From an uncultured Nitrososphaerota archaeon (GTDB lineage: Archaea; Thermoproteota; Nitrososphaeria; Nitrososphaerales; Gagatemarchaeaceae), in NCBI GenBank assembly GCA_963838925.1, contig CAWISW010000003.1, positions 288,001 through 352,000 on the forward strand: DNA of 64,000 bases. The letters run 5' to 3'. Positions 1-64,000 of this stretch are shown here, piece after piece. The translations under genes and the position numbers were made by a program. The notes beneath the pieces were generated by a model that ran no database searches, was not told the origin of the DNA, and worked only from the letters and a program-made list of their open reading frames with translations. Numbering within the stretch: position 1 is the first letter of the stretch; each line of letters starts with the position of its first letter.

Positions 1-2
1 TT

Positions 3-464
3 ATCGGAATCATCGTGGGGGCAGGGCTGACGTATCTCGTGACATCGACTGGTGGTATCGCAAGAGCAACGATGACAAGTATTGAGGTGTCAACTGTGAC
101 CAATTCAACCTCAGTGACTATCTCCGCCAGCTATGCGGTGAATCTCACGGGGTGTAGCATAAGCAACAAGACCTGCACCTTCCTAGTCTCAGATGTCCCG
201 CAGCCCGGGGATCACGATATCACCTTGGCTCAAGGTAACCAATGTCTATGGTTGAACTTTGCGAGCACCTTCGTGTCAGCCTCTGGCTGTGTCGTCTCGC
301 CTTCACAGATTCTTTCACAGGGAAGTTCAGCGACCATAAAAGCGACCTTCCTAGACTGGGGAACACCGTCTCCGACTGTTGGAGAGAGCGTCAAGGGCTG
401 CATCACAGAGAAGTACGCTGGCAGTGTCGGTTGCCTCCCATTCTTGGGGTCTTTCACACCTTGA
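3..464 (+). CDS. Membrane-anchored/secreted Cys-containing hypothetical protein, 5' truncated by window edge
   Basis: Frame is open to the window start (IGIIVGAGLTYLV hydrophobic segment), followed by a Ser/Thr-rich beta-type domain. Confidence 0.6.
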   Translation: MGIIVGAGLTYLVTSTGGIARATMTSIEVSTVTNSTSVTISASYAVNLTGCSISNKTCTFLVSDVPQPGDHDITLAQGNQCLWLNFASTFVSASGCVVSPSQILSQGSSATIKATFLDWGTPSPTVGESVKGCITEKYAGSVGCLPFLGSFTP

Positions 465-560
465 TGCAAACGTCTGAAGCTCGACAAGCAAAAAGGTAAC
501 GATGGCCATTAAGTGACGTACTAGTATTAACTGAGAGCGTTCCATGAGCCACGCGGCCTA

Positions 561-1247
561 TTGAAAGTCGGGGTTCTCTTCTCCGGGGGAAAGGACAGTG
601 CCTATGCCGCGTATCTAAGCAGGAAGAACGGCGACGAGCTGGCATGCCTGATCACCCTCTCTCCCGCGAGGTCCGACTCCTACATGTTCCACTACCCGAA
701 CATCAAGTGGACCGCCCTGCAGGCAGAGGCGATGCGCCTTCCCCAGGTCCTAATCGAGACGAAGGGGGTGAAGGAGGAGGAACTCGCCGACCTGAGCAAG
801 GCGATCATGACGGCGAGGCGACGCTATTCCATCGAAGGAGTCTACACGGGGGCGCTGGCCAGCGTCTATCAAAAGGAGAGGGTGGAGAGGATTTGCGACC
901 AGCTCGACGTCAAGGCGGTGTCGCCTTTGTGGCACATCGACCAAGTCGCCCACCTGAGAAACATAGTCGCAGGCGGCTTCAAGGTGATTATGACGGGCGT
1001 TGCAGCGCTCGGGCTCGACGAGAGCTGGCTGGGAAGACCCCTTGACGAAAAGGCCGTCGACGACCTCGCAGCGCTCAACGTGAAGTATGGGATCAACCCC
1101 GGACTGGAAGGAGGGGAGGGCGAGACGTTCGTCCTCGACTGTCCGCTCTTCGACCGCCGCGTCGAGGTCGTGGCGTCGAGCAAGCACTGGGAGGGAGACC
1201 GTGGATACCTGGAGATTCTCCACGCCCGTCTCGTCCCGAAGAATTAG
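561..1247 (+). CDS. dph6: Diphthine--ammonia ligase (Dph6 family, PP-loop ATPase)
   Basis: LFSGGKDS PP-loop, SYMFH and EGGEGETFVLD motifs; TTG start. Confidence 0.9.
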   Translation: MKVGVLFSGGKDSAYAAYLSRKNGDELACLITLSPARSDSYMFHYPNIKWTALQAEAMRLPQVLIETKGVKEEELADLSKAIMTARRRYSIEGVYTGALASVYQKERVERICDQLDVKAVSPLWHIDQVAHLRNIVAGGFKVIMTGVAALGLDESWLGRPLDEKAVDDLAALNVKYGINPGLEGGEGETFVLDCPLFDRRVEVVASSKHWEGDRGYLEILHARLVPKN

Positions 1248-1265
1248 GTCTCAGCGCTATTCGAG

Positions 1266-1342
1266 ACTAGCCCTATCGGTATTGGATCTCGTCAATGGAC
1301 TTCCCTCAGACGGCTCTTCCGTTGACCTCATCTAGAGCTAGT
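1266..1342 (-). ncRNA. Box C/D methylation guide sRNA
   Basis: 10-bp terminal stem ACTAGCTCTA/TAGGGCTAGT; K-turn GAT-GA-GG...CC-GA; D' box CTGA preceded by GGAAGAGCCG (complement of conserved 23S CGGCUCUUCC); C' TGACGA; TTATTAAT TATA box about 29 nt upstream. Confidence 0.8.
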
Positions 1343-1392
1343 AGATGTTCGGCGATGTCTGGGATTAATAACGATATGACCGGTTCTTACGG

Positions 1393-1794
1393 CTAGCTGG
1401 TGCCCTTGACGCGCATGACCTTGCTCCGACCCATGACCACCCACACCTCTACTTCAGCGCCAGGCTGGAGCTTCCCCTGGAACTCGGGCTCGGTCGGCGT
1501 CGCGGTCTCCGTGACCTCGAAGGACTGCAGGTCCATCAGCTGGACCGTCGACTGCGTGGCGGAGATGACCTGGGCCGCCCTCTTGTCTATCATGGGCACC
1601 TCGATGTGGGTGTCCACCGTCCCTATCACCGTCTTCTTCGATCCAGTGAATATGGCGATACCCGTGAGCCTCACCTTGGCGCTTCCGTGCTTCCCCGGTT
1701 TGCTCTTCTCTACCTCGACCACCTTGCAAGGCTCGTTTTCGATGACGATGTAGCTGCCTTCCTTCAAACTGCCGAGGTCTGCTGGTCTGCTCAA
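1393..1794 (-). CDS. eif5a: Translation factor aIF-5A
   Basis: SKPGKHGSAK hypusine motif; TTG start. Confidence 0.97.
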   Translation of the reverse strand: MSRPADLGSLKEGSYIVIENEPCKVVEVEKSKPGKHGSAKVRLTGIAIFTGSKKTVIGTVDTHIEVPMIDKRAAQVISATQSTVQLMDLQSFEVTETATPTEPEFQGKLQPGAEVEVWVVMGRSKVMRVKGTS

Positions 1795-1940
1795 GCGCTC
1801 CCACGACTTTTCGGGACTCGGTAATTAAGCCTTGAACCCAAAGCCAAGGCCAAATGGCTCCCGCGCGCCTCTTTTGGGCGGTGAACTGCCGCTCTCAGGG
1901 ATAGACGACGGCACCGCATATTATTTATTAAACGAGCATT

Positions 1941-2060
1941 GAGGGTAGGAAGCGTTTGCAAGGGTGCAGGGAAGTTCTACCCGGGAGAACGGCCGCGCCG
2001 ACTCGGCTCGACCGGACGATGCAGGTGCTATCCTAGCCTGTTCTGACTAAGACAGTGAAA
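1941..2060 (+). ncRNA. Unclassified structured RNA candidate or long nob1 leader
   Basis: Several hairpins (GGGTAGGA/TTCTACCC enclosing a GCAA-tetraloop stem; GCCG/CGGC; GCAGG/CCTGT) downstream of the AT-rich TATA at 1921-1932; no credible ORF. Confidence 0.35.
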
Positions 2061-2068
2061 GCCAGTTT

Positions 2069-2569
2069 TTGAACGAAAAGATTCACGTGCTCGACTCGAC
2101 CGCATTTTACGCCGGAATCCCCTTCCAGGGAGAAGGCAAGTACTTCACGACGTACCAAGTCCTTGACGAGGTCAGGGGCAGGGGCATCGGTGCCCAGCTG
2201 ATCCACTCGCGCGTCCAGGTCACGGAGCCGTCGAAGGAGTCCGTGAAGAAGGTCAAGGAGGCTTCCCAAAAGACGGGAGACCAGAAGTCGCTCTCCGAGG
2301 CCGACACCTCGATTCTCGCGGTCACCCTCGACCTCATAAGCTCCAAGCGCGACCAAGAGGTCGTCCTGGTGACGGACGACTTTGCGGTTCGAAACGTGGC
2401 CGAGGTCATCGGGATCAACCTCTCAGAGACGGCGATACGTGGCGAGTGGAAGAGGATTACCTGGGTGACCTACTGCAAGGGGTGCGGCAAGGAGTACGTG
2501 GACTCCAAGGCGTCGGTCTGCGGCGTCTGCGGGACGAAGTTGTCCAGGAAGCCCAGGGCCGCCAACTGA
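2069..2569 (+). CDS. nob1: Nob1 PIN-domain rRNA-processing endonuclease with Zn ribbon
   Basis: VLDSTAF, LSEAD, VTDDFAVRNVA PIN motifs; CKGC...CGVCG. Confidence 0.92.
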   Translation: MNEKIHVLDSTAFYAGIPFQGEGKYFTTYQVLDEVRGRGIGAQLIHSRVQVTEPSKESVKKVKEASQKTGDQKSLSEADTSILAVTLDLISSKRDQEVVLVTDDFAVRNVAEVIGINLSETAIRGEWKRITWVTYCKGCGKEYVDSKASVCGVCGTKLSRKPRAAN

Positions 2570-2626
2570 CGAGCGCCGAGCAAGAATTTTCTTTTAATAA
2601 AGGGAGATTTTCTGGCCGAATCTGTT

Positions 2627-2728
2627 GGGCTGGTAGTTCAGTGGTAGAATGCCTGCCTCGCACGCAGGAGAGAGCGCCGGCAAGGCAGCTCCCTGAAGCC
2701 GAGGGTTCAAGTCCCTCCCAGTCCACCA
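2627..2728 (+). tRNA. tRNA-Ala(CGC) with 27-nt non-canonical intron at 45/46 (2671-2697); CCA encoded
   Basis: Cloverleaf GGGCTGG/CCAGTCC with G3:U70; anticodon CGC at 2659-2661; BHB-type motif CAGG-AGA/CCTG-AAG; TATA upstream. Confidence 0.93.
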
Positions 2729-2752
2729 ATACTCTTCTCTGAAAGCGAAAGG

Positions 2753-3529
2753 TCAGCGCAGCTTGCAGATTTCAGGCATCTTTCTCTTGTGCTCGGAGGC
2801 CTCGTACTTTGCGAGTATGGCATCCAGCTTCGCCTGGCTCAGCTTCAATTTTGCCGCGATTGCGGGCACCTCGAGCCCCTCCTCGAACCTGAGCTTGAAC
2901 AGCCGGTCGATGGTCTCGTAGCTCATCCCAATCTCCGCCTCCGCTATGTGCCCGGGCCACAGCCTCGGGCTGCTCTGCTTCGCGATTATCCTTCGGTTGA
3001 TTCCGAGCGCCTCCCCCAGGCTCCTGACCTCCGTCTTGTAGAGGTCCGCTATAGGGAGTATGTCGACGCCCCCGTCTCCGTACTTTGTGAAGTATCCTAG
3101 GAGCAGCTCCGAGCGGTCCCCCGTCCCGACCACCAGCCTGTTCATGACGTTGGCGTGGTAATAGAGCATCGACATTCTGATTCGCGCCCTGAGGTTGCCC
3201 TCGGCGAGCCTGTTCGGCTCTAGCGCCTTCAGGTACGCCTTGTGGATGGGAGCGATGTCGATGTCCTTGGTCTCTATGCAGAGCTCGCTCGCCACCAGCT
3301 TCGCGTCCTTGACGTCCGCCTCTGGCGTCGCCCTGAGATCCGGCATAATCAGCCCCACGACTCGGCGGCTGCCGAGAGCCTCGACGCTCAGGTAGGCGGT
3401 CACTGCAGAGTCTATTCCGCCGCTCAGGCCGATGACCGCGCCTTCTGCCTGGCTATCCTCGACTTTCCGTTTGATGAAGGAGACGATCCTGCGCTTCACA
3501 GAGGACAGGTCGAGCTCAGATGCTAACAA
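2753..3529 (-). CDS. nadE: NH3-dependent NAD+ synthetase
   Basis: GLSGGIDS, GNLRARIRM, GYFTKYGDGG motifs; start moved to TTG 3529 to avoid overlap with pncB. Confidence 0.95.
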   Translation of the reverse strand: MLASELDLSSVKRRIVSFIKRKVEDSQAEGAVIGLSGGIDSAVTAYLSVEALGSRRVVGLIMPDLRATPEADVKDAKLVASELCIETKDIDIAPIHKAYLKALEPNRLAEGNLRARIRMSMLYYHANVMNRLVVGTGDRSELLLGYFTKYGDGGVDILPIADLYKTEVRSLGEALGINRRIIAKQSSPRLWPGHIAEAEIGMSYETIDRLFKLRFEEGLEVPAIAAKLKLSQAKLDAILAKYEASEHKRKMPEICKLR

Positions 3530-3591
3530 GATGCCGTTCGGGGCCTGACGAAGTTGAAATAGTTTTTCTATGGGCCGGTAGCACGCGGGAC

Positions 3592-4812
3592 ATGGGGAAA
3601 AGGGACCTCCGCGACCGGCTGTTCTGGCTGGCGAACGAGAGGGAGATAAAGAGCGCAAAGACCACCGACATCTACTTCCTCAATACGAAAGAGGTCCTGA
3701 CGAAGCACCACATCGACACCGAGGTGGTCATGGAGGTCTACGCGCGCGACCTCCCCGAGAACACGACGTGGGGCGTGCTGAGCGGGGTGTACGAGGTCGC
3801 CAAGCTCCTTGAGGGCCTGCCGGTCGACGTCTGGGCGTTCGACGAGGGCTCGATATTCGTGGCCGATGGGAGGGGAGCGCTCTACGAGCCAGTGATGACG
3901 ATTTCTGGAAGGTACAGGGACTTCGTCGAGTACGAGAACCCAGTGCTGGGCCTCCTCTCCTCCTCGACGAGCATCTCTAGCAAGGCCGCGAGGTTCAGGG
4001 TCGCAGCCGGGGACAGGCAAATGGTCAGCTTCGGGACGAGGAGGGTCCACCCGGCCCTGGCACCCCTCATCGAGAGGGGATGCTACATGGCTGGCTTCGA
4101 CGGAGTGTCCAACGTGCTGGGCGGGAAGCTGCTGGGGGTCGAGCCCTCGGGGACGATGCCCCACGCGCTCGTCCAGGTCATAGGAGACCAAGAGAGGGCG
4201 TGGAGGCTCTACGACGAGACCATGCCGAAGGCCGTCAAGCGGACGGCGCTGATCGACACCTTCTGGGACGAGAAGACCGAGGCAATCAAGGCCTTCGAGA
4301 CGCTCGGCAAGAGCTTGTGGGGGGTGAGGCTGGACACGCCCGCCTCGAGGAGGGGGAACTTCAGGCAGATCATCGAGGAGGTCAAGTGGGAGCTCAAGAT
4401 CAGGGGCGGAGGCGCGGTCAAGATATTCGTGTCAGGCAGGCTGAACGAGGAGGACGTGGTCCATCTCAGGGACATCGTGGACGGCTTCGGGGTGGGGACG
4501 GCCGTCGCGTATCCGCCGAGCATCGACTTCAGCGCGAAGATAGTGGAGGTGCGAGAGAAGGGAAAGACCCACCTCAGGGCGAAGAGGGGCGGTCTCGGGG
4601 GGAGGAAGGAGGTGCACAGGTCCAAGGGGTTCAGGGACACGGTCGCCCTCAACGGCTCGCCCGCGCCAAGAGGGTCGAAGCGGATGTTGAAGCAGATCAT
4701 CCAGAAGGGCAAGCTGGTGGCTGACTTTGAGAGCATCGACTCGATACGCGACAGGGTCATGAGGGAGCTGCACGAGGTCACTGAGGCTGAGCCTGCCCTC
4801 GTCTGGGGCTAG
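3592..4812 (+). CDS. pncB: Nicotinate phosphoribosyltransferase
   Basis: TDIYF, SFGTRRVHP, GTMPHA, GVRLDT, GFGVGT motifs; divergent from nadE. Confidence 0.92.
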   Translation: MGKRDLRDRLFWLANEREIKSAKTTDIYFLNTKEVLTKHHIDTEVVMEVYARDLPENTTWGVLSGVYEVAKLLEGLPVDVWAFDEGSIFVADGRGALYEPVMTISGRYRDFVEYENPVLGLLSSSTSISSKAARFRVAAGDRQMVSFGTRRVHPALAPLIERGCYMAGFDGVSNVLGGKLLGVEPSGTMPHALVQVIGDQERAWRLYDETMPKAVKRTALIDTFWDEKTEAIKAFETLGKSLWGVRLDTPASRRGNFRQIIEEVKWELKIRGGGAVKIFVSGRLNEEDVVHLRDIVDGFGVGTAVAYPPSIDFSAKIVEVREKGKTHLRAKRGGLGGRKEVHRSKGFRDTVALNGSPAPRGSKRMLKQIIQKGKLVADFESIDSIRDRVMRELHEVTEAEPALVWG

Positions 4813-4840
4813 TCCCTAGAACGCAGTTGGGAGTTGGTTC

Positions 4841-4925
4841 GACGCGTGGCAGTTTCGTCTTCATCCTGACTTGCGTCAGTCGAGGTTGCCCGTCGAAGCA
4901 CGCCACGCGTCTTGTCCTGACGGGC
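4841..4925. ncRNA. Structured intergenic element (pseudoknot or K-turn RNA candidate)
   Basis: 10-bp stem 4841-4850/4902-4911; crossing 7-bp stem 4888-4894/4919-4925; 5-bp hairpin 4866-4879 (GCAA loop on minus strand). Confidence 0.45.
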
Positions 4926-5018
4926 CAGCATAGGATATTATCTCTTCTGGAGGAGGAGGCCATGTCCGACCCTGAAATCGTTAATTAGCTCTCCCGGTCA
5001 GTTTTCCTAGGGACCAAC

Positions 5019-5492
5019 TTGCTGGAAGACGACCCGGAGGAGCAGCAGACGCAGCAGCAGGAGCAGCCGCTCACCTGGCAGCAGGCCCTCGCGAACGACC
5101 CTGAGTACTACATGAACAACAAGCAGGGCCAGGAGGAGCTCGCGCAGATGATCCGAAAGGAGTCCGAGAGGCTCCTCGAGGAGATCGGCAAGTCTGTGAA
5201 GCACCAGAAGGACATCATCTGGCTCTCGAAGTGGTGCCTCTCCTGCAAGTTCCACAACGACCACGGAACGAAAGACATGTGCAACAAGTGGAACGCCCGG
5301 ATTGTGAAGCCGTTCTACGGCAGGCCGATTTGGGAGAAGCTGGAGATAAGGGGGAAGGACGAGAAGGAGCTGGTCGTCGCCGACATCGACTGGGACAGGA
5401 AGTGGAGGGAGATATCGGACAAGCTTGTCGAGTGGGCTGTCGAGAAGGTCAACGGCGGCTATCCCTACTTCTGCTATTCCAACCGCGAGTAG
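5019..5492 (+). CDS. Hypothetical protein, Gln-rich N-terminus, Cys cluster
   Basis: Host-like codon usage; CLSC...C...C; TATA-like TTAATTA upstream. Confidence 0.75.
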   Translation: MLEDDPEEQQTQQQEQPLTWQQALANDPEYYMNNKQGQEELAQMIRKESERLLEEIGKSVKHQKDIIWLSKWCLSCKFHNDHGTKDMCNKWNARIVKPFYGRPIWEKLEIRGKDEKELVVADIDWDRKWREISDKLVEWAVEKVNGGYPYFCYSNRE

Positions 5493-5576
5493 CCGCCCGG
5501 GACTCACCTCAACCGACCCATGACGAAAACGGACGGGTCACTCTTTATATTCTCTCGGAGGTTCGCCCGAACGTTT

Positions 5577-5695
5577 GGCCGCGGTGGTGTAGGCACTCCT
5601 AAGAAGAGTGGCGCATCTTGGTTAACATGGGAGGCTGTGGATTGCCAAATGAAGCAGACACCTCTTGATCGGGGGTTCGAGTCCCCCCCGCGGCC
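5577..5695 (+). tRNA. tRNA-His(GTG) with encoded G-1 and two introns (15/16: 5593-5616; 37/38: 5641-5659)
   Basis: GCCGCGG/CCGCGGC acceptor, C73; both inserts form BHB-type motifs; CTTTATAT promoter. Confidence 0.92.
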
Positions 5696-5776
5696 CCTCA
5701 TCATCCATCATCTGAATAGTCCAAGATCCGCCGCGCAAAGGATTATAGCGCAGATGCCCAGTCCGACGAGTCTCTC

Positions 5777-6247
5777 ATGATTTGCCAACGATGCGGGAGG
5801 TCGGTAGACGACAGCGCGGCGTTCTGCCCCTACTGCGGAAACAACCTGAAGCAGCAGACGAGCACCACCGGCGGCGTCACCGGCTCGAGCCAGCCCATCC
5901 TCCTCATCACCGCGAACTACGCGGCCGGGTACAAGGTGGACAAGGTCCTGGGGATGGTCTACGGGATTACGGTTAGGTCGCGGGGTATAGGAGGAAACAT
6001 CGTCGCAGGCCTTAGGACAATCGCCGGCGGAGAGATCAGGGAGTACACTCAGCTCGCCCAAGTGGCGAGACAGGAAGCGCTCGACAGGCTTTCAGAGCAC
6101 GCGAAGAGCATGGGCGCCAACGCAGTGCTGAGCGTGATGTTCGACTCGACCGAGATGGCCCAGAGCATGGAGGAGATAATCGCGTTTGGGACCGCGGTCG
6201 TCGTGTCGCCCGCTTCTGGCGACCAGCAGCTAGTGAAGCTCAGCTAG
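5777..6247 (+). CDS. YbjQ/UPF0145 family protein with N-terminal Zn ribbon
   Basis: CQRC...CPYC; GGEIREYT...GANAV...AFGTAV signature. Confidence 0.9.
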   Translation: MICQRCGRSVDDSAAFCPYCGNNLKQQTSTTGGVTGSSQPILLITANYAAGYKVDKVLGMVYGITVRSRGIGGNIVAGLRTIAGGEIREYTQLAQVARQEALDRLSEHAKSMGANAVLSVMFDSTEMAQSMEEIIAFGTAVVVSPASGDQQLVKLS

Positions 6248-6468
6248 CCCTTCTGCTTCCACGCCTTCGCCTTCTCGCAGAAGGCGTCGGCCTCGTCCTG
6301 CGCCCTGGGGCAGTGCGCATAGTGGGTGATTATTTCTCGGAGGGCTTCCTCGACGGGCGTGGGCGCGCCGGGGCAGAGCGCGTCGAGCTGCGACCGGATT
6401 TCTGCGAGGGGCTGCCAGATATCGACTGGTATGACGACTGTCACTCCTGCTGACTTGCTAGATTTCAT
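6244..6468 (-). CDS. Small hypothetical protein (74 aa), possibly ribbon-helix-helix-like
   Basis: ATG at 6468; fills the intergenic gap; beta-alpha-alpha pattern (VTVVIP...). Confidence 0.55.
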   Translation of the reverse strand: MKSSKSAGVTVVIPVDIWQPLAEIRSQLDALCPGAPTPVEEALREIITHYAHCPRAQDEADAFCEKAKAWKQKG

Positions 6469-6570
6469 GCTGAACGTGAAGTGCAGCCGCTCAGCCCAAT
6501 ATCTGGCTTTCGCACCGGCTTGTGCCGGGCGCACCGGCTCCACGCTTATTAGAGGACGAACGAAACTCGG

Positions 6571-7377
6571 TTGGCCTTGCCGGAGACCGAGAGGGTGAGG
6601 ATAGGCTGCAGCGGCTGGTCCTACAAGGACTGGGTCGGGCCTTTCTACCCAGCCGGCACCGAGGCCAAGGACTTCCTCAAGCTCTACTCCAAGACGTTCA
6701 ACTGCGTCGAGATTGACTCGAGCTTCTACAGAATCCCGTCGCCGGCGATGGTGAGCCACTGGAAGAGCGCGACGCCCGACGGGTTCACCTTCTCTCCGAA
6801 GCTCTCGAAGAAGATCACCCACGAGAACAAGCTCGAGAACTACGAGTCGACGCTCTTGTACTTCTACAGCGTAATGAGCAAGTTGGGGAGCAAACTTGGG
6901 CCAATAGTCGTCCAATTGCCGCCCTCGGTCAAAGTGGAGAAGCACAAGGCGGCGATGGAGAAGTTCGTCTCTTCCCTGGAGCCCAAGTTCAGGCACGCCA
7001 TCGAGTTCCGCCACAAGTCGTGGTTCACTCCGGAGACGTACAAGCTCCTCGAGGAGAACAATGTCGCGATGGCCTGGTCAATCAACCAGTATCTCGAGAC
7101 CCCACAGGAGGTGACTGCGGATTTTGTCTACCTCAGGATGGTGGGCACGCGCGAGATCACGAAGTTCACGGGCATCCAGAAGGAGATGAGAGAGGAGATG
7201 GAGCGCTGGGCAGCCGCCCTCAAGGAACAGAGAAAATCCATTCATGAGAGTTTTGTCTTCTTCAACAACCACTTCGCGGGATTCGGGCCGGAGTCCGTGA
7301 ACGAGTTCAGGAGGCTCCTTGGGATGATTGAACTCAACTGGAGCGATAGCCAGGGGTCGATGCAAGCCACACTGTAG
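6571..7377 (+). CDS. DUF72/YecE family TIM-barrel protein
   Basis: IGCSGWSYKDW, VEIDSSFY, QLPPS, EFRHKSW, FFNNH. Confidence 0.93.
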   Translation: MALPETERVRIGCSGWSYKDWVGPFYPAGTEAKDFLKLYSKTFNCVEIDSSFYRIPSPAMVSHWKSATPDGFTFSPKLSKKITHENKLENYESTLLYFYSVMSKLGSKLGPIVVQLPPSVKVEKHKAAMEKFVSSLEPKFRHAIEFRHKSWFTPETYKLLEENNVAMAWSINQYLETPQEVTADFVYLRMVGTREITKFTGIQKEMREEMERWAAALKEQRKSIHESFVFFNNHFAGFGPESVNEFRRLLGMIELNWSDSQGSMQATL

Positions 7378-7387
7378 TGCTTCCCAG

Positions 7388-8482
7388 ATGTCGCAGAGCG
7401 AATGGCGTGTCATCTTCCACGTGGACCTCGACGCCTTCTACGTCTCCGTGGAGGTCAAGGACAACCCCTCCCTCAAGGGCCTCCCTGTCGTGGTCGGGGC
7501 TGACCCCGCAGGGGGAAAGGCGCGGGGTGTCGTGATGACCTGCTCTTACGAGGCGAGAAAGCTCGGTCTCAGGTCAGGGATGCCAATCTCCACCGCGTAC
7601 AGACTCTGTCCTGACGCGGTGTACCTCCCGCCACGGTGGGAACGTTACGGCGAGGTCTCGATGCGGGTGATGGATCTCCTCAGGGGGTACGCCGACAAGT
7701 TCGAACAGACCGGAATCGACGAGGGGTTCCTGGATGTCTCAGACCGTGCCAAGAGCGTCGAGGCGGCGAAGGACCTCGCCATGGCGATCAAGAAAGACAT
7801 ACGGGAATCGTTGGGGATAACTTGCTCCATCGGCATCGCGCCGAACAAGTCCCTGGCGAAGATCGCCTCGGACAGACAGAAGCCAGACGGGCTGACCGTC
7901 GTCCCCTTCGACGACCCGAGGGGGTTCCTCGCGCCGCTCCCCGTCGCCGTCATCCCCGGGGTAGGGGCCAAGACCCAGGCCTTCTTGAAGGAGAAAGGAA
8001 TTGCGACGATCGGGGAGCTCCAGAAGGTGTCCGGTCAGGAACTGTTGAAGTGGTTCGGAAAGACCGGGGTGTGGCTCTGGGGCGTCATCCAAGCCGAAGA
8101 GAAGCTTTCGGTCTTCGAGAGGGACATGCTGAAGTCGATGAGCGTGGAGAGGACCTTCGGCGAGGACGTCGAAGACTTTGAGCACGTCTACGCCCAGGTC
8201 GATGTCGAAGCCCGCGAGCTCGCCGAGAGGGTGCGCGATGCCGACCTCAAGTTCAAGGTGGCGGGAATCAAGATCCGTTTCAAGGGGTTCCAGACCTTCA
8301 CGCGAGAGACGACGCTCACCGGCTTCACCGACAGCGAAGAAACCCTGAGGCGCGAGGCTCGCATCCTCCTCAAGGAGTTCGAGTACAAGAAGAGACCGGT
8401 GAGGCTGGTGGGGCTCCGCGTCTCGCAGCTCAAGCGCGAGAAGGAGGCCTTGGCCAGGCTGGACGAGTGGGCCGGAAACTGA
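7388..8482 (+). CDS. dinB: Y-family DNA polymerase IV (DinB/Dpo4)
   Basis: HVDLDAFYVSVE, SYEAR, GIDE, NKSLAKIASD...KPDG, VRLVGLRVS. Confidence 0.95.
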   Translation: MSQSEWRVIFHVDLDAFYVSVEVKDNPSLKGLPVVVGADPAGGKARGVVMTCSYEARKLGLRSGMPISTAYRLCPDAVYLPPRWERYGEVSMRVMDLLRGYADKFEQTGIDEGFLDVSDRAKSVEAAKDLAMAIKKDIRESLGITCSIGIAPNKSLAKIASDRQKPDGLTVVPFDDPRGFLAPLPVAVIPGVGAKTQAFLKEKGIATIGELQKVSGQELLKWFGKTGVWLWGVIQAEEKLSVFERDMLKSMSVERTFGEDVEDFEHVYAQVDVEARELAERVRDADLKFKVAGIKIRFKGFQTFTRETTLTGFTDSEETLRREARILLKEFEYKKRPVRLVGLRVSQLKREKEALARLDEWAGN

Positions 8483-8489
8483 CGGCTGC

Positions 8490-11123
8490 CTACCTGACGC
8501 GCCTTCGTCTCAAGGCAGCGTAGGCGGCTAGGGCAACCAACACGGCCGCACCTGCCACCGCCCCGAAGTCTGGCAGGCTCCCTGGGAGCCTCACGTCGAC
8601 CTGCTTGGCTTGTCCGGCCACGGTCGCGCTCGTCTGCTGCGAGAATCCCAAGTAGGAGACGGTGGCGTTGAAGCGCCCCAGCGGGATCGGCCCCATGGAG
8701 ACGGTGCCGTCCGCACCGGTGCTCCGCGTGATGGAGGTGCCGTTGGCGAGCTGCACGTGCGCCGATGCGCCAGAGATCGGAACCTGCAGGTAGTCCGTGA
8801 CCCTGAGAGTCGCGTCGTATACCGCCGCGGCGACCGTGACGTTCTGGGGGGCGTCTACGGTCGTGACCTGCGGAGCCGGTTTCACGTCCGAGCCCTCCCA
8901 GATCAGGTGCTGGATCACGAACGAAGAGCCAGCGTCAAGCCACGCGCTCGACCCCTGGACGTCGATTGTGGAGTTGGGCTGCGAGACAGAAATCTGGAAC
9001 GTCGTCGGAGTGATCGTTCTAGAGCCCACCGCGTCCGTGAAGCTGAATGCGACCAAGTATTGCTCGGCAGAGCCGAACGCCAGCTGGCGTAGCCCGTCCA
9101 AGATGATTGGCGGGGTAGAGAAGGCGCCGGACCCGTTCATCGGGACCACGACCGGCTGGGCGCCCCCACCGTCGAGGCTGAAGGAGACGAGCGCTTCGCG
9201 GCTGACGGCAGTTGCCCCCCACGTGCTAGCCGTGGAGACCGTGACAGAGGACCCCGAGTCGTAGAACCCGTCGCCTGTCGGAGACGGCGGGGTGATGGAC
9301 GTGGCGAACCCTCCTGAGACCGAGAGCAGGTATTGCTGGCCGTACACGAGCTCTAGGGGAGCGGCGGAGGAGACCGTACCGTTGCTGAGGGGGGCGAACC
9401 ATCGCTGCGTGGCCGTCGACCCTGGAAGGGGGTTCGTGGCCGAGTACCCGCCGCCCGCGTCGAGCCAGACCCCCTGAGGCGATTGGCCTAACGAGATGTC
9501 GAGCGTCTTCCCAAGAGAAGAGGAGGCGAGGACCGGCGGCGAGGACCCGGCGCCCCCACCAGCGTAAGAGACCGGGACGAAGAACTGGTGGTAGTATTGC
9601 AGCGTCACAGAGCCCGGGGAGGCGACGCTCCCGCTCGTCGTACGAGCAATCCATCTCTCGTCGGAGCTCGAGCCGGGGAGCTGGCTCGTGTAGTTGTAGC
9701 TCGACCGCGCGTCGGCCCAGACTCCCTGACCCGCGCCCGACGGCGACGCGGTGGCCGACTCGGGGGCGCCCAGCTGCGTGACCTCGACCGAGGGCGCCGA
9801 GTACCCGCTCCCCCCTCCTGTTACGTCGAACCCGAAGCCGACCTTGTACTGGTGGTAGTAGTCGAACTCGAATGTCTCAGCGAACCTGAGCGTCCCGCTC
9901 GTGGTCTGGACCACCTGCCACCTCTCGCTCGAGGTCGAGCCTCCGAGCGTCCCGGTGACGTTCCAGACGCTCCCGGAGTCCACGTTCAGGTTCTGGGGCG
10001 TGGTTGACAGCAGCGTGTTCTCGAGGACGCCGCCGGAGAAGTAGGTGAACGTGGGCGGCGTGAAGCCAGAGCCTCCGCCCAGAGCCTGGTAGTTTGCGAC
10101 CACCTTGAGCGTAGGGACCGCGGCCGGAAGGAAGCAACCCCCTGCCTTGTTGCTCCACATCTCCTGGACGAGGTACTTGTCGCCGTTGAGCAAGATGTTG
10201 CTGCCGTCGCCGGCGACCGTGCCGAACCTCCAGACGCACTCGTCGGCTATCTCGTGGTCCGTGTCCTGGTAGTACCAGCCGTTGAATACGGGGTCGGTCA
10301 CCGCCTCGAAGCCCTCGTGCGCTACCAGGTTGACCGCAGAGTCGGCGAAGGCGGCCCCGTTGGGCGCGGCGGCCCCGGTCGCCGTAGTCGCCAAGCAGGA
10401 TCCAGTGTTTGCGTTTCCGGGATCAGGGATGTCCGCGTATATCACATCCTCACCGTTCGAGGCTTCGAAGGCGGAGTGGTAGGCGCAGTATCCGTTGTAT
10501 GAGCATGTGTCCCCCGCGCAGCCGAAGACGTTCTCCCCAGTGAAGACGAAGAACTCGTTGTTCCCGTTGCCCGCCGACCAGCCGTTCGCGCTCATCGCCT
10601 TGGTCACCTCCGCTTCAATGTCGGAGTCCTGGAGCGGGTTCGCCCTCGTCCCCTCCGAGCCGGGATATGGCGAAGTGTCCAGCCACGACCCTCCGAAGGG
10701 GGTGGCAAACCCCGGCCCGCCTGACGCGTCCGTGTATTGCTGAACTATCGAGTAGTAGGCCGTGTTCGAGAGGTCCCTGAGGTACTGTCCGACAAGCCCT
10801 TCGTAGCTGGCGTCGCTGGCGTTGGCGTAGGGGTGGTCTATCGAGGGGGAGTCGAAGTGATATCCCGAAGGCAGCCAGAATATGGCGTAATTGGTCACCG
10901 AGTGCATGACCGGCCCGCCGTGGCTCGTGACGTTGCCGACCGAAGACGTGGCCGTCCCGACCAGGGCACACCGCGCGCAAAGATCCTGCGGCATGAAGAG
11001 CGGAGTGTGCGCCCCGCCAAAGCCTGGATGGCCGCTGGCCGGCTGCAGCGCCTGAAGGCCGTAGGCGAGCCTGGGCGCAGCGAGTAGCAGGCAGATGGAA
11101 ACGAGAAGGATGACCGCTTTCGT
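8490..11123 (-). CDS. Large secreted/surface protein: Phi-1/EXORDIUM-like zincin domain, ~90-aa beta repeats, C-terminal TM anchor; probable ACG start
   Basis: HGGPV, CAYHS, AHEGFEAVTDP, EIADEC motifs; repeated RW...YYHQY units; signal peptide (T/M)KAVILLVSICLLLAA lies in-frame upstream of the first ATG (10994). Confidence 0.8.
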   Translation of the reverse strand, partial: TKAVILLVSICLLLAAPRLAYGLQALQPASGHPGFGGAHTPLFMPQDLCARCALVGTATSSVGNVTSHGGPVMHSVTNYAIFWLPSGYHFDSPSIDHPYANASDASYEGLVGQYLRDLSNTAYYSIVQQYTDASGGPGFATPFGGSWLDTSPYPGSEGTRANPLQDSDIEAEVTKAMSANGWSAGNGNNEFFVFTGENVFGCAGDTCSYNGYCAYHSAFEASNGEDVIYADIPDPGNANTGSCLATTATGAAAPNGAAFADSAVNLVAHEGFEAVTDPVFNGWYYQDTDHEIADECVWRFGTVAGDGSNILLNGDKYLVQEMWSNKAGGCFLPAAVPTLKVVANYQALGGGSGFTPPTFTYFSGGVLENTLLSTTPQNLNVDSGSVWNVTGTLGGSTSSERWQVVQTTSGTLRFAETFEFDYYHQYKVGFGFDVTGGGSGYSAPSVEVTQLGAPESATASPSGAGQGVWADARSSYNYTSQLPGSSSDERWIARTTSGSVASPGSVTLQYYHQFFVPVSYAGGGAGSSPPVLASSSLGKTLDISLGQSPQGVWLDAGGGYSATNPLPGSTATQRWFAPLSNGTVSSAAPLELVYGQQYLLSVSGGFATSITPPSPTGDGFYDSGSSVTVSTASTWGATAVSREALVSFSLDGGGAQPVVVPMNGSGAFSTPPIILDGLRQLAFGSAEQYLVAFSFTDAVGSRTITPTTFQISVSQPNSTIDVQGSSAWLDAGSSFVIQHLIWEGSDVKPAPQVTTVDAPQNVTVAAAVYDATLRVTDYLQVPISGASAHVQLANGTSITRSTGADGTVSMGPIPLGRFNATVSYLGFSQQTSATVAGQAKQVDVRLPGSLPDFGAVAGAAVLVALAAYAALRRRRVR

Positions 11124-11234
11124 GCTTCCGACGGGCCCTCCCCGGCTTAATATCTTCGTGCGAATTAGTCGGCCTGCGAGGCGCGCCGACCCAAACGGAC
11201 ATATCGCGCACTTGGGTAGGCGCGGACGCTCCTA

Positions 11235-11696
11235 TTGGTGATCGAGGCCACCGTCTGCCACGTGTTTCGGGGCCGAAGACTGCTCCTGAAGAAGGCCAGC
11301 AGGGGAATAAGCGTCGGCAAGTGGAACGCGCCAGGAGGCAAGTCGGAACGCGGGGAGTCGCCCGAGGCGTGCGCCCGGCGGGAGGTCCTGGAGGAGACCG
11401 GCCTCAGAGTCTCCGACCTCTTCTACCACGGCGCGCTAACGTTCATGATGGACGGGGGGAAGACCCGCCACACGATAGCCCACCTCTTCTCCACGAAGAA
11501 GGCCAGAGGAAGAGCGAGGTCTAGCGACGAGGGGCGCGTCAAGTGGTTCCCTCTGGACACGCTCCCCTACGACGAGATGTGGGAGGACGACCAGCTGTGG
11601 ATCCCCCTCATGCTGAGGGGCGTCAAGTTCGACGCGACCTTCAGCTACGACGAGGCCAACCGCCACGTGACGGCCTTCGCAATCACTTCGAGGTAG
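11235..11696 (+). CDS. Nudix hydrolase (MTH1/8-oxo-dGTPase-like)
   Basis: GKWNAPGGK, Nudix box ARREVLEETGL, EMWEDD. Confidence 0.9.
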   Translation: MVIEATVCHVFRGRRLLLKKASRGISVGKWNAPGGKSERGESPEACARREVLEETGLRVSDLFYHGALTFMMDGGKTRHTIAHLFSTKKARGRARSSDEGRVKWFPLDTLPYDEMWEDDQLWIPLMLRGVKFDATFSYDEANRHVTAFAITSR

Positions 11697-11716
11697 GCCG
11701 GCCGACTAGGCTCGGG

Positions 11717-12658
11717 TCAGATGCCGAGCGCTTGCCGGAGGCCCTTGTACCTGTTTCGGAGCGTGACCTCGGTGATTGACGCGGCGTCGGCGATGTCCTT
11801 CTGAGTCTTGCCGTTGCCCTCGAGGGTGGAAGCCACGTAGAGAGCGGCTGCCGCCAGTCCCATCGGGTCCTTCCCGGCGACGATCTCCTTCTGGTGTGCC
11901 TTTGTCAGGATCTCCAGCGCCCTTCTCTTCGTCTTCTCTCCGACGACCGCCCTTGACGCGATCCTCGAGACCGACTTTATCGGGTCCGGGACCGGCATCT
12001 GGAGGTCCATCTCCCTCACGAGTATCCTGTACGACCTCGCCAGGTCCTTCTTGCTCACGTTGCTGACCGCGGCGACATCCTTGAGCGTCCTTGGGACCTC
12101 CATGTCCCTGCACGCGGCGTAGAGAGCCGCGGCCGAGATCTGGATGATCGACCTGCCCCTCGTCACGCCCCTCTCCACCGCCTTCCGGTAGATGTACGCA
12201 GCCCGCTCTACCACCTCGTCTCCCACGGAGAGCTTCTCCGCGAACATCTTCATCTCGTTGAAGGCCTGCCTCAGGTTTCTGTCGAAGGAGTTGGCAGCCT
12301 GGCTCCTCTTGTCCCATATCCTCACCCTGTCCATCGTGTGCCTCATGGGGCCTGAGAGCGAGGAGCCCGAGGCGTCGCGGTTGGATGAGCCTATCACCGT
12401 CGAGAGACCCATGTCGAACGATGTAATCGACGTCGGCATTCCCGTCCTGGCCTTGCTTGCGCCGCCCTGGTCGTCTTGGAAAGACCTCCATTCTGGTCTT
12501 GTCTCCTCTAGCCTTTCCTTCATCACGTACCCGCAGTTTGTACAATAGAACTCCCCTGTGTTCGAATCCTCCGCCAGGGGGCCCTTTCCGCAACGCGGAC
12601 ACTTGTCCGCCTTGCCTTGTCTCCCTTTTAGCCCGGGAGAGTCCAGTCTATACGACAC
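11717..12658 (-). CDS. tfb: Transcription initiation factor IIB (TFB paralogue)
   Basis: CPRC...CTNCG Zn ribbon, PEWRSF, two cyclin repeats, ITEVTLRNRY. Confidence 0.96.
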   Translation of the reverse strand: MSYRLDSPGLKGRQGKADKCPRCGKGPLAEDSNTGEFYCTNCGYVMKERLEETRPEWRSFQDDQGGASKARTGMPTSITSFDMGLSTVIGSSNRDASGSSLSGPMRHTMDRVRIWDKRSQAANSFDRNLRQAFNEMKMFAEKLSVGDEVVERAAYIYRKAVERGVTRGRSIIQISAAALYAACRDMEVPRTLKDVAAVSNVSKKDLARSYRILVREMDLQMPVPDPIKSVSRIASRAVVGEKTKRRALEILTKAHQKEIVAGKDPMGLAAAALYVASTLEGNGKTQKDIADAASITEVTLRNRYKGLRQALGI

Positions 12659-12716
12659 TTTCTATCACTATTGTTATAATGTCCATCGCTTATATTTAAA
12701 TCTATTGGGACAAATA

Positions 12717-12748
12717 ACGATAAATCGTGCTTTCCCACGAGCTATCGT
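12717..12748. promoter_or_regulatory. Dyad-symmetric operator candidate between divergent tfb and ArsR-family genes
   Basis: ACGATA-N2-TCGTG-N6-CACGA-N2-TATCGT, just downstream of TTATATTTAAA (12690-12700). Confidence 0.5.
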
Positions 12749-12795
12749 AGGCTTCCCGTAAACTCTAAAAGAGCCCTCGGCCTAACAAATGGTGG

Positions 12796-13155
12796 ATGCT
12801 CCAGGTCAAGACAAAGGAGGTCTCTAGTCGACTTGGTAAGTTCACGGTCATCAAGATTGGCCAGATGGTTTTGATTGGCCAGTGCGATTCAAGAATGAAG
12901 ATTCTTGCCGCCCTTTCGCAAGACGCCTTGACCGGTGAGGAGTTAACTCGAGAGATAGGCATATCCTACTCAGCCGTGATGGACCACATGGACTGCCTGG
13001 AAAGGCTGGGGCTGGTCAGGGTTTCTCTAAAGAGAGGAGATGGAGGAGACGGAAAGAGGAAGAGGAGAATATTTCGCTTCCACTTGAGCGAAGATCCTTC
13101 TGGAAGGAATCGAAGAACTCTTCCTTACGAAAACCTAGTTGAGCCCAGTAGGTAG
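12796..13155 (+). CDS. ArsR-like winged-HTH transcription regulator (C-terminus possibly frameshifted)
   Basis: RMKILAAL...ELTREIGISYSAVMDHMDCLERLGLV HTH pattern. Confidence 0.8.
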   Translation: MLQVKTKEVSSRLGKFTVIKIGQMVLIGQCDSRMKILAALSQDALTGEELTREIGISYSAVMDHMDCLERLGLVRVSLKRGDGGDGKRKRRIFRFHLSEDPSGRNRRTLPYENLVEPSR

Positions 13156-13179
13156 TACGACTTCTTCACCGTACAGCGA

Positions 13180-13659
13180 CTATTGAAGCTCCTCCCACCA
13201 GTCGTTGTCTATGATGCGAATGCCTAGATCGTATTTCGTGGCAGCATCTGCCAGCATCAATGCAAACCTGAATGTCGGTCCTACCGGGCTACCACTCGGA
13301 CTGCGGAAGTAGTAATAGTCCAGCGAGCCTCCATTCTCGTCTAGATAGCGCAGGTAACTCAGTAGTTGTATCTTCGGGCTGCCTCCACCTCTCGTTACGG
13401 AGGCCTTGTTCTCGACCAAACCTCCCTTTCGGGTCTTATTGTCCACCTTAAAGACGAAAGCTCCCCATCTGTATGGGACCTTCACGCGCAGTTTGACTTC
13501 GGTCTTGCCGCCTTCCTTCTCGTACACGTAAGCGTTGCACAACCGTGGAACATAGTGCCTGAAATTGTCTTCCTCTTTTTTGGTGGCGGGAGCTGGATTA
13601 GTCCACGTTGATTCGTCGTTAGTGAACCTCGTCGGGTGGTCTTGGAATCCGGGGACCAC
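13180..13659 (-). CDS. Putative PD-(D/E)xK restriction-endonuclease-fold protein (Tox-REase-like)
   Basis: VDN...GLVENKAS...QLLSY...SLDYYYF arrangement; lower GC than flanks. Confidence 0.5.
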   Translation of the reverse strand: MVPGFQDHPTRFTNDESTWTNPAPATKKEEDNFRHYVPRLCNAYVYEKEGGKTEVKLRVKVPYRWGAFVFKVDNKTRKGGLVENKASVTRGGGSPKIQLLSYLRYLDENGGSLDYYYFRSPSGSPVGPTFRFALMLADAATKYDLGIRIIDNDWWEELQ

Positions 13660-13665
13660 TTACTA

Positions 13666-14097
13666 TCATCCTGTTGTGATAAGGCTCTGCCTGCGCAGCT
13701 CTGCGAGAGTCACGGCCATCGGCACGACGCATGCGGTCGCGAGCATCACCAAAATCGAAGCCGGGATTTCGCCAATCCAGAGGAATGGCAGGAAGACGTT
13801 GAAGGCGTCGTGAATGAAGACTGCCCCGGTTAGGCCGAGAATCGCCCCTGCGATGACAACCTTCTTCGTACTTGGCCGCCTCATGAAGAAGCATATGGGA
13901 AGGATGAGCGAGGAGATCACCACCACATACATCGGATAGTAAGCGACGCTGATGGGATAGTCGAAGAAGAACATGAAAATCGTCGCAATGGCGTAGTGGG
14001 AGAGCGCAACGTTGGCGAGGGCTATCAATATGGCCAGCATCATCGTCACAAGAAACAGTCTGTCGTCTTTGGCGACAGGAGATGCCATGAAAGACAA
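13666..14097 (-). CDS. Four-TM membrane protein
   Basis: Four hydrophobic segments; ends with TGA TAG TAA. Confidence 0.7.
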   Translation of the reverse strand: MSFMASPVAKDDRLFLVTMMLAILIALANVALSHYAIATIFMFFFDYPISVAYYPMYVVVISSLILPICFFMRRPSTKKVVIAGAILGLTGAVFIHDAFNVFLPFLWIGEIPASILVMLATACVVPMAVTLAELRRQSLITTG

Positions 14098-14218
14098 ACA
14101 TGGCCCGCCTTATCAGCGCCCACACAGGCAAGACGGCCGCTTCATCGGATGCGACGCAGAAACGGCGAGCTGACCTCCTAACATCACTTATTACTCATCC
14201 ACGCCTCATCCGCAGCCC

Positions 14219-15160
14219 ATGAAGACCACGAAGGCCCTCCGGAAGAAGCTTGACAACTGGAAGCAGAAGCCGATCGTAGCCCCAGGAGTCCACGACCCGT
14301 ACTGCGCGAGGATCGCTGAGAAGCTGGGGTTCGACACTTTGTACATGGGGGGAGCCGCGACGTCCATGTCCAGGCTCGGGATGGCCGACTTCGGGCTTGC
14401 GACGGCGACTGAAGTCCAAGCGAACGCCAGGTACATCACCAGCGTTACGGACCTCCCTCTGATCGCTGACTCGGACAACGGATACGGGAACGCCCTGAAC
14501 ACCATGCGGACTGTCAAGGACTACATCCGGGCGGGAGTCGCCGGGATCCACATCGAGGACCAGGTCATCCCAAAGCGCTGCGGCCACCTCAAGGGGAAGG
14601 TCGTGGTCTCGCTCGAGGAGATGGTCGGCAAGATCAAGGCAGCGAAGGAGGTGATAAGGGAGGAGGACCCCGACTTCGTCCTCATCGCCCGAACGGACGC
14701 GAGAGGGGCGGTCGGCGGAGGGCTGGACGACGCGGTGGAGCGCCTGAAGGCCTACAGGCGGGCTGGCGCCGACCTGGTGTTCGCCGACGGGCTCCTGTCC
14801 AAGGCCGAGCTCGCGACGATATGCCGAGAGACGGCCGCCCCGACGGTCTTCCACCCGACCGCGATATCGCCGAGGCTCGGCGTGGAGGAGTGCCACGAGA
14901 TGGGCGTCGCGCTGATGATCTACCCATTCGCCTCGATACACGCGATGTCAGTCGCGGTGTGGGACTTCCTCGCTCAGCTGAAGAAGGAGGGCACCAGAGC
15001 GCAGGTAAGGTTCGAGCAGAGGAACAAGGACCACCCCCTAAGCGACCTCAGGAAGCTCTTCGACCTCGGCGGGCTCAAGGAGCTGCAGGCCTACGAGAGG
15101 AAGTTCATCCCCGCTGAGGAGGTCAGGACCAAGTACGGGAAGCAGACTGTCGGCCTCTAG
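14219..15160 (+). CDS. Isocitrate lyase/PEP mutase family (methylisocitrate lyase-like)
   Basis: DSDNGYG, HIEDQ, KRCGH, IARTDA. Confidence 0.9.
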   Translation: MKTTKALRKKLDNWKQKPIVAPGVHDPYCARIAEKLGFDTLYMGGAATSMSRLGMADFGLATATEVQANARYITSVTDLPLIADSDNGYGNALNTMRTVKDYIRAGVAGIHIEDQVIPKRCGHLKGKVVVSLEEMVGKIKAAKEVIREEDPDFVLIARTDARGAVGGGLDDAVERLKAYRRAGADLVFADGLLSKAELATICRETAAPTVFHPTAISPRLGVEECHEMGVALMIYPFASIHAMSVAVWDFLAQLKKEGTRAQVRFEQRNKDHPLSDLRKLFDLGGLKELQAYERKFIPAEEVRTKYGKQTVGL

Positions 15161-15718
15161 TCAGGGCTCGACCTGCGAGAGGACTTCCAGTAGCTTCGCA
15201 TCGTTGACCTGGCTCCTCGCGGAGGTCCAAAACTCCTTCGCCAACGAGGGGTCTCCTCGCTCGTGGGCGTACTCCCAGGCCTGTATCGCCATCTCGAGCT
15301 TGTCCACTTGGCGCACCAGACGCGCCTCAGGGGTCTTGCCGCCGACGTACTCGTGCCATGCCTCCAGATAGAGCGCTCTCAGCTCCTCCGAGAGCTCGCT
15401 CAACAGCTCCTCCATCGCCTTAGTCTCCACGTCGGTCTTTCGATTCCCGCTCCTCTCCTCTGGCATGGCGTCCCCGACGATCGCCTCAGGGAGGTCGTGG
15501 ATCAGCGCGAGCCTCAGAGCCTTCCCAGTGTCCAGTCCGAGCGAGTCGCTGAAGAGCATCGTGATGAGCGCGGTCCGATAGGAGTGGTCCGCCACGGACT
15601 CCGGCCGAGCCATCCCAAGTTTCTTCACCCAGCCTCTCCGCATCTCAGCCTTGAGCCGCCCGGACATCAAGAAGAACTGCAACAGGCTCCGGGAGTCGGC
15701 TTCGGGTCCAATGTCCAT
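15161..15718 (-). CDS. HD-domain phosphohydrolase (YfbR/HDDC2-like)
   Basis: RRGW, ESVADHSYR, LIHDLPE, DKLEM. Confidence 0.9.
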   Translation of the reverse strand: MDIGPEADSRSLLQFFLMSGRLKAEMRRGWVKKLGMARPESVADHSYRTALITMLFSDSLGLDTGKALRLALIHDLPEAIVGDAMPEERSGNRKTDVETKAMEELLSELSEELRALYLEAWHEYVGGKTPEARLVRQVDKLEMAIQAWEYAHERGDPSLAKEFWTSARSQVNDAKLLEVLSQVEP

Positions 15719-15755
15719 GCCCCGACCGCAACCCCGTGAGATAATAACACTCGCG

Positions 15756-16514
15756 TCAATATCCTGCCTTGACGAGCCCCGCGTAGTCGAAGACCATCAC
15801 GCCGTCGCTGTTGTCGAGCGCGTACTGGAACTGCTGGTCGTAGTCCTGACGGCTCGAGGTGGCGAAGACCCCGACGCTCGCGACTATCCCCGGGTGGATG
15901 TACTGGTCGTTTCCGGAGCCGTAGGTCTCGATGATTAGAAGGGTAGGTTTCAGAGGGAGCGTGGGGTCGGTGGTCGTGATCGCGGACCTTCCGGAGTACG
16001 CCGAGGAGAGGTCGTTGAAGAGGGTCGTCTGGGCGCTTATCGGCAAGGTAGACATGTCGAGGTTCACGCCGTCCTCGCCGTCCGCATAGATTGAGCTGGG
16101 GATCGTTTGCGTAGCGTTCGTGAAATAGAGGGCGAAATAGAACTTCAGGCCCGCGCCGTGGGCGGAGGCGACTAACTGGCTCAGCGAGCTGTCCGAAAAG
16201 AGCAACGTCCCAGACCTGTAGACCTGGAAGAATATCGTGTTGAAGCCGTGGGAGGTGGCCGTGCTCAACAGCTCACCGAAGTTCGACGAGTTCACCACCC
16301 CGTTCCCCTGGTTGACGTAGAGGATGATCGGCTTCGAGACCGTGATGGCCTGAGTCGTGGAGGCCTGTTGCGTCGTCGTCCTCGTCCCGCTGTGGCCTTG
16401 AGACGCCGCGGAGACGACCAGATACCCGACGATCGCGGCTGTCACGACCACCCCGACCAGGTAGTATCTCAATCGCGAGTTGGTCGGGCTCTTGCGGCCC
16501 TTTAGTCTGCTCAC
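15756..16514 (-). CDS. Membrane-anchored protein with glycoside-hydrolase-like TIM barrel
   Basis: N-terminal TM, Thr-rich linker, GFNTIFFQV, DGVNLD, DGVMVFDY; start set at GTG 16514. Confidence 0.6.
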   Translation of the reverse strand: MSRLKGRKSPTNSRLRYYLVGVVVTAAIVGYLVVSAASQGHSGTRTTTQQASTTQAITVSKPIILYVNQGNGVVNSSNFGELLSTATSHGFNTIFFQVYRSGTLLFSDSSLSQLVASAHGAGLKFYFALYFTNATQTIPSSIYADGEDGVNLDMSTLPISAQTTLFNDLSSAYSGRSAITTTDPTLPLKPTLLIIETYGSGNDQYIHPGIVASVGVFATSSRQDYDQQFQYALDNSDGVMVFDYAGLVKAGY

Positions 16515-16578
16515 CTTCGGTCCTCCTCCTCTCGTCCGAGGGTAAGTTATTAACCCGAAACTCGGACCATTCCACGCG

Positions 16579-17382
16579 TTGATCGTAGCGGTGATTGGGG
16601 CTGGCAAGATAGGCGAGGCCGTCGCCAACTCGATCGCAAAGTCGAGACAGGTCACCAAGGTGATAATGACCAAGAGGAACGTCTCGACCCTGCCGCGCTC
16701 GCGGACGCCCAAGGTCGCGGTGACCGCGGACAACCGAGAGGCCGCGAAGAAGGCGGACCTCGTCCTGATAGCGGTCAAGGCCGGGGACGCGAAGCAGGTG
16801 CTCGGCGAGATCTCGCAGTTCACCGCCGGCAAGATAGTCATATCGCTGATGGCCGCGATCACCATCGAGAGGCTCGAGAGGGCGCTGCCCAGGGCGAAGG
16901 TGGTCAGATCCATGCCGAACATCGCGGCCATAATCGGAGAGGCGATCACCGCCTACTCGCTAGGGGGCAAGGTCACACCCGCCGACGAGGCCACTGTCCA
17001 GCTCATCCTCGGAAGCTTCGGGGACTACGTCAAGGTTCCAGAGTCGCTGCTGAACCCCATCACCGCGCTCAGCGGAAGCGGCCCCGCCTACATCGCGGTC
17101 GTGATAGAGGCGATGGTGAGCGCGGGCCTCAAGGTCGGGATACCGAGGGACATCTCCCTCAAGCTGGTCACGAAGACTCTCACCGGGACAGCCGACCTCC
17201 TGAGCGTGAAGAAGATGCACCCCGCGGAGCTTCGCGACACCGTGACGACCCCCGCAGGGACGACCATCGCCGGGATCTACGAGCTCGAGAGGGGCTCGCT
17301 GAGGACGAGCATGATGAACGCGGTGGAGGCTGCCACCATGGCCGCCGAAAAGGTCGCCAAGAAGTTCGAGACGGACGCCTAG
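16579..17382 (+). CDS. proC: Pyrroline-5-carboxylate reductase
   Basis: GAGKIG, RSMPN, ALSGSGPAY, VTTPAGTT. Confidence 0.95.
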   Translation: MIVAVIGAGKIGEAVANSIAKSRQVTKVIMTKRNVSTLPRSRTPKVAVTADNREAAKKADLVLIAVKAGDAKQVLGEISQFTAGKIVISLMAAITIERLERALPRAKVVRSMPNIAAIIGEAITAYSLGGKVTPADEATVQLILGSFGDYVKVPESLLNPITALSGSGPAYIAVVIEAMVSAGLKVGIPRDISLKLVTKTLTGTADLLSVKKMHPAELRDTVTTPAGTTIAGIYELERGSLRTSMMNAVEAATMAAEKVAKKFETDA

Positions 17383-17489
17383 CGCTCCTCTGCCGCGCCA
17401 GCGTGACGCCCCCGGACCGGGGAGTTCATTCAAGGGTGAAGACAAATTCACACGCCCCAAAATAGGGCTAGAATTGCCCCCGAACCAAG

Positions 17490-18131
17490 ATGTCACAATT
17501 TACAAGCAACTGGGACAAGAAGAAGTCCGCGGGGCTGGGGGAGAGGCTGAGGAACACCTTCAACAACCCTGGACCGCTGAAGCCGCGGCTCGACGCGGTG
17601 ATGCGCCAGATACAGATTGTCATGGCGAAGCTTGACACCTCGATGGCGAAGATCCGCGACAGGGACGCTTCGCTCTTCGCGAAGACGGTGGCCGCCGTGC
17701 AGAAGCACGAGAACCAGAGGGCGTCCATGTTCGCCAACGAGCTCGCCGAGGTCAGAAGGGTCGGGAAGATGGTCACGCAGTCCAGACTTGCGCTTGAACA
17801 GGTAGTACTGAGGCTGAACACGATAACCGAGCTGGGCGACGTCGTCACCACCCTGGCGCCAGCCACCTCGATAGTGAGGAACGTGAAGCAGGACATAGCG
17901 GGCGTGATGCCGGACGCCGAGGGAGAGATGGGAGAGGTCTCCAGCCTTCTGAGCGGGATACTGGTGGACGCAGGCTCGATGGGTGGCTACACCATGAACT
18001 TCGAGACCGCCAACGAGGAGGCCGACAGGGCCCTCTCAGAGGCGGCCGCCGTCGCCGAGAGCAGGATGAAGGAGAAGTTCCCGGACATCCCCCAGTCCGT
18101 CGCGGCACCGGAAGAGTTCGAGGCGGCCTAG
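17490..18131 (+). CDS. CdvB-like ESCRT-III (Snf7) paralogue
   Basis: Coiled coil, FANELAEVRR, LEQVVLRLNTITELGDV; no cdvA/cdvC adjacent. Confidence 0.88.
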   Translation: MSQFTSNWDKKKSAGLGERLRNTFNNPGPLKPRLDAVMRQIQIVMAKLDTSMAKIRDRDASLFAKTVAAVQKHENQRASMFANELAEVRRVGKMVTQSRLALEQVVLRLNTITELGDVVTTLAPATSIVRNVKQDIAGVMPDAEGEMGEVSSLLSGILVDAGSMGGYTMNFETANEEADRALSEAAAVAESRMKEKFPDIPQSVAAPEEFEAA

Positions 18132-18215
18132 GCACACCCGCGAGCCCCGCGTTCGCCCTCGACCGTCCTGTTCAATAGGAGCGAGGCAATAGCCTTCTTG
18201 AGAGGAACGGGGGAG

Positions 18216-18785
18216 TTGCCATTCTGCGCGAAGTGCGGGGCCGAAATCCCCGCGGGTGCCGGGCTCTGCCCGTCCTGTGGCGCCCCCGCCAGCGCGACGG
18301 GAGCTCCGCAGGTCCCCATCAGCGGGATCAGCACGCTCACGAAGGACGTAACGGCGCAGGAGTACTGGGTGAAGAGGCTCTTCGCCTACGTCATCGACGC
18401 GATAGTCGTCTACGCGACCATCGGGATTGTGGTGGCCGCGACCGTCCTCCCCGCCTTTTTGGCTGGCGTCTTCGTGCCTGGCTACTCGCCGCCGGTTTCA
18501 CTCTTCGGGACGTTCTTCGGCACGTTCGCTGGCGTTCTCTTCCTGCTCTACTTCACGCTGGCGGAGGCGACCTACGGCAAGACACTCGGGAAGAGGATCA
18601 TGGGCCTCAAGGTGACCACAACGAGCGGGGGCATGCCCTCCCTCGGCACCTCGCTCTTGAGGAACATCAGCAAGATCTACTGGGTCCTCCTACTTCTCGA
18701 CGTGATTTTGGGCTTGGCACTTGAACCTGGATACACGAAGAAGTTTAGCGACAGGTACCTGGGGACGAGCGTGACCCAATCGTGA
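18216..18785 (+). CDS. RDD-family membrane protein with Zn ribbon
   Basis: CAKC...CPSC; KRLFAYVID; GKTLGKRIMGLKV; LLRN. Confidence 0.88.
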   Translation: MPFCAKCGAEIPAGAGLCPSCGAPASATGAPQVPISGISTLTKDVTAQEYWVKRLFAYVIDAIVVYATIGIVVAATVLPAFLAGVFVPGYSPPVSLFGTFFGTFAGVLFLLYFTLAEATYGKTLGKRIMGLKVTTTSGGMPSLGTSLLRNISKIYWVLLLLDVILGLALEPGYTKKFSDRYLGTSVTQS

Positions 18786-18880
18786 GCGTAAACCGCGCGT
18801 TCTGCAGGGGAGAACGCCCGTTCTAGGCAGTAGCATAATCTAGACTCGCCACCGATGCTCCAGCAGGAAGCAAGATTACC

Positions 18881-20098
18881 ATGCAAACAACGCAAACTAC
18901 CCGACGGCCGAATGTCGCGGCAACCGTGATGTCGGCGTCTGTCATCGCCCTGTTCCTGTTGGGCGTCTCTTCGCTGCCCCAGTCGCTTGCAGCGACCTCG
19001 ACCAGCGCCGGCTCGACTGTTACCTTGTACCAAGTGCAGCTCTCGGTCCAGACGAAGAGCATATCCCCAGTAAGCTCCTACGACCTGGTCGCCTTCAACT
19101 CCACAGGAAGCGGAGTCGCCTCTTACACCGGTCAGTACCCGCGAGTGACCTTCGACCTCCCTGCTGGGACGTACCTCTTTGCGGCAACAGCCACCGGGCC
19201 TAGCTCCAGCCAGTCCCCCGTCTGCTGCGTCTGCGCGGGTTCAGGCACTGCGAGCCCTCCCGCGAAGACCGCCCAATCTAACGGCTCAAGCTCCGCGGCG
19301 TCAACAGCGATAGCGTACCCGTGCTACTTCGGCAACCCGCCCGAAGAGTACGGCTATTCCCTAACCCAGATCAGCGGCGCCGCCACCCTGGTCATCGCTA
19401 CCGCCCCTCCGTCGGGCATCCCGACCGCCAACGTCTCGGTCAGCGTGAGCTTCAAGAACGGCACCGCAGTCTCGGACGCGTACGTCTACGCCAGCGTGGT
19501 GGGGGCGGACTGGTACTGGGGCGGCGACTCGAACGTGACGATGGGCGCCCAGACATCAGCGAACGGGGTGGCACAACTCGTCGTCCCCGAGGTGCCGCTC
19601 GTCGTGACAGCATCCGACTCTGTCCAGGTGAGCCTCCCGGGGACCCAGACGACCGAGCAGGTGAACGTGGGCGGCCAGCTCGTGAACGTCACGCTCTACT
19701 ACAGCCCCAACTACGTGTACGAGACGGCCACAGCGCTCCTCGTCCCGCCCAAGACGAGCCTCAGCATGGTAGTGACGGCGCAGCCCAACAACCAGCTCAT
19801 CCCGTACGCGGTCAGCTCGTCGTCCTCGGGACAGACAGGTTCTGGTCCACTGACGGCGTCCACGCCTGCGCAGACGGCGACGCAGGGGGCCGCCGCGACG
19901 CTGAGCAGCACGACGTCGAGCTCAACAATCCAGACCTCCTCCATCCCGCCCATCCCAGCCTCTGACATCGCAGCCGCTGCCTCGTCGCATCCGTCCTCGA
20001 GCGCACCCGGAATCAGCGTCCTGGCCGTCGGCGCAATCGCCGTGCTGGCCATCATAGCGGCGATAGTCGGAATCGCCATCGCCAAGAGGAAGCGCTAG
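18881..20098 (+). CDS. Secreted Ser/Thr-rich surface protein with C-terminal TM anchor
   Basis: Signal peptide, low-complexity S/T linkers, TM followed by KRKR. Confidence 0.8.
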   Translation: MQTTQTTRRPNVAATVMSASVIALFLLGVSSLPQSLAATSTSAGSTVTLYQVQLSVQTKSISPVSSYDLVAFNSTGSGVASYTGQYPRVTFDLPAGTYLFAATATGPSSSQSPVCCVCAGSGTASPPAKTAQSNGSSSAASTAIAYPCYFGNPPEEYGYSLTQISGAATLVIATAPPSGIPTANVSVSVSFKNGTAVSDAYVYASVVGADWYWGGDSNVTMGAQTSANGVAQLVVPEVPLVVTASDSVQVSLPGTQTTEQVNVGGQLVNVTLYYSPNYVYETATALLVPPKTSLSMVVTAQPNNQLIPYAVSSSSSGQTGSGPLTASTPAQTATQGAAATLSSTTSSSTIQTSSIPPIPASDIAAAASSHPSSSAPGISVLAVGAIAVLAIIAAIVGIAIAKRKR

Positions 20099-20164
20099 GC
20101 GACCAAGGCGAGGCACGCCAGAGCTGAGCCTCGTCGCAGGCCCAGCCTTTTCTATCGTTTAGGA

Positions 20165-20971
20165 GTGGAGGAGCGCGTGGACTGGGCGAAGAACGTATTC
20201 GTGAGGAACGCAAAGCTCTACCAGCTGGTCCTCGAAGGGATGTGGGAGAGGGGCGAAGAGGACGCGGTGGCCATCTCGTCGTACCTCGCCGAAGAGGGGC
20301 GCAATGGCTGCAGGATTCTCGACGTCCCCTGCGGAATCGGAAGGGTGGGGATACCCCTCGCCAGGCTGGGCTTCGAGGTCACCGGGGTCGACCTCTCGCC
20401 CCACCTGATAGGTGTCGCCACCAAGAAGGCCATCGATTTCAAGGTGGCTCCCGGACGAGCGAGGTTCCTAGTCGCAGACATGCGCGACCTCGCCTCCAAG
20501 CTCGCTCCGGGAGGTTTCGACGCGGTCCTGAACGTGTTCACGAGCATCGGGTACGGCTCGGAGGAGGACGACCTGAGGTTCTTCCGCGACGCGCGCGCGG
20601 TCACGAAGAAGGGGGGCCTGCTAGTCATTTCAGGGCTCCGAAACAGGGACTACATAGCGCGGAACCCGTCCCAGAACGTGTACGAGGAGAGCGCCAGGCT
20701 CCTGGTGCTGGACACGTACAGCTTCGACTCGGAGCGGTCGCGCGAGAGGGGGGTGTGGAGGTTCTACCTGAAGAAAGGGGGGAAGAGAGAAGCGGTGCTC
20801 AAGTTCGCGGGCGAGTTCCCCATCGACATACGCGTCTACTCGCCCCACGAGCTCACATCGAGGCTGGAGGCGACGGGTTGGAGGGTGCGGGATACATACG
20901 ACTCTTTCACCACGAGGCGCCCATACAGGCCGGACAGCCCCGTCTACGCGCTGGTTGCCAAGGCAGTGTGA
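20165..20971 (+). CDS. Class I SAM-dependent methyltransferase
   Basis: ILDVPCGIGR, GVDLS, ADMR, FDAVLNVFTSIGY. Confidence 0.9.
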   Translation: MEERVDWAKNVFVRNAKLYQLVLEGMWERGEEDAVAISSYLAEEGRNGCRILDVPCGIGRVGIPLARLGFEVTGVDLSPHLIGVATKKAIDFKVAPGRARFLVADMRDLASKLAPGGFDAVLNVFTSIGYGSEEDDLRFFRDARAVTKKGGLLVISGLRNRDYIARNPSQNVYEESARLLVLDTYSFDSERSRERGVWRFYLKKGGKREAVLKFAGEFPIDIRVYSPHELTSRLEATGWRVRDTYDSFTTRRPYRPDSPVYALVAKAV

Positions 20972-21207
20972 CCCACGAGCAGCAGCTTCTCGCTCCTCTT
21001 CATCGCCTTGATGGCTCGTTCCCTACGGAGTGCCGCCGACCTGCTCACCAGCTCCTCCCTGTAGACAAGGGTGACCGGAAGCCTCGACCGGGTAAACTTG
21101 CTGCCTGTGCCTGAGTTGTGCTCCCGGACCCTCCTCTGGATGTCAGTGGTGCACCCGGTGTAGAGTTCGCCAGTCCTACACCTCAATACGTAGACTAGCC
21201 AGCCCAA
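20944..21207 (-). CDS. GIY-YIG nuclease (UPF0213/YhbQ family)
   Basis: VYVLRC...LYTGCTTD...RVREHN...RRERAIK. Confidence 0.9.
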   Translation of the reverse strand: MGWLVYVLRCRTGELYTGCTTDIQRRVREHNSGTGSKFTRSRLPVTLVYREELVSRSAALRRERAIKAMKRSEKLLLVGHTALATSA

Positions 21208-21259
21208 AGTGCCCGAGACGGCCTCCGCAGGAGGAGAGATATCTCCCTTGCGCGGGGCT

Positions 21260-21778
21260 CTATCTGACCTCGTATTCTTCGGCCTTTGGTATGCCGTCGA
21301 CTGCCTTCTTCAGTTCGGCGTCAAAGATGTAGAAGAGCGAGTGGCCGACCCTGGAGTCGTTGTTGACCCCGTGGTCCAGGCTGACCTTGATCCTCCGCGT
21401 AAGTGCTACGAAGAGAAGCTCGCCCACCCTGAGCTGCGGGTGCTCGTTCGAGGCCTTTGCTATCGCCGCCAAGAGGTCCCTTCGTTCCTGGTCTGCCATC
21501 GACGCCTCCATGAGGTGCTTCTCGACCACCTCCTCCCTGCTCCGTTTTGCTTCGGGGGTAATCTTCGCCTCTGACCCGTGCATCACCTCGACGATGCCCT
21601 TCGAGGACCTAATAGTCTCGGAGAGGACCCTTTCGCCGCACTCGATGCAGGTGCCTATGCGATACTCTTTGTACTCGCGGCCGAACTGCGTCTCCCGCGC
21701 GATGTCCTTGATTGGCTCTTTGTCCCACGCGATCTTGCCGTGGAACCCCAGTCTGCACTTCAGAGGCCTGGCGGCCAT
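21260..21778 (-). CDS. Hypothetical protein: C-x4-H/CxxC Zn finger plus YihD-like helical domain
   Basis: KCRLGFH...CIECG; HPQLRVGELL...LFYIFD. Confidence 0.65.
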   Translation of the reverse strand: MAARPLKCRLGFHGKIAWDKEPIKDIARETQFGREYKEYRIGTCIECGERVLSETIRSSKGIVEVMHGSEAKITPEAKRSREEVVEKHLMEASMADQERRDLLAAIAKASNEHPQLRVGELLFVALTRRIKVSLDHGVNNDSRVGHSLFYIFDAELKKAVDGIPKAEEYEVR

Positions 21779-21855
21779 CTACATCCCAGTGGATATTCGA
21801 TGTTTCTAAAAAAGATATCGCAGGCTCTGAGAACGAGAGCCTCGTAAACCTATAA

Positions 21856-22071
21856 ATGGCCGCCGCCGCCATTGGACTCCACCCACAGAGAGGATCGACC
21901 CTGTACAAGCAACCCAAGAACGACTCCAAGGAGATGAAGTGCCCGAAGTGCGGCAAGGCGTCACTCAAGAGGAAGGAAACCGGAGTCGTCTGCAACTTCT
22001 GCGGGTACGTCCTCTCTCCGGGAGAGGAGACAAGGTTCAGGCTTTACGAGCTGCTCAAGCAGCCTTCTTGA
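21856..22071 (+). CDS. Small Zn-ribbon protein (start uncertain)
   Basis: CPKCG...CNFCG; listed ATG overlaps a TATA box, so the real start may be downstream. Confidence 0.7.
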   Translation: MAAAAIGLHPQRGSTLYKQPKNDSKEMKCPKCGKASLKRKETGVVCNFCGYVLSPGEETRFRLYELLKQPS

Positions 22072-22498
22072 CGTAGATCTGGTGCACGGTCCTCATACAG
22101 GCGTCCATGACGTACTGGATCCCACTCTGGTCCAGTATGCGCTTGGCCTCCTCGCTCTCCAAGCCTTGCTGGGCCCAGAACACGAAGGGCCGCCCGAACC
22201 TCTTCTTCAATTCGGCAGCCTGGAGGGCGACCTGCGGCAGCTCCTCGCTCGGCCTGAACACCTCGACAACGTCGACAGCCATGGCGACCTCTTCGGGCAG
22301 CTCGAGCAGGCTCGGATACGCCTTCTCGCCCATTATCTCCGTCGCAGTCGGATTGACAGGGATTATGCGGTAGCCTTGCTCCTTGAGGTACCGGGGGACC
22401 GTGTACGCCTCCTTCTCGGGGCTCTTCGACGCACCCACCACGGCGATGGTCCTCCACTTCTCCAGGACCTCGACCGGCGAGACGTTGCCTTCGACCAA
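22055..22498 (-). CDS. CoA-binding protein (YccU family)
   Basis: IAVVGAS, PVNP, VDVVEVFRPSE, WAQQG, DACM. Confidence 0.9.
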   Translation of the reverse strand: MVEGNVSPVEVLEKWRTIAVVGASKSPEKEAYTVPRYLKEQGYRIIPVNPTATEIMGEKAYPSLLELPEEVAMAVDVVEVFRPSEELPQVALQAAELKKRFGRPFVFWAQQGLESEEAKRILDQSGIQYVMDACMRTVHQIYVKKAA

Positions 22499-22542
22499 GC
22501 CGCTGGCTCGGCGAGAGGCGCGGCCTATGACGTTTGCGGTGG

Positions 22543-23640
22543 CTACTTCGTTATCAGGGTGAGCACGTCTTCGTCCATCAGCGCGTGGTTTATCCCGACC
22601 CGCTGCCCGTCGAACTTGACGCTCTTCCCCCAGATCAGCGCATAGCGGAAGTCGTCCTTGATCTTCCTGTGGACCTTGTCGCACACCTCGAGCACCGTCG
22701 AGCCGTTCCTCACTATCATGGGCTCCTTGTAGTCGGTCTCGCCGCTCCGCCTGCGCATGTAGATCCTGATGAAGTCCAGCCTCCGATACATCTCCTGCTT
22801 CAGCGCCTCGATGTTCAGGTTGCTCTCCGCCGAGATGGGGACGAACTTGTACTGGAGCTTGTCCATCAGCTCGTTGGTGAAGCCCGCGTTGACGAGGTCG
22901 ATCTTGTTCATGACCGTCAACGAGGGGATGTAGACCCTGGTGCCGAGGATCACGTCTATGAGCTGCTCGTCGGTGATGTCTTGGCGGAGGACTACGCGCG
23001 CGCTGTTCATCCCGTAGACCCTGAGGATGTCCTTCACGGTCTCCACCGTCATCTTTGTGAGCTTAACCTGCGATACCACCGATATCCCACCGGTGGTGGT
23101 CGTCTCAATCACGACGTTCGGCGGGTCCTCGTCCACGCGGATCCCCGTCATCCTGAGCTCCTTCTCGAGGAGGGAGCGGGCCTCGGGCTGGAAGACGTCT
23201 ATGACGAACATGATGAGGTCCGCGTTGCGCGCCACGGCGAGCACTCTCTTGCCCAGGCCCCTCCCTGAGGAGGCGCCCTGGATGATTCCGGGGAGGTCGA
23301 GTACCTGTATCCTCGCTCCGTTGTAGTCCATGACACCGGGCACGACGTCGAGCGTCGTGAACTCGTAGGCCGCGACCTTTGACTTCGCGTTGGTCAGCGC
23401 GTTGAGCAGCGTCGACTTTCCCACGCTTGGAAGGCCTATGAAGACGACGGTCCCGTCTCCCGACTTTTTTACGTCGAACCCGATGGTGCTCCCCGAGCGC
23501 CTCGCCTGCTGCTCCTCCTGCTCCATCTTGAGCTTCGAGAGCTTCGCCCTGAGGACTCCGATGTGCCGCTCGGTGTGCTTGTTGATCTGTGTCTTCAGGA
23601 GGTCCTCTTCGATCTTCTTTATCTTCTCAGGAACGCCCAA
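22543..23640 (-). CDS. DRG/OBG-family GTPase with TGS domain
   Basis: GLPSVGKST, YEFTT, DLPG, NKID, WGKSVKF. Confidence 0.95.
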   Translation of the reverse strand: MGVPEKIKKIEEDLLKTQINKHTERHIGVLRAKLSKLKMEQEEQQARRSGSTIGFDVKKSGDGTVVFIGLPSVGKSTLLNALTNAKSKVAAYEFTTLDVVPGVMDYNGARIQVLDLPGIIQGASSGRGLGKRVLAVARNADLIMFVIDVFQPEARSLLEKELRMTGIRVDEDPPNVVIETTTTGGISVVSQVKLTKMTVETVKDILRVYGMNSARVVLRQDITDEQLIDVILGTRVYIPSLTVMNKIDLVNAGFTNELMDKLQYKFVPISAESNLNIEALKQEMYRRLDFIRIYMRRRSGETDYKEPMIVRNGSTVLEVCDKVHRKIKDDFRYALIWGKSVKFDGQRVGINHALMDEDVLTLITK

Positions 23641-23737
23641 CTAGACCTCTACCATCCGACCCGACTTGGCTGACAGACAACAAGGAGTGACTTAAAGGTT
23701 CGAACCCGGGACGCCTGTCGAGCGGGCTCGCTAGACA

Positions 23738-23896
23738 TTGAACTGTGAGAGGTGCCGTGCAGGGCAGATGGTCGAGTACGAGAGGAAGATCCTAGCGGGC
23801 GGCAAGGAGGCGCGCCTGACAGGGAGGAAGTGCGACCGGTGCGGGTACACCCAGCTCGACAGCGACGACGACGTCTGGTCAGCCGTGGGGCTCTAG
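23738..23896 (+). CDS. 52-aa Zn-finger microprotein (not in ORF track)
   Basis: TTG start; MNCERCRAGQMVE...KCDRCGY; CTTAAAG TATA-like upstream. Confidence 0.7.
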   Translation: MNCERCRAGQMVEYERKILAGGKEARLTGRKCDRCGYTQLDSDDDVWSAVGL

Positions 23897-23943
23897 CGGA
23901 CGCAACCAAAACCTCATTAATCGACGGCCCCCACATCTAGTCA

Positions 23944-24222
23944 TTGGCCAAGAGAGCCTTCACCATCGACACGGGCAAGGAGCAGATAGAGGTCGAGGGT
24001 CACGAGCACCGCAACGTCGCGGTGAAGTACCTCATGAAGAGGAGGAGGAGCCTGCTCTCGACGAAAGACCCAGCGAAGGTGGAGAGGATGTTCGGAGAGC
24101 TCCCCAGCGAAGTGAAGATCATCGGAAAGCAGCTCACCAAGGCCTACAAGGTGTCGTGGGAGAAGGAGGGGACGGGCGAGTTCGTGGGCGCCAGGTTCAC
24201 CTTCGACATCACCGAGGTCTGA
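23944..24222 (+). CDS. Small basic hypothetical protein
   Basis: Strong host-like codon usage, TTG start, TTAAT promoter upstream. Confidence 0.75.
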   Translation: MAKRAFTIDTGKEQIEVEGHEHRNVAVKYLMKRRRSLLSTKDPAKVERMFGELPSEVKIIGKQLTKAYKVSWEKEGTGEFVGARFTFDITEV

Positions 24223-24295
24223 AAGAGACGTAGCGTGCAGGGACACGACAGAAGAAACACAAGGCAAGGACGAGGAGAGGTTCAAGGCGGCCATC

Positions 24296-24619
24296 GTGGC
24301 GACCATCCTTGACTCCAAGACCGAGAGGGCGATCGAGCTTCTTAGCGAGCACTACCACGTCGAGACACCCAAGCTCGGGGTCGGGGTGGTCAAGGGGCGC
24401 TCGAAGGGGGTCCTCGCGGTGTACTCCAGCGACCGCAAGGAGATCCTCGCCGTGAGCCAGGAGTACCTCTATGACCCCTTCGTCATGCTCCACGAGTTCT
24501 ACCACCACCTGCGCCAGTTCGCGGGCCATCACAGGGGCACGGAGAAGAACGCCGACAAGTTCGCGCTGGACTACATCGCCGCGTACAAGAGGCTGGCTTC
24601 GGGCCTCTCCAAGACCTAG
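24296..24619 (+). CDS. Minimal zincin-like metallopeptidase
   Basis: LHEFYHH plus downstream E..AD.FA. Confidence 0.75.
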   Translation: MATILDSKTERAIELLSEHYHVETPKLGVGVVKGRSKGVLAVYSSDRKEILAVSQEYLYDPFVMLHEFYHHLRQFAGHHRGTEKNADKFALDYIAAYKRLASGLSKT

Positions 24620-24699
24620 TAGCCCCGCTGCTACCTACCTCGCGAAATGCAACTGCTATCTATATAAGACGCCCGCTCTCCTTCTCAGAAAGGGTCCAA

Positions 24700-25338
24700 T
24701 TGCCCGACGCGCTTCCTAGGAACGATTACTCGCACAACCCTCAGTTCAGCGAGAGGGACGCTGAGGTGCTGAGGTTCCTGGGAGAAGAGGACCTTCTCGG
24801 ATTCACGTTCGAAGGCCTCAGGCGGAGGCTGGGCACCCACTCCGAGACGCTCTCCCGGATTCTGCACCGGCTCGAAGACCAGATGATACTCGAGAAGACG
24901 CCCGACGGATACCACGTGACCCACAAGGGCAAGGAGATGATCGGGGTCAAGCCCCTGTCCTCCGCGCGCCCTTCTGGGGCCGCACAGCACAGGGTCGCTA
25001 TCCTCCGCACCCTCCTGCCCTACGGCCGGGGATCGGGCGAGGTGGTCTCAGGCCTGAAGGGCCGATGGTTCGGGCCTCTCAGGTGGCTCGGGTACTCCGA
25101 GGACGAGAGGGGGACCACGATGAAGTGGGTGACGGAAGACGGCGCAGTCCAGATAGACGCCATCTTCTCAGAAGGGGAGCTCGCGATCGAGGGGAACGTC
25201 AGGGAGGGAAAGGACCTCACAGACGCGATAAAGGCCTCCTACCAGCTGGTGGGTCACCTGTCGCGCGTCAGCCCCGCGGGCGTGGAAGGGCGCGTCGCGT
25301 TCTTCTCTCTCGGCCCTTCCAGATTCGCGCACAACTGA
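24700..25338 (+). CDS. Winged-HTH domain protein
   Basis: FEGLRRRLGTHSETLSRILHRLE...YHVTHKG. Confidence 0.75.
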   Translation: MPDALPRNDYSHNPQFSERDAEVLRFLGEEDLLGFTFEGLRRRLGTHSETLSRILHRLEDQMILEKTPDGYHVTHKGKEMIGVKPLSSARPSGAAQHRVAILRTLLPYGRGSGEVVSGLKGRWFGPLRWLGYSEDERGTTMKWVTEDGAVQIDAIFSEGELAIEGNVREGKDLTDAIKASYQLVGHLSRVSPAGVEGRVAFFSLGPSRFAHN

Positions 25339-25430
25339 GGCGCCCAACGGCGCCTCCGATGTGACCGACTTCCCATATTCTCCATCAACAAGTATCCCCC
25401 CTTCTACAGTTCTGCAGTGAACAAGTCAGC

Positions 25431-26342
25431 TTGAGTCAAAATTCAATCGGAATACTGCAGACAATCTCCGGCGAGATCGAGCGGATCGCCGAGAGCTCGG
25501 GTCGCTCGGTCGTGAGCGTGGGCTCCGGCCACGGCAACGGCTCCGGTATCGCCTGGGACGAGCACACCGTCGTCACCGCGTTCCACGTGGTGAGGGGAGC
25601 CGACGAGGTGAGCGTGGGGACGCAAGACGGGAGGAAGCTCGCGGCGAAGGTCACCGGCCGTCTGAGGCGCTCGGACATCGCGGTCTTGACGGTCGAGGAG
25701 TCCCTCGCCCCCATCCAGAAGGGAGACTCCGACGGGCTGAAGGCGGGGCAGTTCGTCCTCGCCCTAGCTAACCCCTTCGCGTCACGCACCAGCGTCACCT
25801 CGGGCATCATCACGGGCGCCAACCGAAGCGTAGGCGGGTGGTGGGGGATGACCATCGAGGACGCGGTCATCACAGACGCACGAGTCAACCCCGGCTACTC
25901 CGGAGGCCCGCTGGTCGACGCGACAGGCCTACTGATCGGGATGAACGTCGCCTACATGTCAAAGAGAGGAATCGCGGTGCCCGTGAAAACCATATCGAAG
26001 GTCGTCGAAAGGCTCGCGACAGGCAAGCCGTTCAGAAGGGCATACATGGGGATAGCCTCGAACCCCGTGGCGCTCCCGGACGAGCTCTCCTCCGACCAGA
26101 AGGTGGGGCAGGACGCGGGAGTCATGGTGCTATCCGTCGAGGACGGCACCCCGGCGAAGAAGTCCGGCCTCGCATTCGGCGACGTGATACTGAGGTTCAA
26201 CGGGAAGAACGTCTCGAACTCGGACGACCTGACGAGCCTCTTGGGCGAGGAAGCGATAGACCAGAAGGCGAATCTCTCGGTCCTCAGGGGCGGGAACGTG
26301 GTGGAGTTGGAGATCACCCCCACCACGGGAAGGGAGGAGTAG
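25431..26342 (+). CDS. HtrA/DegP-family serine protease with PDZ domain (copy 1)
   Basis: TAFHVV, SDIAVL, NPGYSGGPL, PDZ GDVI; no signal peptide. Confidence 0.92.
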   Translation: MSQNSIGILQTISGEIERIAESSGRSVVSVGSGHGNGSGIAWDEHTVVTAFHVVRGADEVSVGTQDGRKLAAKVTGRLRRSDIAVLTVEESLAPIQKGDSDGLKAGQFVLALANPFASRTSVTSGIITGANRSVGGWWGMTIEDAVITDARVNPGYSGGPLVDATGLLIGMNVAYMSKRGIAVPVKTISKVVERLATGKPFRRAYMGIASNPVALPDELSSDQKVGQDAGVMVLSVEDGTPAKKSGLAFGDVILRFNGKNVSNSDDLTSLLGEEAIDQKANLSVLRGGNVVELEITPTTGREE

Positions 26343-26419
26343 AGGCTTGGAGCCGAGGTCGCCTGAGAGACCGTCCATCCCAGAGCCTGGCCCTCCAGTA
26401 GGGCCTCCCTGGTAGATGG

Positions 26420-27394
26420 ATGGTGGAGAGAATGGGTCTAACAGAACTGGAAGACCGGATTACCGGCGCGGTCGAGAGGCTCAGCGAGAGCGTCGTCGGG
26501 ATCGACAGCACGCGGCTGACGAGGGACTACCGGTTCGGAGTCGTCCCCGTAGAAGGGCAAGGGTCGGGAGTGATCGTGGACCCAAGCGGGATCATCGTCA
26601 CGAACAACCACGTGATCGACGACGCCGCGAGGGTGCAGGTCAACCTCAAGGACGGCAGGACGTTCGTGGGCGAGGTGATAGGGACCGACCCGGCGACGGA
26701 CGTAGCCCTGGTGAAGGTCGACGCCGAAGGGCTGCCCTTCGCCACGCTGGGCGACTCCGAGAAGCTGAAGGTTGGCCAGATCGTCCTGGCCATCGGCAAC
26801 GCGCTGGGGCTTCCGGGCGCGCCTACAGTCTCGATGGGGCTGATCGGGGCACTAGGGAGACCTCTTCCCGGCACGGACTTCGTCGTCGAAGGGCTGATCC
26901 AGACCGACGCGGCCATCAACCCGGGGAACAGTGGCGGCCCGCTCGCCGACCTCGACGGCAAGGTCATCGGAATGAACACCGCAATGATCCCCTTCGCCCA
27001 GGGAATGGGCTTCGCCATCCCCTCGGAGACGATCAAGAGAATCATGGACCAGATCTCCCGCAACGGGAGGGTGGTGCGGCCTTGGATAGGCATCTCCGGG
27101 ATGGACGTCGACAAGTCGGTGGCCCGGAGGTACAGCCTTGCAGTCGAGCAGGGGGTGCTACTCGCCGAGGTCCTCCAGGAGGCTCCAGCGAGGGACGCCG
27201 GGCTGCGGGTCGGGGACATCCTGGTGAAGATCGGGGAGACCAAGGTCGAGTCGATGAAGGACCTGGTGGGCGCGCTGTCACACCTGGCGATAGGGGACGA
27301 GGTCCCTGTCCAGTTCGTGAGGAACGGCACCAGCTACGAGACGAAGCTGCGCCTGAGGGAAGCGCCACAGAGGATAGTCGCTCGGCGACGGTGA
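26420..27394 (+). CDS. HtrA/DegP-family serine protease with PDZ domain (copy 2)
   Basis: TNNHVI, TDVALVK, QTDAAINPGNSGGPL; no signal peptide. Confidence 0.95.
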   Translation: MVERMGLTELEDRITGAVERLSESVVGIDSTRLTRDYRFGVVPVEGQGSGVIVDPSGIIVTNNHVIDDAARVQVNLKDGRTFVGEVIGTDPATDVALVKVDAEGLPFATLGDSEKLKVGQIVLAIGNALGLPGAPTVSMGLIGALGRPLPGTDFVVEGLIQTDAAINPGNSGGPLADLDGKVIGMNTAMIPFAQGMGFAIPSETIKRIMDQISRNGRVVRPWIGISGMDVDKSVARRYSLAVEQGVLLAEVLQEAPARDAGLRVGDILVKIGETKVESMKDLVGALSHLAIGDEVPVQFVRNGTSYETKLRLREAPQRIVARRR

Positions 27395-27426
27395 GCCACG
27401 AGGCGGCCGGCCGGCTTGACAGCCGG

Positions 27427-27633
27427 CTAGCCCTTCGGCTTGGGCTTGCCCCTCCAGAGTCCGCCCACTATGAGCAACAGGCCCACGAAGAAGAACGCAA
27501 GCCCGTTCTCGACCCAGGTCGTGCTCTGAAACATAAGAGAGCCGCTAGGGCCGACTATACCCAGCCCTTGTAGCGTGAAGATCAACCCAGAAAGGGCCAC
27601 CAGAATCCCGGGGACCATGAAATAGAGCTTCAA
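27427..27633 (-). CDS. Small two-TM membrane protein
   Basis: Two hydrophobic helices, LQGLG...GS.M motif. Confidence 0.7.
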   Translation of the reverse strand: MKLYFMVPGILVALSGLIFTLQGLGIVGPSGSLMFQSTTWVENGLAFFFVGLLLIVGGLWRGKPKPKG

Positions 27634-27717
27634 GCTCTAACAACTTCCGCCCTCTCCGGCTAATAAATCAACCCCCAACCTTCATTTGGGTACCCACGAG
27701 CACCCAAGGAGAGCGCC

Positions 27718-28908
27718 ATGCAGTCGCACCCGAAGGCCAAAGGGCGGGTTTCCCCACGGGTGAGGCTGTTCACGGACTCTGTGATTCGGGACATGACCCG
27801 GCTCGCGGACCTCCACGGCGCGATAAACTTGGCCCAGGGTTTTCCGGACTTTCCCGCTCCGTCGGTCCTGAAAGCCGCGGCGTCGCGGGCTGTCAGAGAA
27901 GACTACAACCAGTATGAGATAACGTGGGGCTCGGCCGAGCTTAGAGCCGCCATCGCAGAGAAGGCGGCCAAGTTCAACGGCATAAAGGCAACGGGCGAGG
28001 ACAACGTGACGGTGACGTGCGGCGCTACCGAGGCGATGGTGGCGACGATGCTCGCGCTGACAGACTCCAACGACGAGGTGATAGTCCCGGAGCCGTTCTA
28101 CGAGTGCTACCTCCCCTCCGCGATTATCTCGGGCGCGAAGGTGCGCCACGTCAGGCTCTCGGAGCCCGGGTTCAAGTTCGACGAAGAGGAGCTGAAGCGC
28201 GCGTTCGAGGGCCGAGGCGGCGCGAGGCCGAAGGCCATCGTGATCAACACGCCGAACAACCCGACCGGGCGGGTCTTCTCTCGGAGCGAGCTCAAGCTGG
28301 TCGCCGACCTCTGCTCCGACAACGGTGTGCTCGCGATAACCGACGAGATCTACGAGCAGATCGTCTACGACGGGAGAAGGCACGTAAGCCTTGCGACCCT
28401 GGGAGACATGGCCGACTCCACGGTGACCATCTCGGGAGCCTCCAAGACGTACAGCGTGACAGGGTGGAGGATAGGCTACACCGTCGCCGAGAAGGGCCTC
28501 ACCGAGGCGATCAGGAAGGTGCACGACTTCCTCACGGTCTGCGCCCCCTCGCCCCTCCAGAGGGCTGCCCTCGCGGCGTACAGCCTAGACGCCTCCTACT
28601 ACTCGAACCTGACGAAGAGCTACACGAGGAAGCGCGACTACATGATGAGGTCACTCGGCGAGATGGGGTTCGAGTGCGCGAAGCCCGAGGGCGCGTACTA
28701 CGTCCTCGCCGACTTCAGCGCCCTCTGGAAGGGGGACGACGCGAGCTTCGCGCAGCACCTGGTCAAGGACGGCGGCGTCGCATCGGTACCGGCGTCGAGC
28801 TTCTTCGCCACAGCGGGCGTGGGCAAGAAGCAGGTGAGGCTCGCCTTCCCGAAGAAGGACAGGACGCTGAGAGACGCGGTCGAGAGGATGCGGAAGAGGC
28901 TCGGCTGA
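27718..28908 (+). CDS. PLP-dependent aminotransferase class I/II
   Basis: INLAQGFPD, NTPNNPTG, DEIY, SKTYSVTGWRIG. Confidence 0.93.
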   Translation: MQSHPKAKGRVSPRVRLFTDSVIRDMTRLADLHGAINLAQGFPDFPAPSVLKAAASRAVREDYNQYEITWGSAELRAAIAEKAAKFNGIKATGEDNVTVTCGATEAMVATMLALTDSNDEVIVPEPFYECYLPSAIISGAKVRHVRLSEPGFKFDEEELKRAFEGRGGARPKAIVINTPNNPTGRVFSRSELKLVADLCSDNGVLAITDEIYEQIVYDGRRHVSLATLGDMADSTVTISGASKTYSVTGWRIGYTVAEKGLTEAIRKVHDFLTVCAPSPLQRAALAAYSLDASYYSNLTKSYTRKRDYMMRSLGEMGFECAKPEGAYYVLADFSALWKGDDASFAQHLVKDGGVASVPASSFFATAGVGKKQVRLAFPKKDRTLRDAVERMRKRLG

Positions 28909-28915
28909 ATGTGAG

Positions 28916-29006
28916 CGGGCCCGGCAAGATTTGAACTCGCGACCCCTGGCTCTCTTCCATCGCTAGATAGAAGGCCAGTGCTCTATCCATTCTGAGCTAC
29001 GGGCCC
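28916..29006 (-). tRNA. tRNA-Arg(TCT) with canonical 16-nt intron (28952-28967)
   Basis: GGGCCCG/CGGGCCC acceptor; CTGGC-CT-TCT-A-[intron]-A-GCCAG; TTCAAAT loop. Confidence 0.95.
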
Positions 29007-29075
29007 GCAAGCATGCGCTTTGCGCATTCAACATAAGTGTTTTACCGACATGACGGAGAAACCTCGCAACTGAGC

Positions 29076-29507
29076 TCACTTCGACTTGCGCTTGAGAGCC
29101 TGATTGACGTCAAGGGCTAGTGCAAGGCGCTCCTCGTACTCTGCGTCCGTCAGCTCGCTGAACGGCTTGCTCTGGAGGTATTTGAGGCGCTCCTGTGCCA
29201 TCTGGGGCGTAAACGATTCTAGCTTCTTCTTCACGTCTTCCTTCGCCTCTTCAGAATCCGTCGTCTCTGGCGCCGCCTCGGGTGCCATCGATTCGAGCCT
29301 CAGCGATTCGACGACCTCCAGGCGCTTCCCCTTGGCCCACTTCTCTATCGTGCCTTTGAGGCTCGACCATTGTAGCACGTTCATGTTGTCGGGGAACTGG
29401 ACCGTCCTCTCTCCCTTGCCGTGGGTAGCGCCCGCGAACCTCGTCTCTTGCAGGTGCTTCTGAAGCTCCTCGGCCAGTTCTTCCGACGGTAGCTCGATCT
29501 CCCTCAA
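29076..29507 (-). CDS. Hypothetical charged protein
   Basis: 143-aa ORF with host-like codon usage; no family recognised. Confidence 0.7.
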   Translation of the reverse strand: MREIELPSEELAEELQKHLQETRFAGATHGKGERTVQFPDNMNVLQWSSLKGTIEKWAKGKRLEVVESLRLESMAPEAAPETTDSEEAKEDVKKKLESFTPQMAQERLKYLQSKPFSELTDAEYEERLALALDVNQALKRKSK

Positions 29508-29731
29508 AGCCGCTCGCTATCCCCAATCTCGCAAATCCGTCCAGATATCCTTTCTCCTGACGATTTGGCTCCGGGTGACGGCAGCCTAGAACTGCGCTTG
29601 AACCTCCTCAGATTCTTCAACGAATCCGCATCCATGGAGCAAATTAATGTAATTCTCGCAATATCAGAGGAGAGAAGACCTAATTCTTTATTTCAAAGCC
29701 TTTTAATTAGTTTCGCGGAGGAAACGACAGC

Positions 29732-31093
29732 GTGCTAGCGCCCCAAGGACGGCTCTTCGGTACGAACGGCGTCCGATTCATCCCAGGGGTGACCGGCGAC
29801 ATGGGCTTCGCCCTGAAGCTCGCAGAGAGCATCGGGACGTACTTCTCCGAGGGCGAAATCCTCGTGGGAAGGGACGGCCGCCTGACGGGGCAGATGATGT
29901 TCTCCTCGGTGACCGCGGGGCTCATGAGCTCTGGAAGGAACATCGCCGAGTCGGACATCGTCCCCACTCCCGCCCTCCAGTTCGCCACGAAGGCCCTTGG
30001 CTACAGGGGCTCAGTGATGATAACCGCGTCGCACAACCCCGCCCAATACAACGGAGTAAAGGTGATGGGCCCCGACGGCGTGGAGGTCTCCAGGCTCGAC
30101 GAGCAGAAGATAGAGAAAATCTTCCACGATGGGACGGCAAACAAGGCCAACTGGAAGGACGTGGGCACGGCCAGGCCCGAGCCCTCGGTCATCAGGGCAT
30201 ACCTGAACGGCATCATCTCCAAGGTCAACGCGAAGCTGATCTCTGAGAGGAGGCTCACTGTGGTGGTCGACGCAGGGAACGGCGCACAGTCGCTTGCGGT
30301 CCCTTACCTCCTCGAGGCGCTGGGGTGCAAGGTCATTACAATCAACGCGATAATCGACGGCAGCTTCCCGGGGAGAGGCCCTGAGCCGACCCCGGAGAAC
30401 CTGAGGGACATGGTGGTCGCAGTGCGCGCCTCCAACGCCGACCTGGGCGTCGCCTACGACGGCGACGGTGACCGCTCCATCTTCTGCGACGAGGGCGGGA
30501 ACCTGTACTGGGGCGACCAGAGCGGGTCGCTCCTCGCGGACTATCTTCTCGAGAGGAACCCCAACTCCACCGTCGTCACGCCGGTCAGCTCGTCCCAGGT
30601 GATCGAGCTCGTCGCGAAGAGGCGCGGAGCGAAGGTCCTCCGGACGAGGGTAGGCAGCGTCGACGTTTCTAGGACGATAATCGAAAGGAAGGCTTTGATG
30701 GGCTTCGAGGAGAACGGAGGCGGCTTCTTCCCGTCCCACCTGCCGACCCGCGACGGCGGGATGACGACCGCGGTCATGCTCGAGGTCATGGCGACCCGGG
30801 CCGCCCCCCTGTCTAGGCTCATGTCGGCAGCCTTCCCCAAGTTCTTCCAGACGAAGACCAAGGTCCCTATCGACCCGAGCAGGGTCCGGGAGATAATGAG
30901 GACGATCGAGCGCCAGGGCAACGGCAAGGTGGAGAAGGTCGACGGGGTGAAGATCTGGGTCGACGAGAAGACGTGGGCGCTGATTCGCCCGAGCGGCACG
31001 GAGCCCATCGTCAGGGTCTTCGTGGAGTCGGAGACAAAGGAGAAGGCGGACTCGACCGCGAAGAAGTTCGTAAGGGCCGTAAAGGCAGCCTAG
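29732..31093 (+). CDS. Phosphohexomutase (phosphoglucosamine mutase/PMM-PGM)
   Basis: LFGTNGVR, ITASHNP, DGDGDR, IRPSGTEP. Confidence 0.93.
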   Translation: MLAPQGRLFGTNGVRFIPGVTGDMGFALKLAESIGTYFSEGEILVGRDGRLTGQMMFSSVTAGLMSSGRNIAESDIVPTPALQFATKALGYRGSVMITASHNPAQYNGVKVMGPDGVEVSRLDEQKIEKIFHDGTANKANWKDVGTARPEPSVIRAYLNGIISKVNAKLISERRLTVVVDAGNGAQSLAVPYLLEALGCKVITINAIIDGSFPGRGPEPTPENLRDMVVAVRASNADLGVAYDGDGDRSIFCDEGGNLYWGDQSGSLLADYLLERNPNSTVVTPVSSSQVIELVAKRRGAKVLRTRVGSVDVSRTIIERKALMGFEENGGGFFPSHLPTRDGGMTTAVMLEVMATRAAPLSRLMSAAFPKFFQTKTKVPIDPSRVREIMRTIERQGNGKVEKVDGVKIWVDEKTWALIRPSGTEPIVRVFVESETKEKADSTAKKFVRAVKAA

Positions 31094-31102
31094 CGGCTTC
31101 TG

Positions 31103-32074
31103 CTAGGGCTTGCTTCTGAAGTGGACCCATCCTTCCCTTCGCATCTTCCTCCCGTCTGGGAGGGCGACCCCCTTGAGGGTCTTAGCAGGGACGGTCTCGC
31201 CGATCACGCGTAGCTCGCACCCTTCGGAGCGCGCCTTTCTCTTCGCCTCATCGATCCGGCCTTTCCCAACCGTCCCGACGATCTCGTACTCCTCCCCGCC
31301 GTAGAGCGCGAGGTCCTCGGCGGAGAGAGAGTTGCTGGACGCGAACTCCTCCAGTCCTTCCGCGAAGGGCAACTCCCTCAGCCTTATCCCGACGCCGCTC
31401 ATCTCCGCGATGGTGTGCAAAGAAATCGAAAGCCCGTCGCTCGAGTCCATCGAGGACGACAGGCAATTCGAGAGGGCAATCCCCAGTCCCAGCCTGGGGC
31501 GCGGCATGCGCACCGACGAGACCGCCTCCCTCCTGAACTTCGGCTCCGCCTTCGCGCCTCTCATGAGTATCCCCAGCCCTGCGGAGGTCTGCCCGAACGG
31601 CCCGCTCGTCACCACGTACTCGCCAGGGGCGGCCCCAGTCCTCCTGACAATCCGCTTTGCGAACCCCACCATCATGCAGTCGACTATCAGGTCGTCGGCC
31701 TCGCTCGTGTCCCCGCCGACCAGCTTCAGCTCCCACTCCCGGGACGCCTCCAACAGACCCGAGGCCAGCTCGACCACCTTCCTTTCTCGTGCCCCCCGCG
31801 GGAGCCCCAACGAGACCATGAACGCGGTCGGGCGCACCCCCTTCGCGGCGAAGTCCGAGACGCACATTGCGACGGCCTTCCTCGAAGCCATCCTCCAGGA
31901 CATCCCGCGCGGCACGTCAGTCCGCGCGACCAGCATGTCGCACTTCAGGACGACGCTCTCGCCTTCCCTTCCCGGGGGGATCAGCGCGACGTCGTCGCCA
32001 ATCGGGACGTAGCCCTCAGGCAGCTTGTCGAAGCGCTTCGTGATCAGGTCGATGATCCCGTACTCGTCTAGCAT
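31103..32074 (-). CDS. thiL: Thiamine-monophosphate kinase
   Basis: IGDDVA, VSDFAAKG, VGGDT, MDSSDGL, GGEEYE. Confidence 0.93.
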   Translation of the reverse strand: MLDEYGIIDLITKRFDKLPEGYVPIGDDVALIPPGREGESVVLKCDMLVARTDVPRGMSWRMASRKAVAMCVSDFAAKGVRPTAFMVSLGLPRGARERKVVELASGLLEASREWELKLVGGDTSEADDLIVDCMMVGFAKRIVRRTGAAPGEYVVTSGPFGQTSAGLGILMRGAKAEPKFRREAVSSVRMPRPRLGLGIALSNCLSSSMDSSDGLSISLHTIAEMSGVGIRLRELPFAEGLEEFASSNSLSAEDLALYGGEEYEIVGTVGKGRIDEAKRKARSEGCELRVIGETVPAKTLKGVALPDGRKMRREGWVHFRSKP

Positions 32075-32077
32075 CGG

Positions 32078-33382
32078 TCAGGCACCGGCGCGCTTGACCT
32101 TCAGGATGTACGAGTGGGCGAGCTGCTCGGCGTCCTTCATGCTCGGCGCCTCAGCGGAGACGCGTACGCCGTCCTCCGTGTTCGAGACCCTGATCAGCAC
32201 CCACGAGGAGCTCGAGGTCCTGATCTTCAGCCCGTCGAGCGCGTCCGCCCCCGGGTTCTCCTTCTGAAGCTTCTTGACCGCGTACAAGGCTTTCTTGCGA
32301 GGCATCCCCATCTTCTCTCGGGCTATGTGGTACGACTTCACCTGCCCGTAGACCTTGGTGCCTTTGCGCTTGATTGCGCCGACTATGAGCGCCGCGGCGA
32401 CCATGGAGTCCCTGCAGTTGTTGAAGCTCGCGTCAATCACCCCTCCGCTGCTCCCCTCCCCTCCCAGCCTCACCCCTTTCTGTGCCATGAGCCCCACGAC
32501 GTTGCCTTCTCCGACCTTGGCACGGAAGACCTGCCCGCCAGCCTCCTTGACGATGTCGTCGATAGCCTGCGTCGTGTCCACGGAGACCACGACGTCCTTC
32601 TGGCTCATCGTCTGGAGGGCCTCCTTCATCGCCAGGGTGAGCATGTAGTCACCCGTCCGAGCCTTGCCGTCGCAGTCGACCAAGGCGAGCCTGTCCCCGT
32701 CGCAGTCGAACGCGAAACCCACGTCCGCCCCCTCCTTCTTCACTGTCTTGCAGAGCATGTCCAGGGGATCGTTAGTAGGGTCTATGGTCCTGATGAAGAT
32801 TCCCCGAGTGTCGCCTATCGTGGAGACAAGGCACCCGAGCTTCCGGAGTATCTCTGGGGCGTGCCCCACGGCCGCCCCTCCGTTGAGGTCGAGGACGACC
32901 TTCACTCCTTGGGCGGACCCCTCGCCCGCCATCTCCACCATCTCTCTGTTGTAGGAGAACCCCTCGGAACGCATCAGCCTTCCGGGCGAGGCCGCCTCCT
33001 CCTTCTTCGGTCCCTTCCGCAGGACCTCGTCGAACTCGGACTGGTTGATTCCCCGGCCGTTGATTACGAACTTGAGGCCGTTCCACTCGGGCTCGTTGTG
33101 CGAGGCGGTCACGATGACCGCGGGCCTCCCCTTCCTCCTGCTCTCCCGGAATATGGCCGGCGTGGAGATCACCCCATAGTCGACGACGTCTGCGCCCGTC
33201 CCGAGGATTGCGCTGGTCACGACCCGCGAGGCTATCGGGCCGGTGGCCCTTGTGTCCCTCCCGAGGAGGAACTCGTCGGCCCCGAGGAGGCGGACGAACC
33301 TCCGCGCGTACTCCGCCATGTCCTCGGGTAGAAGGTCCGAGTTGAAGACCCCGCGGATGCCGCTGGTAGAAGTGACCGTCAA
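32078..33382 (-). CDS. Second phosphohexomutase (PMM/PGM family)
   Basis: SGIRG, VTASHN, DCDGDR, GGEGSSGG, RVSNTE. Confidence 0.88.
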   Translation of the reverse strand: MTVTSTSGIRGVFNSDLLPEDMAEYARRFVRLLGADEFLLGRDTRATGPIASRVVTSAILGTGADVVDYGVISTPAIFRESRRKGRPAVIVTASHNEPEWNGLKFVINGRGINQSEFDEVLRKGPKKEEAASPGRLMRSEGFSYNREMVEMAGEGSAQGVKVVLDLNGGAAVGHAPEILRKLGCLVSTIGDTRGIFIRTIDPTNDPLDMLCKTVKKEGADVGFAFDCDGDRLALVDCDGKARTGDYMLTLAMKEALQTMSQKDVVVSVDTTQAIDDIVKEAGGQVFRAKVGEGNVVGLMAQKGVRLGGEGSSGGVIDASFNNCRDSMVAAALIVGAIKRKGTKVYGQVKSYHIAREKMGMPRKKALYAVKKLQKENPGADALDGLKIRTSSSSWVLIRVSNTEDGVRVSAEAPSMKDAEQLAHSYILKVKRAGA

Positions 33383-33564
33383 GGGACTATCTGACCCTCC
33401 TTTGATGACGGCGCAGTGGGAATTCCGTCAAGTCGCCTACTCATCGTGAACGGTTGTCGCATCTGCACTTAAAGCGCTTTTCACCGTGGAAGAAACGCCA
33501 AACTGCACTGCCGGAGGGAGCCTCGAAAAGTAATTATCGCTGCCTTCCAGTTATGTGGGTAGGC

Positions 33565-34242
33565 ATGAGCGAGGACGGCTTCGAGAGAGTCTGTGCCATC
33601 TGCGGCTCGGTAGTGCTTCTGGACTCCAGTTCCTGCAGGAGATGCGGTCATGACCTGATGGACTCTCCTCTGGAGGAGCAGGAACACGCCTCTCCAATCA
33701 GGCATGAGCCACTAGCGTCGATGCGAGTCTACAGAAGGCAGATCGGCACGTTCTTGATCCTCTTTGTCTTCGGATCTCTTCTGCTCGCCGGAGGGTGGGT
33801 CCTGGCATACTTCGGAGGCGTGTGGCGACTCTCAGCTGAAGATGCCTCGTTGGCAGTCTTCGCTAACTACCCGCAGTGTGCCGGATTCGCGTCGAGCTTG
33901 CGGGTCTTCTTCCCGATGTTCGGGTCGCTCGCCTCCAATGCGTCCTGCAGCCTCTACTCCTTGGATTCGGGCGGGCTCACCTTCGTCAGCCTCGGTGTGG
34001 CCTCGATGCTGGTCGGTCTGGTCGCCTTCAAGAAGCGCTTCTCGAGCGTGGGTGTGAGGATCAGCGCGTTCTGGTGGGCGCTCGCCCTGGCGATTCCACT
34101 GGTCGGAGGGATAATCGCCTATCTGAATGTCCGGGGGAACAATCGGACGAGCGCGATTGGCCTGGCGCTCCTGGGGGTGGAGACGCTGTTCGGCTCGGCA
34201 CTCCTCTACGTCCTGACCGGTTTCCCGCTGGCCTTCTTCTAG
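33565..34242 (+). CDS. Membrane protein with N-terminal Zn ribbon
   Basis: CAIC...CRRC followed by several TM helices; ATG 33565. Confidence 0.7.
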   Translation: MSEDGFERVCAICGSVVLLDSSSCRRCGHDLMDSPLEEQEHASPIRHEPLASMRVYRRQIGTFLILFVFGSLLLAGGWVLAYFGGVWRLSAEDASLAVFANYPQCAGFASSLRVFFPMFGSLASNASCSLYSLDSGGLTFVSLGVASMLVGLVAFKKRFSSVGVRISAFWWALALAIPLVGGIIAYLNVRGNNRTSAIGLALLGVETLFGSALLYVLTGFPLAFF

Positions 34243-34354
34243 AAGCGCAGGGAAATGCCTCCGCGTAGACGCAACGAATCCTTTGTGTAACTCATGCGTC
34301 AAGAGAAGTTGAGTTCCCGTCTTTTGATTCCCTAATCGCCTTCTCAGCATTCAG

Positions 34355-34852
34355 ATGGCTCCGAAGATATTCAAGGCGAAGCGAAGCGCCAAGCTGGGGG
34401 AGTACAAGTTCACCCAGATCTTCATCGGCGCCGAGAACTCGCCCACTCTCCTCAGGCTCTTCGGTTCCCAGAGGACCATGTCGAAGATCGTCAGGCACCT
34501 GAAGGTCAGCATCGTGGATTCGGACTGGGGGATCTGGCTCGACCACAACACCGGGGCAGTGTGCGTGGGCTCGAAGTACCTCTCATCCGCGAAGATAAAC
34601 TGCCTCTACCTGGACGTGATACACGTCCTCGTCCACGTCAAGCAGTTCCTCGACGGCAAGGACCTGTTCGACCAGACCTTCGAGTACGTCGACCGCCCCA
34701 CAGAGATAGAGGCCTACCGGTACACCGTGGACGAGGCGAAGCGGCTCCAGATGAGCGAGGACGAGATCCTCCGCTACCTGAGGGTGGACGCCGTCGACGA
34801 CTCTGAGCTCGGGCGCCTCATCGAAAAGATAGGCGTGCGGCCCCGCCGCTGA
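34355..34852 (+). CDS. Zincin-fold hypothetical protein with degenerate HExxH (HVLVH)
   Basis: [11 protein letters not shown]...[11 protein letters not shown]. Confidence 0.7.
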
Positions 34853-34905
34853 GCTGCGACTCCTCGAAGCCTTTAGAAAGGCTCCGCCCTAAGAACAACC
34901 CTCGA

Positions 34906-36237
34906 ATGAAGTACGTGGAGGGAGCGAAGAAGGTGTTCTTGGACACGGGCACCCGCTTCCCACGGAAGATCATCTGGTCGGTCGCCCTGATAAAGCGCGA
35001 GGCGGCCAAAGCAAACTCTTCGCTTGGGCTGCTCGACCCTGAGATTGCCTCCGCGATAGTCGAGGCCTCCACGGAGGTAATGGAAGGGAAGCACGACTCG
35101 AAGGTCACCGTCGACGTCTTCCAGACCGGCTCCGGGACAGGGCTCAACATGAACCTCAACGAGCTGATCGCCGAGAGGGCCAACGAGCTGCTCGGGAAGA
35201 GCGGAGGCAAAGGTAGCGCCCACGCCAACGACCACGTCAACACGGGGCAATCCTCGAACGACGTGGGGCCATCCGCCATCAGAATCGCCGCGGTGTCACT
35301 CTTCAGCGAGGAGCTGGCGCCGTCCCTGGGGAAGGCCTCCAGGAGCCTCGTGGCGCTCTCGAAGCGCACCGCCGGAGTCTACAAGGCCGGAAGGACCCAT
35401 CTCAGGGATGCCCTGCCCGTCACTATGGGCCAGGAGTTCGCCGCGTACGCCGACGCGCTCGACCACGACCTCCTGCTCCTCCGGGGCGCCGTCGCTTACG
35501 CCAAGGAACTGCCCATCGGAGGGACGGCGGTCGGGACGGGGGTGAACGCGGGCCCTGGGTTCGGGGCCGCTGTCGTTCGGGGAATAAACAGCTCGACGAA
35601 GCTCGGATTCTCAGAGGCGAGGAGCAAGTTCCGCGCGATGAGGCTGCTCTCCGACCTCGTCGCGCTCAGCTCGATCATGAGCGTCACGGCGCTCGACGTC
35701 TGCAGGCTCTGCCAGGACATCAGGCTGATGTTCTCAGGGCCCCTAACAGGCCTCGGCGAGATAGAGATCCCCACGCAGGAGGAGGTCGCCGGCAGCAGCA
35801 TAATGCCCGGAAAGACCAACCCGGTCACGGTGGAGGCGGCCATGCTGGCGTCGGCGCAGGTCATGGGCCTTGACCGGGCGAACGAAGTCGCCGGTACGCT
35901 GGGCGAGTTCGAGCTCAGCATGGGCGTCCCCCTGGTAGGCTACAACGTCGCCTTGCAGATCTCGCTTCTCTCGGAAGCGCTCAGAAAGCTGTCCTCGGTG
36001 GTGCTGGACCACATCGCCCCGAACGTAAAGAAGAGCAGGGCCTTCGCAGAGGCCAGCCCGGCCCTTGTCACCGCGATAAGCCCCGCGATAGGCTACGACA
36101 AGGCGGCCAAGGTGGGAAAGAAGGTCGCGCGAGGGCTTTCGGTTAGGGACGGGCTCAGGCAGTTGGGGTACACGGACAGAGAGATCACAAAGATCCTCGA
36201 CCTCCGGAAGCTCGTCGACCCGAAAGCCGGAAACTAG
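34906..36237 (+). CDS. fumC: Class II fumarate hydratase
   Basis: [33 protein letters not shown]. Confidence 0.88.
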
Positions 36238-36249
36238 TGTCGAGCGGGT

Positions 36250-37188
36250 TTGAGCAGCAGAGCCACCTTCGTCTCGGTCGCTAAGGAATTCAAGGAGCAG
36301 CCTCTGCTCTTGCGTTCCTTCCAAGGGTCCGGGCGCTGGTCGGACCTGGGGAGCAGCAGCTACCCGATACTGGTCGGAGCGGGAGACTCCTACGCCGCTT
36401 CCTTGTGCGCTTCGTTCCTTGCCGGGCCTCCCGTGCTGGCGCTCGACCCGTACTCTCTCATGGAGTCGACAGGCTGGGCAAGGGGAAGGCCGGTCTACCT
36501 CGTCTCAATCTCTGGCGAGACAACGTCCAACATCGAGCTCGCCCGCGCCCTGAAGGGGACGGCCACCAGGACGGTGGCGATCACCTCCAACCCGAGCAGC
36601 AGGCTGGCCGCCGAGGTCGACAGCGTCGTCGAGCTCCCCTTCAGGCCGAAGGTCAAGTCCCCTGGCATCGCCTCCTTCACGCTCTCGCTCGCAGCCGCAC
36701 TCAAGGTCGCCGGACTCGACTCCAAGTGCGACTTTGAGAAGGTCTTCTCGCGTGCTGCATCCGTGTCCAAAGCAATCCGGATTGCGGGGAAGAGCGGCGT
36801 GACACACTTCACCGGCAACAACGAGCTCTATGCCGCCTCGGTTTACGGGGTGGCGAAGGTCTACGAGCTTCTCGGTGGGAGGGCGCAGGCGTCCCTCTTG
36901 GAGGAGTTCAGCCACATGCCCCTCTTCTCGCTCACGACCTCTGACACCGTCAACGTGGCCGAGTCGCAAGAGGGGCGCAAGGGAGCCCAGCTCTCTAGGA
37001 GGCTGAACGAAGGCGGGTTTGCTTCCTCGCTGATGAGCCTCGAAGGAACTCGCCTCGAAAGGCTCTACCTTCTCATATTTGCGATGCAGGCGGCTGCCAT
37101 AGACGCGGCAAGAGAAAGAGGACTGAAGGCCCCCTACTTCCTGGGCGCCAAGAAGAAGCTAAGAATCAGCGACGCGATGATCTACTAG
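36250..37188 (+). CDS. SIS-domain sugar isomerase-like protein
   Basis: GAGDSY, VSISGET, ITSNPSS, EEFSHMP. Confidence 0.82.
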   Translation: MSSRATFVSVAKEFKEQPLLLRSFQGSGRWSDLGSSSYPILVGAGDSYAASLCASFLAGPPVLALDPYSLMESTGWARGRPVYLVSISGETTSNIELARALKGTATRTVAITSNPSSRLAAEVDSVVELPFRPKVKSPGIASFTLSLAAALKVAGLDSKCDFEKVFSRAASVSKAIRIAGKSGVTHFTGNNELYAASVYGVAKVYELLGGRAQASLLEEFSHMPLFSLTTSDTVNVAESQEGRKGAQLSRRLNEGGFASSLMSLEGTRLERLYLLIFAMQAAAIDAARERGLKAPYFLGAKKKLRISDAMIY

Positions 37189-37541
37189 TGGCTTGCGCCA
37201 GAACCGCAGCCGCAGCCCTGTCCCTGGACGTTAGGGTTCTCGATCTTGAACCCCTGCCTCTGCATCGTGTCGATGAAGTCGATCTTCGAGCCCCTGAGGA
37301 TGTCGGCGTTGTTCTTGTCGGTGACTATCTTGAACGTGTCGACCTCTTCGACTAAGTCGTTGCCTCTCGGCTTGTCGGCGAGCTGCATCCCGTAGGTGTA
37401 ACCTCCGCTGCAGGCGCATCCGCCTGAGGCGTAAACATCAATCCTGAGAAAAGAGCCGTCCTCGTTCTGCTCCTTGAGTGCCTCGGAGAGCTTCTGCTTC
37501 GCGAGGGGCGTGAACTTGACTAGCGGCATCATCTTCTGCAT
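37185..37541 (-). CDS. HesB/IscA-family Fe-S assembly protein
   Basis: GGCAC, GSKIDF, GFKIENPN, CGCG. Confidence 0.92.
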   Translation of the reverse strand: MQKMMPLVKFTPLAKQKLSEALKEQNEDGSFLRIDVYASGGCACSGGYTYGMQLADKPRGNDLVEEVDTFKIVTDKNNADILRGSKIDFIDTMQRQGFKIENPNVQGQGCGCGSGASH

Positions 37542-37657
37542 GTTGGTTTTGGATGCCGGCAGGTCATATTTAGGCTATTCGGATTCCGGTTCTGCCAAAC
37601 AGACCGGGATGCGTCGGTTTCTTATATGACGTCAGCCGTTGTTTCATCGTCCCCCGG

Positions 37658-37825
37658 ATGGCAGAGTACAGGTACTGCGAGAAGTGCATGATGAGGACTG
37701 AGCACGAGACGGTCGTCGACGGCAGGGACTACAACCCGAGGGGAAGGGGGCTGTACAGGTGCAAGAAGTGCGGTAGGGTAAAGTCGATGCGGCACCTCCG
37801 CCCGAGCTCCGAGATCGGCTACTGA
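37658..37825 (+). CDS. 55-aa Zn-ribbon microprotein (not in ORF track)
   Basis: MAEYRYCEKC...YRCKKCG; CTTATAT promoter 36 nt upstream. Confidence 0.75.
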   Translation: MAEYRYCEKCMMRTEHETVVDGRDYNPRGRGLYRCKKCGRVKSMRHLRPSSEIGY

Positions 37826-37833
37826 AGCGCAGC

Positions 37834-38862
37834 TCAGGCGTACTCAGACCTGTCGACGACGTTCTTCAGCGGCTGCCCCCTGTAGTAGCGCGTGAGGTTG
37901 TCGATTGCCCCCTTCGCGACGCTCCCGGTGATTATCGCGCTGGGTCCAGAGGCGTGAGGGGTCCCGATGAAGTTCTCGAGCTCCAGGAAGGGCAGGTCGG
38001 GAGAGAACGACTCGCCCCCCGTCCCGTCGGGCCACCAGACGTCGGTCGCGTAGACGAAGCCCGGGTTCCTGACCAGCTGGTCGTACATGGCCTCCTTCTG
38101 GACCACCTCTCCCCTGGCGACGTTCACGATGGTCGCGCCACGCCTCATCGCTGCGAGCTCCTCCTTTCCGATGAGGCCCTTGGTGGCTTTCGTGAGGGGA
38201 ACCGCGAGTACCACGACGTCTGATTCCCGGAGGAGCCTCATCAGCCCGGCCCTCCCTCTCAGGAGCTTGACGCCCCGCTCTTTGACCGGATGCCTTCCCC
38301 AAGCGAGGACCTTCATCCCGAATGGCCTCACGAGCCGCGCGGTCGACCTGCCAATCCCTCCGTAGCCGACGACTCCGAGGGTCTTGTCCTTGTAGAACGT
38401 CACTTGCCTGCCCAGGTCGTCCAGCGGTTGGCGCACGAAGGCGCCCGCCCTGAGCTGGCGGTCGAACTTGACGATGCTCTTCCCTGCCGCCAGCATCAAG
38501 CCAATCGCGAACTCGGCCACCTCGTCCGAGTATGCCCCTGCGTTGCTACAGAGTGTCACCTTCTTGTCGAGGAGGTCGAAGCGCATCCTGTTGACCCCCG
38601 CGTTCCCGGTCTGGAAGAGGCGGAGGCTTCCCATCTTGGAGACTTCCTCCTTGCCGAGGGCCTTCGGCCACCCGTGGGTATAGACGCAGTCAATCAACGG
38701 GAGAACCCGCGCCTTCTCCTCCTCGTCCATGTCTTCGAGCCAGTAGATGTCAGCGAAGCGCTTGAGAGGCTCGAAGTCCTGCCTGCGATTGTCCGTCTGC
38801 GCCACGAGGAGCTTCCCTCGGCCTTTCCCCATCTGGAACCCTTTTAGGCGCAACATATTCAA
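37834..38862 (-). CDS. D-isomer-specific 2-hydroxyacid dehydrogenase
   Basis: GVVGYGGIG, VNVARG, TDVW, GTPH; start may be ATG 38832. Confidence 0.9.
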   Translation of the reverse strand: MNMLRLKGFQMGKGRGKLLVAQTDNRRQDFEPLKRFADIYWLEDMDEEEKARVLPLIDCVYTHGWPKALGKEEVSKMGSLRLFQTGNAGVNRMRFDLLDKKVTLCSNAGAYSDEVAEFAIGLMLAAGKSIVKFDRQLRAGAFVRQPLDDLGRQVTFYKDKTLGVVGYGGIGRSTARLVRPFGMKVLAWGRHPVKERGVKLLRGRAGLMRLLRESDVVVLAVPLTKATKGLIGKEELAAMRRGATIVNVARGEVVQKEAMYDQLVRNPGFVYATDVWWPDGTGGESFSPDLPFLELENFIGTPHASGPSAIITGSVAKGAIDNLTRYYRGQPLKNVVDRSEYA

Positions 38863-38885
38863 ACGATTCGTCGAAGTATTTCGTC

Positions 38886-39461
38886 ATGAGTCAGGCGAGG
38901 AGAATCAGCCCGGGAATCGCCTCGTCCCTGCTGGTCATCCTCCTGGTCGCCTCGGCGCTCCTGCTGGTCTACTCGAGATCCTCGAGCAGCGTCATAATCC
39001 AAGTCTTGGGGATGCTCGTCTCCATGGGGCTCGTATTCTACCTTAGCCACCCGCTGGGCCACTTCTTCACGGCGATGGCGTACGGAGTCGGCACCGACTA
39101 CTTCTTTGTGGGGAAGAGCGACTTTCGGAAGCTCCAGGTGAAGCCGATGAGCCTCGTGGGCGGTCTCATGCCGACCATCGGGACCAAGCTGAAGCGGGAG
39201 GACCTCACGAAGCTGTCGCCGCGACGCAGGGGCTACATCTTCGGAGCAGGGGTAATCTTCAGCAACGCGCTCGTCGGGGTCGAGCTCGTCTATGTCCTGG
39301 CTGCGGGCTTTAGTCTCCCGGCCGTCCTCCTCGGCGCCTTCTTCTTCGTGGGGACAGTGGCGACAGAGGTTCTATTCAGCACGAAGGTTGGCGACCTGGG
39401 CAAGATGGCGAACGAGTTCAAGAAGCAGGCGCCAGCGGGCGTGTCGACTCGCTCGCCCTAG
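38886..39461 (+). CDS. Membrane protein resembling M50/site-2 protease with degenerate HPLGH motif
   Basis: TM helices; SHPLGH, AG..FSN, GD motif order. Confidence 0.65.
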   Translation: MSQARRISPGIASSLLVILLVASALLLVYSRSSSSVIIQVLGMLVSMGLVFYLSHPLGHFFTAMAYGVGTDYFFVGKSDFRKLQVKPMSLVGGLMPTIGTKLKREDLTKLSPRRRGYIFGAGVIFSNALVGVELVYVLAAGFSLPAVLLGAFFFVGTVATEVLFSTKVGDLGKMANEFKKQAPAGVSTRSP

Positions 39462-39802
39462 TCAGCCTCGTCATCATCCTCGTCCTCCTCCCGGATGGTC
39501 ACCTCGTCCGGCTCGATGCCGAGGGCCTTCAACTCCTCCTCGGCGTCCCTCAACGAGATTGACTTGTAGAAGTCGATGTCGTAAAGAAGGCCGACGCCCT
39601 CCCACCCCCTCTCCACAAGCTTCCTGCCGAGTTCCGCTGCCCTCGCGAGCCTCCTGCTGAGCTCTTGGCCGCGAGAAGCTACCTCGTTCAGAAGCTCCAT
39701 GTCAACTGGCGAGCCTTCGAGCCCGTCAATCTCCCAAGCAGGCTTTCCGAACAGGAAGACGGAAACGGTGACGAGGGGCTTCCCCCGACTAGTCTCGCTC
39801 AT
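39458..39802 (-). CDS. Hypothetical protein with acidic tail
   Basis: 114-aa ORF, FGKPAWE motif. Confidence 0.7.
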   Translation of the reverse strand: MSETSRGKPLVTVSVFLFGKPAWEIDGLEGSPVDMELLNEVASRGQELSRRLARAAELGRKLVERGWEGVGLLYDIDFYKSISLRDAEEELKALGIEPDEVTIREEDEDDDEAD

Positions 39803-39892
39803 CGACCAAGACCGCGGACACGTTAGTTAAGCGCCAATCAAATTATTGCGAAACTGATAAAGAGACATTGTCCGCTTTGCGGCGGCGTCTTC

Positions 39893-40537
39893 TTGCTATC
39901 TCTCGCGGCACTGCTGGTTGCCGCTGCCACGGTCGGAATCCTCCACATGTCCGCGCCTGACCACTGGGCGACGCTGATCATACTGGGACGCATCTCCAAG
40001 TGGAATCGGACTCGCCTGATGGGAGTCGGCGTGATGACCGCGGTGGGCCACGTGGCACTCTCCCTGCTGCTAGGCTTCGCGGTCTTGTATGTCGGGATAG
40101 CCTTCTCGCAGCAAGCTTCGCTCTACCTCACAGAGGCGACCGGGGCGACCATGGTCGTGGCGGGGCTCTTCTACGGAGTGAAGATGCTCAGGTCAAACGA
40201 GACCGAGGACTACGAGAAGGAGACTCAGGACGAGCTCAGGAAGGGCGAGGGGACGCTCGGGAAGCGCTTCCGCTACTTTGCGGTCCTGGGGGCCGCGCTC
40301 TCGCCCGACCTCAGCATACTGCCGATATTCCTCCTTGCAGCTCCCATCGGCCTGAGCTTCGCCTTCGACGCAGCCATCGTGTTCGCCGTCGCTTCCATCC
40401 TGGCGTTGCTGTTCTTCCTGCTGCTAGGTTCCGCGGGTTTGGCCAAGGCCTTCGAGAAAATCCCTCCCAAGTACAACGACGCCCTGGTAGGCTTTGTTAT
40501 CGCGGCAGTCGGAATCTACATTCTGGCGGCAGGCTGA
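39893..40537 (+). CDS. NiCoT/RcnA-like nickel-cobalt transporter
   Basis: LHMSAPDHW, GHVALS, multiple TM helices. Confidence 0.75.
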   Translation: MLSLAALLVAAATVGILHMSAPDHWATLIILGRISKWNRTRLMGVGVMTAVGHVALSLLLGFAVLYVGIAFSQQASLYLTEATGATMVVAGLFYGVKMLRSNETEDYEKETQDELRKGEGTLGKRFRYFAVLGAALSPDLSILPIFLLAAPIGLSFAFDAAIVFAVASILALLFFLLLGSAGLAKAFEKIPPKYNDALVGFVIAAVGIYILAAG

Positions 40538-40568
40538 TTCCATAACGAAAGCAATGGCGCAAGAATTA

Positions 40569-40700
40569 TGCGGTCGCAGGGATTTGAACCCTGGTTGCTA
40601 GCTTACCCCGACCATCTTATCGGCCTCACCAATCAAGTGGTCATGGAGGGCTAACGTCCTAGACTGTCCTCCCGAAGGATCCAGACTGGACGACGACCGC
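40569..40700 (-). tRNA. tRNA-Gly(TCC) with two introns (D-loop 40664-40680; 37/38 40604-40643) and C33
   Basis: GCGGTCG/CGACCGC acceptor, A73; both inserts form BHB-type motifs (GTCT-GGA/GGAC-AGT; CCTC-CAT/GGGG-TAA). Confidence 0.9.
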
Positions 40701-40729
40701 GCAAGCACGAGCCTCGAAGACCCTCCTTT

Positions 40730-41401
40730 TTACCGTTGGTCTTCCATCGCCTTCTCGACCTCATAGACGACCCGCGCCGCCACGACGTGGGCATCGAGAG
40801 CCCTGTCGTCGATTCTCACGAGGCTGTCGAAGGCCTTGAGGTCTTTCGGGAGGAAGTGCCCCCGTGGGAAGCCCCCGACCGCCACTGCCGGACTCTTCTG
40901 CTGGACGAGGTCAGCTGCCAGATCCTCCAGTCGAGTCGGCGCTCCCTGGATTGAAAGACCGGCGGAGTAGTCCGTCCCCAGACCTCTCAGGAGCTGCGGC
41001 AAGGTCGCGTCCCTCACCAAGACCAGGCCTTCTCTAGGCCTCTCGACGAGCATCTTCTCCATCAGGTTCCTGAACCGCGCGTAGCTCTTCGGGGGCCTTG
41101 CGCCCTCGCCGAACTCGAGGACCGAGTCGTCGATGGTGTGGATGTAGACCCTAGCCTTCCCTTCCTGGTGCAGCGGCGTGCTCGTGACGTTGAGGAGCGT
41201 GAGATGGATGAGGTCTGGCCTTCCCCTCCTGTAGCCGTCGGCGAGCTTGAGCATCGCAGAATGGTGGATGCTCCGGTCGAGAAGGATGCTCCCGGGCTCC
41301 TGGCCGCGGCGCTCGGCGTCCTTCTTGACCGACGGGTCGCGCCTCAGGCCCTCCGGGATGAGCTCGAGGGCGGCCTCTGCGATGACAAAATGGAGCACCA
41401 C
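40730..41401 (-). CDS. nep1: Nep1/Emg1 SPOUT rRNA pseudouridine methyltransferase
   Basis: AALELIP, LLDRSIH, RGRPDLIH, RPPKSYARF, VGGFPRG. Confidence 0.93.
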   Translation of the reverse strand: MVLHFVIAEAALELIPEGLRRDPSVKKDAERRGQEPGSILLDRSIHHSAMLKLADGYRRGRPDLIHLTLLNVTSTPLHQEGKARVYIHTIDDSVLEFGEGARPPKSYARFRNLMEKMLVERPREGLVLVRDATLPQLLRGLGTDYSAGLSIQGAPTRLEDLAADLVQQKSPAVAVGGFPRGHFLPKDLKAFDSLVRIDDRALDAHVVAARVVYEVEKAMEDQR

Positions 41402-41460
41402 GGCAGTCCAGCAAGACTTTTCGAGTCGCGATTTATTACTTTGCGCGAGGTAGGTGAGAC

Positions 41461-41769
41461 ATCCCGCCGATAAAGCGGAAGGAGTCGAAGAGGCAGGCTA
41501 CCATCGCCGCACGGACGCTGCTCGAGCTCTCAGCCTCGACCTCGCACGACGACCTCGACCTGGCCAAGCGGCAGGCGGCACTAGCGAGGAAGCTGATGCT
41601 GAAGTACAACGTCAGGTTCGGCTGGGACCTCAAGAGGTTCTACTGCCACGGCTGCAAGGAGCTCATGGTCCCCGGGGTGAACGCGAGGGTGAGGCTCTCC
41701 AAGGGGATGGTCCTTACGACCTGCGTGAATTGCGGACGCGTAAACAGAAAATCGCTGGCGCAGGCTTAA
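41461..41769 (+). CDS. rnp4: RNase P protein component 4 (Rpp21); non-canonical ATC/ATA start
   Basis: ...ARKLMLKYNVRF..KRFYCHGC..PG..RVR..TCVNCG..R; in-frame TGA at 41455 and no ATG/GTG/TTG until 41596; conserved position before rps19e. Confidence 0.85.
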   Translation: MPPIKRKESKRQATIAARTLLELSASTSHDDLDLAKRQAALARKLMLKYNVRFGWDLKRFYCHGCKELMVPGVNARVRLSKGMVLTTCVNCGRVNRKSLAQA

Positions 41770-41818
41770 ATATTCAAAGGGGAGGGCTCTTTAATCTACT
41801 TACCCAGAGAAAGAGAGA

Positions 41819-42274
41819 ATGGTTAGCGTAAACGACGTCCCCGCGGACAAGCTCATCGAGCAGCTAGCGGAGCAGCTCAAGCGTGTCCCCGAGATCGAGC
41901 CTCCATCCTGGGCGTCATTCGTCAAGACGGGCTCGCACGCCGACAGGCCTCCCCAAAGGAAGGACTGGTGGTACGTCAGGGCAGCCTCCCTCATGAGGAA
42001 GGTCTACCTCAAGGGCCCCCTCGGGATCGAGAAGCTGGAGATAGTGTACGGCGGGAGCAAGCAGCTCGGCTACTTCCCCAAGCACCACAGGGACGCAGGG
42101 AGCTCTGCGATAAGGAACCTCCTCAAGGGGCTAGAGAAGGCCGAGCTCGTCACAAAGCAGGGGACGAAGGGCAGGGTGCTGACCCCCAAGGGATTCGCGC
42201 TCCTCGACAAGATCAGCAAAGACATTTTTAAGGAACTCGTGAAGCAGAACCCAGCGCTGGAACGGTATAGTTGA
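41819..42274 (+). CDS. rps19e: 30S ribosomal protein S19e
   Basis: PSWASFVKTG, WWYVRAAS, GRVLTPKG. Confidence 0.97.
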   Translation: MVSVNDVPADKLIEQLAEQLKRVPEIEPPSWASFVKTGSHADRPPQRKDWWYVRAASLMRKVYLKGPLGIEKLEIVYGGSKQLGYFPKHHRDAGSSAIRNLLKGLEKAELVTKQGTKGRVLTPKGFALLDKISKDIFKELVKQNPALERYS

Positions 42275-42278
42275 TTCT

Positions 42279-42572
42279 ATGATGGACGAGCAGCACAAGG
42301 AGGTTCAGCAAAGGCCCGCCTCGCAAGACGACGCGCAGCGGCGCGCCATGCGCGAGAACGTGATGCGCATAGCCCTGACCTCCGAGGCTCGACAACGGCT
42401 CACCAACGTGAGGATGGTCAAGCCTGACGTCGCCCACGCGATCGAGGAGTACATCATCCAGCTCGTCTCGTCCGGCAGGCTCAAGAGGACCATCGACGAC
42501 GAGCAGCTCAAGGAGCTCCTCTCGAGCATCCAGGGGACGGCCAAGAAGGAATTCAAGATCAGGAGGATTTAG
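42279..42572 (+). CDS. PDCD5/TFAR19-related DNA-binding protein
   Basis: LTSEARQRLTNVRMVKP, IDDEQLKELL, KIRR; synteny. Confidence 0.93.
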   Translation: MMDEQHKEVQQRPASQDDAQRRAMRENVMRIALTSEARQRLTNVRMVKPDVAHAIEEYIIQLVSSGRLKRTIDDEQLKELLSSIQGTAKKEFKIRRI

Positions 42573-42578
42573 AGAGAC

Positions 42579-42737
42579 ATGGGAAGAAACAAGGACGCGT
42601 CCAAGAAGAACCGCCTCATGAAGGCGAGGAAGTCGAACTCCTCGGTGCCGACGTGGGTCATCGCCAGGACCAACAGGAAGGTCAGGGCGAACCAGAAGCA
42701 CCGTACTTGGAGAAGGACCAAGCTAGGGTTCAAGTAG
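42579..42737 (+). CDS. rpl39e: 50S ribosomal protein L39e (not in ORF track)
   Basis: [27 protein letters not shown]. Confidence 0.95.
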
Positions 42738-42772
42738 CCCCCGGACTGGCAATAATCAAAGAGTAGACAAAG

Positions 42773-43060
42773 ATGTCCTCCTCAACCAACGTCGAGCCGC
42801 TGACGAGGGTGCACATGGTCCCGCTCAGGCGGGCCTTCGAGGCGCCCAAGTACAGGCGGACCAAGGTGGCGATCAGGGTGATCCGCGAGTTCACGACCCG
42901 CCACATGAAAGCCACCGAGGTCAAGATCGACAAGGAAGTCAACATCCTCCTTTGGTCCAAGGGCATCACGAACCCGCCCAGGCGCATCAAGCTCGAGATG
43001 GAGAGAGACGAGGACGGAGTGGTCTCGGTGCGACTGCCGCCAGCCGAAGAGTCATCCTAA
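42773..43060 (+). CDS. rpl31e: 50S ribosomal protein L31e
   Basis: VPLRR, RHMK, LWSKGITNPP. Confidence 0.96.
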   Translation: MSSSTNVEPLTRVHMVPLRRAFEAPKYRRTKVAIRVIREFTTRHMKATEVKIDKEVNILLWSKGITNPPRRIKLEMERDEDGVVSVRLPPAEESS

Positions 43061-43726
43061 ATGGGTCTTCACCTAGTCGACCTTTACAGAAGCCCTAACA
43101 TCGGAATCTTCCTAAAGGCAAACGACAAGGCCGTCCTCGTCCCCAAGGGGATTGCCGGCACAAAGTCGGAGCGGCTCGCCTCCGACCTTGACGTGGTAGC
43201 CTGCCCAACCTCCGTTGGCGGCACAAGGCTCATAGGCCCTCTCGTCGCCATGAACAACAAGGGAGTGCTCGCCTCCAGGATGATAGAGGACTATGAGATG
43301 GACGAGATAGCCTCGACGACCGGCCTCAAGGTCACAAGGTTCGAGTCGAGGTTTACCGCGGTCGGGAACCTGGTCGCAGCCAACGACCACGGCGCCGTAG
43401 TCTCGCCGGTCTTGGAGCCCCACGCCGTCAAGCAGGTCGAGGACGTCCTCGGCATCAAGACCATCACTATGACCATCGCCGACTACATCCAGGTGGGCGC
43501 CATGGTCGTGGCCACCGACAGCGGCGCGGCGATGTCTCCAAGGGCGGACGAGAAGGAGGCAGAGGAGGTAGCAAGGGTGCTCAAGGTCGAGGTCTCCGCT
43601 TCCTCCGTCAACGGCGGGATACCTTACCCGGCCTCCGGGGTCGTTGCGAACACGAAGAACGCGGTCGTCGGCTATTTGACAACTGGACCCGAACTGATCT
43701 TCCTAACCCGGGCGCTGAACGTCTAG
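43061..43726 (+). CDS. eif6: Translation factor aIF-6
   Basis: SPNIGIF, AVGNLVAAND, SVNGG, TTGPEL. Confidence 0.95.
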   Translation: MGLHLVDLYRSPNIGIFLKANDKAVLVPKGIAGTKSERLASDLDVVACPTSVGGTRLIGPLVAMNNKGVLASRMIEDYEMDEIASTTGLKVTRFESRFTAVGNLVAANDHGAVVSPVLEPHAVKQVEDVLGIKTITMTIADYIQVGAMVVATDSGAAMSPRADEKEAEEVARVLKVEVSASSVNGGIPYPASGVVANTKNAVVGYLTTGPELIFLTRALNV

Positions 43727-43782
43727 CTCTCGGCTCAACCGGCACTCACTCTTAAAAAGCCCCGCGAGGCTCGACCCTCAGT

Positions 43783-44232
43783 TTGAGCTCAGAAGAAGAG
43801 AGGATGAACAGGCTCCTCGTCGAGTCCAGGATGCTCGAGAACACCTTCAACGAGTTGACCAACAGGCAGGGCATGCTCGAGAGGATGCTCATCGAGACGC
43901 GCGCCTCGCTTGACACCATCAAGCAGGTCGGCTCGACGGCAACGGAGGAGGTCCTCATCCCCGTCGGGGCGGGTGCGCTGCTCCGAGCGACGCCGCCGAA
44001 GGCCGACAAGGTCTTGATGAGCATAGGCGCCAACGTCGTCGTCGAGAAGAGCAAGGAGGAGGCGGAGAAGCTGCTCGAGGGTAGGTCGAAGGACCTGGAG
44101 GAGAACATCATCGCGATACTCAACCAGAGGAACCAGATCGCGCAGAGGTTGGAGGCTGACCGCAGGACCCTGCAGGCGTTCATCGACAGGCAAGAGCAGA
44201 TGCAACAGGGACAGCCAGGTCAGCCAAGGTAA
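43783..44232 (+). CDS. pfdA: Prefoldin alpha subunit
   Basis: EVLIPVGAG, IGANVVVEK flanked by coiled coils. Confidence 0.95.
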   Translation: MSSEEERMNRLLVESRMLENTFNELTNRQGMLERMLIETRASLDTIKQVGSTATEEVLIPVGAGALLRATPPKADKVLMSIGANVVVEKSKEEAEKLLEGRSKDLEENIIAILNQRNQIAQRLEADRRTLQAFIDRQEQMQQGQPGQPR

Positions 44233-45137
44233 TGTTTGAGAAGCTCAGAGGAGCGTTCTCCTCGCTCGCAAAGGCCGTCGCCGAGAAGAAGCTGTCTGAG
44301 AAGGACCTCGACGACTCCCTCTACAACTTCCAGCTCGCCCTGATGGAGAGCGACGTCGCCCAGAACGTGGTCGAGAGCGTCACGGGAGACCTGAAGAAGC
44401 AGCTCCTCGGGCTGTCAGTCGAGCGCTCCAAGGGCTTGGAGGACTTTGTGAAGGAGAAGCTGAGGGGCGAGGTGCTTTCGATCTTCTCTCAGGTGGGAGA
44501 CGTCGACGTGATACAGAGGGTCAAGGACAGCAAGGCGAAGGGCGAACCGTTCAAGATCCTCTTCCTCGGGATAAACGGGACCGGGAAGACGACAACGGTC
44601 GCCAAGTTCGCAAACTACATGAAAAAGAACGGGTTTTCAGTTGTCATCGCCGCGGGAGACACCCACAGGGCGGGGGCAATCGAGCAGGTGAGCGAACACG
44701 CCGAACGCATAGGTGCGAAGGTCGTCGCCCAGAGGTACGGCGCGGACCCCGCAGCCGTGGCAAGGGACGGCGTCCTCTATGCCAAGTCGCACCACATCGA
44801 CGTCGTGCTGATAGACTCCGCGGGGAGGATGCAGACCAACCAGAACCTCATGGAGGAGATGTCCAAGATAGTGAGGGTCGTGAGCCCCGACCTGAAGATA
44901 TTCATCGGCGACTCCCTCGCGGGCAACGACGCGGTCTCCCAGGCGGAACTCTTCAGCAAGTACACCGGGTTCGACGGCGCGATATTGACCAAGGTCGACG
45001 CGGACTCGAAGGGAGGCGCGGCGCTTTCGATAGCCTTCACCACGAAGAGGCCGATCCTCTTCCTGGGGGTGGGGCAGAGCTACGACGACCTCAAGAGGTT
45101 CGACGCGAAGTCGTTCGCCGACTCGCTCGTTAGCTAG
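44232..45137 (+). CDS. ftsY: SRP receptor FtsY
   Basis: GINGTGKTTT, DTHRAGA, DSAGR, TKVD, GVGQ. Confidence 0.97.
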   Translation: MFEKLRGAFSSLAKAVAEKKLSEKDLDDSLYNFQLALMESDVAQNVVESVTGDLKKQLLGLSVERSKGLEDFVKEKLRGEVLSIFSQVGDVDVIQRVKDSKAKGEPFKILFLGINGTGKTTTVAKFANYMKKNGFSVVIAAGDTHRAGAIEQVSEHAERIGAKVVAQRYGADPAAVARDGVLYAKSHHIDVVLIDSAGRMQTNQNLMEEMSKIVRVVSPDLKIFIGDSLAGNDAVSQAELFSKYTGFDGAILTKVDADSKGGAALSIAFTTKRPILFLGVGQSYDDLKRFDAKSFADSLVS

Positions 45138-45153
45138 GGATTCTTCGAAGCGA

Positions 45154-45459
45154 CTAGAAGTCCGCGAACAGGTACCTGTCTAGGTTGACCCTGCCTGCAG
45201 ACACCTTGACGCCCTCGCGCGCGAGCAGCTTCGCCTTTGTCGCAGGACCTTCGCCCCCGGAGTATCCTCCGAGGACCCCGTCCGCCCTCACGACGCGGTG
45301 GCAAGGCACCACTATCGGGTTGGTGTTGGCGCCTAACGCGTTCCCCACCGCCCTCGCCGCCTTGGGGGAGCCTATCGCCTTGGCGATCGCCCCGTAGGTC
45401 GTCACCTTTCCCATCGGGATCAGCGACGTCACCGCATAGACTGACTGGTTGAAGTTCAT
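45154..45459 (-). CDS. ogt: O6-methylguanine-DNA methyltransferase (C-terminal domain only)
   Basis: TTYG, RAVG, VPCHRVV active site. Confidence 0.9.
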   Translation of the reverse strand: MNFNQSVYAVTSLIPMGKVTTYGAIAKAIGSPKAARAVGNALGANTNPIVVPCHRVVRADGVLGGYSGGEGPATKAKLLAREGVKVSAGRVNLDRYLFADF

Positions 45460-45464
45460 TGGTC

Positions 45465-46301
45465 TCAAACGCGCACCACTTCTAGAGCGAATTGTTTGGC
45501 GAGCAATATTATCTTTTCCCTATTCGCCCCGGTGCCCTTCCAGTCCACGAACACGTAGCGGGGGAACTTCGACGTCCTCTGGATCAGCTGCCCGAACATC
45601 TCCCCGTCTATCCACTCGAGGTAGTGCTTCGCGACCACCGCCGAGAGCGCGTACTCGCCCTCGAGGAGGATTTTGTTGAACTTCTGCGGGTAGTGTGTCC
45701 CGCCAAACGCGAGCCCCACCTTGTCCCAGCTCTTCCCGGAGGTCAAGGAAGACATGAGGGCGTCGGCGATGACCTCGGCCGCGTGGGCGTCTCCCCACTG
45801 CTTCTCGGTCGTGCCCAACTCCACGAAGAGGACGGGCCTCCTCAACGAAGTGGGGCCGTGGTGGGTCGCCTCGATGGTCACGTCGTAGCCCTCGAGTTGG
45901 GACTTCCTCTCGTTAAGCGCGATGAGGTAGTTCTTCTGGAGGTCGGGGTCGATCGCCCCCACTTCCCTCGGATTGGCCCCGAGGACGGCCTTGTCGGTGA
46001 AGTTTCCGGTGGTGTGGACGGTGAGCGCAGGGATTCCGGACTCGGCCCTGTGCGTCGAGAGGAAGATGTAGGCCTTGGGCTTGAAGATGGAGTCGAGGTC
46101 CGGCGGCTCGATTATCTCGCTGTCTATCGTCGCGAGGATGATGGAGTCCTTCTGGTAGAGGTCGCTGGATTCGAACCTGATTCCCGTGGAGACGAACCCT
46201 TGCTTCCGGATGAGGGCCGAGGCCATGGTCCTCGAAGCCAGGTTCTTTGACGACGCCACAAGCACGAAGGTCGGATTGCTTGCAGGCTGAGGCATGGCCA
46301 T
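45465..46301 (-). CDS. dtdA: D-aminoacyl-tRNA deacylase (DTD2)
   Basis: LTVHTTGN, EATHHGPT, FVELG, GGTHY, DWKG. Confidence 0.93.
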   Translation of the reverse strand: MAMPQPASNPTFVLVASSKNLASRTMASALIRKQGFVSTGIRFESSDLYQKDSIILATIDSEIIEPPDLDSIFKPKAYIFLSTHRAESGIPALTVHTTGNFTDKAVLGANPREVGAIDPDLQKNYLIALNERKSQLEGYDVTIEATHHGPTSLRRPVLFVELGTTEKQWGDAHAAEVIADALMSSLTSGKSWDKVGLAFGGTHYPQKFNKILLEGEYALSAVVAKHYLEWIDGEMFGQLIQRTSKFPRYVFVDWKGTGANREKIILLAKQFALEVVRV

Positions 46302-46430
46302 CTTGCGTCGCCCTCGCCGGCAAACCGCGCGCAAAAAGGTTAGCTGGCCACGATAGTCGGAGCTTGCCATCGAAAGGGGCCTAACAAGCCATATAAACAC
46401 CTCCGGGAGTTGGGGCTCCAGTAATCCACA

Positions 46431-46607
46431 TTGGGCATCAGCGACTTCCTCCGGTCAATGGCCTCCGTCATCAAGCTCTCCAGGAAGAGCGACCGCGAGG
46501 AGTTCTTCCTCTACCTCAAGCTCGTCGTCCTAGGGCTGGGCGTGGTCGGCGTCATCGGCTTCCTCGTGAAGCTCATGTCCACGGCGCTCCCGACGATCTT
46601 CGGTTAG
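46431..46607 (+). CDS. secE: Protein translocase SecE/Sec61-gamma (not in ORF track)
   Basis: SRKSDREEF followed by TM GVVGVIGF; upstream of spt5. Confidence 0.92.
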   Translation: MGISDFLRSMASVIKLSRKSDREEFFLYLKLVVLGLGVVGVIGFLVKLMSTALPTIFG

Positions 46608-46628
46608 ACAAGGGAGACTGAGAGTAAA

Positions 46629-47123
46629 TTGTCATCGTCAGCGACCACGGAGCAGAAGCAGACATCAATCTATCCGGTCAAGACCACCGGCGGGCAGGAG
46701 CGGACAGTGGCAACCTTCGTGGCCGAGAGGGCCAAGCAAAAGGCCAAGCCCATCTATTCTATCCTCGCGCTCGACACCTGGAAGGGTTACGTGCTCTTCG
46801 AGGCCCCGAACTCGCAAGTGGTCGACGAGAGCATCCAGGGGTTCAAGCACATCAGGAGCAAGATCCCAGGGATGATGCAGTTCTCCGACATCGAGAAGTT
46901 CCTGGTTACCAAGTCGATGGTCGCGGAGCTCGGAGAGGGCGACACGGTCGAGATAGTCGCAGGACCTTTCAAGGGGATGAGGGCCAAGATCACCAGGATC
47001 GAGCAGGCGAAGCAGGAGATCACGGTGGTCCTTGTCGACACGCCCTACCAGATGCCAGTCACGCTCAACGCGGGCTACACGAAGGTTGTAGAGAAGGCCA
47101 AGCCTGCGGCCGAGAAGACCTAG
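46629..47123 (+). CDS. spt5: Transcription elongation factor Spt5
   Basis: TTGGQE, KGYVLFEA, KOW GDTVEIVAGPFKG. Confidence 0.97.
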   Translation: MSSSATTEQKQTSIYPVKTTGGQERTVATFVAERAKQKAKPIYSILALDTWKGYVLFEAPNSQVVDESIQGFKHIRSKIPGMMQFSDIEKFLVTKSMVAELGEGDTVEIVAGPFKGMRAKITRIEQAKQEITVVLVDTPYQMPVTLNAGYTKVVEKAKPAAEKT

Positions 47124-47183
47124 GCGCTAGGCAAACACTTTAATCGGGTTGCCCCTCGGGCGGGAAGAACAAGGTAGAGGAAG

Positions 47184-47681
47184 TTGGCTGAAAAGAAGAT
47201 AGTTTCTGTTCTCGTAATGGGCGGAGAGGCCAGCGCAGGCGCGCCACTGGGCCCTCAGCTGGGCCCCCTCGGCGTCAACGTGCTGGGCATCGTCAACGAG
47301 ATCAACAAGGTCACAGCCGACTTCAAGGGGATGCGCGTCCCCGTAAAGATCGAGGTCGACCCCGAGACCAAGGCCTTCTCAGTCGCAGTCGGAACCCCGA
47401 CCACCTCGGCGCTGGTGGTCAAGGAGGCGGGCGTCCCCAAGGGCTCAGGGAAGCCCAACACAGACCTGGTGGGGAACATGACCTTCGACAAGGTCCTCAA
47501 CATCGCGAAGATCAAGATGGGCGACTCGTACGCCAAGTCGATAAAGTCAGCGGTGAGGGAGGTCGTAGGAACCTGCGTCAGCATGGGGATTAAGGTCGAG
47601 AACACAGACCCCCGCCTCTTCATGAAGGAGATAGAGAGCGGCAAGTGGGACCCGCCCATCACGGCCTTCGAAGCGAAGTAG
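47184..47681 (+). CDS. rpl11: 50S ribosomal protein L11
   Basis: PLGPQLGPLG, GMRVPV, GTCVSMG. Confidence 0.97.
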   Translation: MAEKKIVSVLVMGGEASAGAPLGPQLGPLGVNVLGIVNEINKVTADFKGMRVPVKIEVDPETKAFSVAVGTPTTSALVVKEAGVPKGSGKPNTDLVGNMTFDKVLNIAKIKMGDSYAKSIKSAVREVVGTCVSMGIKVENTDPRLFMKEIESGKWDPPITAFEAK

Positions 47682-47775
47682 CCGCGCCACTCGCAAGACG
47701 ACCGGAAGCTCCCTTGCAACCCGAAACTCTTTTAAGAAGAATTTTGAGGCTCGTTCAGGCTTTAGGGGATTCGGG

Positions 47776-48429
47776 TTGCTTTCAAACGTCCAGATAGCAG
47801 AATTGGTCAAGAAGGGGAAAGAGTCGAAGGAGAGGAAGTTCCCCGAGTCCGTAGAGGCTTTCCTGACCTTCAGGGACGTCGACCCGAAGAAGGTTGACCT
47901 CAACATCAACGAGACGGTCTACCTTCCGCATCCGGGTTCTCGGCGCGCCTCGATATGCTTCGTGGGCTCCGGCGACCTGCTCCTCAGGGCCAAGAACGCG
48001 AAGGTCGACGGCGTCATCGAGCCGGCCCAACTTGAGAGTTACGCAGGTAACAAGAAGGAGGCGAAGGGCCTCGCGAGGCAGTACGACTTCTTCCTCGCTG
48101 ATACGGCGCTCATGCCAAGGATCGGCAGGATCCTTGGCCAGTACCTCGGCCCGCGAGGCAAGATCCCGACGCCCGTGCCGCCGAACGCCCAGATCGAGGC
48201 GATGATCAACAGGACGAGAGGCGCCATCCGCGTCAGGAGCAGAGGGGCTCTTGGCATAGGAGGCCTGGTGGGCGACAAGAAGCTCTCCGACCCGGAGATT
48301 GCCGATAACATCGTAGCAATGATCCAGGCCGTCCAGAAGAAGCTCCCCAACGGCGACAAGAACATCCGGACCGTGGGCGTGAAGACGAGCATGGGGAAGC
48401 TCGCAAAGGTCAAGGTCGAAGAAAGTTGA
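47776..48429 (+). CDS. rpl1: 50S ribosomal protein L1
   Basis: RKFPESVE, LGPRGKIP, KTSMG. Confidence 0.97.
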   Translation: MLSNVQIAELVKKGKESKERKFPESVEAFLTFRDVDPKKVDLNINETVYLPHPGSRRASICFVGSGDLLLRAKNAKVDGVIEPAQLESYAGNKKEAKGLARQYDFFLADTALMPRIGRILGQYLGPRGKIPTPVPPNAQIEAMINRTRGAIRVRSRGALGIGGLVGDKKLSDPEIADNIVAMIQAVQKKLPNGDKNIRTVGVKTSMGKLAKVKVEES

Positions 48430-49331
48430 GCCAGCAGGCCCAGGTCCAGAAGCGCGAGCCCAGCGACGAGAAGAAGGCGGCGGTCGACCGCATCGCCAAG
48501 CTCGCGAAGGACTACCCCGTCCTGGCAGTCACGAAGCTCTCGAAGGTGAGGTCGGCCCAGCTCATGGCCGTGAGGAAGGTCCTCAGGGGCCAGGCAGAGA
48601 TCGTCGTGGTCAAGAACAAGCTCGCCATATTAGGGCTGAAGCGCGCCGGACTCAAGAACGCGGACGAGCTCCTCAAGAACCTCGAGGGGCAGAACGCGCT
48701 GATATTCTCCAAGCTCGACCCGTTCAAGCTCTTCCTCATGCTCGAGAAGAACAGGGTCAACCTCGGCGCGAGGGCCGGGGACATCGCCCCAACTGACATC
48801 GTAATCCCCGCCGGGAACACGGGCCAGCAGGCAGGGCCCGTCCTGAGCGAGTTCAGGGAAGCCGGCATCACGACCAAGATCGAGGCAGGCAGCATCCAGG
48901 TGGTCAAGGACGCCGTCGTCGCCAAGCCGGGCACCGTCATCTCGCCGAAGCTCGCCAGCTTGCTCTCAAGGCTCGGTATCAAGCCGATCCGCGCCGGGCT
49001 CGCAATCGCGCTCGCGTACGAGGGCGGCCTGATCTACGGCGCAGAAGCGGTGGCGATAGACCTCGACAAGTACCGCGCCAGCCTGATGGAGGGCTTCTCG
49101 TCCGCCAAGGGACTGTCGATAATCATCGGCTACGTCACCAAGGAGACGGCTCCGGACATCATCGCAAAGGCGTACCGCGAGGCGCTTGCCGTCGCAGTGG
49201 AAGCGGGAGAGATAACGAAGGAGAGCGCCCCGGTGATACTAGGCAAGGCCGAGGCCGAGGCCAACGCCGTGGAGGCCAAGGCCAAAGAGAAGGGCTACGG
49301 TCAGGCACCTGCGGCCGCGCCCGCTGCGTAA
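48426..49331 (+). CDS. rplP0: 50S ribosomal protein L10/P0
   Basis: VVKNKL, ARAGDIAP, GNTG..GP, LGIKP; Ala-rich tail. Confidence 0.96.
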   Translation: MSQQAQVQKREPSDEKKAAVDRIAKLAKDYPVLAVTKLSKVRSAQLMAVRKVLRGQAEIVVVKNKLAILGLKRAGLKNADELLKNLEGQNALIFSKLDPFKLFLMLEKNRVNLGARAGDIAPTDIVIPAGNTGQQAGPVLSEFREAGITTKIEAGSIQVVKDAVVAKPGTVISPKLASLLSRLGIKPIRAGLAIALAYEGGLIYGAEAVAIDLDKYRASLMEGFSSAKGLSIIIGYVTKETAPDIIAKAYREALAVAVEAGEITKESAPVILGKAEAEANAVEAKAKEKGYGQAPAAAPAA

Positions 49332-49387
49332 CCCAACGACCCCAGCTCCAACCGAGACGCCTGACTCTGGATTCTTAGCCCCCGAGT

Positions 49388-49437
49388 TTCACTTTCGAGA
49401 CCTCACGGTCGGTCTGAGAAAATACCGTAGAAGTGAA
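49388..49437. ncRNA. Compact H-type pseudoknot enclosed by a 7-bp stem (or K-loop hairpin on minus strand)
   Basis: TTCACTT/AAGTGAA; AGACC/GGTCT; ACGGT/ACCGT. Confidence 0.45.
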
Positions 49438-49451
49438 TGCTTCGCGCGAGT

Positions 49452-49757
49452 CTAGCCGAAGAGCGATGCCAGGCCTGCGAGGGCCTCCTCTTCCTTCTTC
49501 TCCTCTACCTTGGGCTTCTCTTCCGTCTTTGCCGCTGCTGGGCCAGCTGCTGCCGGTGCCGCTGCTACCGCCATCGTCGCCGCGCTCTTGAGAGCCTCGT
49601 CGATGTTGACTTCGCTTAACGCTGATGCGAGCGCCTTGACCTTGACCGTGTCTACGTCGACGCCGGCGGCCTTGACCACGCTCGTGAGGCCCGCCTCGTC
49701 GACCTTCTTCCCCGCCTTGTGAAGCATCAATGCCGCATACATGTACGAATCCGTCAT
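49452..49757 (-). CDS. rpl12: 50S ribosomal protein L12 (P1/P2), inverted relative to rpl10
   Basis: [14 protein letters not shown], Ala/acidic hinge, GLASLFG C-terminus. Confidence 0.96.
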
Positions 49758-49912
49758 TTGGAAATCCAAACTCGCCATCCATCTACCGCTTTTATAGTTT
49801 TTGCTGCGAAACGGAGCCCGGTGCCCCTTCGCTCTCGTAGAGCCGTGAAACGGGCGCAATCCCCCGAATCTGTTTATTACCTTCGCGACGAGGCAGCGAG
49901 GCAGAGAAGCAG

Positions 49913-52660
49913 ATGAAGAGCCCGAAGGAGATACTTCAGGAGAGGTTCTCCAGCGAGTACGAGAAGTACTATGGCGTCGAGCTCTTCGAGAAGAAGGGGT
50001 TCACGAGGAAGAAGTGCACGAACTGCGGCAAGCACTTCTGGACGCTGAGGCCCGAAAGGACAATCTGCGACGACTCGACCTGCTCTCCTTACACTTTCAT
50101 CGGAGACCCGCCCACTAAGAAGAGGCTCGACTACATCTCCGCGTGGAAGGCGGTCGAGAAGTTCTTCGTGAAGAACGGGCACACGAGCGTGCCGCGATAC
50201 CCCGTCGTGAGCAGGTGGAGGCCCGACCTCTTCTTCACGGTCGCATCGATAGTCGACTTCCAGAGGATAGAGGCGGGCAAGGTCGTCTTCGAGCTCCCCT
50301 ACAACCCGCTCGTCGTTCCGCAGATGTGCCTCCGCTTCAACGACATCCCTAGCGTCGGGGTGAGCGGGAAGCACGGCACCTCCTTCTGCATGATAGGGCA
50401 GACGGCTGTGGACAACAAGGAGGGCTACTGGAAGGACAAGTGCATCGACCTCGACTTTGAGATGCTCACGAAGGAGTTCGGGATCCCCGACGACGAGATC
50501 TCCTTCGTCGAGAGCGTGTGGGTCGGCGCGGGCGCCTTCGGCTACTCCCTAGAGTACTTCGTGAGGGGACTCGAGCTGGGCAACGCCGTCTTCACCGCGT
50601 ACGAGGGCGACCCATCGAAGTACACGGAGATGGGCGAGAAGGTCGTGGACATGGGGGCAGGGCTCGAGAGGCTCTCATGGATGACCCAGGGCACGCCCAC
50701 CTACTACGACACCGCCTTCGCCCCCGTCCTGGCGCAGATGAAGGACAGGTTCGACATCCACTACGACGAGGAGCTCTTCGAGAGATACTCCAGGCTGGCG
50801 GGCGCGATGAACCTCGACGAGTATCCGACCCTCGCGGAGGCGAGGAAGGTCATCGCGAAGAGCCTCAACGTCGAGCCCGAGCTCATCACGAAGCAGCTGG
50901 GCCCAATCGAGGCGATGTACGCGATAGCGGACCACACGCGGACGCTCCTCTTCGCGATAGCAGACGGCCTGGCCCCTAGCAACGTGGGCGGCGGATACAA
51001 CCTCCGCGTCCTCTTCAGGAGGGCGGAGGCGTTCATCAACCAGAACGGGTGGAAGGTAGACATGGCGGAGGTCGTGAGCTGGCACATAGACCACCTCGCC
51101 AAGATGTACCCCGAGCTCGAGTCGCACCGCGAGGACGTCGCGAAGGTGCTCACGGTCGAGACGGCACGCTACGGGACCTCGATGCAGCGGATCTCCAGGA
51201 CCGTGTCTGCCCTCGCAAGCTCGAAGAAGGAGCTCGGAAAGGACGACCTCGTCACGCTATACGAGTCGGAGGGCATCACGCCCGAGCAGCTCATCGACGG
51301 CGGCGTCAAGGTCTCGCTCCCCGAGGACTTTTACCAGCGGGTCGTCGCAAAGCACGTCTCGCAGAAGCTGGACCAGAAGAAGGACCAGTTCGACATCTCA
51401 GGCCTCCCGGACACTCGCCTCCTCTACTACGAGGACGGAGAGAAGTTCGACTTCGAGGCGAAGGTGCTCAGGGTGTTCCCCGGCGGCTACGTCGCTCTGG
51501 ACCAGACGGCGTTCTACCCGAGGGGCGGCGGTCAGGAGCCCGACCACGGAACTCTAGGCGCGAAGAAGGTCCTCGACGTCGAGAAGATAGGCGCGGTCGT
51601 GGTCCACAAGCTGGAGGGCGGCACCCCCGCGGAGGGCTCGAGGGTCGTAGGGAACGTCAACTCCATGAGGAGGCAGAAGATCCGGCGCATACACACAGCG
51701 ACGCACCTGCTCAACGGCGCTTCGAGGCACGTGCTCGGCCCATGGGTGTGGCAGCACTCCGCCTTCAAGGAGGAGGACTATGGGAGGCTGGACATCACCC
51801 ACTTCGCGAAGCTCACCGACGACGACGTCAGGAAGATCGAGGACACCGCGAACGACATGGTGATGAAGAACTTCCCGGTCGTCGTCTCGTACCTTCCGCG
51901 CAAGGAGGCGGAGGCGAAGTACGGGTTCAGGCTCTTCCAAGGAGGAGTGGTGCCCTCCAAGATCCTGAGGATAGTCAACATAGCCGACTGGGACGTGGAG
52001 GCGTGCGGAGGGACGCACACCAACACCACAGGGCAGGTGGGCTTCATCAAGGTCATGAGGACGGAGAGGATCCAGGACGGCGTCGAGAGGCTGGTCTTCG
52101 TCGCCGGTTACCCCGCGGTGGGGTACGTCCAGCAGATGGACTCGACGGTCGACCAGGTGTCGTCCATCCTCAACACACAGCGTGAGAACATCGTGAAGGT
52201 CCTCGCCTCGATGAAGCAGGAGCTCGACGAGACCTCGAAGAGGGAGAAGGCGCTGGGCGAGAAGCTGATAGGGGCCTCAGCGTCGAAGCTCATATCCTCT
52301 GCGACCCCCATCGAGGGGACAAACGGACGCAAGGCAATGCTTTATGTCTCCCTCGACGTAGACATGAGCGAAGAACTGATTGTTAACCAGGGCGCGAAGC
52401 TAGTCAAGGAAGAACCCTCCCTAGTGTATGCGAGCATCGCGCCCCGCGGCAATTCGACAAGACTGATCTGCTTCGTAGGTCCCAAGGCCAAGGAGGCCGG
52501 CGTAGCCGCGGACGCCCTCGTGAGGGAGCTCGCAAAGGCCTGCGGCGGCTCCGGAGGCGGCACCAAGGACTTCGCACAGGGAGGCGGCCCTAAGGCCATC
52601 GAAGCTACCGCCGCCAAGGACCTGCTGTCGAGATCAATCTCAGGGACCATCGGGAGGTAG
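49913..52660 (+). CDS. alaS: Alanine--tRNA ligase
   Basis: [30 protein letters not shown] editing motif, EACGGTH, GGG C-Ala. Confidence 0.97.
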
Positions 52661-52671
52661 AAGAGGGCAGC

Positions 52672-55530
52672 TTGGCGCAATACGAGAAGCACTGGCTCAA
52701 GGTGTGGAACGAGAAGCGGATCTTCGAGTCCGAGTCCGTCCCGGGGCGGAAGAAGGCCTTCGTCACCTTCCCCTTCGCGTACATGAACGGGCCGCTCCAC
52801 ATTGGGCACTGCTTCACGGCGACGCGCGTCGACATCTACGCGCGCTTCAAGAGGATGCAGGGCTTCAACGTCCTCTTCCCCTGGGCATGGCACTGGACGG
52901 GCGAGAGCATCCCCGGGATGAGCTACCGCCTCTCGCAGGGGGACGAGGGGGTGCGCAAGGCCTTCCTCGAGATCGACGGCGTCCCAGAGAAGGAGGTGGA
53001 GCGGTTCGTCGACCCCGAGTACCTCGCTTCCTACTACACGCGGGTGAGCCGCGAGGCCGTGAAGGACACGGGCTTCTCGATAGACTGGAGGCGCGAGTTC
53101 AGGACGGTCGACCCCGCGTTCAAGAAGTTCATCGACTGGCAGTACCTGAGGCTCCGCGAGCTGGGCTACGTCGTCCAGGGGACGCACCCGGTGGTCTGGT
53201 GCAGCCACGACGAGAGCCCCACGGGCGACCACGACAGGATGGAGGGAGAGGGCGTCACACCCGAGGAGTTCAACCTGATCAAGTTCGAGGTCGAAGAAGA
53301 AGACCTCGAGGGCGGGAAGAGGAAGTGGCTGGTCGCGGGCACCCTCCGCCCCGAGACCATCTTCGGGGCGACCAACGTCTGGGTCCATCCGCATGGGAAG
53401 TACGTCGAGGCCCAGGTCGACGGGGAGGCGTGGATAGTCAGCAGGTCGGCCGTGACGAAGCTCAAGGAGCAGCTCCACGACGCGAAGATCACCGACGAGT
53501 TCGACGGCTCTACGCTCCTAGGCCTGATGGTCAAGGCGCCCATAACGGGGAAGAGCCTCCCGGTCCTCCCCGCGACCTTCGTAGACGAGGAGCTCGTGAC
53601 GGGGGTGGTCTACAGCGTCCCTGCGCACGCGCCCTACGACTACATGGGGCTCCTCGACGTGCAGGAGGAGAGGGTGAAGGCTCCTCCCCCAGTGCTGCGC
53701 CTCGCCAGGGCGCTCAAGCCGATTTCGATAGTCTCCGTCCAAGGATACTCGGCGATCCCTGCGGAGGACGAGGTCAAGAAGCGCGGGATCAAGGACTCGA
53801 ACGACGCCAAGCTCGAGGACGCGACGGCCGAGGTCTACAAGGCGGAGTTCCACCGCGGCGTAATGAAGGAGAACTGCGACGGCTTCAAGGGTCTGAAGGT
53901 GAGCGACGCCAAGCCGAAGGTCATCGAGGAGATGAAGCGGAAAGGCCTCCTCTCGGTCATGCAGGAGCTCCCCCAGAGGGTCGTCTGCAAGTGCGGCACG
54001 AGGTGCTACGTCAAGATACTCGAGAACCAGTGGTTCCTGAACTACTCCGACCCAGCGTGGAAGGAGCGGACAAAGACCCTCATCAGGGCGGCCAACGTCT
54101 ATCCAGAGCAGTCGCTCGAGTGGTACTTCTCGACCATCGACTGGCTGCGCAACTGGCCGTGCGCGAGGAAGTCGGGGATGGGCACGAAGCTCCCCTGGGA
54201 CAAGGAGTGGATAGTCGAGACGCTCTCGGACTCCACCATCTACATGGCGTTCTACACGATATGCCAGTTCGTCAACTCGGAGAAGGTGAAGTTCGACCAG
54301 CTCCTCCCCGAGGTCTTCGACTACCTGCTCCTGGGGAAGGGCTCGGAGGCGCACGTCTCCAAGCTCTCCGGCATAGAGCTGAAGCTCCTGAAGGCCATGA
54401 GGAACGAGTTCACCTACTGGTACCCCGTCGACCTGAGGAACTCCGCCAAGGAGCTGATCCCCAACCACCTCACCTTCTACGCCTTCCACCACGTGGCGCT
54501 CTTCGAGCAGAAGTACTGGCCGCGGGGGTTCAGCGTCAACGGGATGATCCAGATAGAGGGCCAGAAGATGAGCAAGTCGAGGAACGTCTTCATCACGTGG
54601 AGGCACGCGCTCGAGCAGTACGGCGCGGACGGCCTGCGTGCCACCCTCGCCCTCGCCGCCGACGGTATGGACGACGCCGACTGGAAGGCAAAGAACGCGG
54701 AGGACATCAGCGCGAAGATAGACTCCCTCTTCCCGTTCATCGAGAAGGCGCTGGCATCCTCGACGGAGCGGCAGATCGAGCTGTCCGACCGCTGGCTGCT
54801 ATCCGTCATCCACGGTCGCATCGAGGTCGCGACCAAGTCTCTGGAGGAGATGAAGATCCGGAAGGCGCTCTCGGTGGCGCTTCTCGACGTCTGGAACGAC
54901 ATCCGCTGGTACCTGAGGAGGTCGGAGAAGCCGAGGCACGACACCCTCAAGCTGGTCTTCGAGACCTGGATACGGCTGGTCGCGCCCTTCATCCCGTTCG
55001 CCGCGGAGGAGCTCAACACCAGGATGGGGAACAAGGGGCTCATCGCGACGGCGGACTGGCCTTCTGTAGTGGAGTTCCCGCTGGACGAGGCGGCAGAGGT
55101 CTCCGAGCTGCTGGTCGCGAAGGTAATCGAGGACGCCAGGAACTTGCTCAAGATAATCAAGGAGCAGAAGACCCGCCTCACGATCTACGTCGCGTCCGAC
55201 ACGGCCTCTCAGTACTTCCTCGAGCTGGCGAACACGGACAAGGGAGAGAAGGGCAACAGGGGCGAGGTGATCAAGAAGTACGCCTCCTCGGGCATAAAGC
55301 CCGACAGGGTGATCAAGCTGCAATACGAGCTAGGCCAGGAGCTGGTCGCGAGGCTCACCTCGCTGGGCAAGTTCGACGAATTCGATGTCCTCAGCGACGC
55401 CGCGCCCTTCCTCTCCAACGAGATAGGCATCGAGGTCCGGGTCTTCAAGGCGGCGGGCAAGAAGGTCGAGGACCCCGCCAACAAGGCGAAGGACGCCCTC
55501 CCGTTCAAGCCCTCGTTCTATCTAGAATAA
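52672..55530 (+). CDS. leuS: Leucine--tRNA ligase (archaeal type)
   Basis: YMNGPLHIGH, TLRPETIFG, PAHAPYD, KMSKS. Confidence 0.97.
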   Translation: MAQYEKHWLKVWNEKRIFESESVPGRKKAFVTFPFAYMNGPLHIGHCFTATRVDIYARFKRMQGFNVLFPWAWHWTGESIPGMSYRLSQGDEGVRKAFLEIDGVPEKEVERFVDPEYLASYYTRVSREAVKDTGFSIDWRREFRTVDPAFKKFIDWQYLRLRELGYVVQGTHPVVWCSHDESPTGDHDRMEGEGVTPEEFNLIKFEVEEEDLEGGKRKWLVAGTLRPETIFGATNVWVHPHGKYVEAQVDGEAWIVSRSAVTKLKEQLHDAKITDEFDGSTLLGLMVKAPITGKSLPVLPATFVDEELVTGVVYSVPAHAPYDYMGLLDVQEERVKAPPPVLRLARALKPISIVSVQGYSAIPAEDEVKKRGIKDSNDAKLEDATAEVYKAEFHRGVMKENCDGFKGLKVSDAKPKVIEEMKRKGLLSVMQELPQRVVCKCGTRCYVKILENQWFLNYSDPAWKERTKTLIRAANVYPEQSLEWYFSTIDWLRNWPCARKSGMGTKLPWDKEWIVETLSDSTIYMAFYTICQFVNSEKVKFDQLLPEVFDYLLLGKGSEAHVSKLSGIELKLLKAMRNEFTYWYPVDLRNSAKELIPNHLTFYAFHHVALFEQKYWPRGFSVNGMIQIEGQKMSKSRNVFITWRHALEQYGADGLRATLALAADGMDDADWKAKNAEDISAKIDSLFPFIEKALASSTERQIELSDRWLLSVIHGRIEVATKSLEEMKIRKALSVALLDVWNDIRWYLRRSEKPRHDTLKLVFETWIRLVAPFIPFAAEELNTRMGNKGLIATADWPSVVEFPLDEAAEVSELLVAKVIEDARNLLKIIKEQKTRLTIYVASDTASQYFLELANTDKGEKGNRGEVIKKYASSGIKPDRVIKLQYELGQELVARLTSLGKFDEFDVLSDAAPFLSNEIGIEVRVFKAAGKKVEDPANKAKDALPFKPSFYLE

Positions 55531-55542
55531 GCGAAATGCCCA

Positions 55543-56241
55543 CTACGGCGAGGTGCCGGGGCCTACCTCTCCGAATCCAGGCATCTGTGTCCATGTTGTC
55601 AAGAAATCCCAGGTCTCATTTGAGATTACCCAACTCCCAGCGCTGATAACCCATTGCTGTTCGACAGACACTGTAGCGTTCGCACCGGCCCAGAACACGG
55701 TTCTGCCGCTGACGAAGAGGCTGAACGTCGCGTTGACGGTAGAGGGTCCAATGGATCTCGAACTGAGATTGGAGACAGTGATTGTGGGTGTTGGAACAAA
55801 ATCATGGAATCCATATGAATAGATGCTCCTAATGGAATCGATGCCGACGTAAGATCCCTTGTCGTTGTAAGGAGCGCCGCCGTATGACGTGATGTTCCCC
55901 GTCAAGGCCAATCTCGACGAATTGGTGTAGAATTGGAGGACCCCCGAGTAGTTCCCACTTCCTGCTGTGCCTCCAAGTTGCTGCATGCCTAGAACCAGCT
56001 GGCTGATGTCGGAATCTACCTGCAGGGCGTTCGAATCTTCGGAGGAAGTCGACAAAGCCGTCGTAGAGTGCGCCTCAGAACTTGTGATCTGAGGCTTGTT
56101 CAAGGCGTATTGGAAAGCGGCTACCAAGATGACTGCCGCTACCAGCACGGCTACCAAGACTCCAAGCCGAACTCTGCGTTGGCGCCAGGAGAAGTTAGAG
56201 CGTGGAGCGGGGCCAGCCAAGGCACCGGTCTTGATGCCCAA
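55543..56241 (-). CDS. Membrane-anchored secreted protein, NTF2/SnoaL-like
   Basis: N-terminal TM, Ser-rich linker, many N-x-S/T sites, W.I..E.W end; lower GC. Confidence 0.65.
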   Translation of the reverse strand: MGIKTGALAGPAPRSNFSWRQRRVRLGVLVAVLVAAVILVAAFQYALNKPQITSSEAHSTTALSTSSEDSNALQVDSDISQLVLGMQQLGGTAGSGNYSGVLQFYTNSSRLALTGNITSYGGAPYNDKGSYVGIDSIRSIYSYGFHDFVPTPTITVSNLSSRSIGPSTVNATFSLFVSGRTVFWAGANATVSVEQQWVISAGSWVISNETWDFLTTWTQMPGFGEVGPGTSP

Positions 56242-56284
56242 GCCCCGTATTTAGTTTGCAGTTGCTGTCAATGACAATGACTGC

Positions 56285-56327
56285 TAAAAGAAAAGAGGAG
56301 GAGGTGTGAGACGCGGACCGAAGTCCG
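56285..56327 (-). terminator. UUCG hairpin plus oligo-T tract after the DUF5679 gene
   Basis: Minus strand CGGAC-TTCG-GTCCG then CTCTTTTCTTTT. Confidence 0.55.
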
Positions 56328-56330
56328 GCC

Positions 56331-56480
56331 TCAGCCACCGATTCTGAACATTTTTGTCGAACAGACTGGGCAGGTGCCTTGCGTCGCCTTCTTCCCGTTC
56401 TTCATTACGATTCCTTTGGAATCTTTCATTTCTCTCTTGGCCTTGCAACGGACACAGTACGCAGTTACGGAGTTGGGCAT
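56331..56480 (-). CDS. DUF5679-type 49-aa basic Zn-binding microprotein (not in ORF track)
   Basis: MPNSVTAYCVRCKAKREMKDSKGIVMKNGKKATQGTCPVCSTKMFRIGG; TTATA 31 nt upstream. Confidence 0.85.
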   Translation of the reverse strand: MPNSVTAYCVRCKAKREMKDSKGIVMKNGKKATQGTCPVCSTKMFRIGG

Positions 56481-56561
56481 GGTTGCGAATTGTCTGGCTC
56501 AGGGGGTATAAGCGCGATTGCATCACACCACGTTGACAAAAAGGCAAACGGTTTCAGCCAC

Positions 56562-57143
56562 TCAGTCATCATCTGCGAACTCGCGAATCTTCTGCAGAGT
56601 TTGGTTTTCGTCTAGCAAGTCATGCTCCCAAATTATGAGAGTATCGTATCCAAATCGCCTGAAGTGTGCGACTCTCTCATCCGTCGTCTCCCGTGCTTTC
56701 ACAGTGTGCCAATAGTCCCCAAAAAGCTCTATGAGTTGCTTCTTGTCATTTGTGCTTACGAAGTCAGGACACTTTCCGCCAACTAGGAGTTCCCAGTTGC
56801 CGACATATCGAAATTGCAATCCATTTCTATTGATCAGGTCGATTAGTCTTAGTTCCAGCTTGTTCGGCTTCTTGTGCTCCCCGACCATCATCTTCCGTAG
56901 TTGCTCTTCCTTATGCAGTCTCCAGAACTCTTTGTGCTTTGGATTTGGTCTGCCTCTCTTAGTGTCGGCCATCTTTTTCGCATACACGGGGTTCTTCATA
57001 GGATTCCTGTCCCCCATCTTTGAAAGACTCGCCTTCCGCTTCCAATCTTCCGATTTTGGGATTCCTTTCAGTAACGCGCCATACTTGTTTCCTGGCTTGA
57101 ACCAGCCTTTCTTCCGTAGCGTCTCCTTCGAGTCTGGCAACAC
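56562..57143 (-). CDS. Free-standing homing-endonuclease-like protein (NUMOD3-like DNA-binding region + Vsr/DUF559-like nuclease)
   Basis: KSEDWKRKASLSKMG..NP; PNKLE, CPDF, IELFGDYWH, GY..LIIWE; markedly lower GC. Confidence 0.75.
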   Translation of the reverse strand: MLPDSKETLRKKGWFKPGNKYGALLKGIPKSEDWKRKASLSKMGDRNPMKNPVYAKKMADTKRGRPNPKHKEFWRLHKEEQLRKMMVGEHKKPNKLELRLIDLINRNGLQFRYVGNWELLVGGKCPDFVSTNDKKQLIELFGDYWHTVKARETTDERVAHFRRFGYDTLIIWEHDLLDENQTLQKIREFADDD

Positions 57144-57249
57144 GCAAGTAATTGGATTCGCCTAATATTCACCAACCGGGAACCAATTCAGAAATCGGAA
57201 GTAAACTCTTCACTCTTTAACTACCAATAACCACAGAGTTTCAAACCGA

Positions 57250-58290
57250 TTGGCAACGATCCTCTACGCCGTGAGCCCAATCGGCTTCGGGCACGCATCC
57301 CGCTCAGCGGCAATCGGCCTCAAGTTGAGGCAGAGGTCGCTCGAGCCGGAGTTCGCCACGGGGGGCCCCGCAGTCGAGTTCCTGAGGTCCTACGGCTTCA
57401 AGGTCCACGACGTCGTAAGCGAGCCAGTGCCCACCGAGTCCGGGGGAGAGATGAAGATGGCCGCTCTTTGGTATCTCAGGTACTGGTTCGGGTACAGGTC
57501 GACGAGCAGGAAGATGACAGAGCTTGTGTCAAGGCTCTCCCCCAACCTCATAGTCGGCGACGAGGAGTTCTCGTCCGTCTCGCTCGCGGTCGCGAGGGGG
57601 GTCCCGCACGCGATGATCTCCGACGAGCTCCAGCTCGGGTTCGCGAGAGGCGCAATCGCGAGGAGGGTGGAGGCAAGCGTGAGCGAGTGGTATTCCAACC
57701 TCCAGAGGAGCGTCTCCAACCTTCTGGTGCCCAGTTTCGGGACGGACAGCGGAAACATCCACTACATGACGCCCGTGACGAGGGAGGTAACAAAGACGCG
57801 CGACGAATCGAGGGACGAGCACGGCCTGCCCCTCGAATCTGGCGTCATCCTATTCAGCTCGAGCGGGACAGGAATCGGGAAGTTCCTCCTGAACAGGTCG
57901 CAGGAGGCCTTCGGGAAGGTTTGCACTCACTCCGAGGTGTTCGCGGCGTCCGGCACCGGAACGCCGACAACGAAAGCCCCCAACGTCCGCAATCTGGGCA
58001 TCGTCCGAGACAACCAGAACCTCGTATCGGCAGCCGACCTGGTAATCTCGACTGCAGGGAAGAGCACCATAGACGAAGCCGTCAGCAGCGGGACGCCGAT
58101 CATCGCGATTCCGATCAAGAACCACGTGGAACAGGAGAGGAACGCAGCCGAGCTCGGCTTCACCTTCGGCGACCTCGAAAGGCTGGCGGAGCTGATCGCG
58201 AAGCTTCTGGGGAAGAGGCGCGAGCCCGCGCACTATGCCGGTGCGCAGAGGACCGCCGACTATCTCGCTTCGCTCTTGCCCGCGAGCTAG
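57250..58290 (+). CDS. GT-B glycosyltransferase (MurG/GT28-like)
   Basis: GFGHASRS, DLVISTAGKSTIDEA, HVEQERNA. Confidence 0.88.
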   Translation: MATILYAVSPIGFGHASRSAAIGLKLRQRSLEPEFATGGPAVEFLRSYGFKVHDVVSEPVPTESGGEMKMAALWYLRYWFGYRSTSRKMTELVSRLSPNLIVGDEEFSSVSLAVARGVPHAMISDELQLGFARGAIARRVEASVSEWYSNLQRSVSNLLVPSFGTDSGNIHYMTPVTREVTKTRDESRDEHGLPLESGVILFSSSGTGIGKFLLNRSQEAFGKVCTHSEVFAASGTGTPTTKAPNVRNLGIVRDNQNLVSAADLVISTAGKSTIDEAVSSGTPIIAIPIKNHVEQERNAAELGFTFGDLERLAELIAKLLGKRREPAHYAGAQRTADYLASLLPAS

Positions 58291-58847
58291 GCCTTCGTCT
58301 TTGTTCTAGCTTTCACCGTGCGCTTCCCGCGGAGGGAGAGCTCGCGGATGGCCAACATTACGGCGTCTTCCGGGCTGCTTCCTTCGAGCACCTTGCTCCT
58401 CCGCCTTTCGTCGATGTATCTTCCAGCCCATTCGTCCGCAACGCCCCCGGTGCCCTTGACGGCCACTATCGGCTTTCCCTCCTGGTAGGCCGCGGCCGCC
58501 TCGCTCAGGGTCCCCGCCCCGCCCCCGACGACCACCATCGCGTCTCCCGAGTACGCGACAAGAAAGTTCCTAGACCTCCCCATCCCCGTGGACACGACGC
58601 AGTCGCAGTACCTGTTCGCTTGGGCTGAGTCGGCGGACGGTATGATCCCAACAGCATGGCCTCCAGCCTCGAACGCGCCCTTGCTGGCAGCCTCCATCAC
58701 CCCTCCGAGACCGCCGCAGACGAGGGTCCCGCCCTCTTTCGCTATCGCCTTCCCGACCCGATACGCCGCGTCGCGCGCGACATCGGTGCACGAGTCATCA
58801 TCGTAGCCCACGACGGAGATCTGGACGCGCCGAGCCATGTCCACCAC
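58287..58847 (-). CDS. TIGR00725 family (LOG/SLOG) protein
   Basis: CGGLGGVMEA, TGMGRSRN, GGGAGTLSE, GTGG. Confidence 0.9.
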   Translation of the reverse strand: MVDMARRVQISVVGYDDDSCTDVARDAAYRVGKAIAKEGGTLVCGGLGGVMEAASKGAFEAGGHAVGIIPSADSAQANRYCDCVVSTGMGRSRNFLVAYSGDAMVVVGGGAGTLSEAAAAYQEGKPIVAVKGTGGVADEWAGRYIDERRRSKVLEGSSPEDAVMLAIRELSLRGKRTVKARTKTKA

Positions 58848-58901
58848 GGTCCTCGTCGAGCCCTTAAAGACTCCACAGCCCGTCGAACTGCAGACACCAA
58901 C

Positions 58902-59579
58902 ATGGAGAGGGCGCTGTACGCAGACCGGGCACAGGCGGGAGAGGCGCTCGCGGCCGCCGTTAAGAGGGAGCTGGGGCAGAAGCTGCCGGCCGGGAGGCCG
59001 CTCGTCTTGGCGATACCCAGGGGAGGAGTCCCGATAGGCCGCGATGTCGCCGAGGCCCTCGACGCCGAACTCGACCTAGTCGTCCCGAGGAAGCTCGGGG
59101 CAGAGGGGAACCCAGAGTACGCCATCGGGGCCGTGATGCCGGACGGAGCCCTCTACCTCAACCAGGAAGCCCTCAGCATCACGGGGGCCACCGCCGAGTA
59201 CATAGCAGCGGAGAAGGCCCGTGAGATGAAAGAGGGTGCGAGGCGCCTCGAGGCCTATCGCGACGGGCGCAAAGAACCCGCGCTCTCCGGGAGGGCCGTG
59301 ATTGTCGTAGACGACGGCGTCGCCACTGGAGCCACGATGATCGCCGCGCTCAGGTCTGTCAGGCTCCGAGGGGCGAGCTTTGTCGTCGCCGCGGCTCCCG
59401 TGGCGCCACCGAGCACCATCGAGGAGCTGAGGCACGAGGCGGACGTAGTGGTGTGCCCGTACGCCCCCGAGCCTTTCTACGCGATAGGCGCCTTCTACGG
59501 GGTCTTCTCACAAGTGAGCGACGAGGAGGTGGAGGAGATCCTTCAAGAATACTGGAACCGTCCAGAAAAGAAGCGCTGA
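58902..59579 (+). CDS. Phosphoribosyltransferase-family protein
   Basis: LAIPRGGVP, PRKLGA..NPE, VVDDGVATGAT. Confidence 0.9.
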   Translation: MERALYADRAQAGEALAAAVKRELGQKLPAGRPLVLAIPRGGVPIGRDVAEALDAELDLVVPRKLGAEGNPEYAIGAVMPDGALYLNQEALSITGATAEYIAAEKAREMKEGARRLEAYRDGRKEPALSGRAVIVVDDGVATGATMIAALRSVRLRGASFVVAAAPVAPPSTIEELRHEADVVVCPYAPEPFYAIGAFYGVFSQVSDEEVEEILQEYWNRPEKKR

Positions 59580-59644
59580 GTTTTTCTCCCTTGGATAGGA
59601 GGGGCGCATTTGTGCCTCCCGCGGGTGCCCTGGGGTCCTAGCCG

Positions 59645-60526
59645 ATGGTATCAGCCGCTATCATCCTCGGGGTCGTCCTCGCGTTCTGCTTCGGGACCTC
59701 GGACTTCCTCTCGAAGGGCCTCACAGGAAAGGTCGGGTTCTACCGCACCACGGTGTACACGCTGGCGACCAGCGGAGCCTTGGTGTTCGTTCCGTTGCTC
59801 TTCTTGGGCGCCCCGAGCGTCCCCTCGCTGACCGGCGTGGCTATCCTCGCACTGATCTCGGTGTCGACCTTCATCGCGTTCTTGTTCATGTACCGCGGTT
59901 ACCAGAAGGGGCACCTCTCGGTGGTCTCGCCCACCGTCAACTCGTTTCCGATCTTCTCAGTCTTCTTCGCGGTCTTCGTGCTGGGGATCGACCTCTCCTA
60001 CGAGGTGCTGCTCGCCCTCGTCGGCGTGATCGTTGGAATCCTCCTGGTCTCGACAAACGTCTCCGCCTTGAGGTCCTCCAACGGGAGGAGCCTCACGCCC
60101 GGCGTCCCGGAGGCCGTGCTGGCTGCGTTCTTCTTCGCCGTCGGCTTCACGGCCCTGGGCTACGCGGAGGAGACGGTGGGGTACCTCCTTCCGGTCCTCG
60201 CGGCAAGGCTCGGCGCCGCCTCCGTCGGACTCCTGACCGGCTTCGCCCTTAAGCAGAACTTGCAGCCCTTCGGCGGCAAGCCGTTCCTTCGCCTGTTCGC
60301 GATGGGGGCTCTCGAGGCGTCGGGAATCCTCGCGTTCACCCTCGCGCTCTACTACTCCTCGGGCATCGCCGTCCTCCCGATAACGACGACGCTCGGAGGA
60401 ATGGGAGTTGTCTTCACGGTAGGATACGCGCTGGTGCTGCTTAAGGAGAGGGTCGCGCCCAACTACGCGGTCGGCATCGTAATCCTGATCGCTAGCGTAG
60501 GCGCGCTTCTCTACTTCACGGCTTGA
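59645..60526 (+). CDS. EamA/DMT family transporter
   Basis: About 10 TM helices in two repeats; G.LSVVSP; LLKER. Confidence 0.88.
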   Translation: MVSAAIILGVVLAFCFGTSDFLSKGLTGKVGFYRTTVYTLATSGALVFVPLLFLGAPSVPSLTGVAILALISVSTFIAFLFMYRGYQKGHLSVVSPTVNSFPIFSVFFAVFVLGIDLSYEVLLALVGVIVGILLVSTNVSALRSSNGRSLTPGVPEAVLAAFFFAVGFTALGYAEETVGYLLPVLAARLGAASVGLLTGFALKQNLQPFGGKPFLRLFAMGALEASGILAFTLALYYSSGIAVLPITTTLGGMGVVFTVGYALVLLKERVAPNYAVGIVILIASVGALLYFTA

Positions 60527-61211
60527 GCGAGAAGTAGAGCCGCCTGTTGCTCTTCCCCTTGTTCTCGATGCGGTTGACGACTATCTCCCCAATCTCCGAC
60601 GTGTTCTTGACGTGCACGCCTCCGTCGGCTTGAGTGTCGATATCCCCGATCTGGACTATCCTCAGCTCCGCGACCGCAGGCGGGAGGGCGTCCGCCAGCT
60701 TCACGAAGCCCGGCGTGCTCAGAGCCTCCTCCCTCTTCATGAAGAACGTCTTCACCTCCGCCCCCCTTGCCGCGGCCTCGTTGGCCATCTTCACGTAGCC
60801 AGCCACCTTCTCCCTGTCGAACGCCTCCAAGGAGAAGTCTATCCGTGACTCGATGGGCGCGATCTGGTTCCCAGTGATCAGGGCCCCGGTCTCGCGGTTG
60901 ACGACCGCGCTCAGTATGTGCGCCGTGGTGTGCATCCTCATCACCCTGTGCCTCCTCTCCCAGTCGATGACGCCGTGGACGGCGTCACCCACTTTGAACG
61001 AGGCTCCTCCTAGGACGTGGTAGATCTCCTCGTCCTTCTTGATTACCTCAGTCACCTCCACGCCGTTCAGCTTCCCAACATCGGATACAAGGCCACCTCC
61101 GCGCGGGTTGAACGCCGTCCTGTCCAGCCTCACGCCGTTCTCGTCGACGGACTCGACCTTGGCGTCGAACTCGCGCAGATACATGTCCTGCCAAAAGAGC
61201 TTCTCAGTCAT
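60516..61211 (-). CDS. Alanyl-tRNA editing protein AlaX (AlaX-M-like)
   Basis: LDRTAFNPRGGG, MRMHTTAH, QADGGVHV. Confidence 0.92.
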   Translation of the reverse strand: MTEKLFWQDMYLREFDAKVESVDENGVRLDRTAFNPRGGGLVSDVGKLNGVEVTEVIKKDEEIYHVLGGASFKVGDAVHGVIDWERRHRVMRMHTTAHILSAVVNRETGALITGNQIAPIESRIDFSLEAFDREKVAGYVKMANEAAARGAEVKTFFMKREEALSTPGFVKLADALPPAVAELRIVQIGDIDTQADGGVHVKNTSEIGEIVVNRIENKGKSNRRLYFSLKP

Positions 61212-61292
61212 CGAGCGGACCTCACCGAAAGACCCCCTGCGACTCGACTGCCTGAATAAATATCCGGGGCGCCCCGAGGGCCCGAAAGTCGC

Positions 61293-61802
61293 GTGGCGGC
61301 GCTGAGACAGGTGAACAGGGTCAGGCTTCTGATAATGCTCGCCGTCCTCATCCCTCTCGCAATCCTCGCGACCTACATCCTTGTATATGATTCTACCCCG
61401 ATTGCCAGCTCGCCCAACGTCCACTACTCCACCTTCTCCGTTGGGAGCAAGACGTTCGATCTCACCTACCTCGCGACGAACCAGAGCGCGCTGCAGAAGG
61501 GGCTCATGGGAGTGAAGGTCACCGGCAGCACCACCGAGCTCTTCGTCTTCCCCAACGCGGGCTACTACTCCTTCTGGATGTACGGGGTAAACTCGAGCCT
61601 CGACATCATGTGGGTGGACGCCCAGCCCGGGAGCAACGTCGGCAGCGTCGTCTACATGGCAGCCAACGCGCCCCCGTGCACGTTGCCCGTCATCTGCACC
61701 TCCTACCAGCCCACCGCGAGGGCCAACTTCGTGATCGAGGCCAAGGGCGGGTTCGCGGCGGCGAACGGAATCAAGCTCGGGACGACGGTAACCTTCGGCT
61801 AG
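61293..61802 (+). CDS. DUF192 family membrane-anchored protein
   Basis: KGLM, FWM, LDIMW, PPC..C..Y.P, VIEAKGG. Confidence 0.88.
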   Translation: MAALRQVNRVRLLIMLAVLIPLAILATYILVYDSTPIASSPNVHYSTFSVGSKTFDLTYLATNQSALQKGLMGVKVTGSTTELFVFPNAGYYSFWMYGVNSSLDIMWVDAQPGSNVGSVVYMAANAPPCTLPVICTSYQPTARANFVIEAKGGFAAANGIKLGTTVTFG

Positions 61803-61806
61803 GCGC

Positions 61807-63135
61807 TCAGAAGCTCGTTATCTTCGCCTGCGTCAGCTCCCTCGAGATGAGCACCGACGAGCCCTTCCACTTCTTGGACGGGATCCTCATCTTCGCGAGC
61901 GCCGCGGCGAGGGCTGGCTGGAACGAGTCGAACTTCGCAGGCCTCTGCCTCATCAGCTCCCTGATGCTCTCCCTCACGTTCCACACTCCCAGCGGCATTA
62001 TGTATCCGGGGTAGGTCTCGCGAAGGACGATGGCCGCGGCCTGCCTCCTCTCCTCCTCCAGGGCCTCCGCGACAGCGAGCCTCGTCGAGTAATAGCACCC
62101 GCCGACCTTGGCGTAGGTGCGCCTGCCGAAGTGCTCCTCAAAGTCGCCGATGATGTATGGCTCCTTCGACGACTGGTTCCACGTCGTGTTGGGGAACCAC
62201 GCCTCGATCCACTCGAACCTCCAAGGCTCTGGCAGGAGGATCGCGACGTATTGGTTGTCGTACACGCTGTAGCTGTAGACCCGGTACTCGTCGATGGTCT
62301 GGAACCCCTTGACCTTCTCCATGAGCTTCGCGCTAATGGTGCTGTCCACCGCGGTGATGCTCCACCTCGTCGGGACGAGCCTGCGCCTCGCCCCCTCCCC
62401 GAACATCCCGATGCTCAGGGCCCTCTGGATCCGCGTCACCATGATGCCGTCTCTGTAGAGCGAGAAGATCGCCTCCGACGCCTTCAGGTCCCGGTCGTAG
62501 TAGGGCTTCTCGATTCGCCTTTCCACGGTGACGTTGGAGGTCTTGAACTTCTCCATCGGAGCGGAGGGCCCGAAGGGCTGGGTGTCCTCGCTGAGCGTGA
62601 GGACTTTCCGCGGGGCCTTTGAGAGCCTCAGCTCTGAGTCCACGGGCTTGGCGGCCATGGAGAGTTCCTGCAGCTGCTGGAGAGTCCTCCCGGGGTTGCC
62701 AGCGTCCTCCACGTTCGCCCTCGTGTTGCCCCGCACGAGCGAGTACCTGTAGTCGACGATTGTTTCGAGGGGCCTCCCGAGCCAGAACTCCGGCGTGTCC
62801 ATGATTGAAGTATCACCGTATTGCGGCGGCACCATCGGTCCTATCGAGACCTTGGGGTATCCTATCCTGCCCACGAATACGCCCGGCGGGGACGACCCTG
62901 CGATGTTGTCGGTGTAAGAATAGTTCGACCGTCCGATCGCCTCAGCCTTCACGATTATCGGACAGCGCGGCTTGCCGCAGAGGAGCTTCGCGCCGCGACA
63001 CTGAAGGCACATCCATGCCGGAGGCGACTCCACGACCTCGATTGAGCGCGCGACCTCCTCGAACCCAATCTTTTCAGTGGCTATCACGTTCGAAAGCCAT
63101 GTGACACGTCTCGGCGCCAGATGAAACCATCCCAA
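61807..63135 (-). CDS. nreA: Nre-family archaeal DNA repair protein
   Basis: CLQCRG...CGKPRCP, GSSPP.VFVG, RRLVPTRWSITAVD, GGCYY, C-terminal PIP-like QAKITSF; start uncertain. Confidence 0.93.
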   Translation of the reverse strand: MGWFHLAPRRVTWLSNVIATEKIGFEEVARSIEVVESPPAWMCLQCRGAKLLCGKPRCPIIVKAEAIGRSNYSYTDNIAGSSPPGVFVGRIGYPKVSIGPMVPPQYGDTSIMDTPEFWLGRPLETIVDYRYSLVRGNTRANVEDAGNPGRTLQQLQELSMAAKPVDSELRLSKAPRKVLTLSEDTQPFGPSAPMEKFKTSNVTVERRIEKPYYDRDLKASEAIFSLYRDGIMVTRIQRALSIGMFGEGARRRLVPTRWSITAVDSTISAKLMEKVKGFQTIDEYRVYSYSVYDNQYVAILLPEPWRFEWIEAWFPNTTWNQSSKEPYIIGDFEEHFGRRTYAKVGGCYYSTRLAVAEALEEERRQAAAIVLRETYPGYIMPLGVWNVRESIRELMRQRPAKFDSFQPALAAALAKMRIPSKKWKGSSVLISRELTQAKITSF

Positions 63136-63215
63136 AATCTTGGCTTGGCGCTCTTAAACTCTAGGCCCGAACAACGGGTCACCGATAAATAGAGACCGTC
63201 AATTTCGAGGAGAAG

Positions 63216-64000
63216 ATGCCCAAGTTCGCGCATCTGTCAGATATCCACATCGGGGCCTTTAGGCAGCCGGAGCTGAGGGAGCTTCTACTTACTGCCTTCG
63301 ACCTGGCGATCGACAAGTGCATCGACGAGAAAGTCGACTTCGTAGTGATAGCCGGTGACGCATTCGACTCCAACATCCCTGACCTTTCGTCAGTCAAGCG
63401 TGCCGTTGCGAAAATGCGCGAAGCCAAGGAGAAAGGGATCGCGTTCTACGTCGTCTACGGTAGCCATGATTCCAGTCCCAACTACTCATCGATTGTGGAC
63501 GTGCTGGAGAGCGCTGGACTTCTCACCAAGATCGAGAAGGTGACCAAGAGGGAAGACGGAAAGCTCGACCTGGCCTTCACGGTAGACCCTTCCGGGGCGA
63601 AGCTCTGCGGCATCTCCGGGAAGAAGCTAGGCTTGGACAGGCTGGACTATGAGCTCCTCGACAAAGAAAAGCTCGAGAAAGAGGACGGCTTCAAGATATT
63701 CGTCTTTCATGGGGCACTCGAGGAGTACAAGCCGCACGACCTCTCAATGATGGAGGCGATGTCGGTGTTGCAGCTCCCAGAGGGATTCGACTATTACGCC
63801 GGCGGGCACATTCACCAAAGGTCGGTCAGTTCATTGAAGGGCAGGCGCAACATCGCGTACCCTGGCCCTCTATTCGGAACTGACTTCAGGGACTTGGAAT
63901 CCATCGCTAAGGGCAACGACGCCGGTTTCTACATCGTGGACTTCGACTCCGAAGTTCGGCGGGTCAGGTTCATAGAAGTCACTCCGTGCCGAATAACTGA
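63216..64000 (+). CDS. mre11: Mre11-family DNA repair nuclease (runs off window end)
   Basis: FAHLSDIHIG, AGDAFD, YGSHD, FHG, YYAGGHIH, YPG. Confidence 0.9.
   Translation, partial: MPKFAHLSDIHIGAFRQPELRELLLTAFDLAIDKCIDEKVDFVVIAGDAFDSNIPDLSSVKRAVAKMREAKEKGIAFYVVYGSHDSSPNYSSIVDVLESAGLLTKIEKVTKREDGKLDLAFTVDPSGAKLCGISGKKLGLDRLDYELLDKEKLEKEDGFKIFVFHGALEEYKPHDLSMMEAMSVLQLPEGFDYYAGGHIHQRSVSSLKGRRNIAYPGPLFGTDFRDLESIAKGNDAGFYIVDFDSEVRRVRFIEVTPCRIT

What the first reader, a model, noticed from the sequence alone, without database searches (positions are those of the whole stretch)
56562..57249. Free-standing NUMOD3 + Vsr-like homing-endonuclease gene in a cellular archaeal chromosome
The architecture (basic NUMOD3-like region, then PD...E.FGDYWH...GY..LIIWE) matches the EDxHD/Vsr-like homing-endonuclease class typified by phage I-Bth0305I, which normally sits in introns, inteins or viral genomes. 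Here it is intact, clearly more AT-rich than its neighbours, and lies between two divergent genes. I see no host intron, intein, integrase, transposase or clear terminal repeats. It is a candidate self-mobilising intergenic element or a domesticated nuclease, possibly moving with the DUF5679 gene (inference).
Basis: partly seen in the sequence, partly recalled or inferred. Interest (0 to 1): 0.7.

Follow-up and report, generated by a model that had tools for sequence, protein, structure and literature searches.

The report
Free-standing homing-endonuclease gene in soil archaeon
A small, AT-rich gene for a Vsr-like (EDxHD-type) homing endonuclease, with its own promoter, sits between two host promoters in a soil thaumarchaeon, and sister genomes carry filled, empty or decayed versions of the same site, as expected of a selfish nuclease gene.

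Summary
Window 56562-57143 (-) is an intact 193-aa ORF. Its GC is 48% and GC3 0.58, against 0.80-0.93 for host genes. It lies between a DUF5679 gene and a divergent glycosyltransferase gene (GT).

The AlphaFold model (pLDDT 85.9) matches the I-Bth0305I catalytic domain best, then E. coli Vsr. E97, D127 and H146 are invariant in 80 relatives. 45 of those 80 carry NUMOD3.

The gene is single-copy in its genome and always sits just upstream of DUF5679. In 19 other genomes of the genus it is intact in 4, a stump in 1 and absent from 14. The closest relatives have a 320-390 bp leuS-GT interval with no nuclease. DUF5679 is a resident host gene, present in 17 of 19, so it is not cargo.

The nuclease is under strong purifying selection (dN/dS 0.05-0.12). 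Its presence is scattered on the GT tree: monophyly of carriers is rejected (AU p=1e-5). A second, distant Vsr-like gene is polymorphic at another site.

Best reading (0.6): a free-standing EDxHD homing-endonuclease gene that persists through a gain-decay-loss cycle. Cleavage, target and transfer are untested. It is a new member of a known kind.

The parts
56562..57143 (-). Nuclease gene ('nuc'), 193 aa. The probable true start is TTG at 57140-57138.
   Evidence: ORF. The start is conserved as TTG in 5 of 6 clade-A alleles and as ATG in one. dN/dS is 0.05-0.12.
56916..57107 (-). Basic N-terminal region (aa ~13-76) with degenerate NUMOD3-like repeats. This is the presumed DNA-binding part.
   Evidence: Residues 26-42 align to a NUMOD3 motif that passes Pfam's cut-off in relative P0083. 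45 of 80 relatives match PF07460. The window's own protein does not match PF07460 at E<=1. There is a weak TIGR01453 match over aa 31-112 (E 0.061).
56565..56876 (-). Vsr-like / EDxHD nuclease domain (aa 90-193). Candidate catalytic residues and their codons: E97 (56853-56855), D127 (56763-56765), H146 (56706-56708), D175 (56619-56621).
   Evidence: AF2 per-block pLDDT is 85-98 over aa 91-190. Foldseek hits: 3r3p E 2.6e-4, TMt 0.73; 1vsr E 8.5e-4. E97, D127 and H146 are invariant, and position 175 is at least 90% Glu, with D in the window.
57162..57169 (-). TATA-like box (AATATTAG) of the nuclease gene, about 26 nt upstream of the start. This implies a leaderless transcript.
   Evidence: Sequence. 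The block ..AT(A/T)TTAGG.. is conserved in all 6 clade-A nuc-bearing alleles aligned. Promoter function is inferred.
56538..56542 (-). T5 tract about 20 nt after the nuclease stop codon, a presumed archaeal terminator. It is followed by a TTGTCAA block.
   Evidence: Sequence. GCC(T)TTTTGTCAA is conserved in the 6 nuc-bearing clade-A alleles. Terminator function is inferred.
56541..57212 (-). Approximate extent of the inserted cassette (promoter + ORF + terminator) relative to empty alleles.
   Evidence: Alignment with six empty alleles and five filled ones. The borders are good to about +/-15 nt. No terminal inverted repeats or target-site duplication were found.
56331..56480 (-). DUF5679 gene, a 49-aa zinc-ribbon-like protein. 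It is a resident host gene immediately downstream of nuc. Its TATA box lies at 56505-56512.
   Evidence: PF18930, E 5e-16. Present at this locus in 17 of 19 other genomes of the genus.
57250..58290 (+). Glycosyltransferase gene (GT), divergent from nuc. Its TATA-like box lies at 57216-57223.
   Evidence: Pfam Glyco_tran_28_C, E 6.3e-10. The promoter block CTTAA(T/C)TAC is shared with empty alleles.
55543..56241 (-). A 232-aa membrane-anchored protein ('mem232'). This is a separate insertion between the leuS and DUF5679 3' ends, seen only in this genome.
   Evidence: Absent from all other loci examined, including the closest one, L037. GC3 is 0.635. It belongs to a multi-copy family, with 6 matches in G000.
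52672..55530 (+). leuS, the conserved flank used to define the locus.

Best explanation
The gene encodes a free-standing homing endonuclease of the Vsr-like 'EDxHD' class. A basic NUMOD3-type N-terminal region would bind a long DNA site. A C-terminal I-Bth0305I/Vsr-type nuclease domain (E97, D127, H146, D175) would cut it.

The gene is a self-contained cassette (TATA box, leaderless ORF, oligo-T terminator) of about 670 bp. It lies between the promoters of the resident DUF5679 and glycosyltransferase genes of a Nitrososphaerales archaeon; named relatives include Ca. Gagatemarchaeum.

Proposed mechanism (inferred, not shown): when DNA from a carrier meets a nuclease-free allele, the enzyme cuts that allele in or near the DUF5679-GT intergenic region or the DUF5679 5' end. 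Repair from the carrier allele then copies in the cassette together with short flanks ('intronless homing'). Once fixed in a lineage the gene is dispensable, so it decays and is lost, which regenerates empty sites. That cycle would give the patchy genus-wide pattern seen here.
For: Fold and motifs:
- The AF2 model has pLDDT 85.9.
- The best PDB match is the I-Bth0305I catalytic domain 3r3p (E 2.6e-4, TMt 0.73), followed by Vsr 1vsr/1cw0.
- P93, E97, G115, P126, D127, G142, H146 and W172 are invariant in 80 relatives.
- 45 of 80 relatives carry NUMOD3 and 37 of 80 carry DUF559.
- The EDxHD definition comes from passages of PMC3239194 and PMC2677866.

One site, three states:
- The gene is single-copy in its own genome.
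- It lies directly upstream of DUF5679 in G000, in 4 of 19 other genomes of the genus, and in the 6 of the 7 close metagenome loci that reach that far.
- Six clade-A relatives keep DUF5679 and have only about 140 bp where G000 has 769 bp.
- Decayed copies are present: G010 (53 codons, catalytic H replaced), L158 (51 codons) and L039 (frameshift plus W145R).

Phylogeny:
- G000 nests among nuclease-free species on the leuS tree (97/96 support).
- Monophyly of clade-A carriers is rejected on the GT tree (AU p=1.2e-5).
- The nuclease tree rejects a clade taken from the GT tree (p=0.0099).
- The flank next to the insert comes in two classes that track nuclease state. The spacing is 27 nt in 6 of 6 filled alleles and 47-49 nt in 6 of 6 empty ones. 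The 132 nt of DUF5679 do not reject a single origin of the filled haplotype (p=0.61).

Other support:
- Composition is foreign: GC3 0.58 against 0.80-0.93 for host genes.
- The gene is functional: dN/dS 0.05-0.12, lower than the neighbouring GT at 0.13-0.20.
- The wider family behaves like homing-endonuclease genes. It has 7928 50%-identity clusters at E<=1e-3. It occurs in many phyla. 223 relatives were found in viral contigs, up to three on one contig.
- A second, distant Vsr-like gene is filled in G018 and G022 and empty in G000 at the queC-aaRS site.
Against: - No cleavage, target site or transfer event has been observed.
- The gene is always at the same locus, and its tree keeps the deep clade A / clade B split of the host genus (100/100). 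It has therefore co-diverged with its hosts for a long time.
- For every comparable pair the nuclease dS (1.07-1.67) is at least as large as the GT dS (0.74-0.88). No recent transfer is visible, although codon bias in GT depresses its dS.
- Strong purifying selection is equally what a host-serving gene would show.
- The incongruence tests rest on single short genes and on metagenome contigs that could be chimeric.
- The window's own protein does not reach Pfam thresholds for NUMOD3, Vsr or DUF559.
- The window's protein lacks about 36 N-terminal codons present in its closest relatives.
- No mechanism of DNA exchange between cells is known to me for this lineage.
Confidence: 0.6

Rival explanations
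1. The gene is a domesticated or host-serving nuclease of homing-endonuclease ancestry, for example in repair, defence against foreign DNA, or regulation at the DUF5679/GT promoters. It would be inherited vertically at this locus since before the genus diversified and lost repeatedly where it is dispensable.
For: - The locus is the same in every carrier.
- The nuclease tree keeps the host's deep split (100/100).
- dN/dS of 0.05-0.12 has been sustained over saturated dS.
- Identity between clades (70-72%) is in the range of the flanking housekeeping genes: leuS 73-78%, alaS 65-67%.
Against: - The closest sampled species lack the gene.
- Decayed copies exist.
- Carriers are interleaved with non-carriers on the GT tree (p=1.2e-5).
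- All six empty clade-A alleles share one junction structure rather than different deletion scars.
- Codon usage has not been ameliorated despite the long residence.
- No partner gene is consistently linked: 73 of 80 metagenome loci of the family show none of the window's neighbour genes.
- There is no PADLOC defence match other than a weak 'HEase' model (E 0.0059).
Confidence: 0.25
2. The gene is a relic. It is a former homing-endonuclease gene that is fixed in this lineage, no longer moves, and is intact only by chance or by recent arrival.
For: - The window's copy has lost about 36 N-terminal codons relative to five close alleles.
- Relatives show stumps and a frameshift.
- No recent transfer is visible.
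Against: - All eight family-invariant residues are kept.
- The missing segment is a variable, low-complexity stretch upstream of the conserved core.
- dN/dS on pairs that include the window's copy is 0.056-0.118.
- The promoter and terminator blocks are conserved.
Confidence: 0.1
3. The gene is a canonical Vsr very-short-patch repair endonuclease that nicks T:G mismatches created by deamination of 5-methylcytosine. This is how one public source names the relatives.
For: - JGI names for close relatives read 'G:T-mismatch repair DNA endonuclease'.
- There are weak Vsr HMM matches and a Vsr-like fold.
Against: - TIGR00632 scores 19.7 bits against a cut-off of 97.85. PF03852 scores 18.3 against 27.
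- The structural match to 3r3p is better than to Vsr (TMt 0.73 vs 0.50; rmsd 3.2 vs 6.4 A).
- The N-terminal NUMOD3-type region is a homing-endonuclease module, not part of Vsr.
- None of the neighbouring ORFs scanned or named by similarity is a methyltransferase.
- The patchy presence does not fit a core repair gene.
Confidence: 0.03

Closest known systems
I-Bth0305I, prototype of the EDxHD homing-endonuclease family (PDB 3R3P; PMC3239194, abstract and passages read)
   Same: It is the best structural match for the nuclease domain. It has the same domain order, with a NUMOD-type DNA-binding region N-terminal and a Vsr-like nuclease C-terminal. The conserved acidic and His residues come in the same order.
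   Different: I-Bth0305I lies inside a group I intron of a phage recA gene. This gene is free-standing in an archaeal chromosome. The paper describes NUMOD2/HTH-like motifs, whereas this lineage has NUMOD3-type repeats. Sequence identity over the aligned structure is only 21-22%, and phmmer against PDB sequences finds nothing.
Vsr-like putative homing endonucleases of 'fractured genes' and stand-alone inserts (Dassa et al. 2009, PMC2677866, abstract and passages read)
   Same: It is the same predicted family. Members occur as free-standing ORFs with their own control elements, inserted at conserved sites.
   Different: Those were mostly found in marine phage-like metagenome loci, between split-intein halves or inside genes. 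Here the insert is intergenic, between two promoters, in a cellular soil archaeon. Filled, empty and decayed alleles are defined across a genus.
E. coli Vsr (PDB 1VSR, 1CW0)
   Same: It has the same core fold, and the Asp and His line up (PD...F/YWH).
   Different: This protein fails the Vsr family HMM cut-offs. It carries an N-terminal NUMOD3-type region. No methyltransferase is adjacent. Presence is patchy.
Free-standing homing-endonuclease genes of T4-like phages (seg and mob genes; 'intronless homing'). Basis: my own knowledge plus the abstract of PMC2790892 as listed.
   Same: These are intergenic cassettes with their own expression signals. Cleavage occurs near, not at, the insertion point in genomes that lack the gene, and flanks are co-converted. 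This is the mechanism proposed here.
   Different: The nuclease families differ (GIY-YIG, HNH). Those genes spread during phage co-infection, whereas here the host is a cellular archaeon with no known route of DNA exchange.
Free-standing homing-endonuclease genes noted in Haloferax glycosylation islands (PMC5867893, two passages read)
   Same: These are free-standing homing-endonuclease genes in archaeal chromosomes, beside glycosylation genes.
   Different: The phylum differs. The nuclease family was not checked by me. That paper raises homing only as a possibility and, in the passages read, does not define empty sites.

Membership tests
EDxHD (Vsr-like) homing endonucleases | C-terminal nuclease domain with the Vsr-type fold | tested here: met
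   In the AF2 model, per-block pLDDT is 85-98 over aa 91-190. The Foldseek PDB top hits are 3r3p_B/A (E 2.6e-4 and 4.1e-4, TMt 0.73 and 0.72), then 1vsr, 1cw0 and 3hrl.
EDxHD (Vsr-like) homing endonucleases | Conserved composite motif E...D...xH...D of catalytic residues | tested here: met
   E97, D127 and H146 (preceded by W145) are invariant in 80 relatives. Position 175 is acidic: D here, E in at least 90% of relatives. Equivalence to I-Bth0305I D196/H213/D222 is inferred from motif order. It was not checked residue by residue on a superposition.
EDxHD (Vsr-like) homing endonucleases | N-terminal NUMOD-type DNA-binding region | tested here: inconclusive
   The window's protein gives no PF07460 match at E<=1. 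However, 45 of 80 relatives do, and its residues 26-42 align with a NUMOD3 motif that passes threshold in P0083. The prototype is described with NUMOD2/HTH-like motifs.
EDxHD (Vsr-like) homing endonucleases | Site-specific double-strand cleavage of the allele that lacks the gene | not testable with these tools
   This needs an in-vitro cleavage assay.
Homing-endonuclease genes in general | Presence/absence polymorphism at one homologous site, with decayed copies | tested here: met
   Of 19 other genomes of the genus, 4 are filled, 1 has a stump and 14 have no nuclease at the locus. Six of seven close metagenome loci are filled in the same context. Further decayed copies are L158 and L039.
Homing-endonuclease genes in general | Gene tree in conflict with host tree (horizontal spread) | tested here: inconclusive
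   Carriers are not monophyletic on the GT tree (p=1.2e-5), and the nuclease tree rejects one clade taken from the GT tree (p=0.0099). However, the deep host split is kept (100/100) and no pair shows a nuclease dS below the GT dS.
Vsr mismatch-repair endonuclease (TIGR00632 / PF03852) | Score above the family's curated cut-off | tested here: not met
   TIGR00632 scores 19.7 bits against 97.85. PF03852 scores 18.3 bits against 27.
Vsr mismatch-repair endonuclease (TIGR00632 / PF03852) | Genomic pairing with a C5 cytosine methyltransferase | tested here: not met
   The neighbours are alaS, leuS, a membrane protein, DUF5679, GT, a SLOG protein, a phosphoribosyltransferase-like ORF, an EamA-like ORF and an AlaX-like ORF. 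Names for the last three and for alaS are by my reading of the translations and by tblastn labels. The rest of the genome was not searched for a methyltransferase.
DUF559 (PF04480) | Score above gathering cut-off | tested here: not met
   The score is 16.3 bits against 20.6. 37 of 80 relatives match at E<=0.01.
Transposon / insertion sequence | Transposase or integrase, terminal inverted repeats, target-site duplication | tested here: not met
   No such gene is present in the interval. Only short, imperfect two-copy repeats were found, and none brackets the insert.

The most novel reading that the evidence does not exclude
The nuclease is an actively homing element that has been kept functional across a genus of uncultivated soil Nitrososphaerales by repeated invasion of empty DUF5679-GT sites. 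The filled allele travels as a haplotype that includes the DUF5679 promoter and 5' end (a co-conversion tract). Its persistence would therefore be a direct genomic read-out of frequent homologous DNA exchange between cells of a lineage for which no gene-transfer mechanism is known. Together with the second polymorphic Vsr-like gene at queC-aaRS, it would show that NUMOD3-Vsr-like nucleases are a major, so far unrecognised class of free-standing homing elements of cellular archaeal chromosomes.
Probability: 0.3. Interest if true: 0.65.

Novelty: new member of a known kind. Interest (0 to 1): 0.45.

Why it matters
EDxHD/Vsr-like homing endonucleases have one characterised member, from a phage intron. 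Homing-endonuclease genes of archaea are known mainly from rRNA introns and inteins (my own knowledge).

This locus offers a cellular, intergenic, free-standing member with natural filled, empty and decayed alleles already in hand. The target can therefore be sought directly with synthetic substrates.

If the gene homes, its long-term maintenance implies recurrent homologous recombination between cells of uncultivated acid-soil Thaumarchaeota. It would also give a marker for measuring that exchange.

The family is very large (7928 clusters at 50% identity). In the records seen it is unnamed, or named as Vsr repair enzyme by JGI; one NCBI record is named a NUMOD3 DNA-binding protein. A tested member would correct many annotations.

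Tried and rejected
- **Sequence search of PDB with the protein:** no hit at E<=10. The link to I-Bth0305I came only from the fold search.
- **tblastn against GenBank phage records:** no match at E<=1e-5.
- **Public sequencing runs:** five soil-metagenome runs from two studies hold parts of the stretch, and no RNA holder is listed. Laying the contigs of four runs gave short pieces identical to the window and no joints across the nuclease. That says nothing about polymorphism or expression.
- **Homodimer prediction for the nuclease domain:** no verdict, score 0.08 against a mark of 0.42. It is not evidence either way.
- **Rfam at E<=1:** only two sub-threshold chance-level hits. No tRNA was found. 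No meaningful terminal repeats were found.
- **Inverted repeat in the empty alleles as a candidate operator or target:** an exact inverted repeat of 6 nt or more was found in only 3 of 6 alleles, so the idea was dropped.
- **Apparent similarity between the GT promoter region of G022 and the nuclease's N-terminal coding region:** E 0.037 in a tiny search. Treated as chance.
- **Possible short nuclease 3' remnant in G002, seen by eye:** not confirmed by tblastn.
- **A 120-aa low-GC ORF in G018 that looked HNH-like to me:** no Pfam match.
- **DUF5679 as part of the mobile unit:** rejected.
- **mem232 as part of the element:** rejected. It is absent from all other filled alleles and belongs to a separate multi-copy family.
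- **Earlier findings of this scan:** none for this genome.
- **Supplementary files of the two endonuclease papers** (family member lists) were not consulted. They may list archaeal members that I did not see.
Full report
**What is there**

The minus strand of window 56562-57143 carries an intact 193-aa ORF. The remaining bases of the reported span, 57144-57249, are its upstream region, which ends at the start of a divergent glycosyltransferase gene (GT, 57250-58290; Pfam Glyco_tran_28_C, E 6.3e-10). Eighty-one bases downstream, on the same strand, lies a 49-aa gene (56331-56480) that is a true DUF5679 (PF18930, E 5e-16). After it come a 232-aa membrane-anchored protein (55543-56241, -) and the convergent leuS (52672-55530, +).

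GC falls to 0.465-0.48 over the ORF, against 0.60-0.68 on either side. Third-position GC is 0.58, against 0.80-0.93 in seven neighbouring host genes. The 232-aa gene (GC3 0.635) and DUF5679 (0.62) are also atypical.

**What the protein is**

Family HMMs give only sub-threshold hints for the window's own protein:
- Pfam Vsr, E 0.0021, 18.3 bits against a cut-off of 27.
- DUF559, 16.3 bits against 20.6.
- PHROG 13076 'endonuclease', E 2.1e-5.
- TIGR00632 vsr, 19.7 bits against 97.85.
- The group I intron endonuclease model TIGR01453 over aa 31-112, E 0.061.
- The PADLOC 'HEase' model, E 0.0059.

A full scan of 1.84 billion representative proteins found 7928 clusters at E<=1e-3 and 4985 at E<=1e-10. 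In an alignment of the window's protein with 79 of these relatives, P93, E97, G115, P126, D127, G142, H146 and W172 are invariant. Of the 80 sequences, 45 match NUMOD3, 37 match DUF559 and 4 match Vsr. Residues 26-42 of the window's protein align with a NUMOD3 motif that passes Pfam's threshold in relative P0083.

The AlphaFold model built on that alignment has mean pLDDT 85.9, with per-block values of 85-98 over residues 91-190. Its best PDB matches are the I-Bth0305I catalytic domain (3r3p; E 2.6e-4, TM 0.73 on the target, rmsd 3.2 A), then E. coli Vsr (1vsr, 1cw0), then a DUF559 protein (3hrl).

According to the passages I read in PMC3239194 and PMC2677866, the EDxHD family is defined by two features. 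One is a Vsr-like C-terminal domain with a conserved Glu, the metal-binding Asp, a His and a further acidic residue. The other is an N-terminal NUMOD-type region. The papers say the family occurs in introns, between split-intein halves and as stand-alone inserts. E97, D127, W145-H146 and D175 fit that motif. The mapping to the prototype's residues is by motif order, not by a checked superposition.

**Anatomy of the insert**

I aligned the window with five close filled alleles from metagenomes and six empty alleles from sister genomes. This shows a cassette of about 670 bp (roughly 56541-57212) with four parts:
- A conserved TATA-like block (AATATTAG, 57162-57169) lies about 26 nt before the start codon. 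The start is conserved as TTG at 57140, with ATG in one allele. This suggests a leaderless transcript.
- The ORF itself.
- A T5 tract (56538-56542) lies about 20 nt after the stop.
- A conserved TTGTCAA block follows the T5 tract.

The TATA boxes of DUF5679 (56505-56512) and of GT (57216-57223) lie just outside the cassette and are shared with empty alleles. Promoter and terminator functions are inferred from position and conservation.

No intron or ribozyme, tRNA or bracketing repeats were found. The window's copy lacks about 36 codons of a variable, low-complexity N-terminal stretch present in the five close alleles. The conserved core from GWFKPGNKYG onward is complete.

**Distribution**

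The gene is single-copy in its own genome, which has 1.84 Mb in 3 contigs. I fetched this locus from 19 other genomes of the genus. The results are:
- Four genomes (G001, G011, G015, G021) have an intact orthologue at 70-72% identity, in each case directly upstream of DUF5679 and near leuS.
- One genome (G010) keeps only the last 53 codons, with the catalytic His replaced.
- Fourteen genomes show no nuclease at the locus.
- DUF5679 itself is present in 17 of the 19 genomes, so it is a resident host gene and not cargo.

The closest relatives by leuS are G012 (90% identity over the C-terminal part), G006, G020, G018, G022 and G008. G012, G006, G020, G022 and G008 have a leuS-GT interval of only 320-390 bp; in G018 it is 1.2 kb, because an extra low-GC stretch lies between leuS and DUF5679. 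All six have about 140 bp between DUF5679 and GT, where the window has 769 bp. G014 and G009 lack DUF5679 as well, with intervals of 19 and 46 bp.

A metagenome scan returned 439 confirmed relatives among 485 pattern-matching stretches, and the best 80 were kept.
- Seven of the 80 are close (68-89% identity). Six of those seven show the same neighbours, GT and/or DUF5679 and leuS, in the same order. The seventh ends inside the nuclease.
- The closest of these, L037 (leuS 92% identical to the window's), has the nuclease but not the 232-aa gene. That gene is therefore a separate insertion, seen only in this genome.
- The other 73 loci (30-50% identity) have none of these neighbours.
- Further decayed copies are L158 (51 codons next to DUF5679 and leuS) and L039 (a 1-nt frameshift plus W145R, which may be an assembly error).

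**Evolutionary pattern**

On a leuS C-terminal tree, the window's genome nests with G012, G006 and G018 (support 97/96), all of which lack the nuclease.

On a GT protein tree of 21 sequences, clade-A carriers (G000, L035, L037, L039, L040) are interleaved with non-carriers. Forcing them into one clade costs 59.6 log-likelihood units (AU p=1.2e-5).

The nuclease tree of 12 DNA sequences has two features:
- It keeps the deep split of the genus (100/100). This means long co-divergence with the host and argues against recent spread between the two clades.
- It rejects the clade L035+L039+L040, which I had taken beforehand from the GT tree (p=0.0099).

The 132 alignable bases of DUF5679 do not reject a single origin of the filled haplotype (p=0.61). 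This is a weak test.

The flank next to the insert comes in two classes that track nuclease state exactly in clade A:
- The distance from the TTGTC block to the DUF5679 TATA box is 27 nt in 6 of 6 filled alleles and 47-49 nt in 6 of 6 empty ones.
- The empty alleles share a conserved TGTCTAATCT(A/G)(G/A)TG block.
- The first codons of DUF5679 also differ by class.

A single shared empty-site structure fits allele replacement by recombination better than independent deletions. By contrast, clade B shows heterogeneous stumps.

Pairwise dN/dS of the nuclease is 0.05-0.12 with dS above 1. This is lower than for the neighbouring GT (0.13-0.20). For comparable pairs the nuclease dS is not smaller than the GT dS, so no recent transfer is visible. 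Codon bias in GT depresses its dS and weakens this comparison.

**Wider family**

Titles of named records show close orthologues in 'Candidatus Gagatemarchaeum stordalenia', a 'Nitrososphaerales archaeon' and an 'uncultured Nitrososphaerota archaeon'. The host is therefore a Nitrososphaerales archaeon, probably of that genus. Gagatemarchaeaceae are the former group I.1c of acid soils (PMC10640624, abstract as listed).

More distant relatives (28-46% identity) occur in many lineages:
- Archaea: Nanoarchaeota, Woesearchaeota, Pacearchaeota, Micrarchaeota, Asgard archaea, Methanosarcinales and Thermoplasmata.
- Bacteria: Patescibacteria, Chloroflexota, Caldisericales and Proteobacteria MAGs.

A further 223 confirmed relatives lie in IMG/VR viral contigs, at 47% identity or less, with up to three on one contig.

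Within the genus, a second Vsr-like gene sits between queC and an aminoacyl-tRNA synthetase gene in G018 and G022, and next to queC in G040 of another family. It encodes 235-245 aa, is 34-39% identical over the nuclease domain, and has GC3 0.60-0.62. In the window's genome that site is empty, with queC followed directly by the synthetase gene.

**Interpretation**

The best-supported reading (0.6) is a free-standing EDxHD-class homing-endonuclease gene that persists in this genus through a cycle of invasion, decay and loss at one specific intergenic site.

What is shown:
- the fold, the motifs and the cassette structure;
- the single site;
- filled, empty and decayed alleles;
- purifying selection and foreign composition;
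- scatter of carriers on the host tree.

What is inferred:
- double-strand cleavage of the empty allele near the insertion point;
- repair from a filled allele with short co-converted flanks;
- a route by which DNA passes between cells.

The main rival (0.25) is a host-serving nuclease of homing-endonuclease ancestry that is inherited vertically and often lost. It is favoured by the constant locus, the preserved deep split and the strength of selection. A fixed relic (0.1) and a canonical Vsr repair enzyme (0.03) are less likely, for the reasons given under the rivals.

**Novelty**

Vsr-like homing endonucleases, including stand-alone ones, are in print (PMC2677866, PMC3239194). Free-standing homing-endonuclease genes in an archaeal chromosome have been noted in Haloferax (PMC5867893, passages read).

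My literature searches were 'I-Bth0305I' (12 papers), 'free-standing homing endonuclease' + 'archaea' (16 papers) and 'Vsr-like' + 'homing endonuclease' + 'archaea' from 2012 on (6 papers). Judged from titles and abstract starts only, they listed no paper on an EDxHD-class gene in an archaeal chromosome. Supplementary lists of family members were not available to me.

I therefore rate this as a new member of a known kind. It is of moderate interest because the natural allele series makes the target and the homing hypothesis directly testable.

Noticed in passing
L007:1189-1893 (G022), L008:1135-1869 (G018), L006:318-1052 (G040); empty site in L256 (G000) between about 2244 and 2325: A second, distantly related Vsr-like nuclease gene is present elsewhere in the genus. 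It encodes 235-245 aa, has GC3 0.51-0.62 and is 34-39% identical to the window's nuclease over the catalytic domain. It lies between queC and an aminoacyl-tRNA synthetase gene in G022 and G018, and next to queC in G040, and it overlaps the queC 3' end. In the window's own genome queC is followed directly by the synthetase gene, so this site is also polymorphic.
   Followed up: partly
window 55543-56241 (-): A 232-aa protein with an N-terminal membrane anchor (GC3 0.635) is inserted between the convergent 3' ends of leuS and DUF5679 in this genome only. It belongs to a multi-copy family: 6 matches in G000, and matches in 10 of the 22 other genomes of the genus. All 8 clade-A genomes whose locus was examined have matches; the other two genomes with matches are G017 and G016. 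The nearest relative is 36% identical and lies elsewhere in G009.
   Followed up: partly
L021:1301-2209 (G018): In G018 the same leuS/DUF5679 3' junction holds about 900 bp of low-GC DNA (0.46-0.51) with a 120-aa Cys-rich ORF. The ORF has no Pfam match. This junction may be a second hot spot for insertions.
   Followed up: partly
L014, L016, L026-L033 (clade-B loci of the genus): In the other clade of the genus the leuS-GT interval is 2-6 kb. It holds a 540-546-aa ORF, a Y-family polymerase-like ORF (my reading of the IDMDSFYASAE motif), DUF5679, a 297-aa ORF and a 127-aa ORF. The interval is therefore structurally variable across the genus.
   Followed up: no
window 56331-56480 and its orthologues: DUF5679 orthologues in four nuclease-free genomes (G012, G006, G018, G008) sit on very long terminal branches (0.6-1.0 substitutions per site). 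Branches for alleles next to a nuclease are 0.33 or less. Nuclease-free G020 and G022 are also short. This could reflect escape from cleavage or relaxed constraint. The alignment is only 132 nt.
   Followed up: no
P0086: One family member is a 2724-aa protein in which the match to the window's nuclease covers residues 2340-2508. It may be an intein-borne or fused form. It was not examined.
   Followed up: no
G022 locus L022 and G010 locus L028: leuS is hit in two or three separate pieces in G022 and G010. This suggests frameshifts or assembly errors in these MAGs. For G022 it inflates the apparent interval.
   Followed up: no
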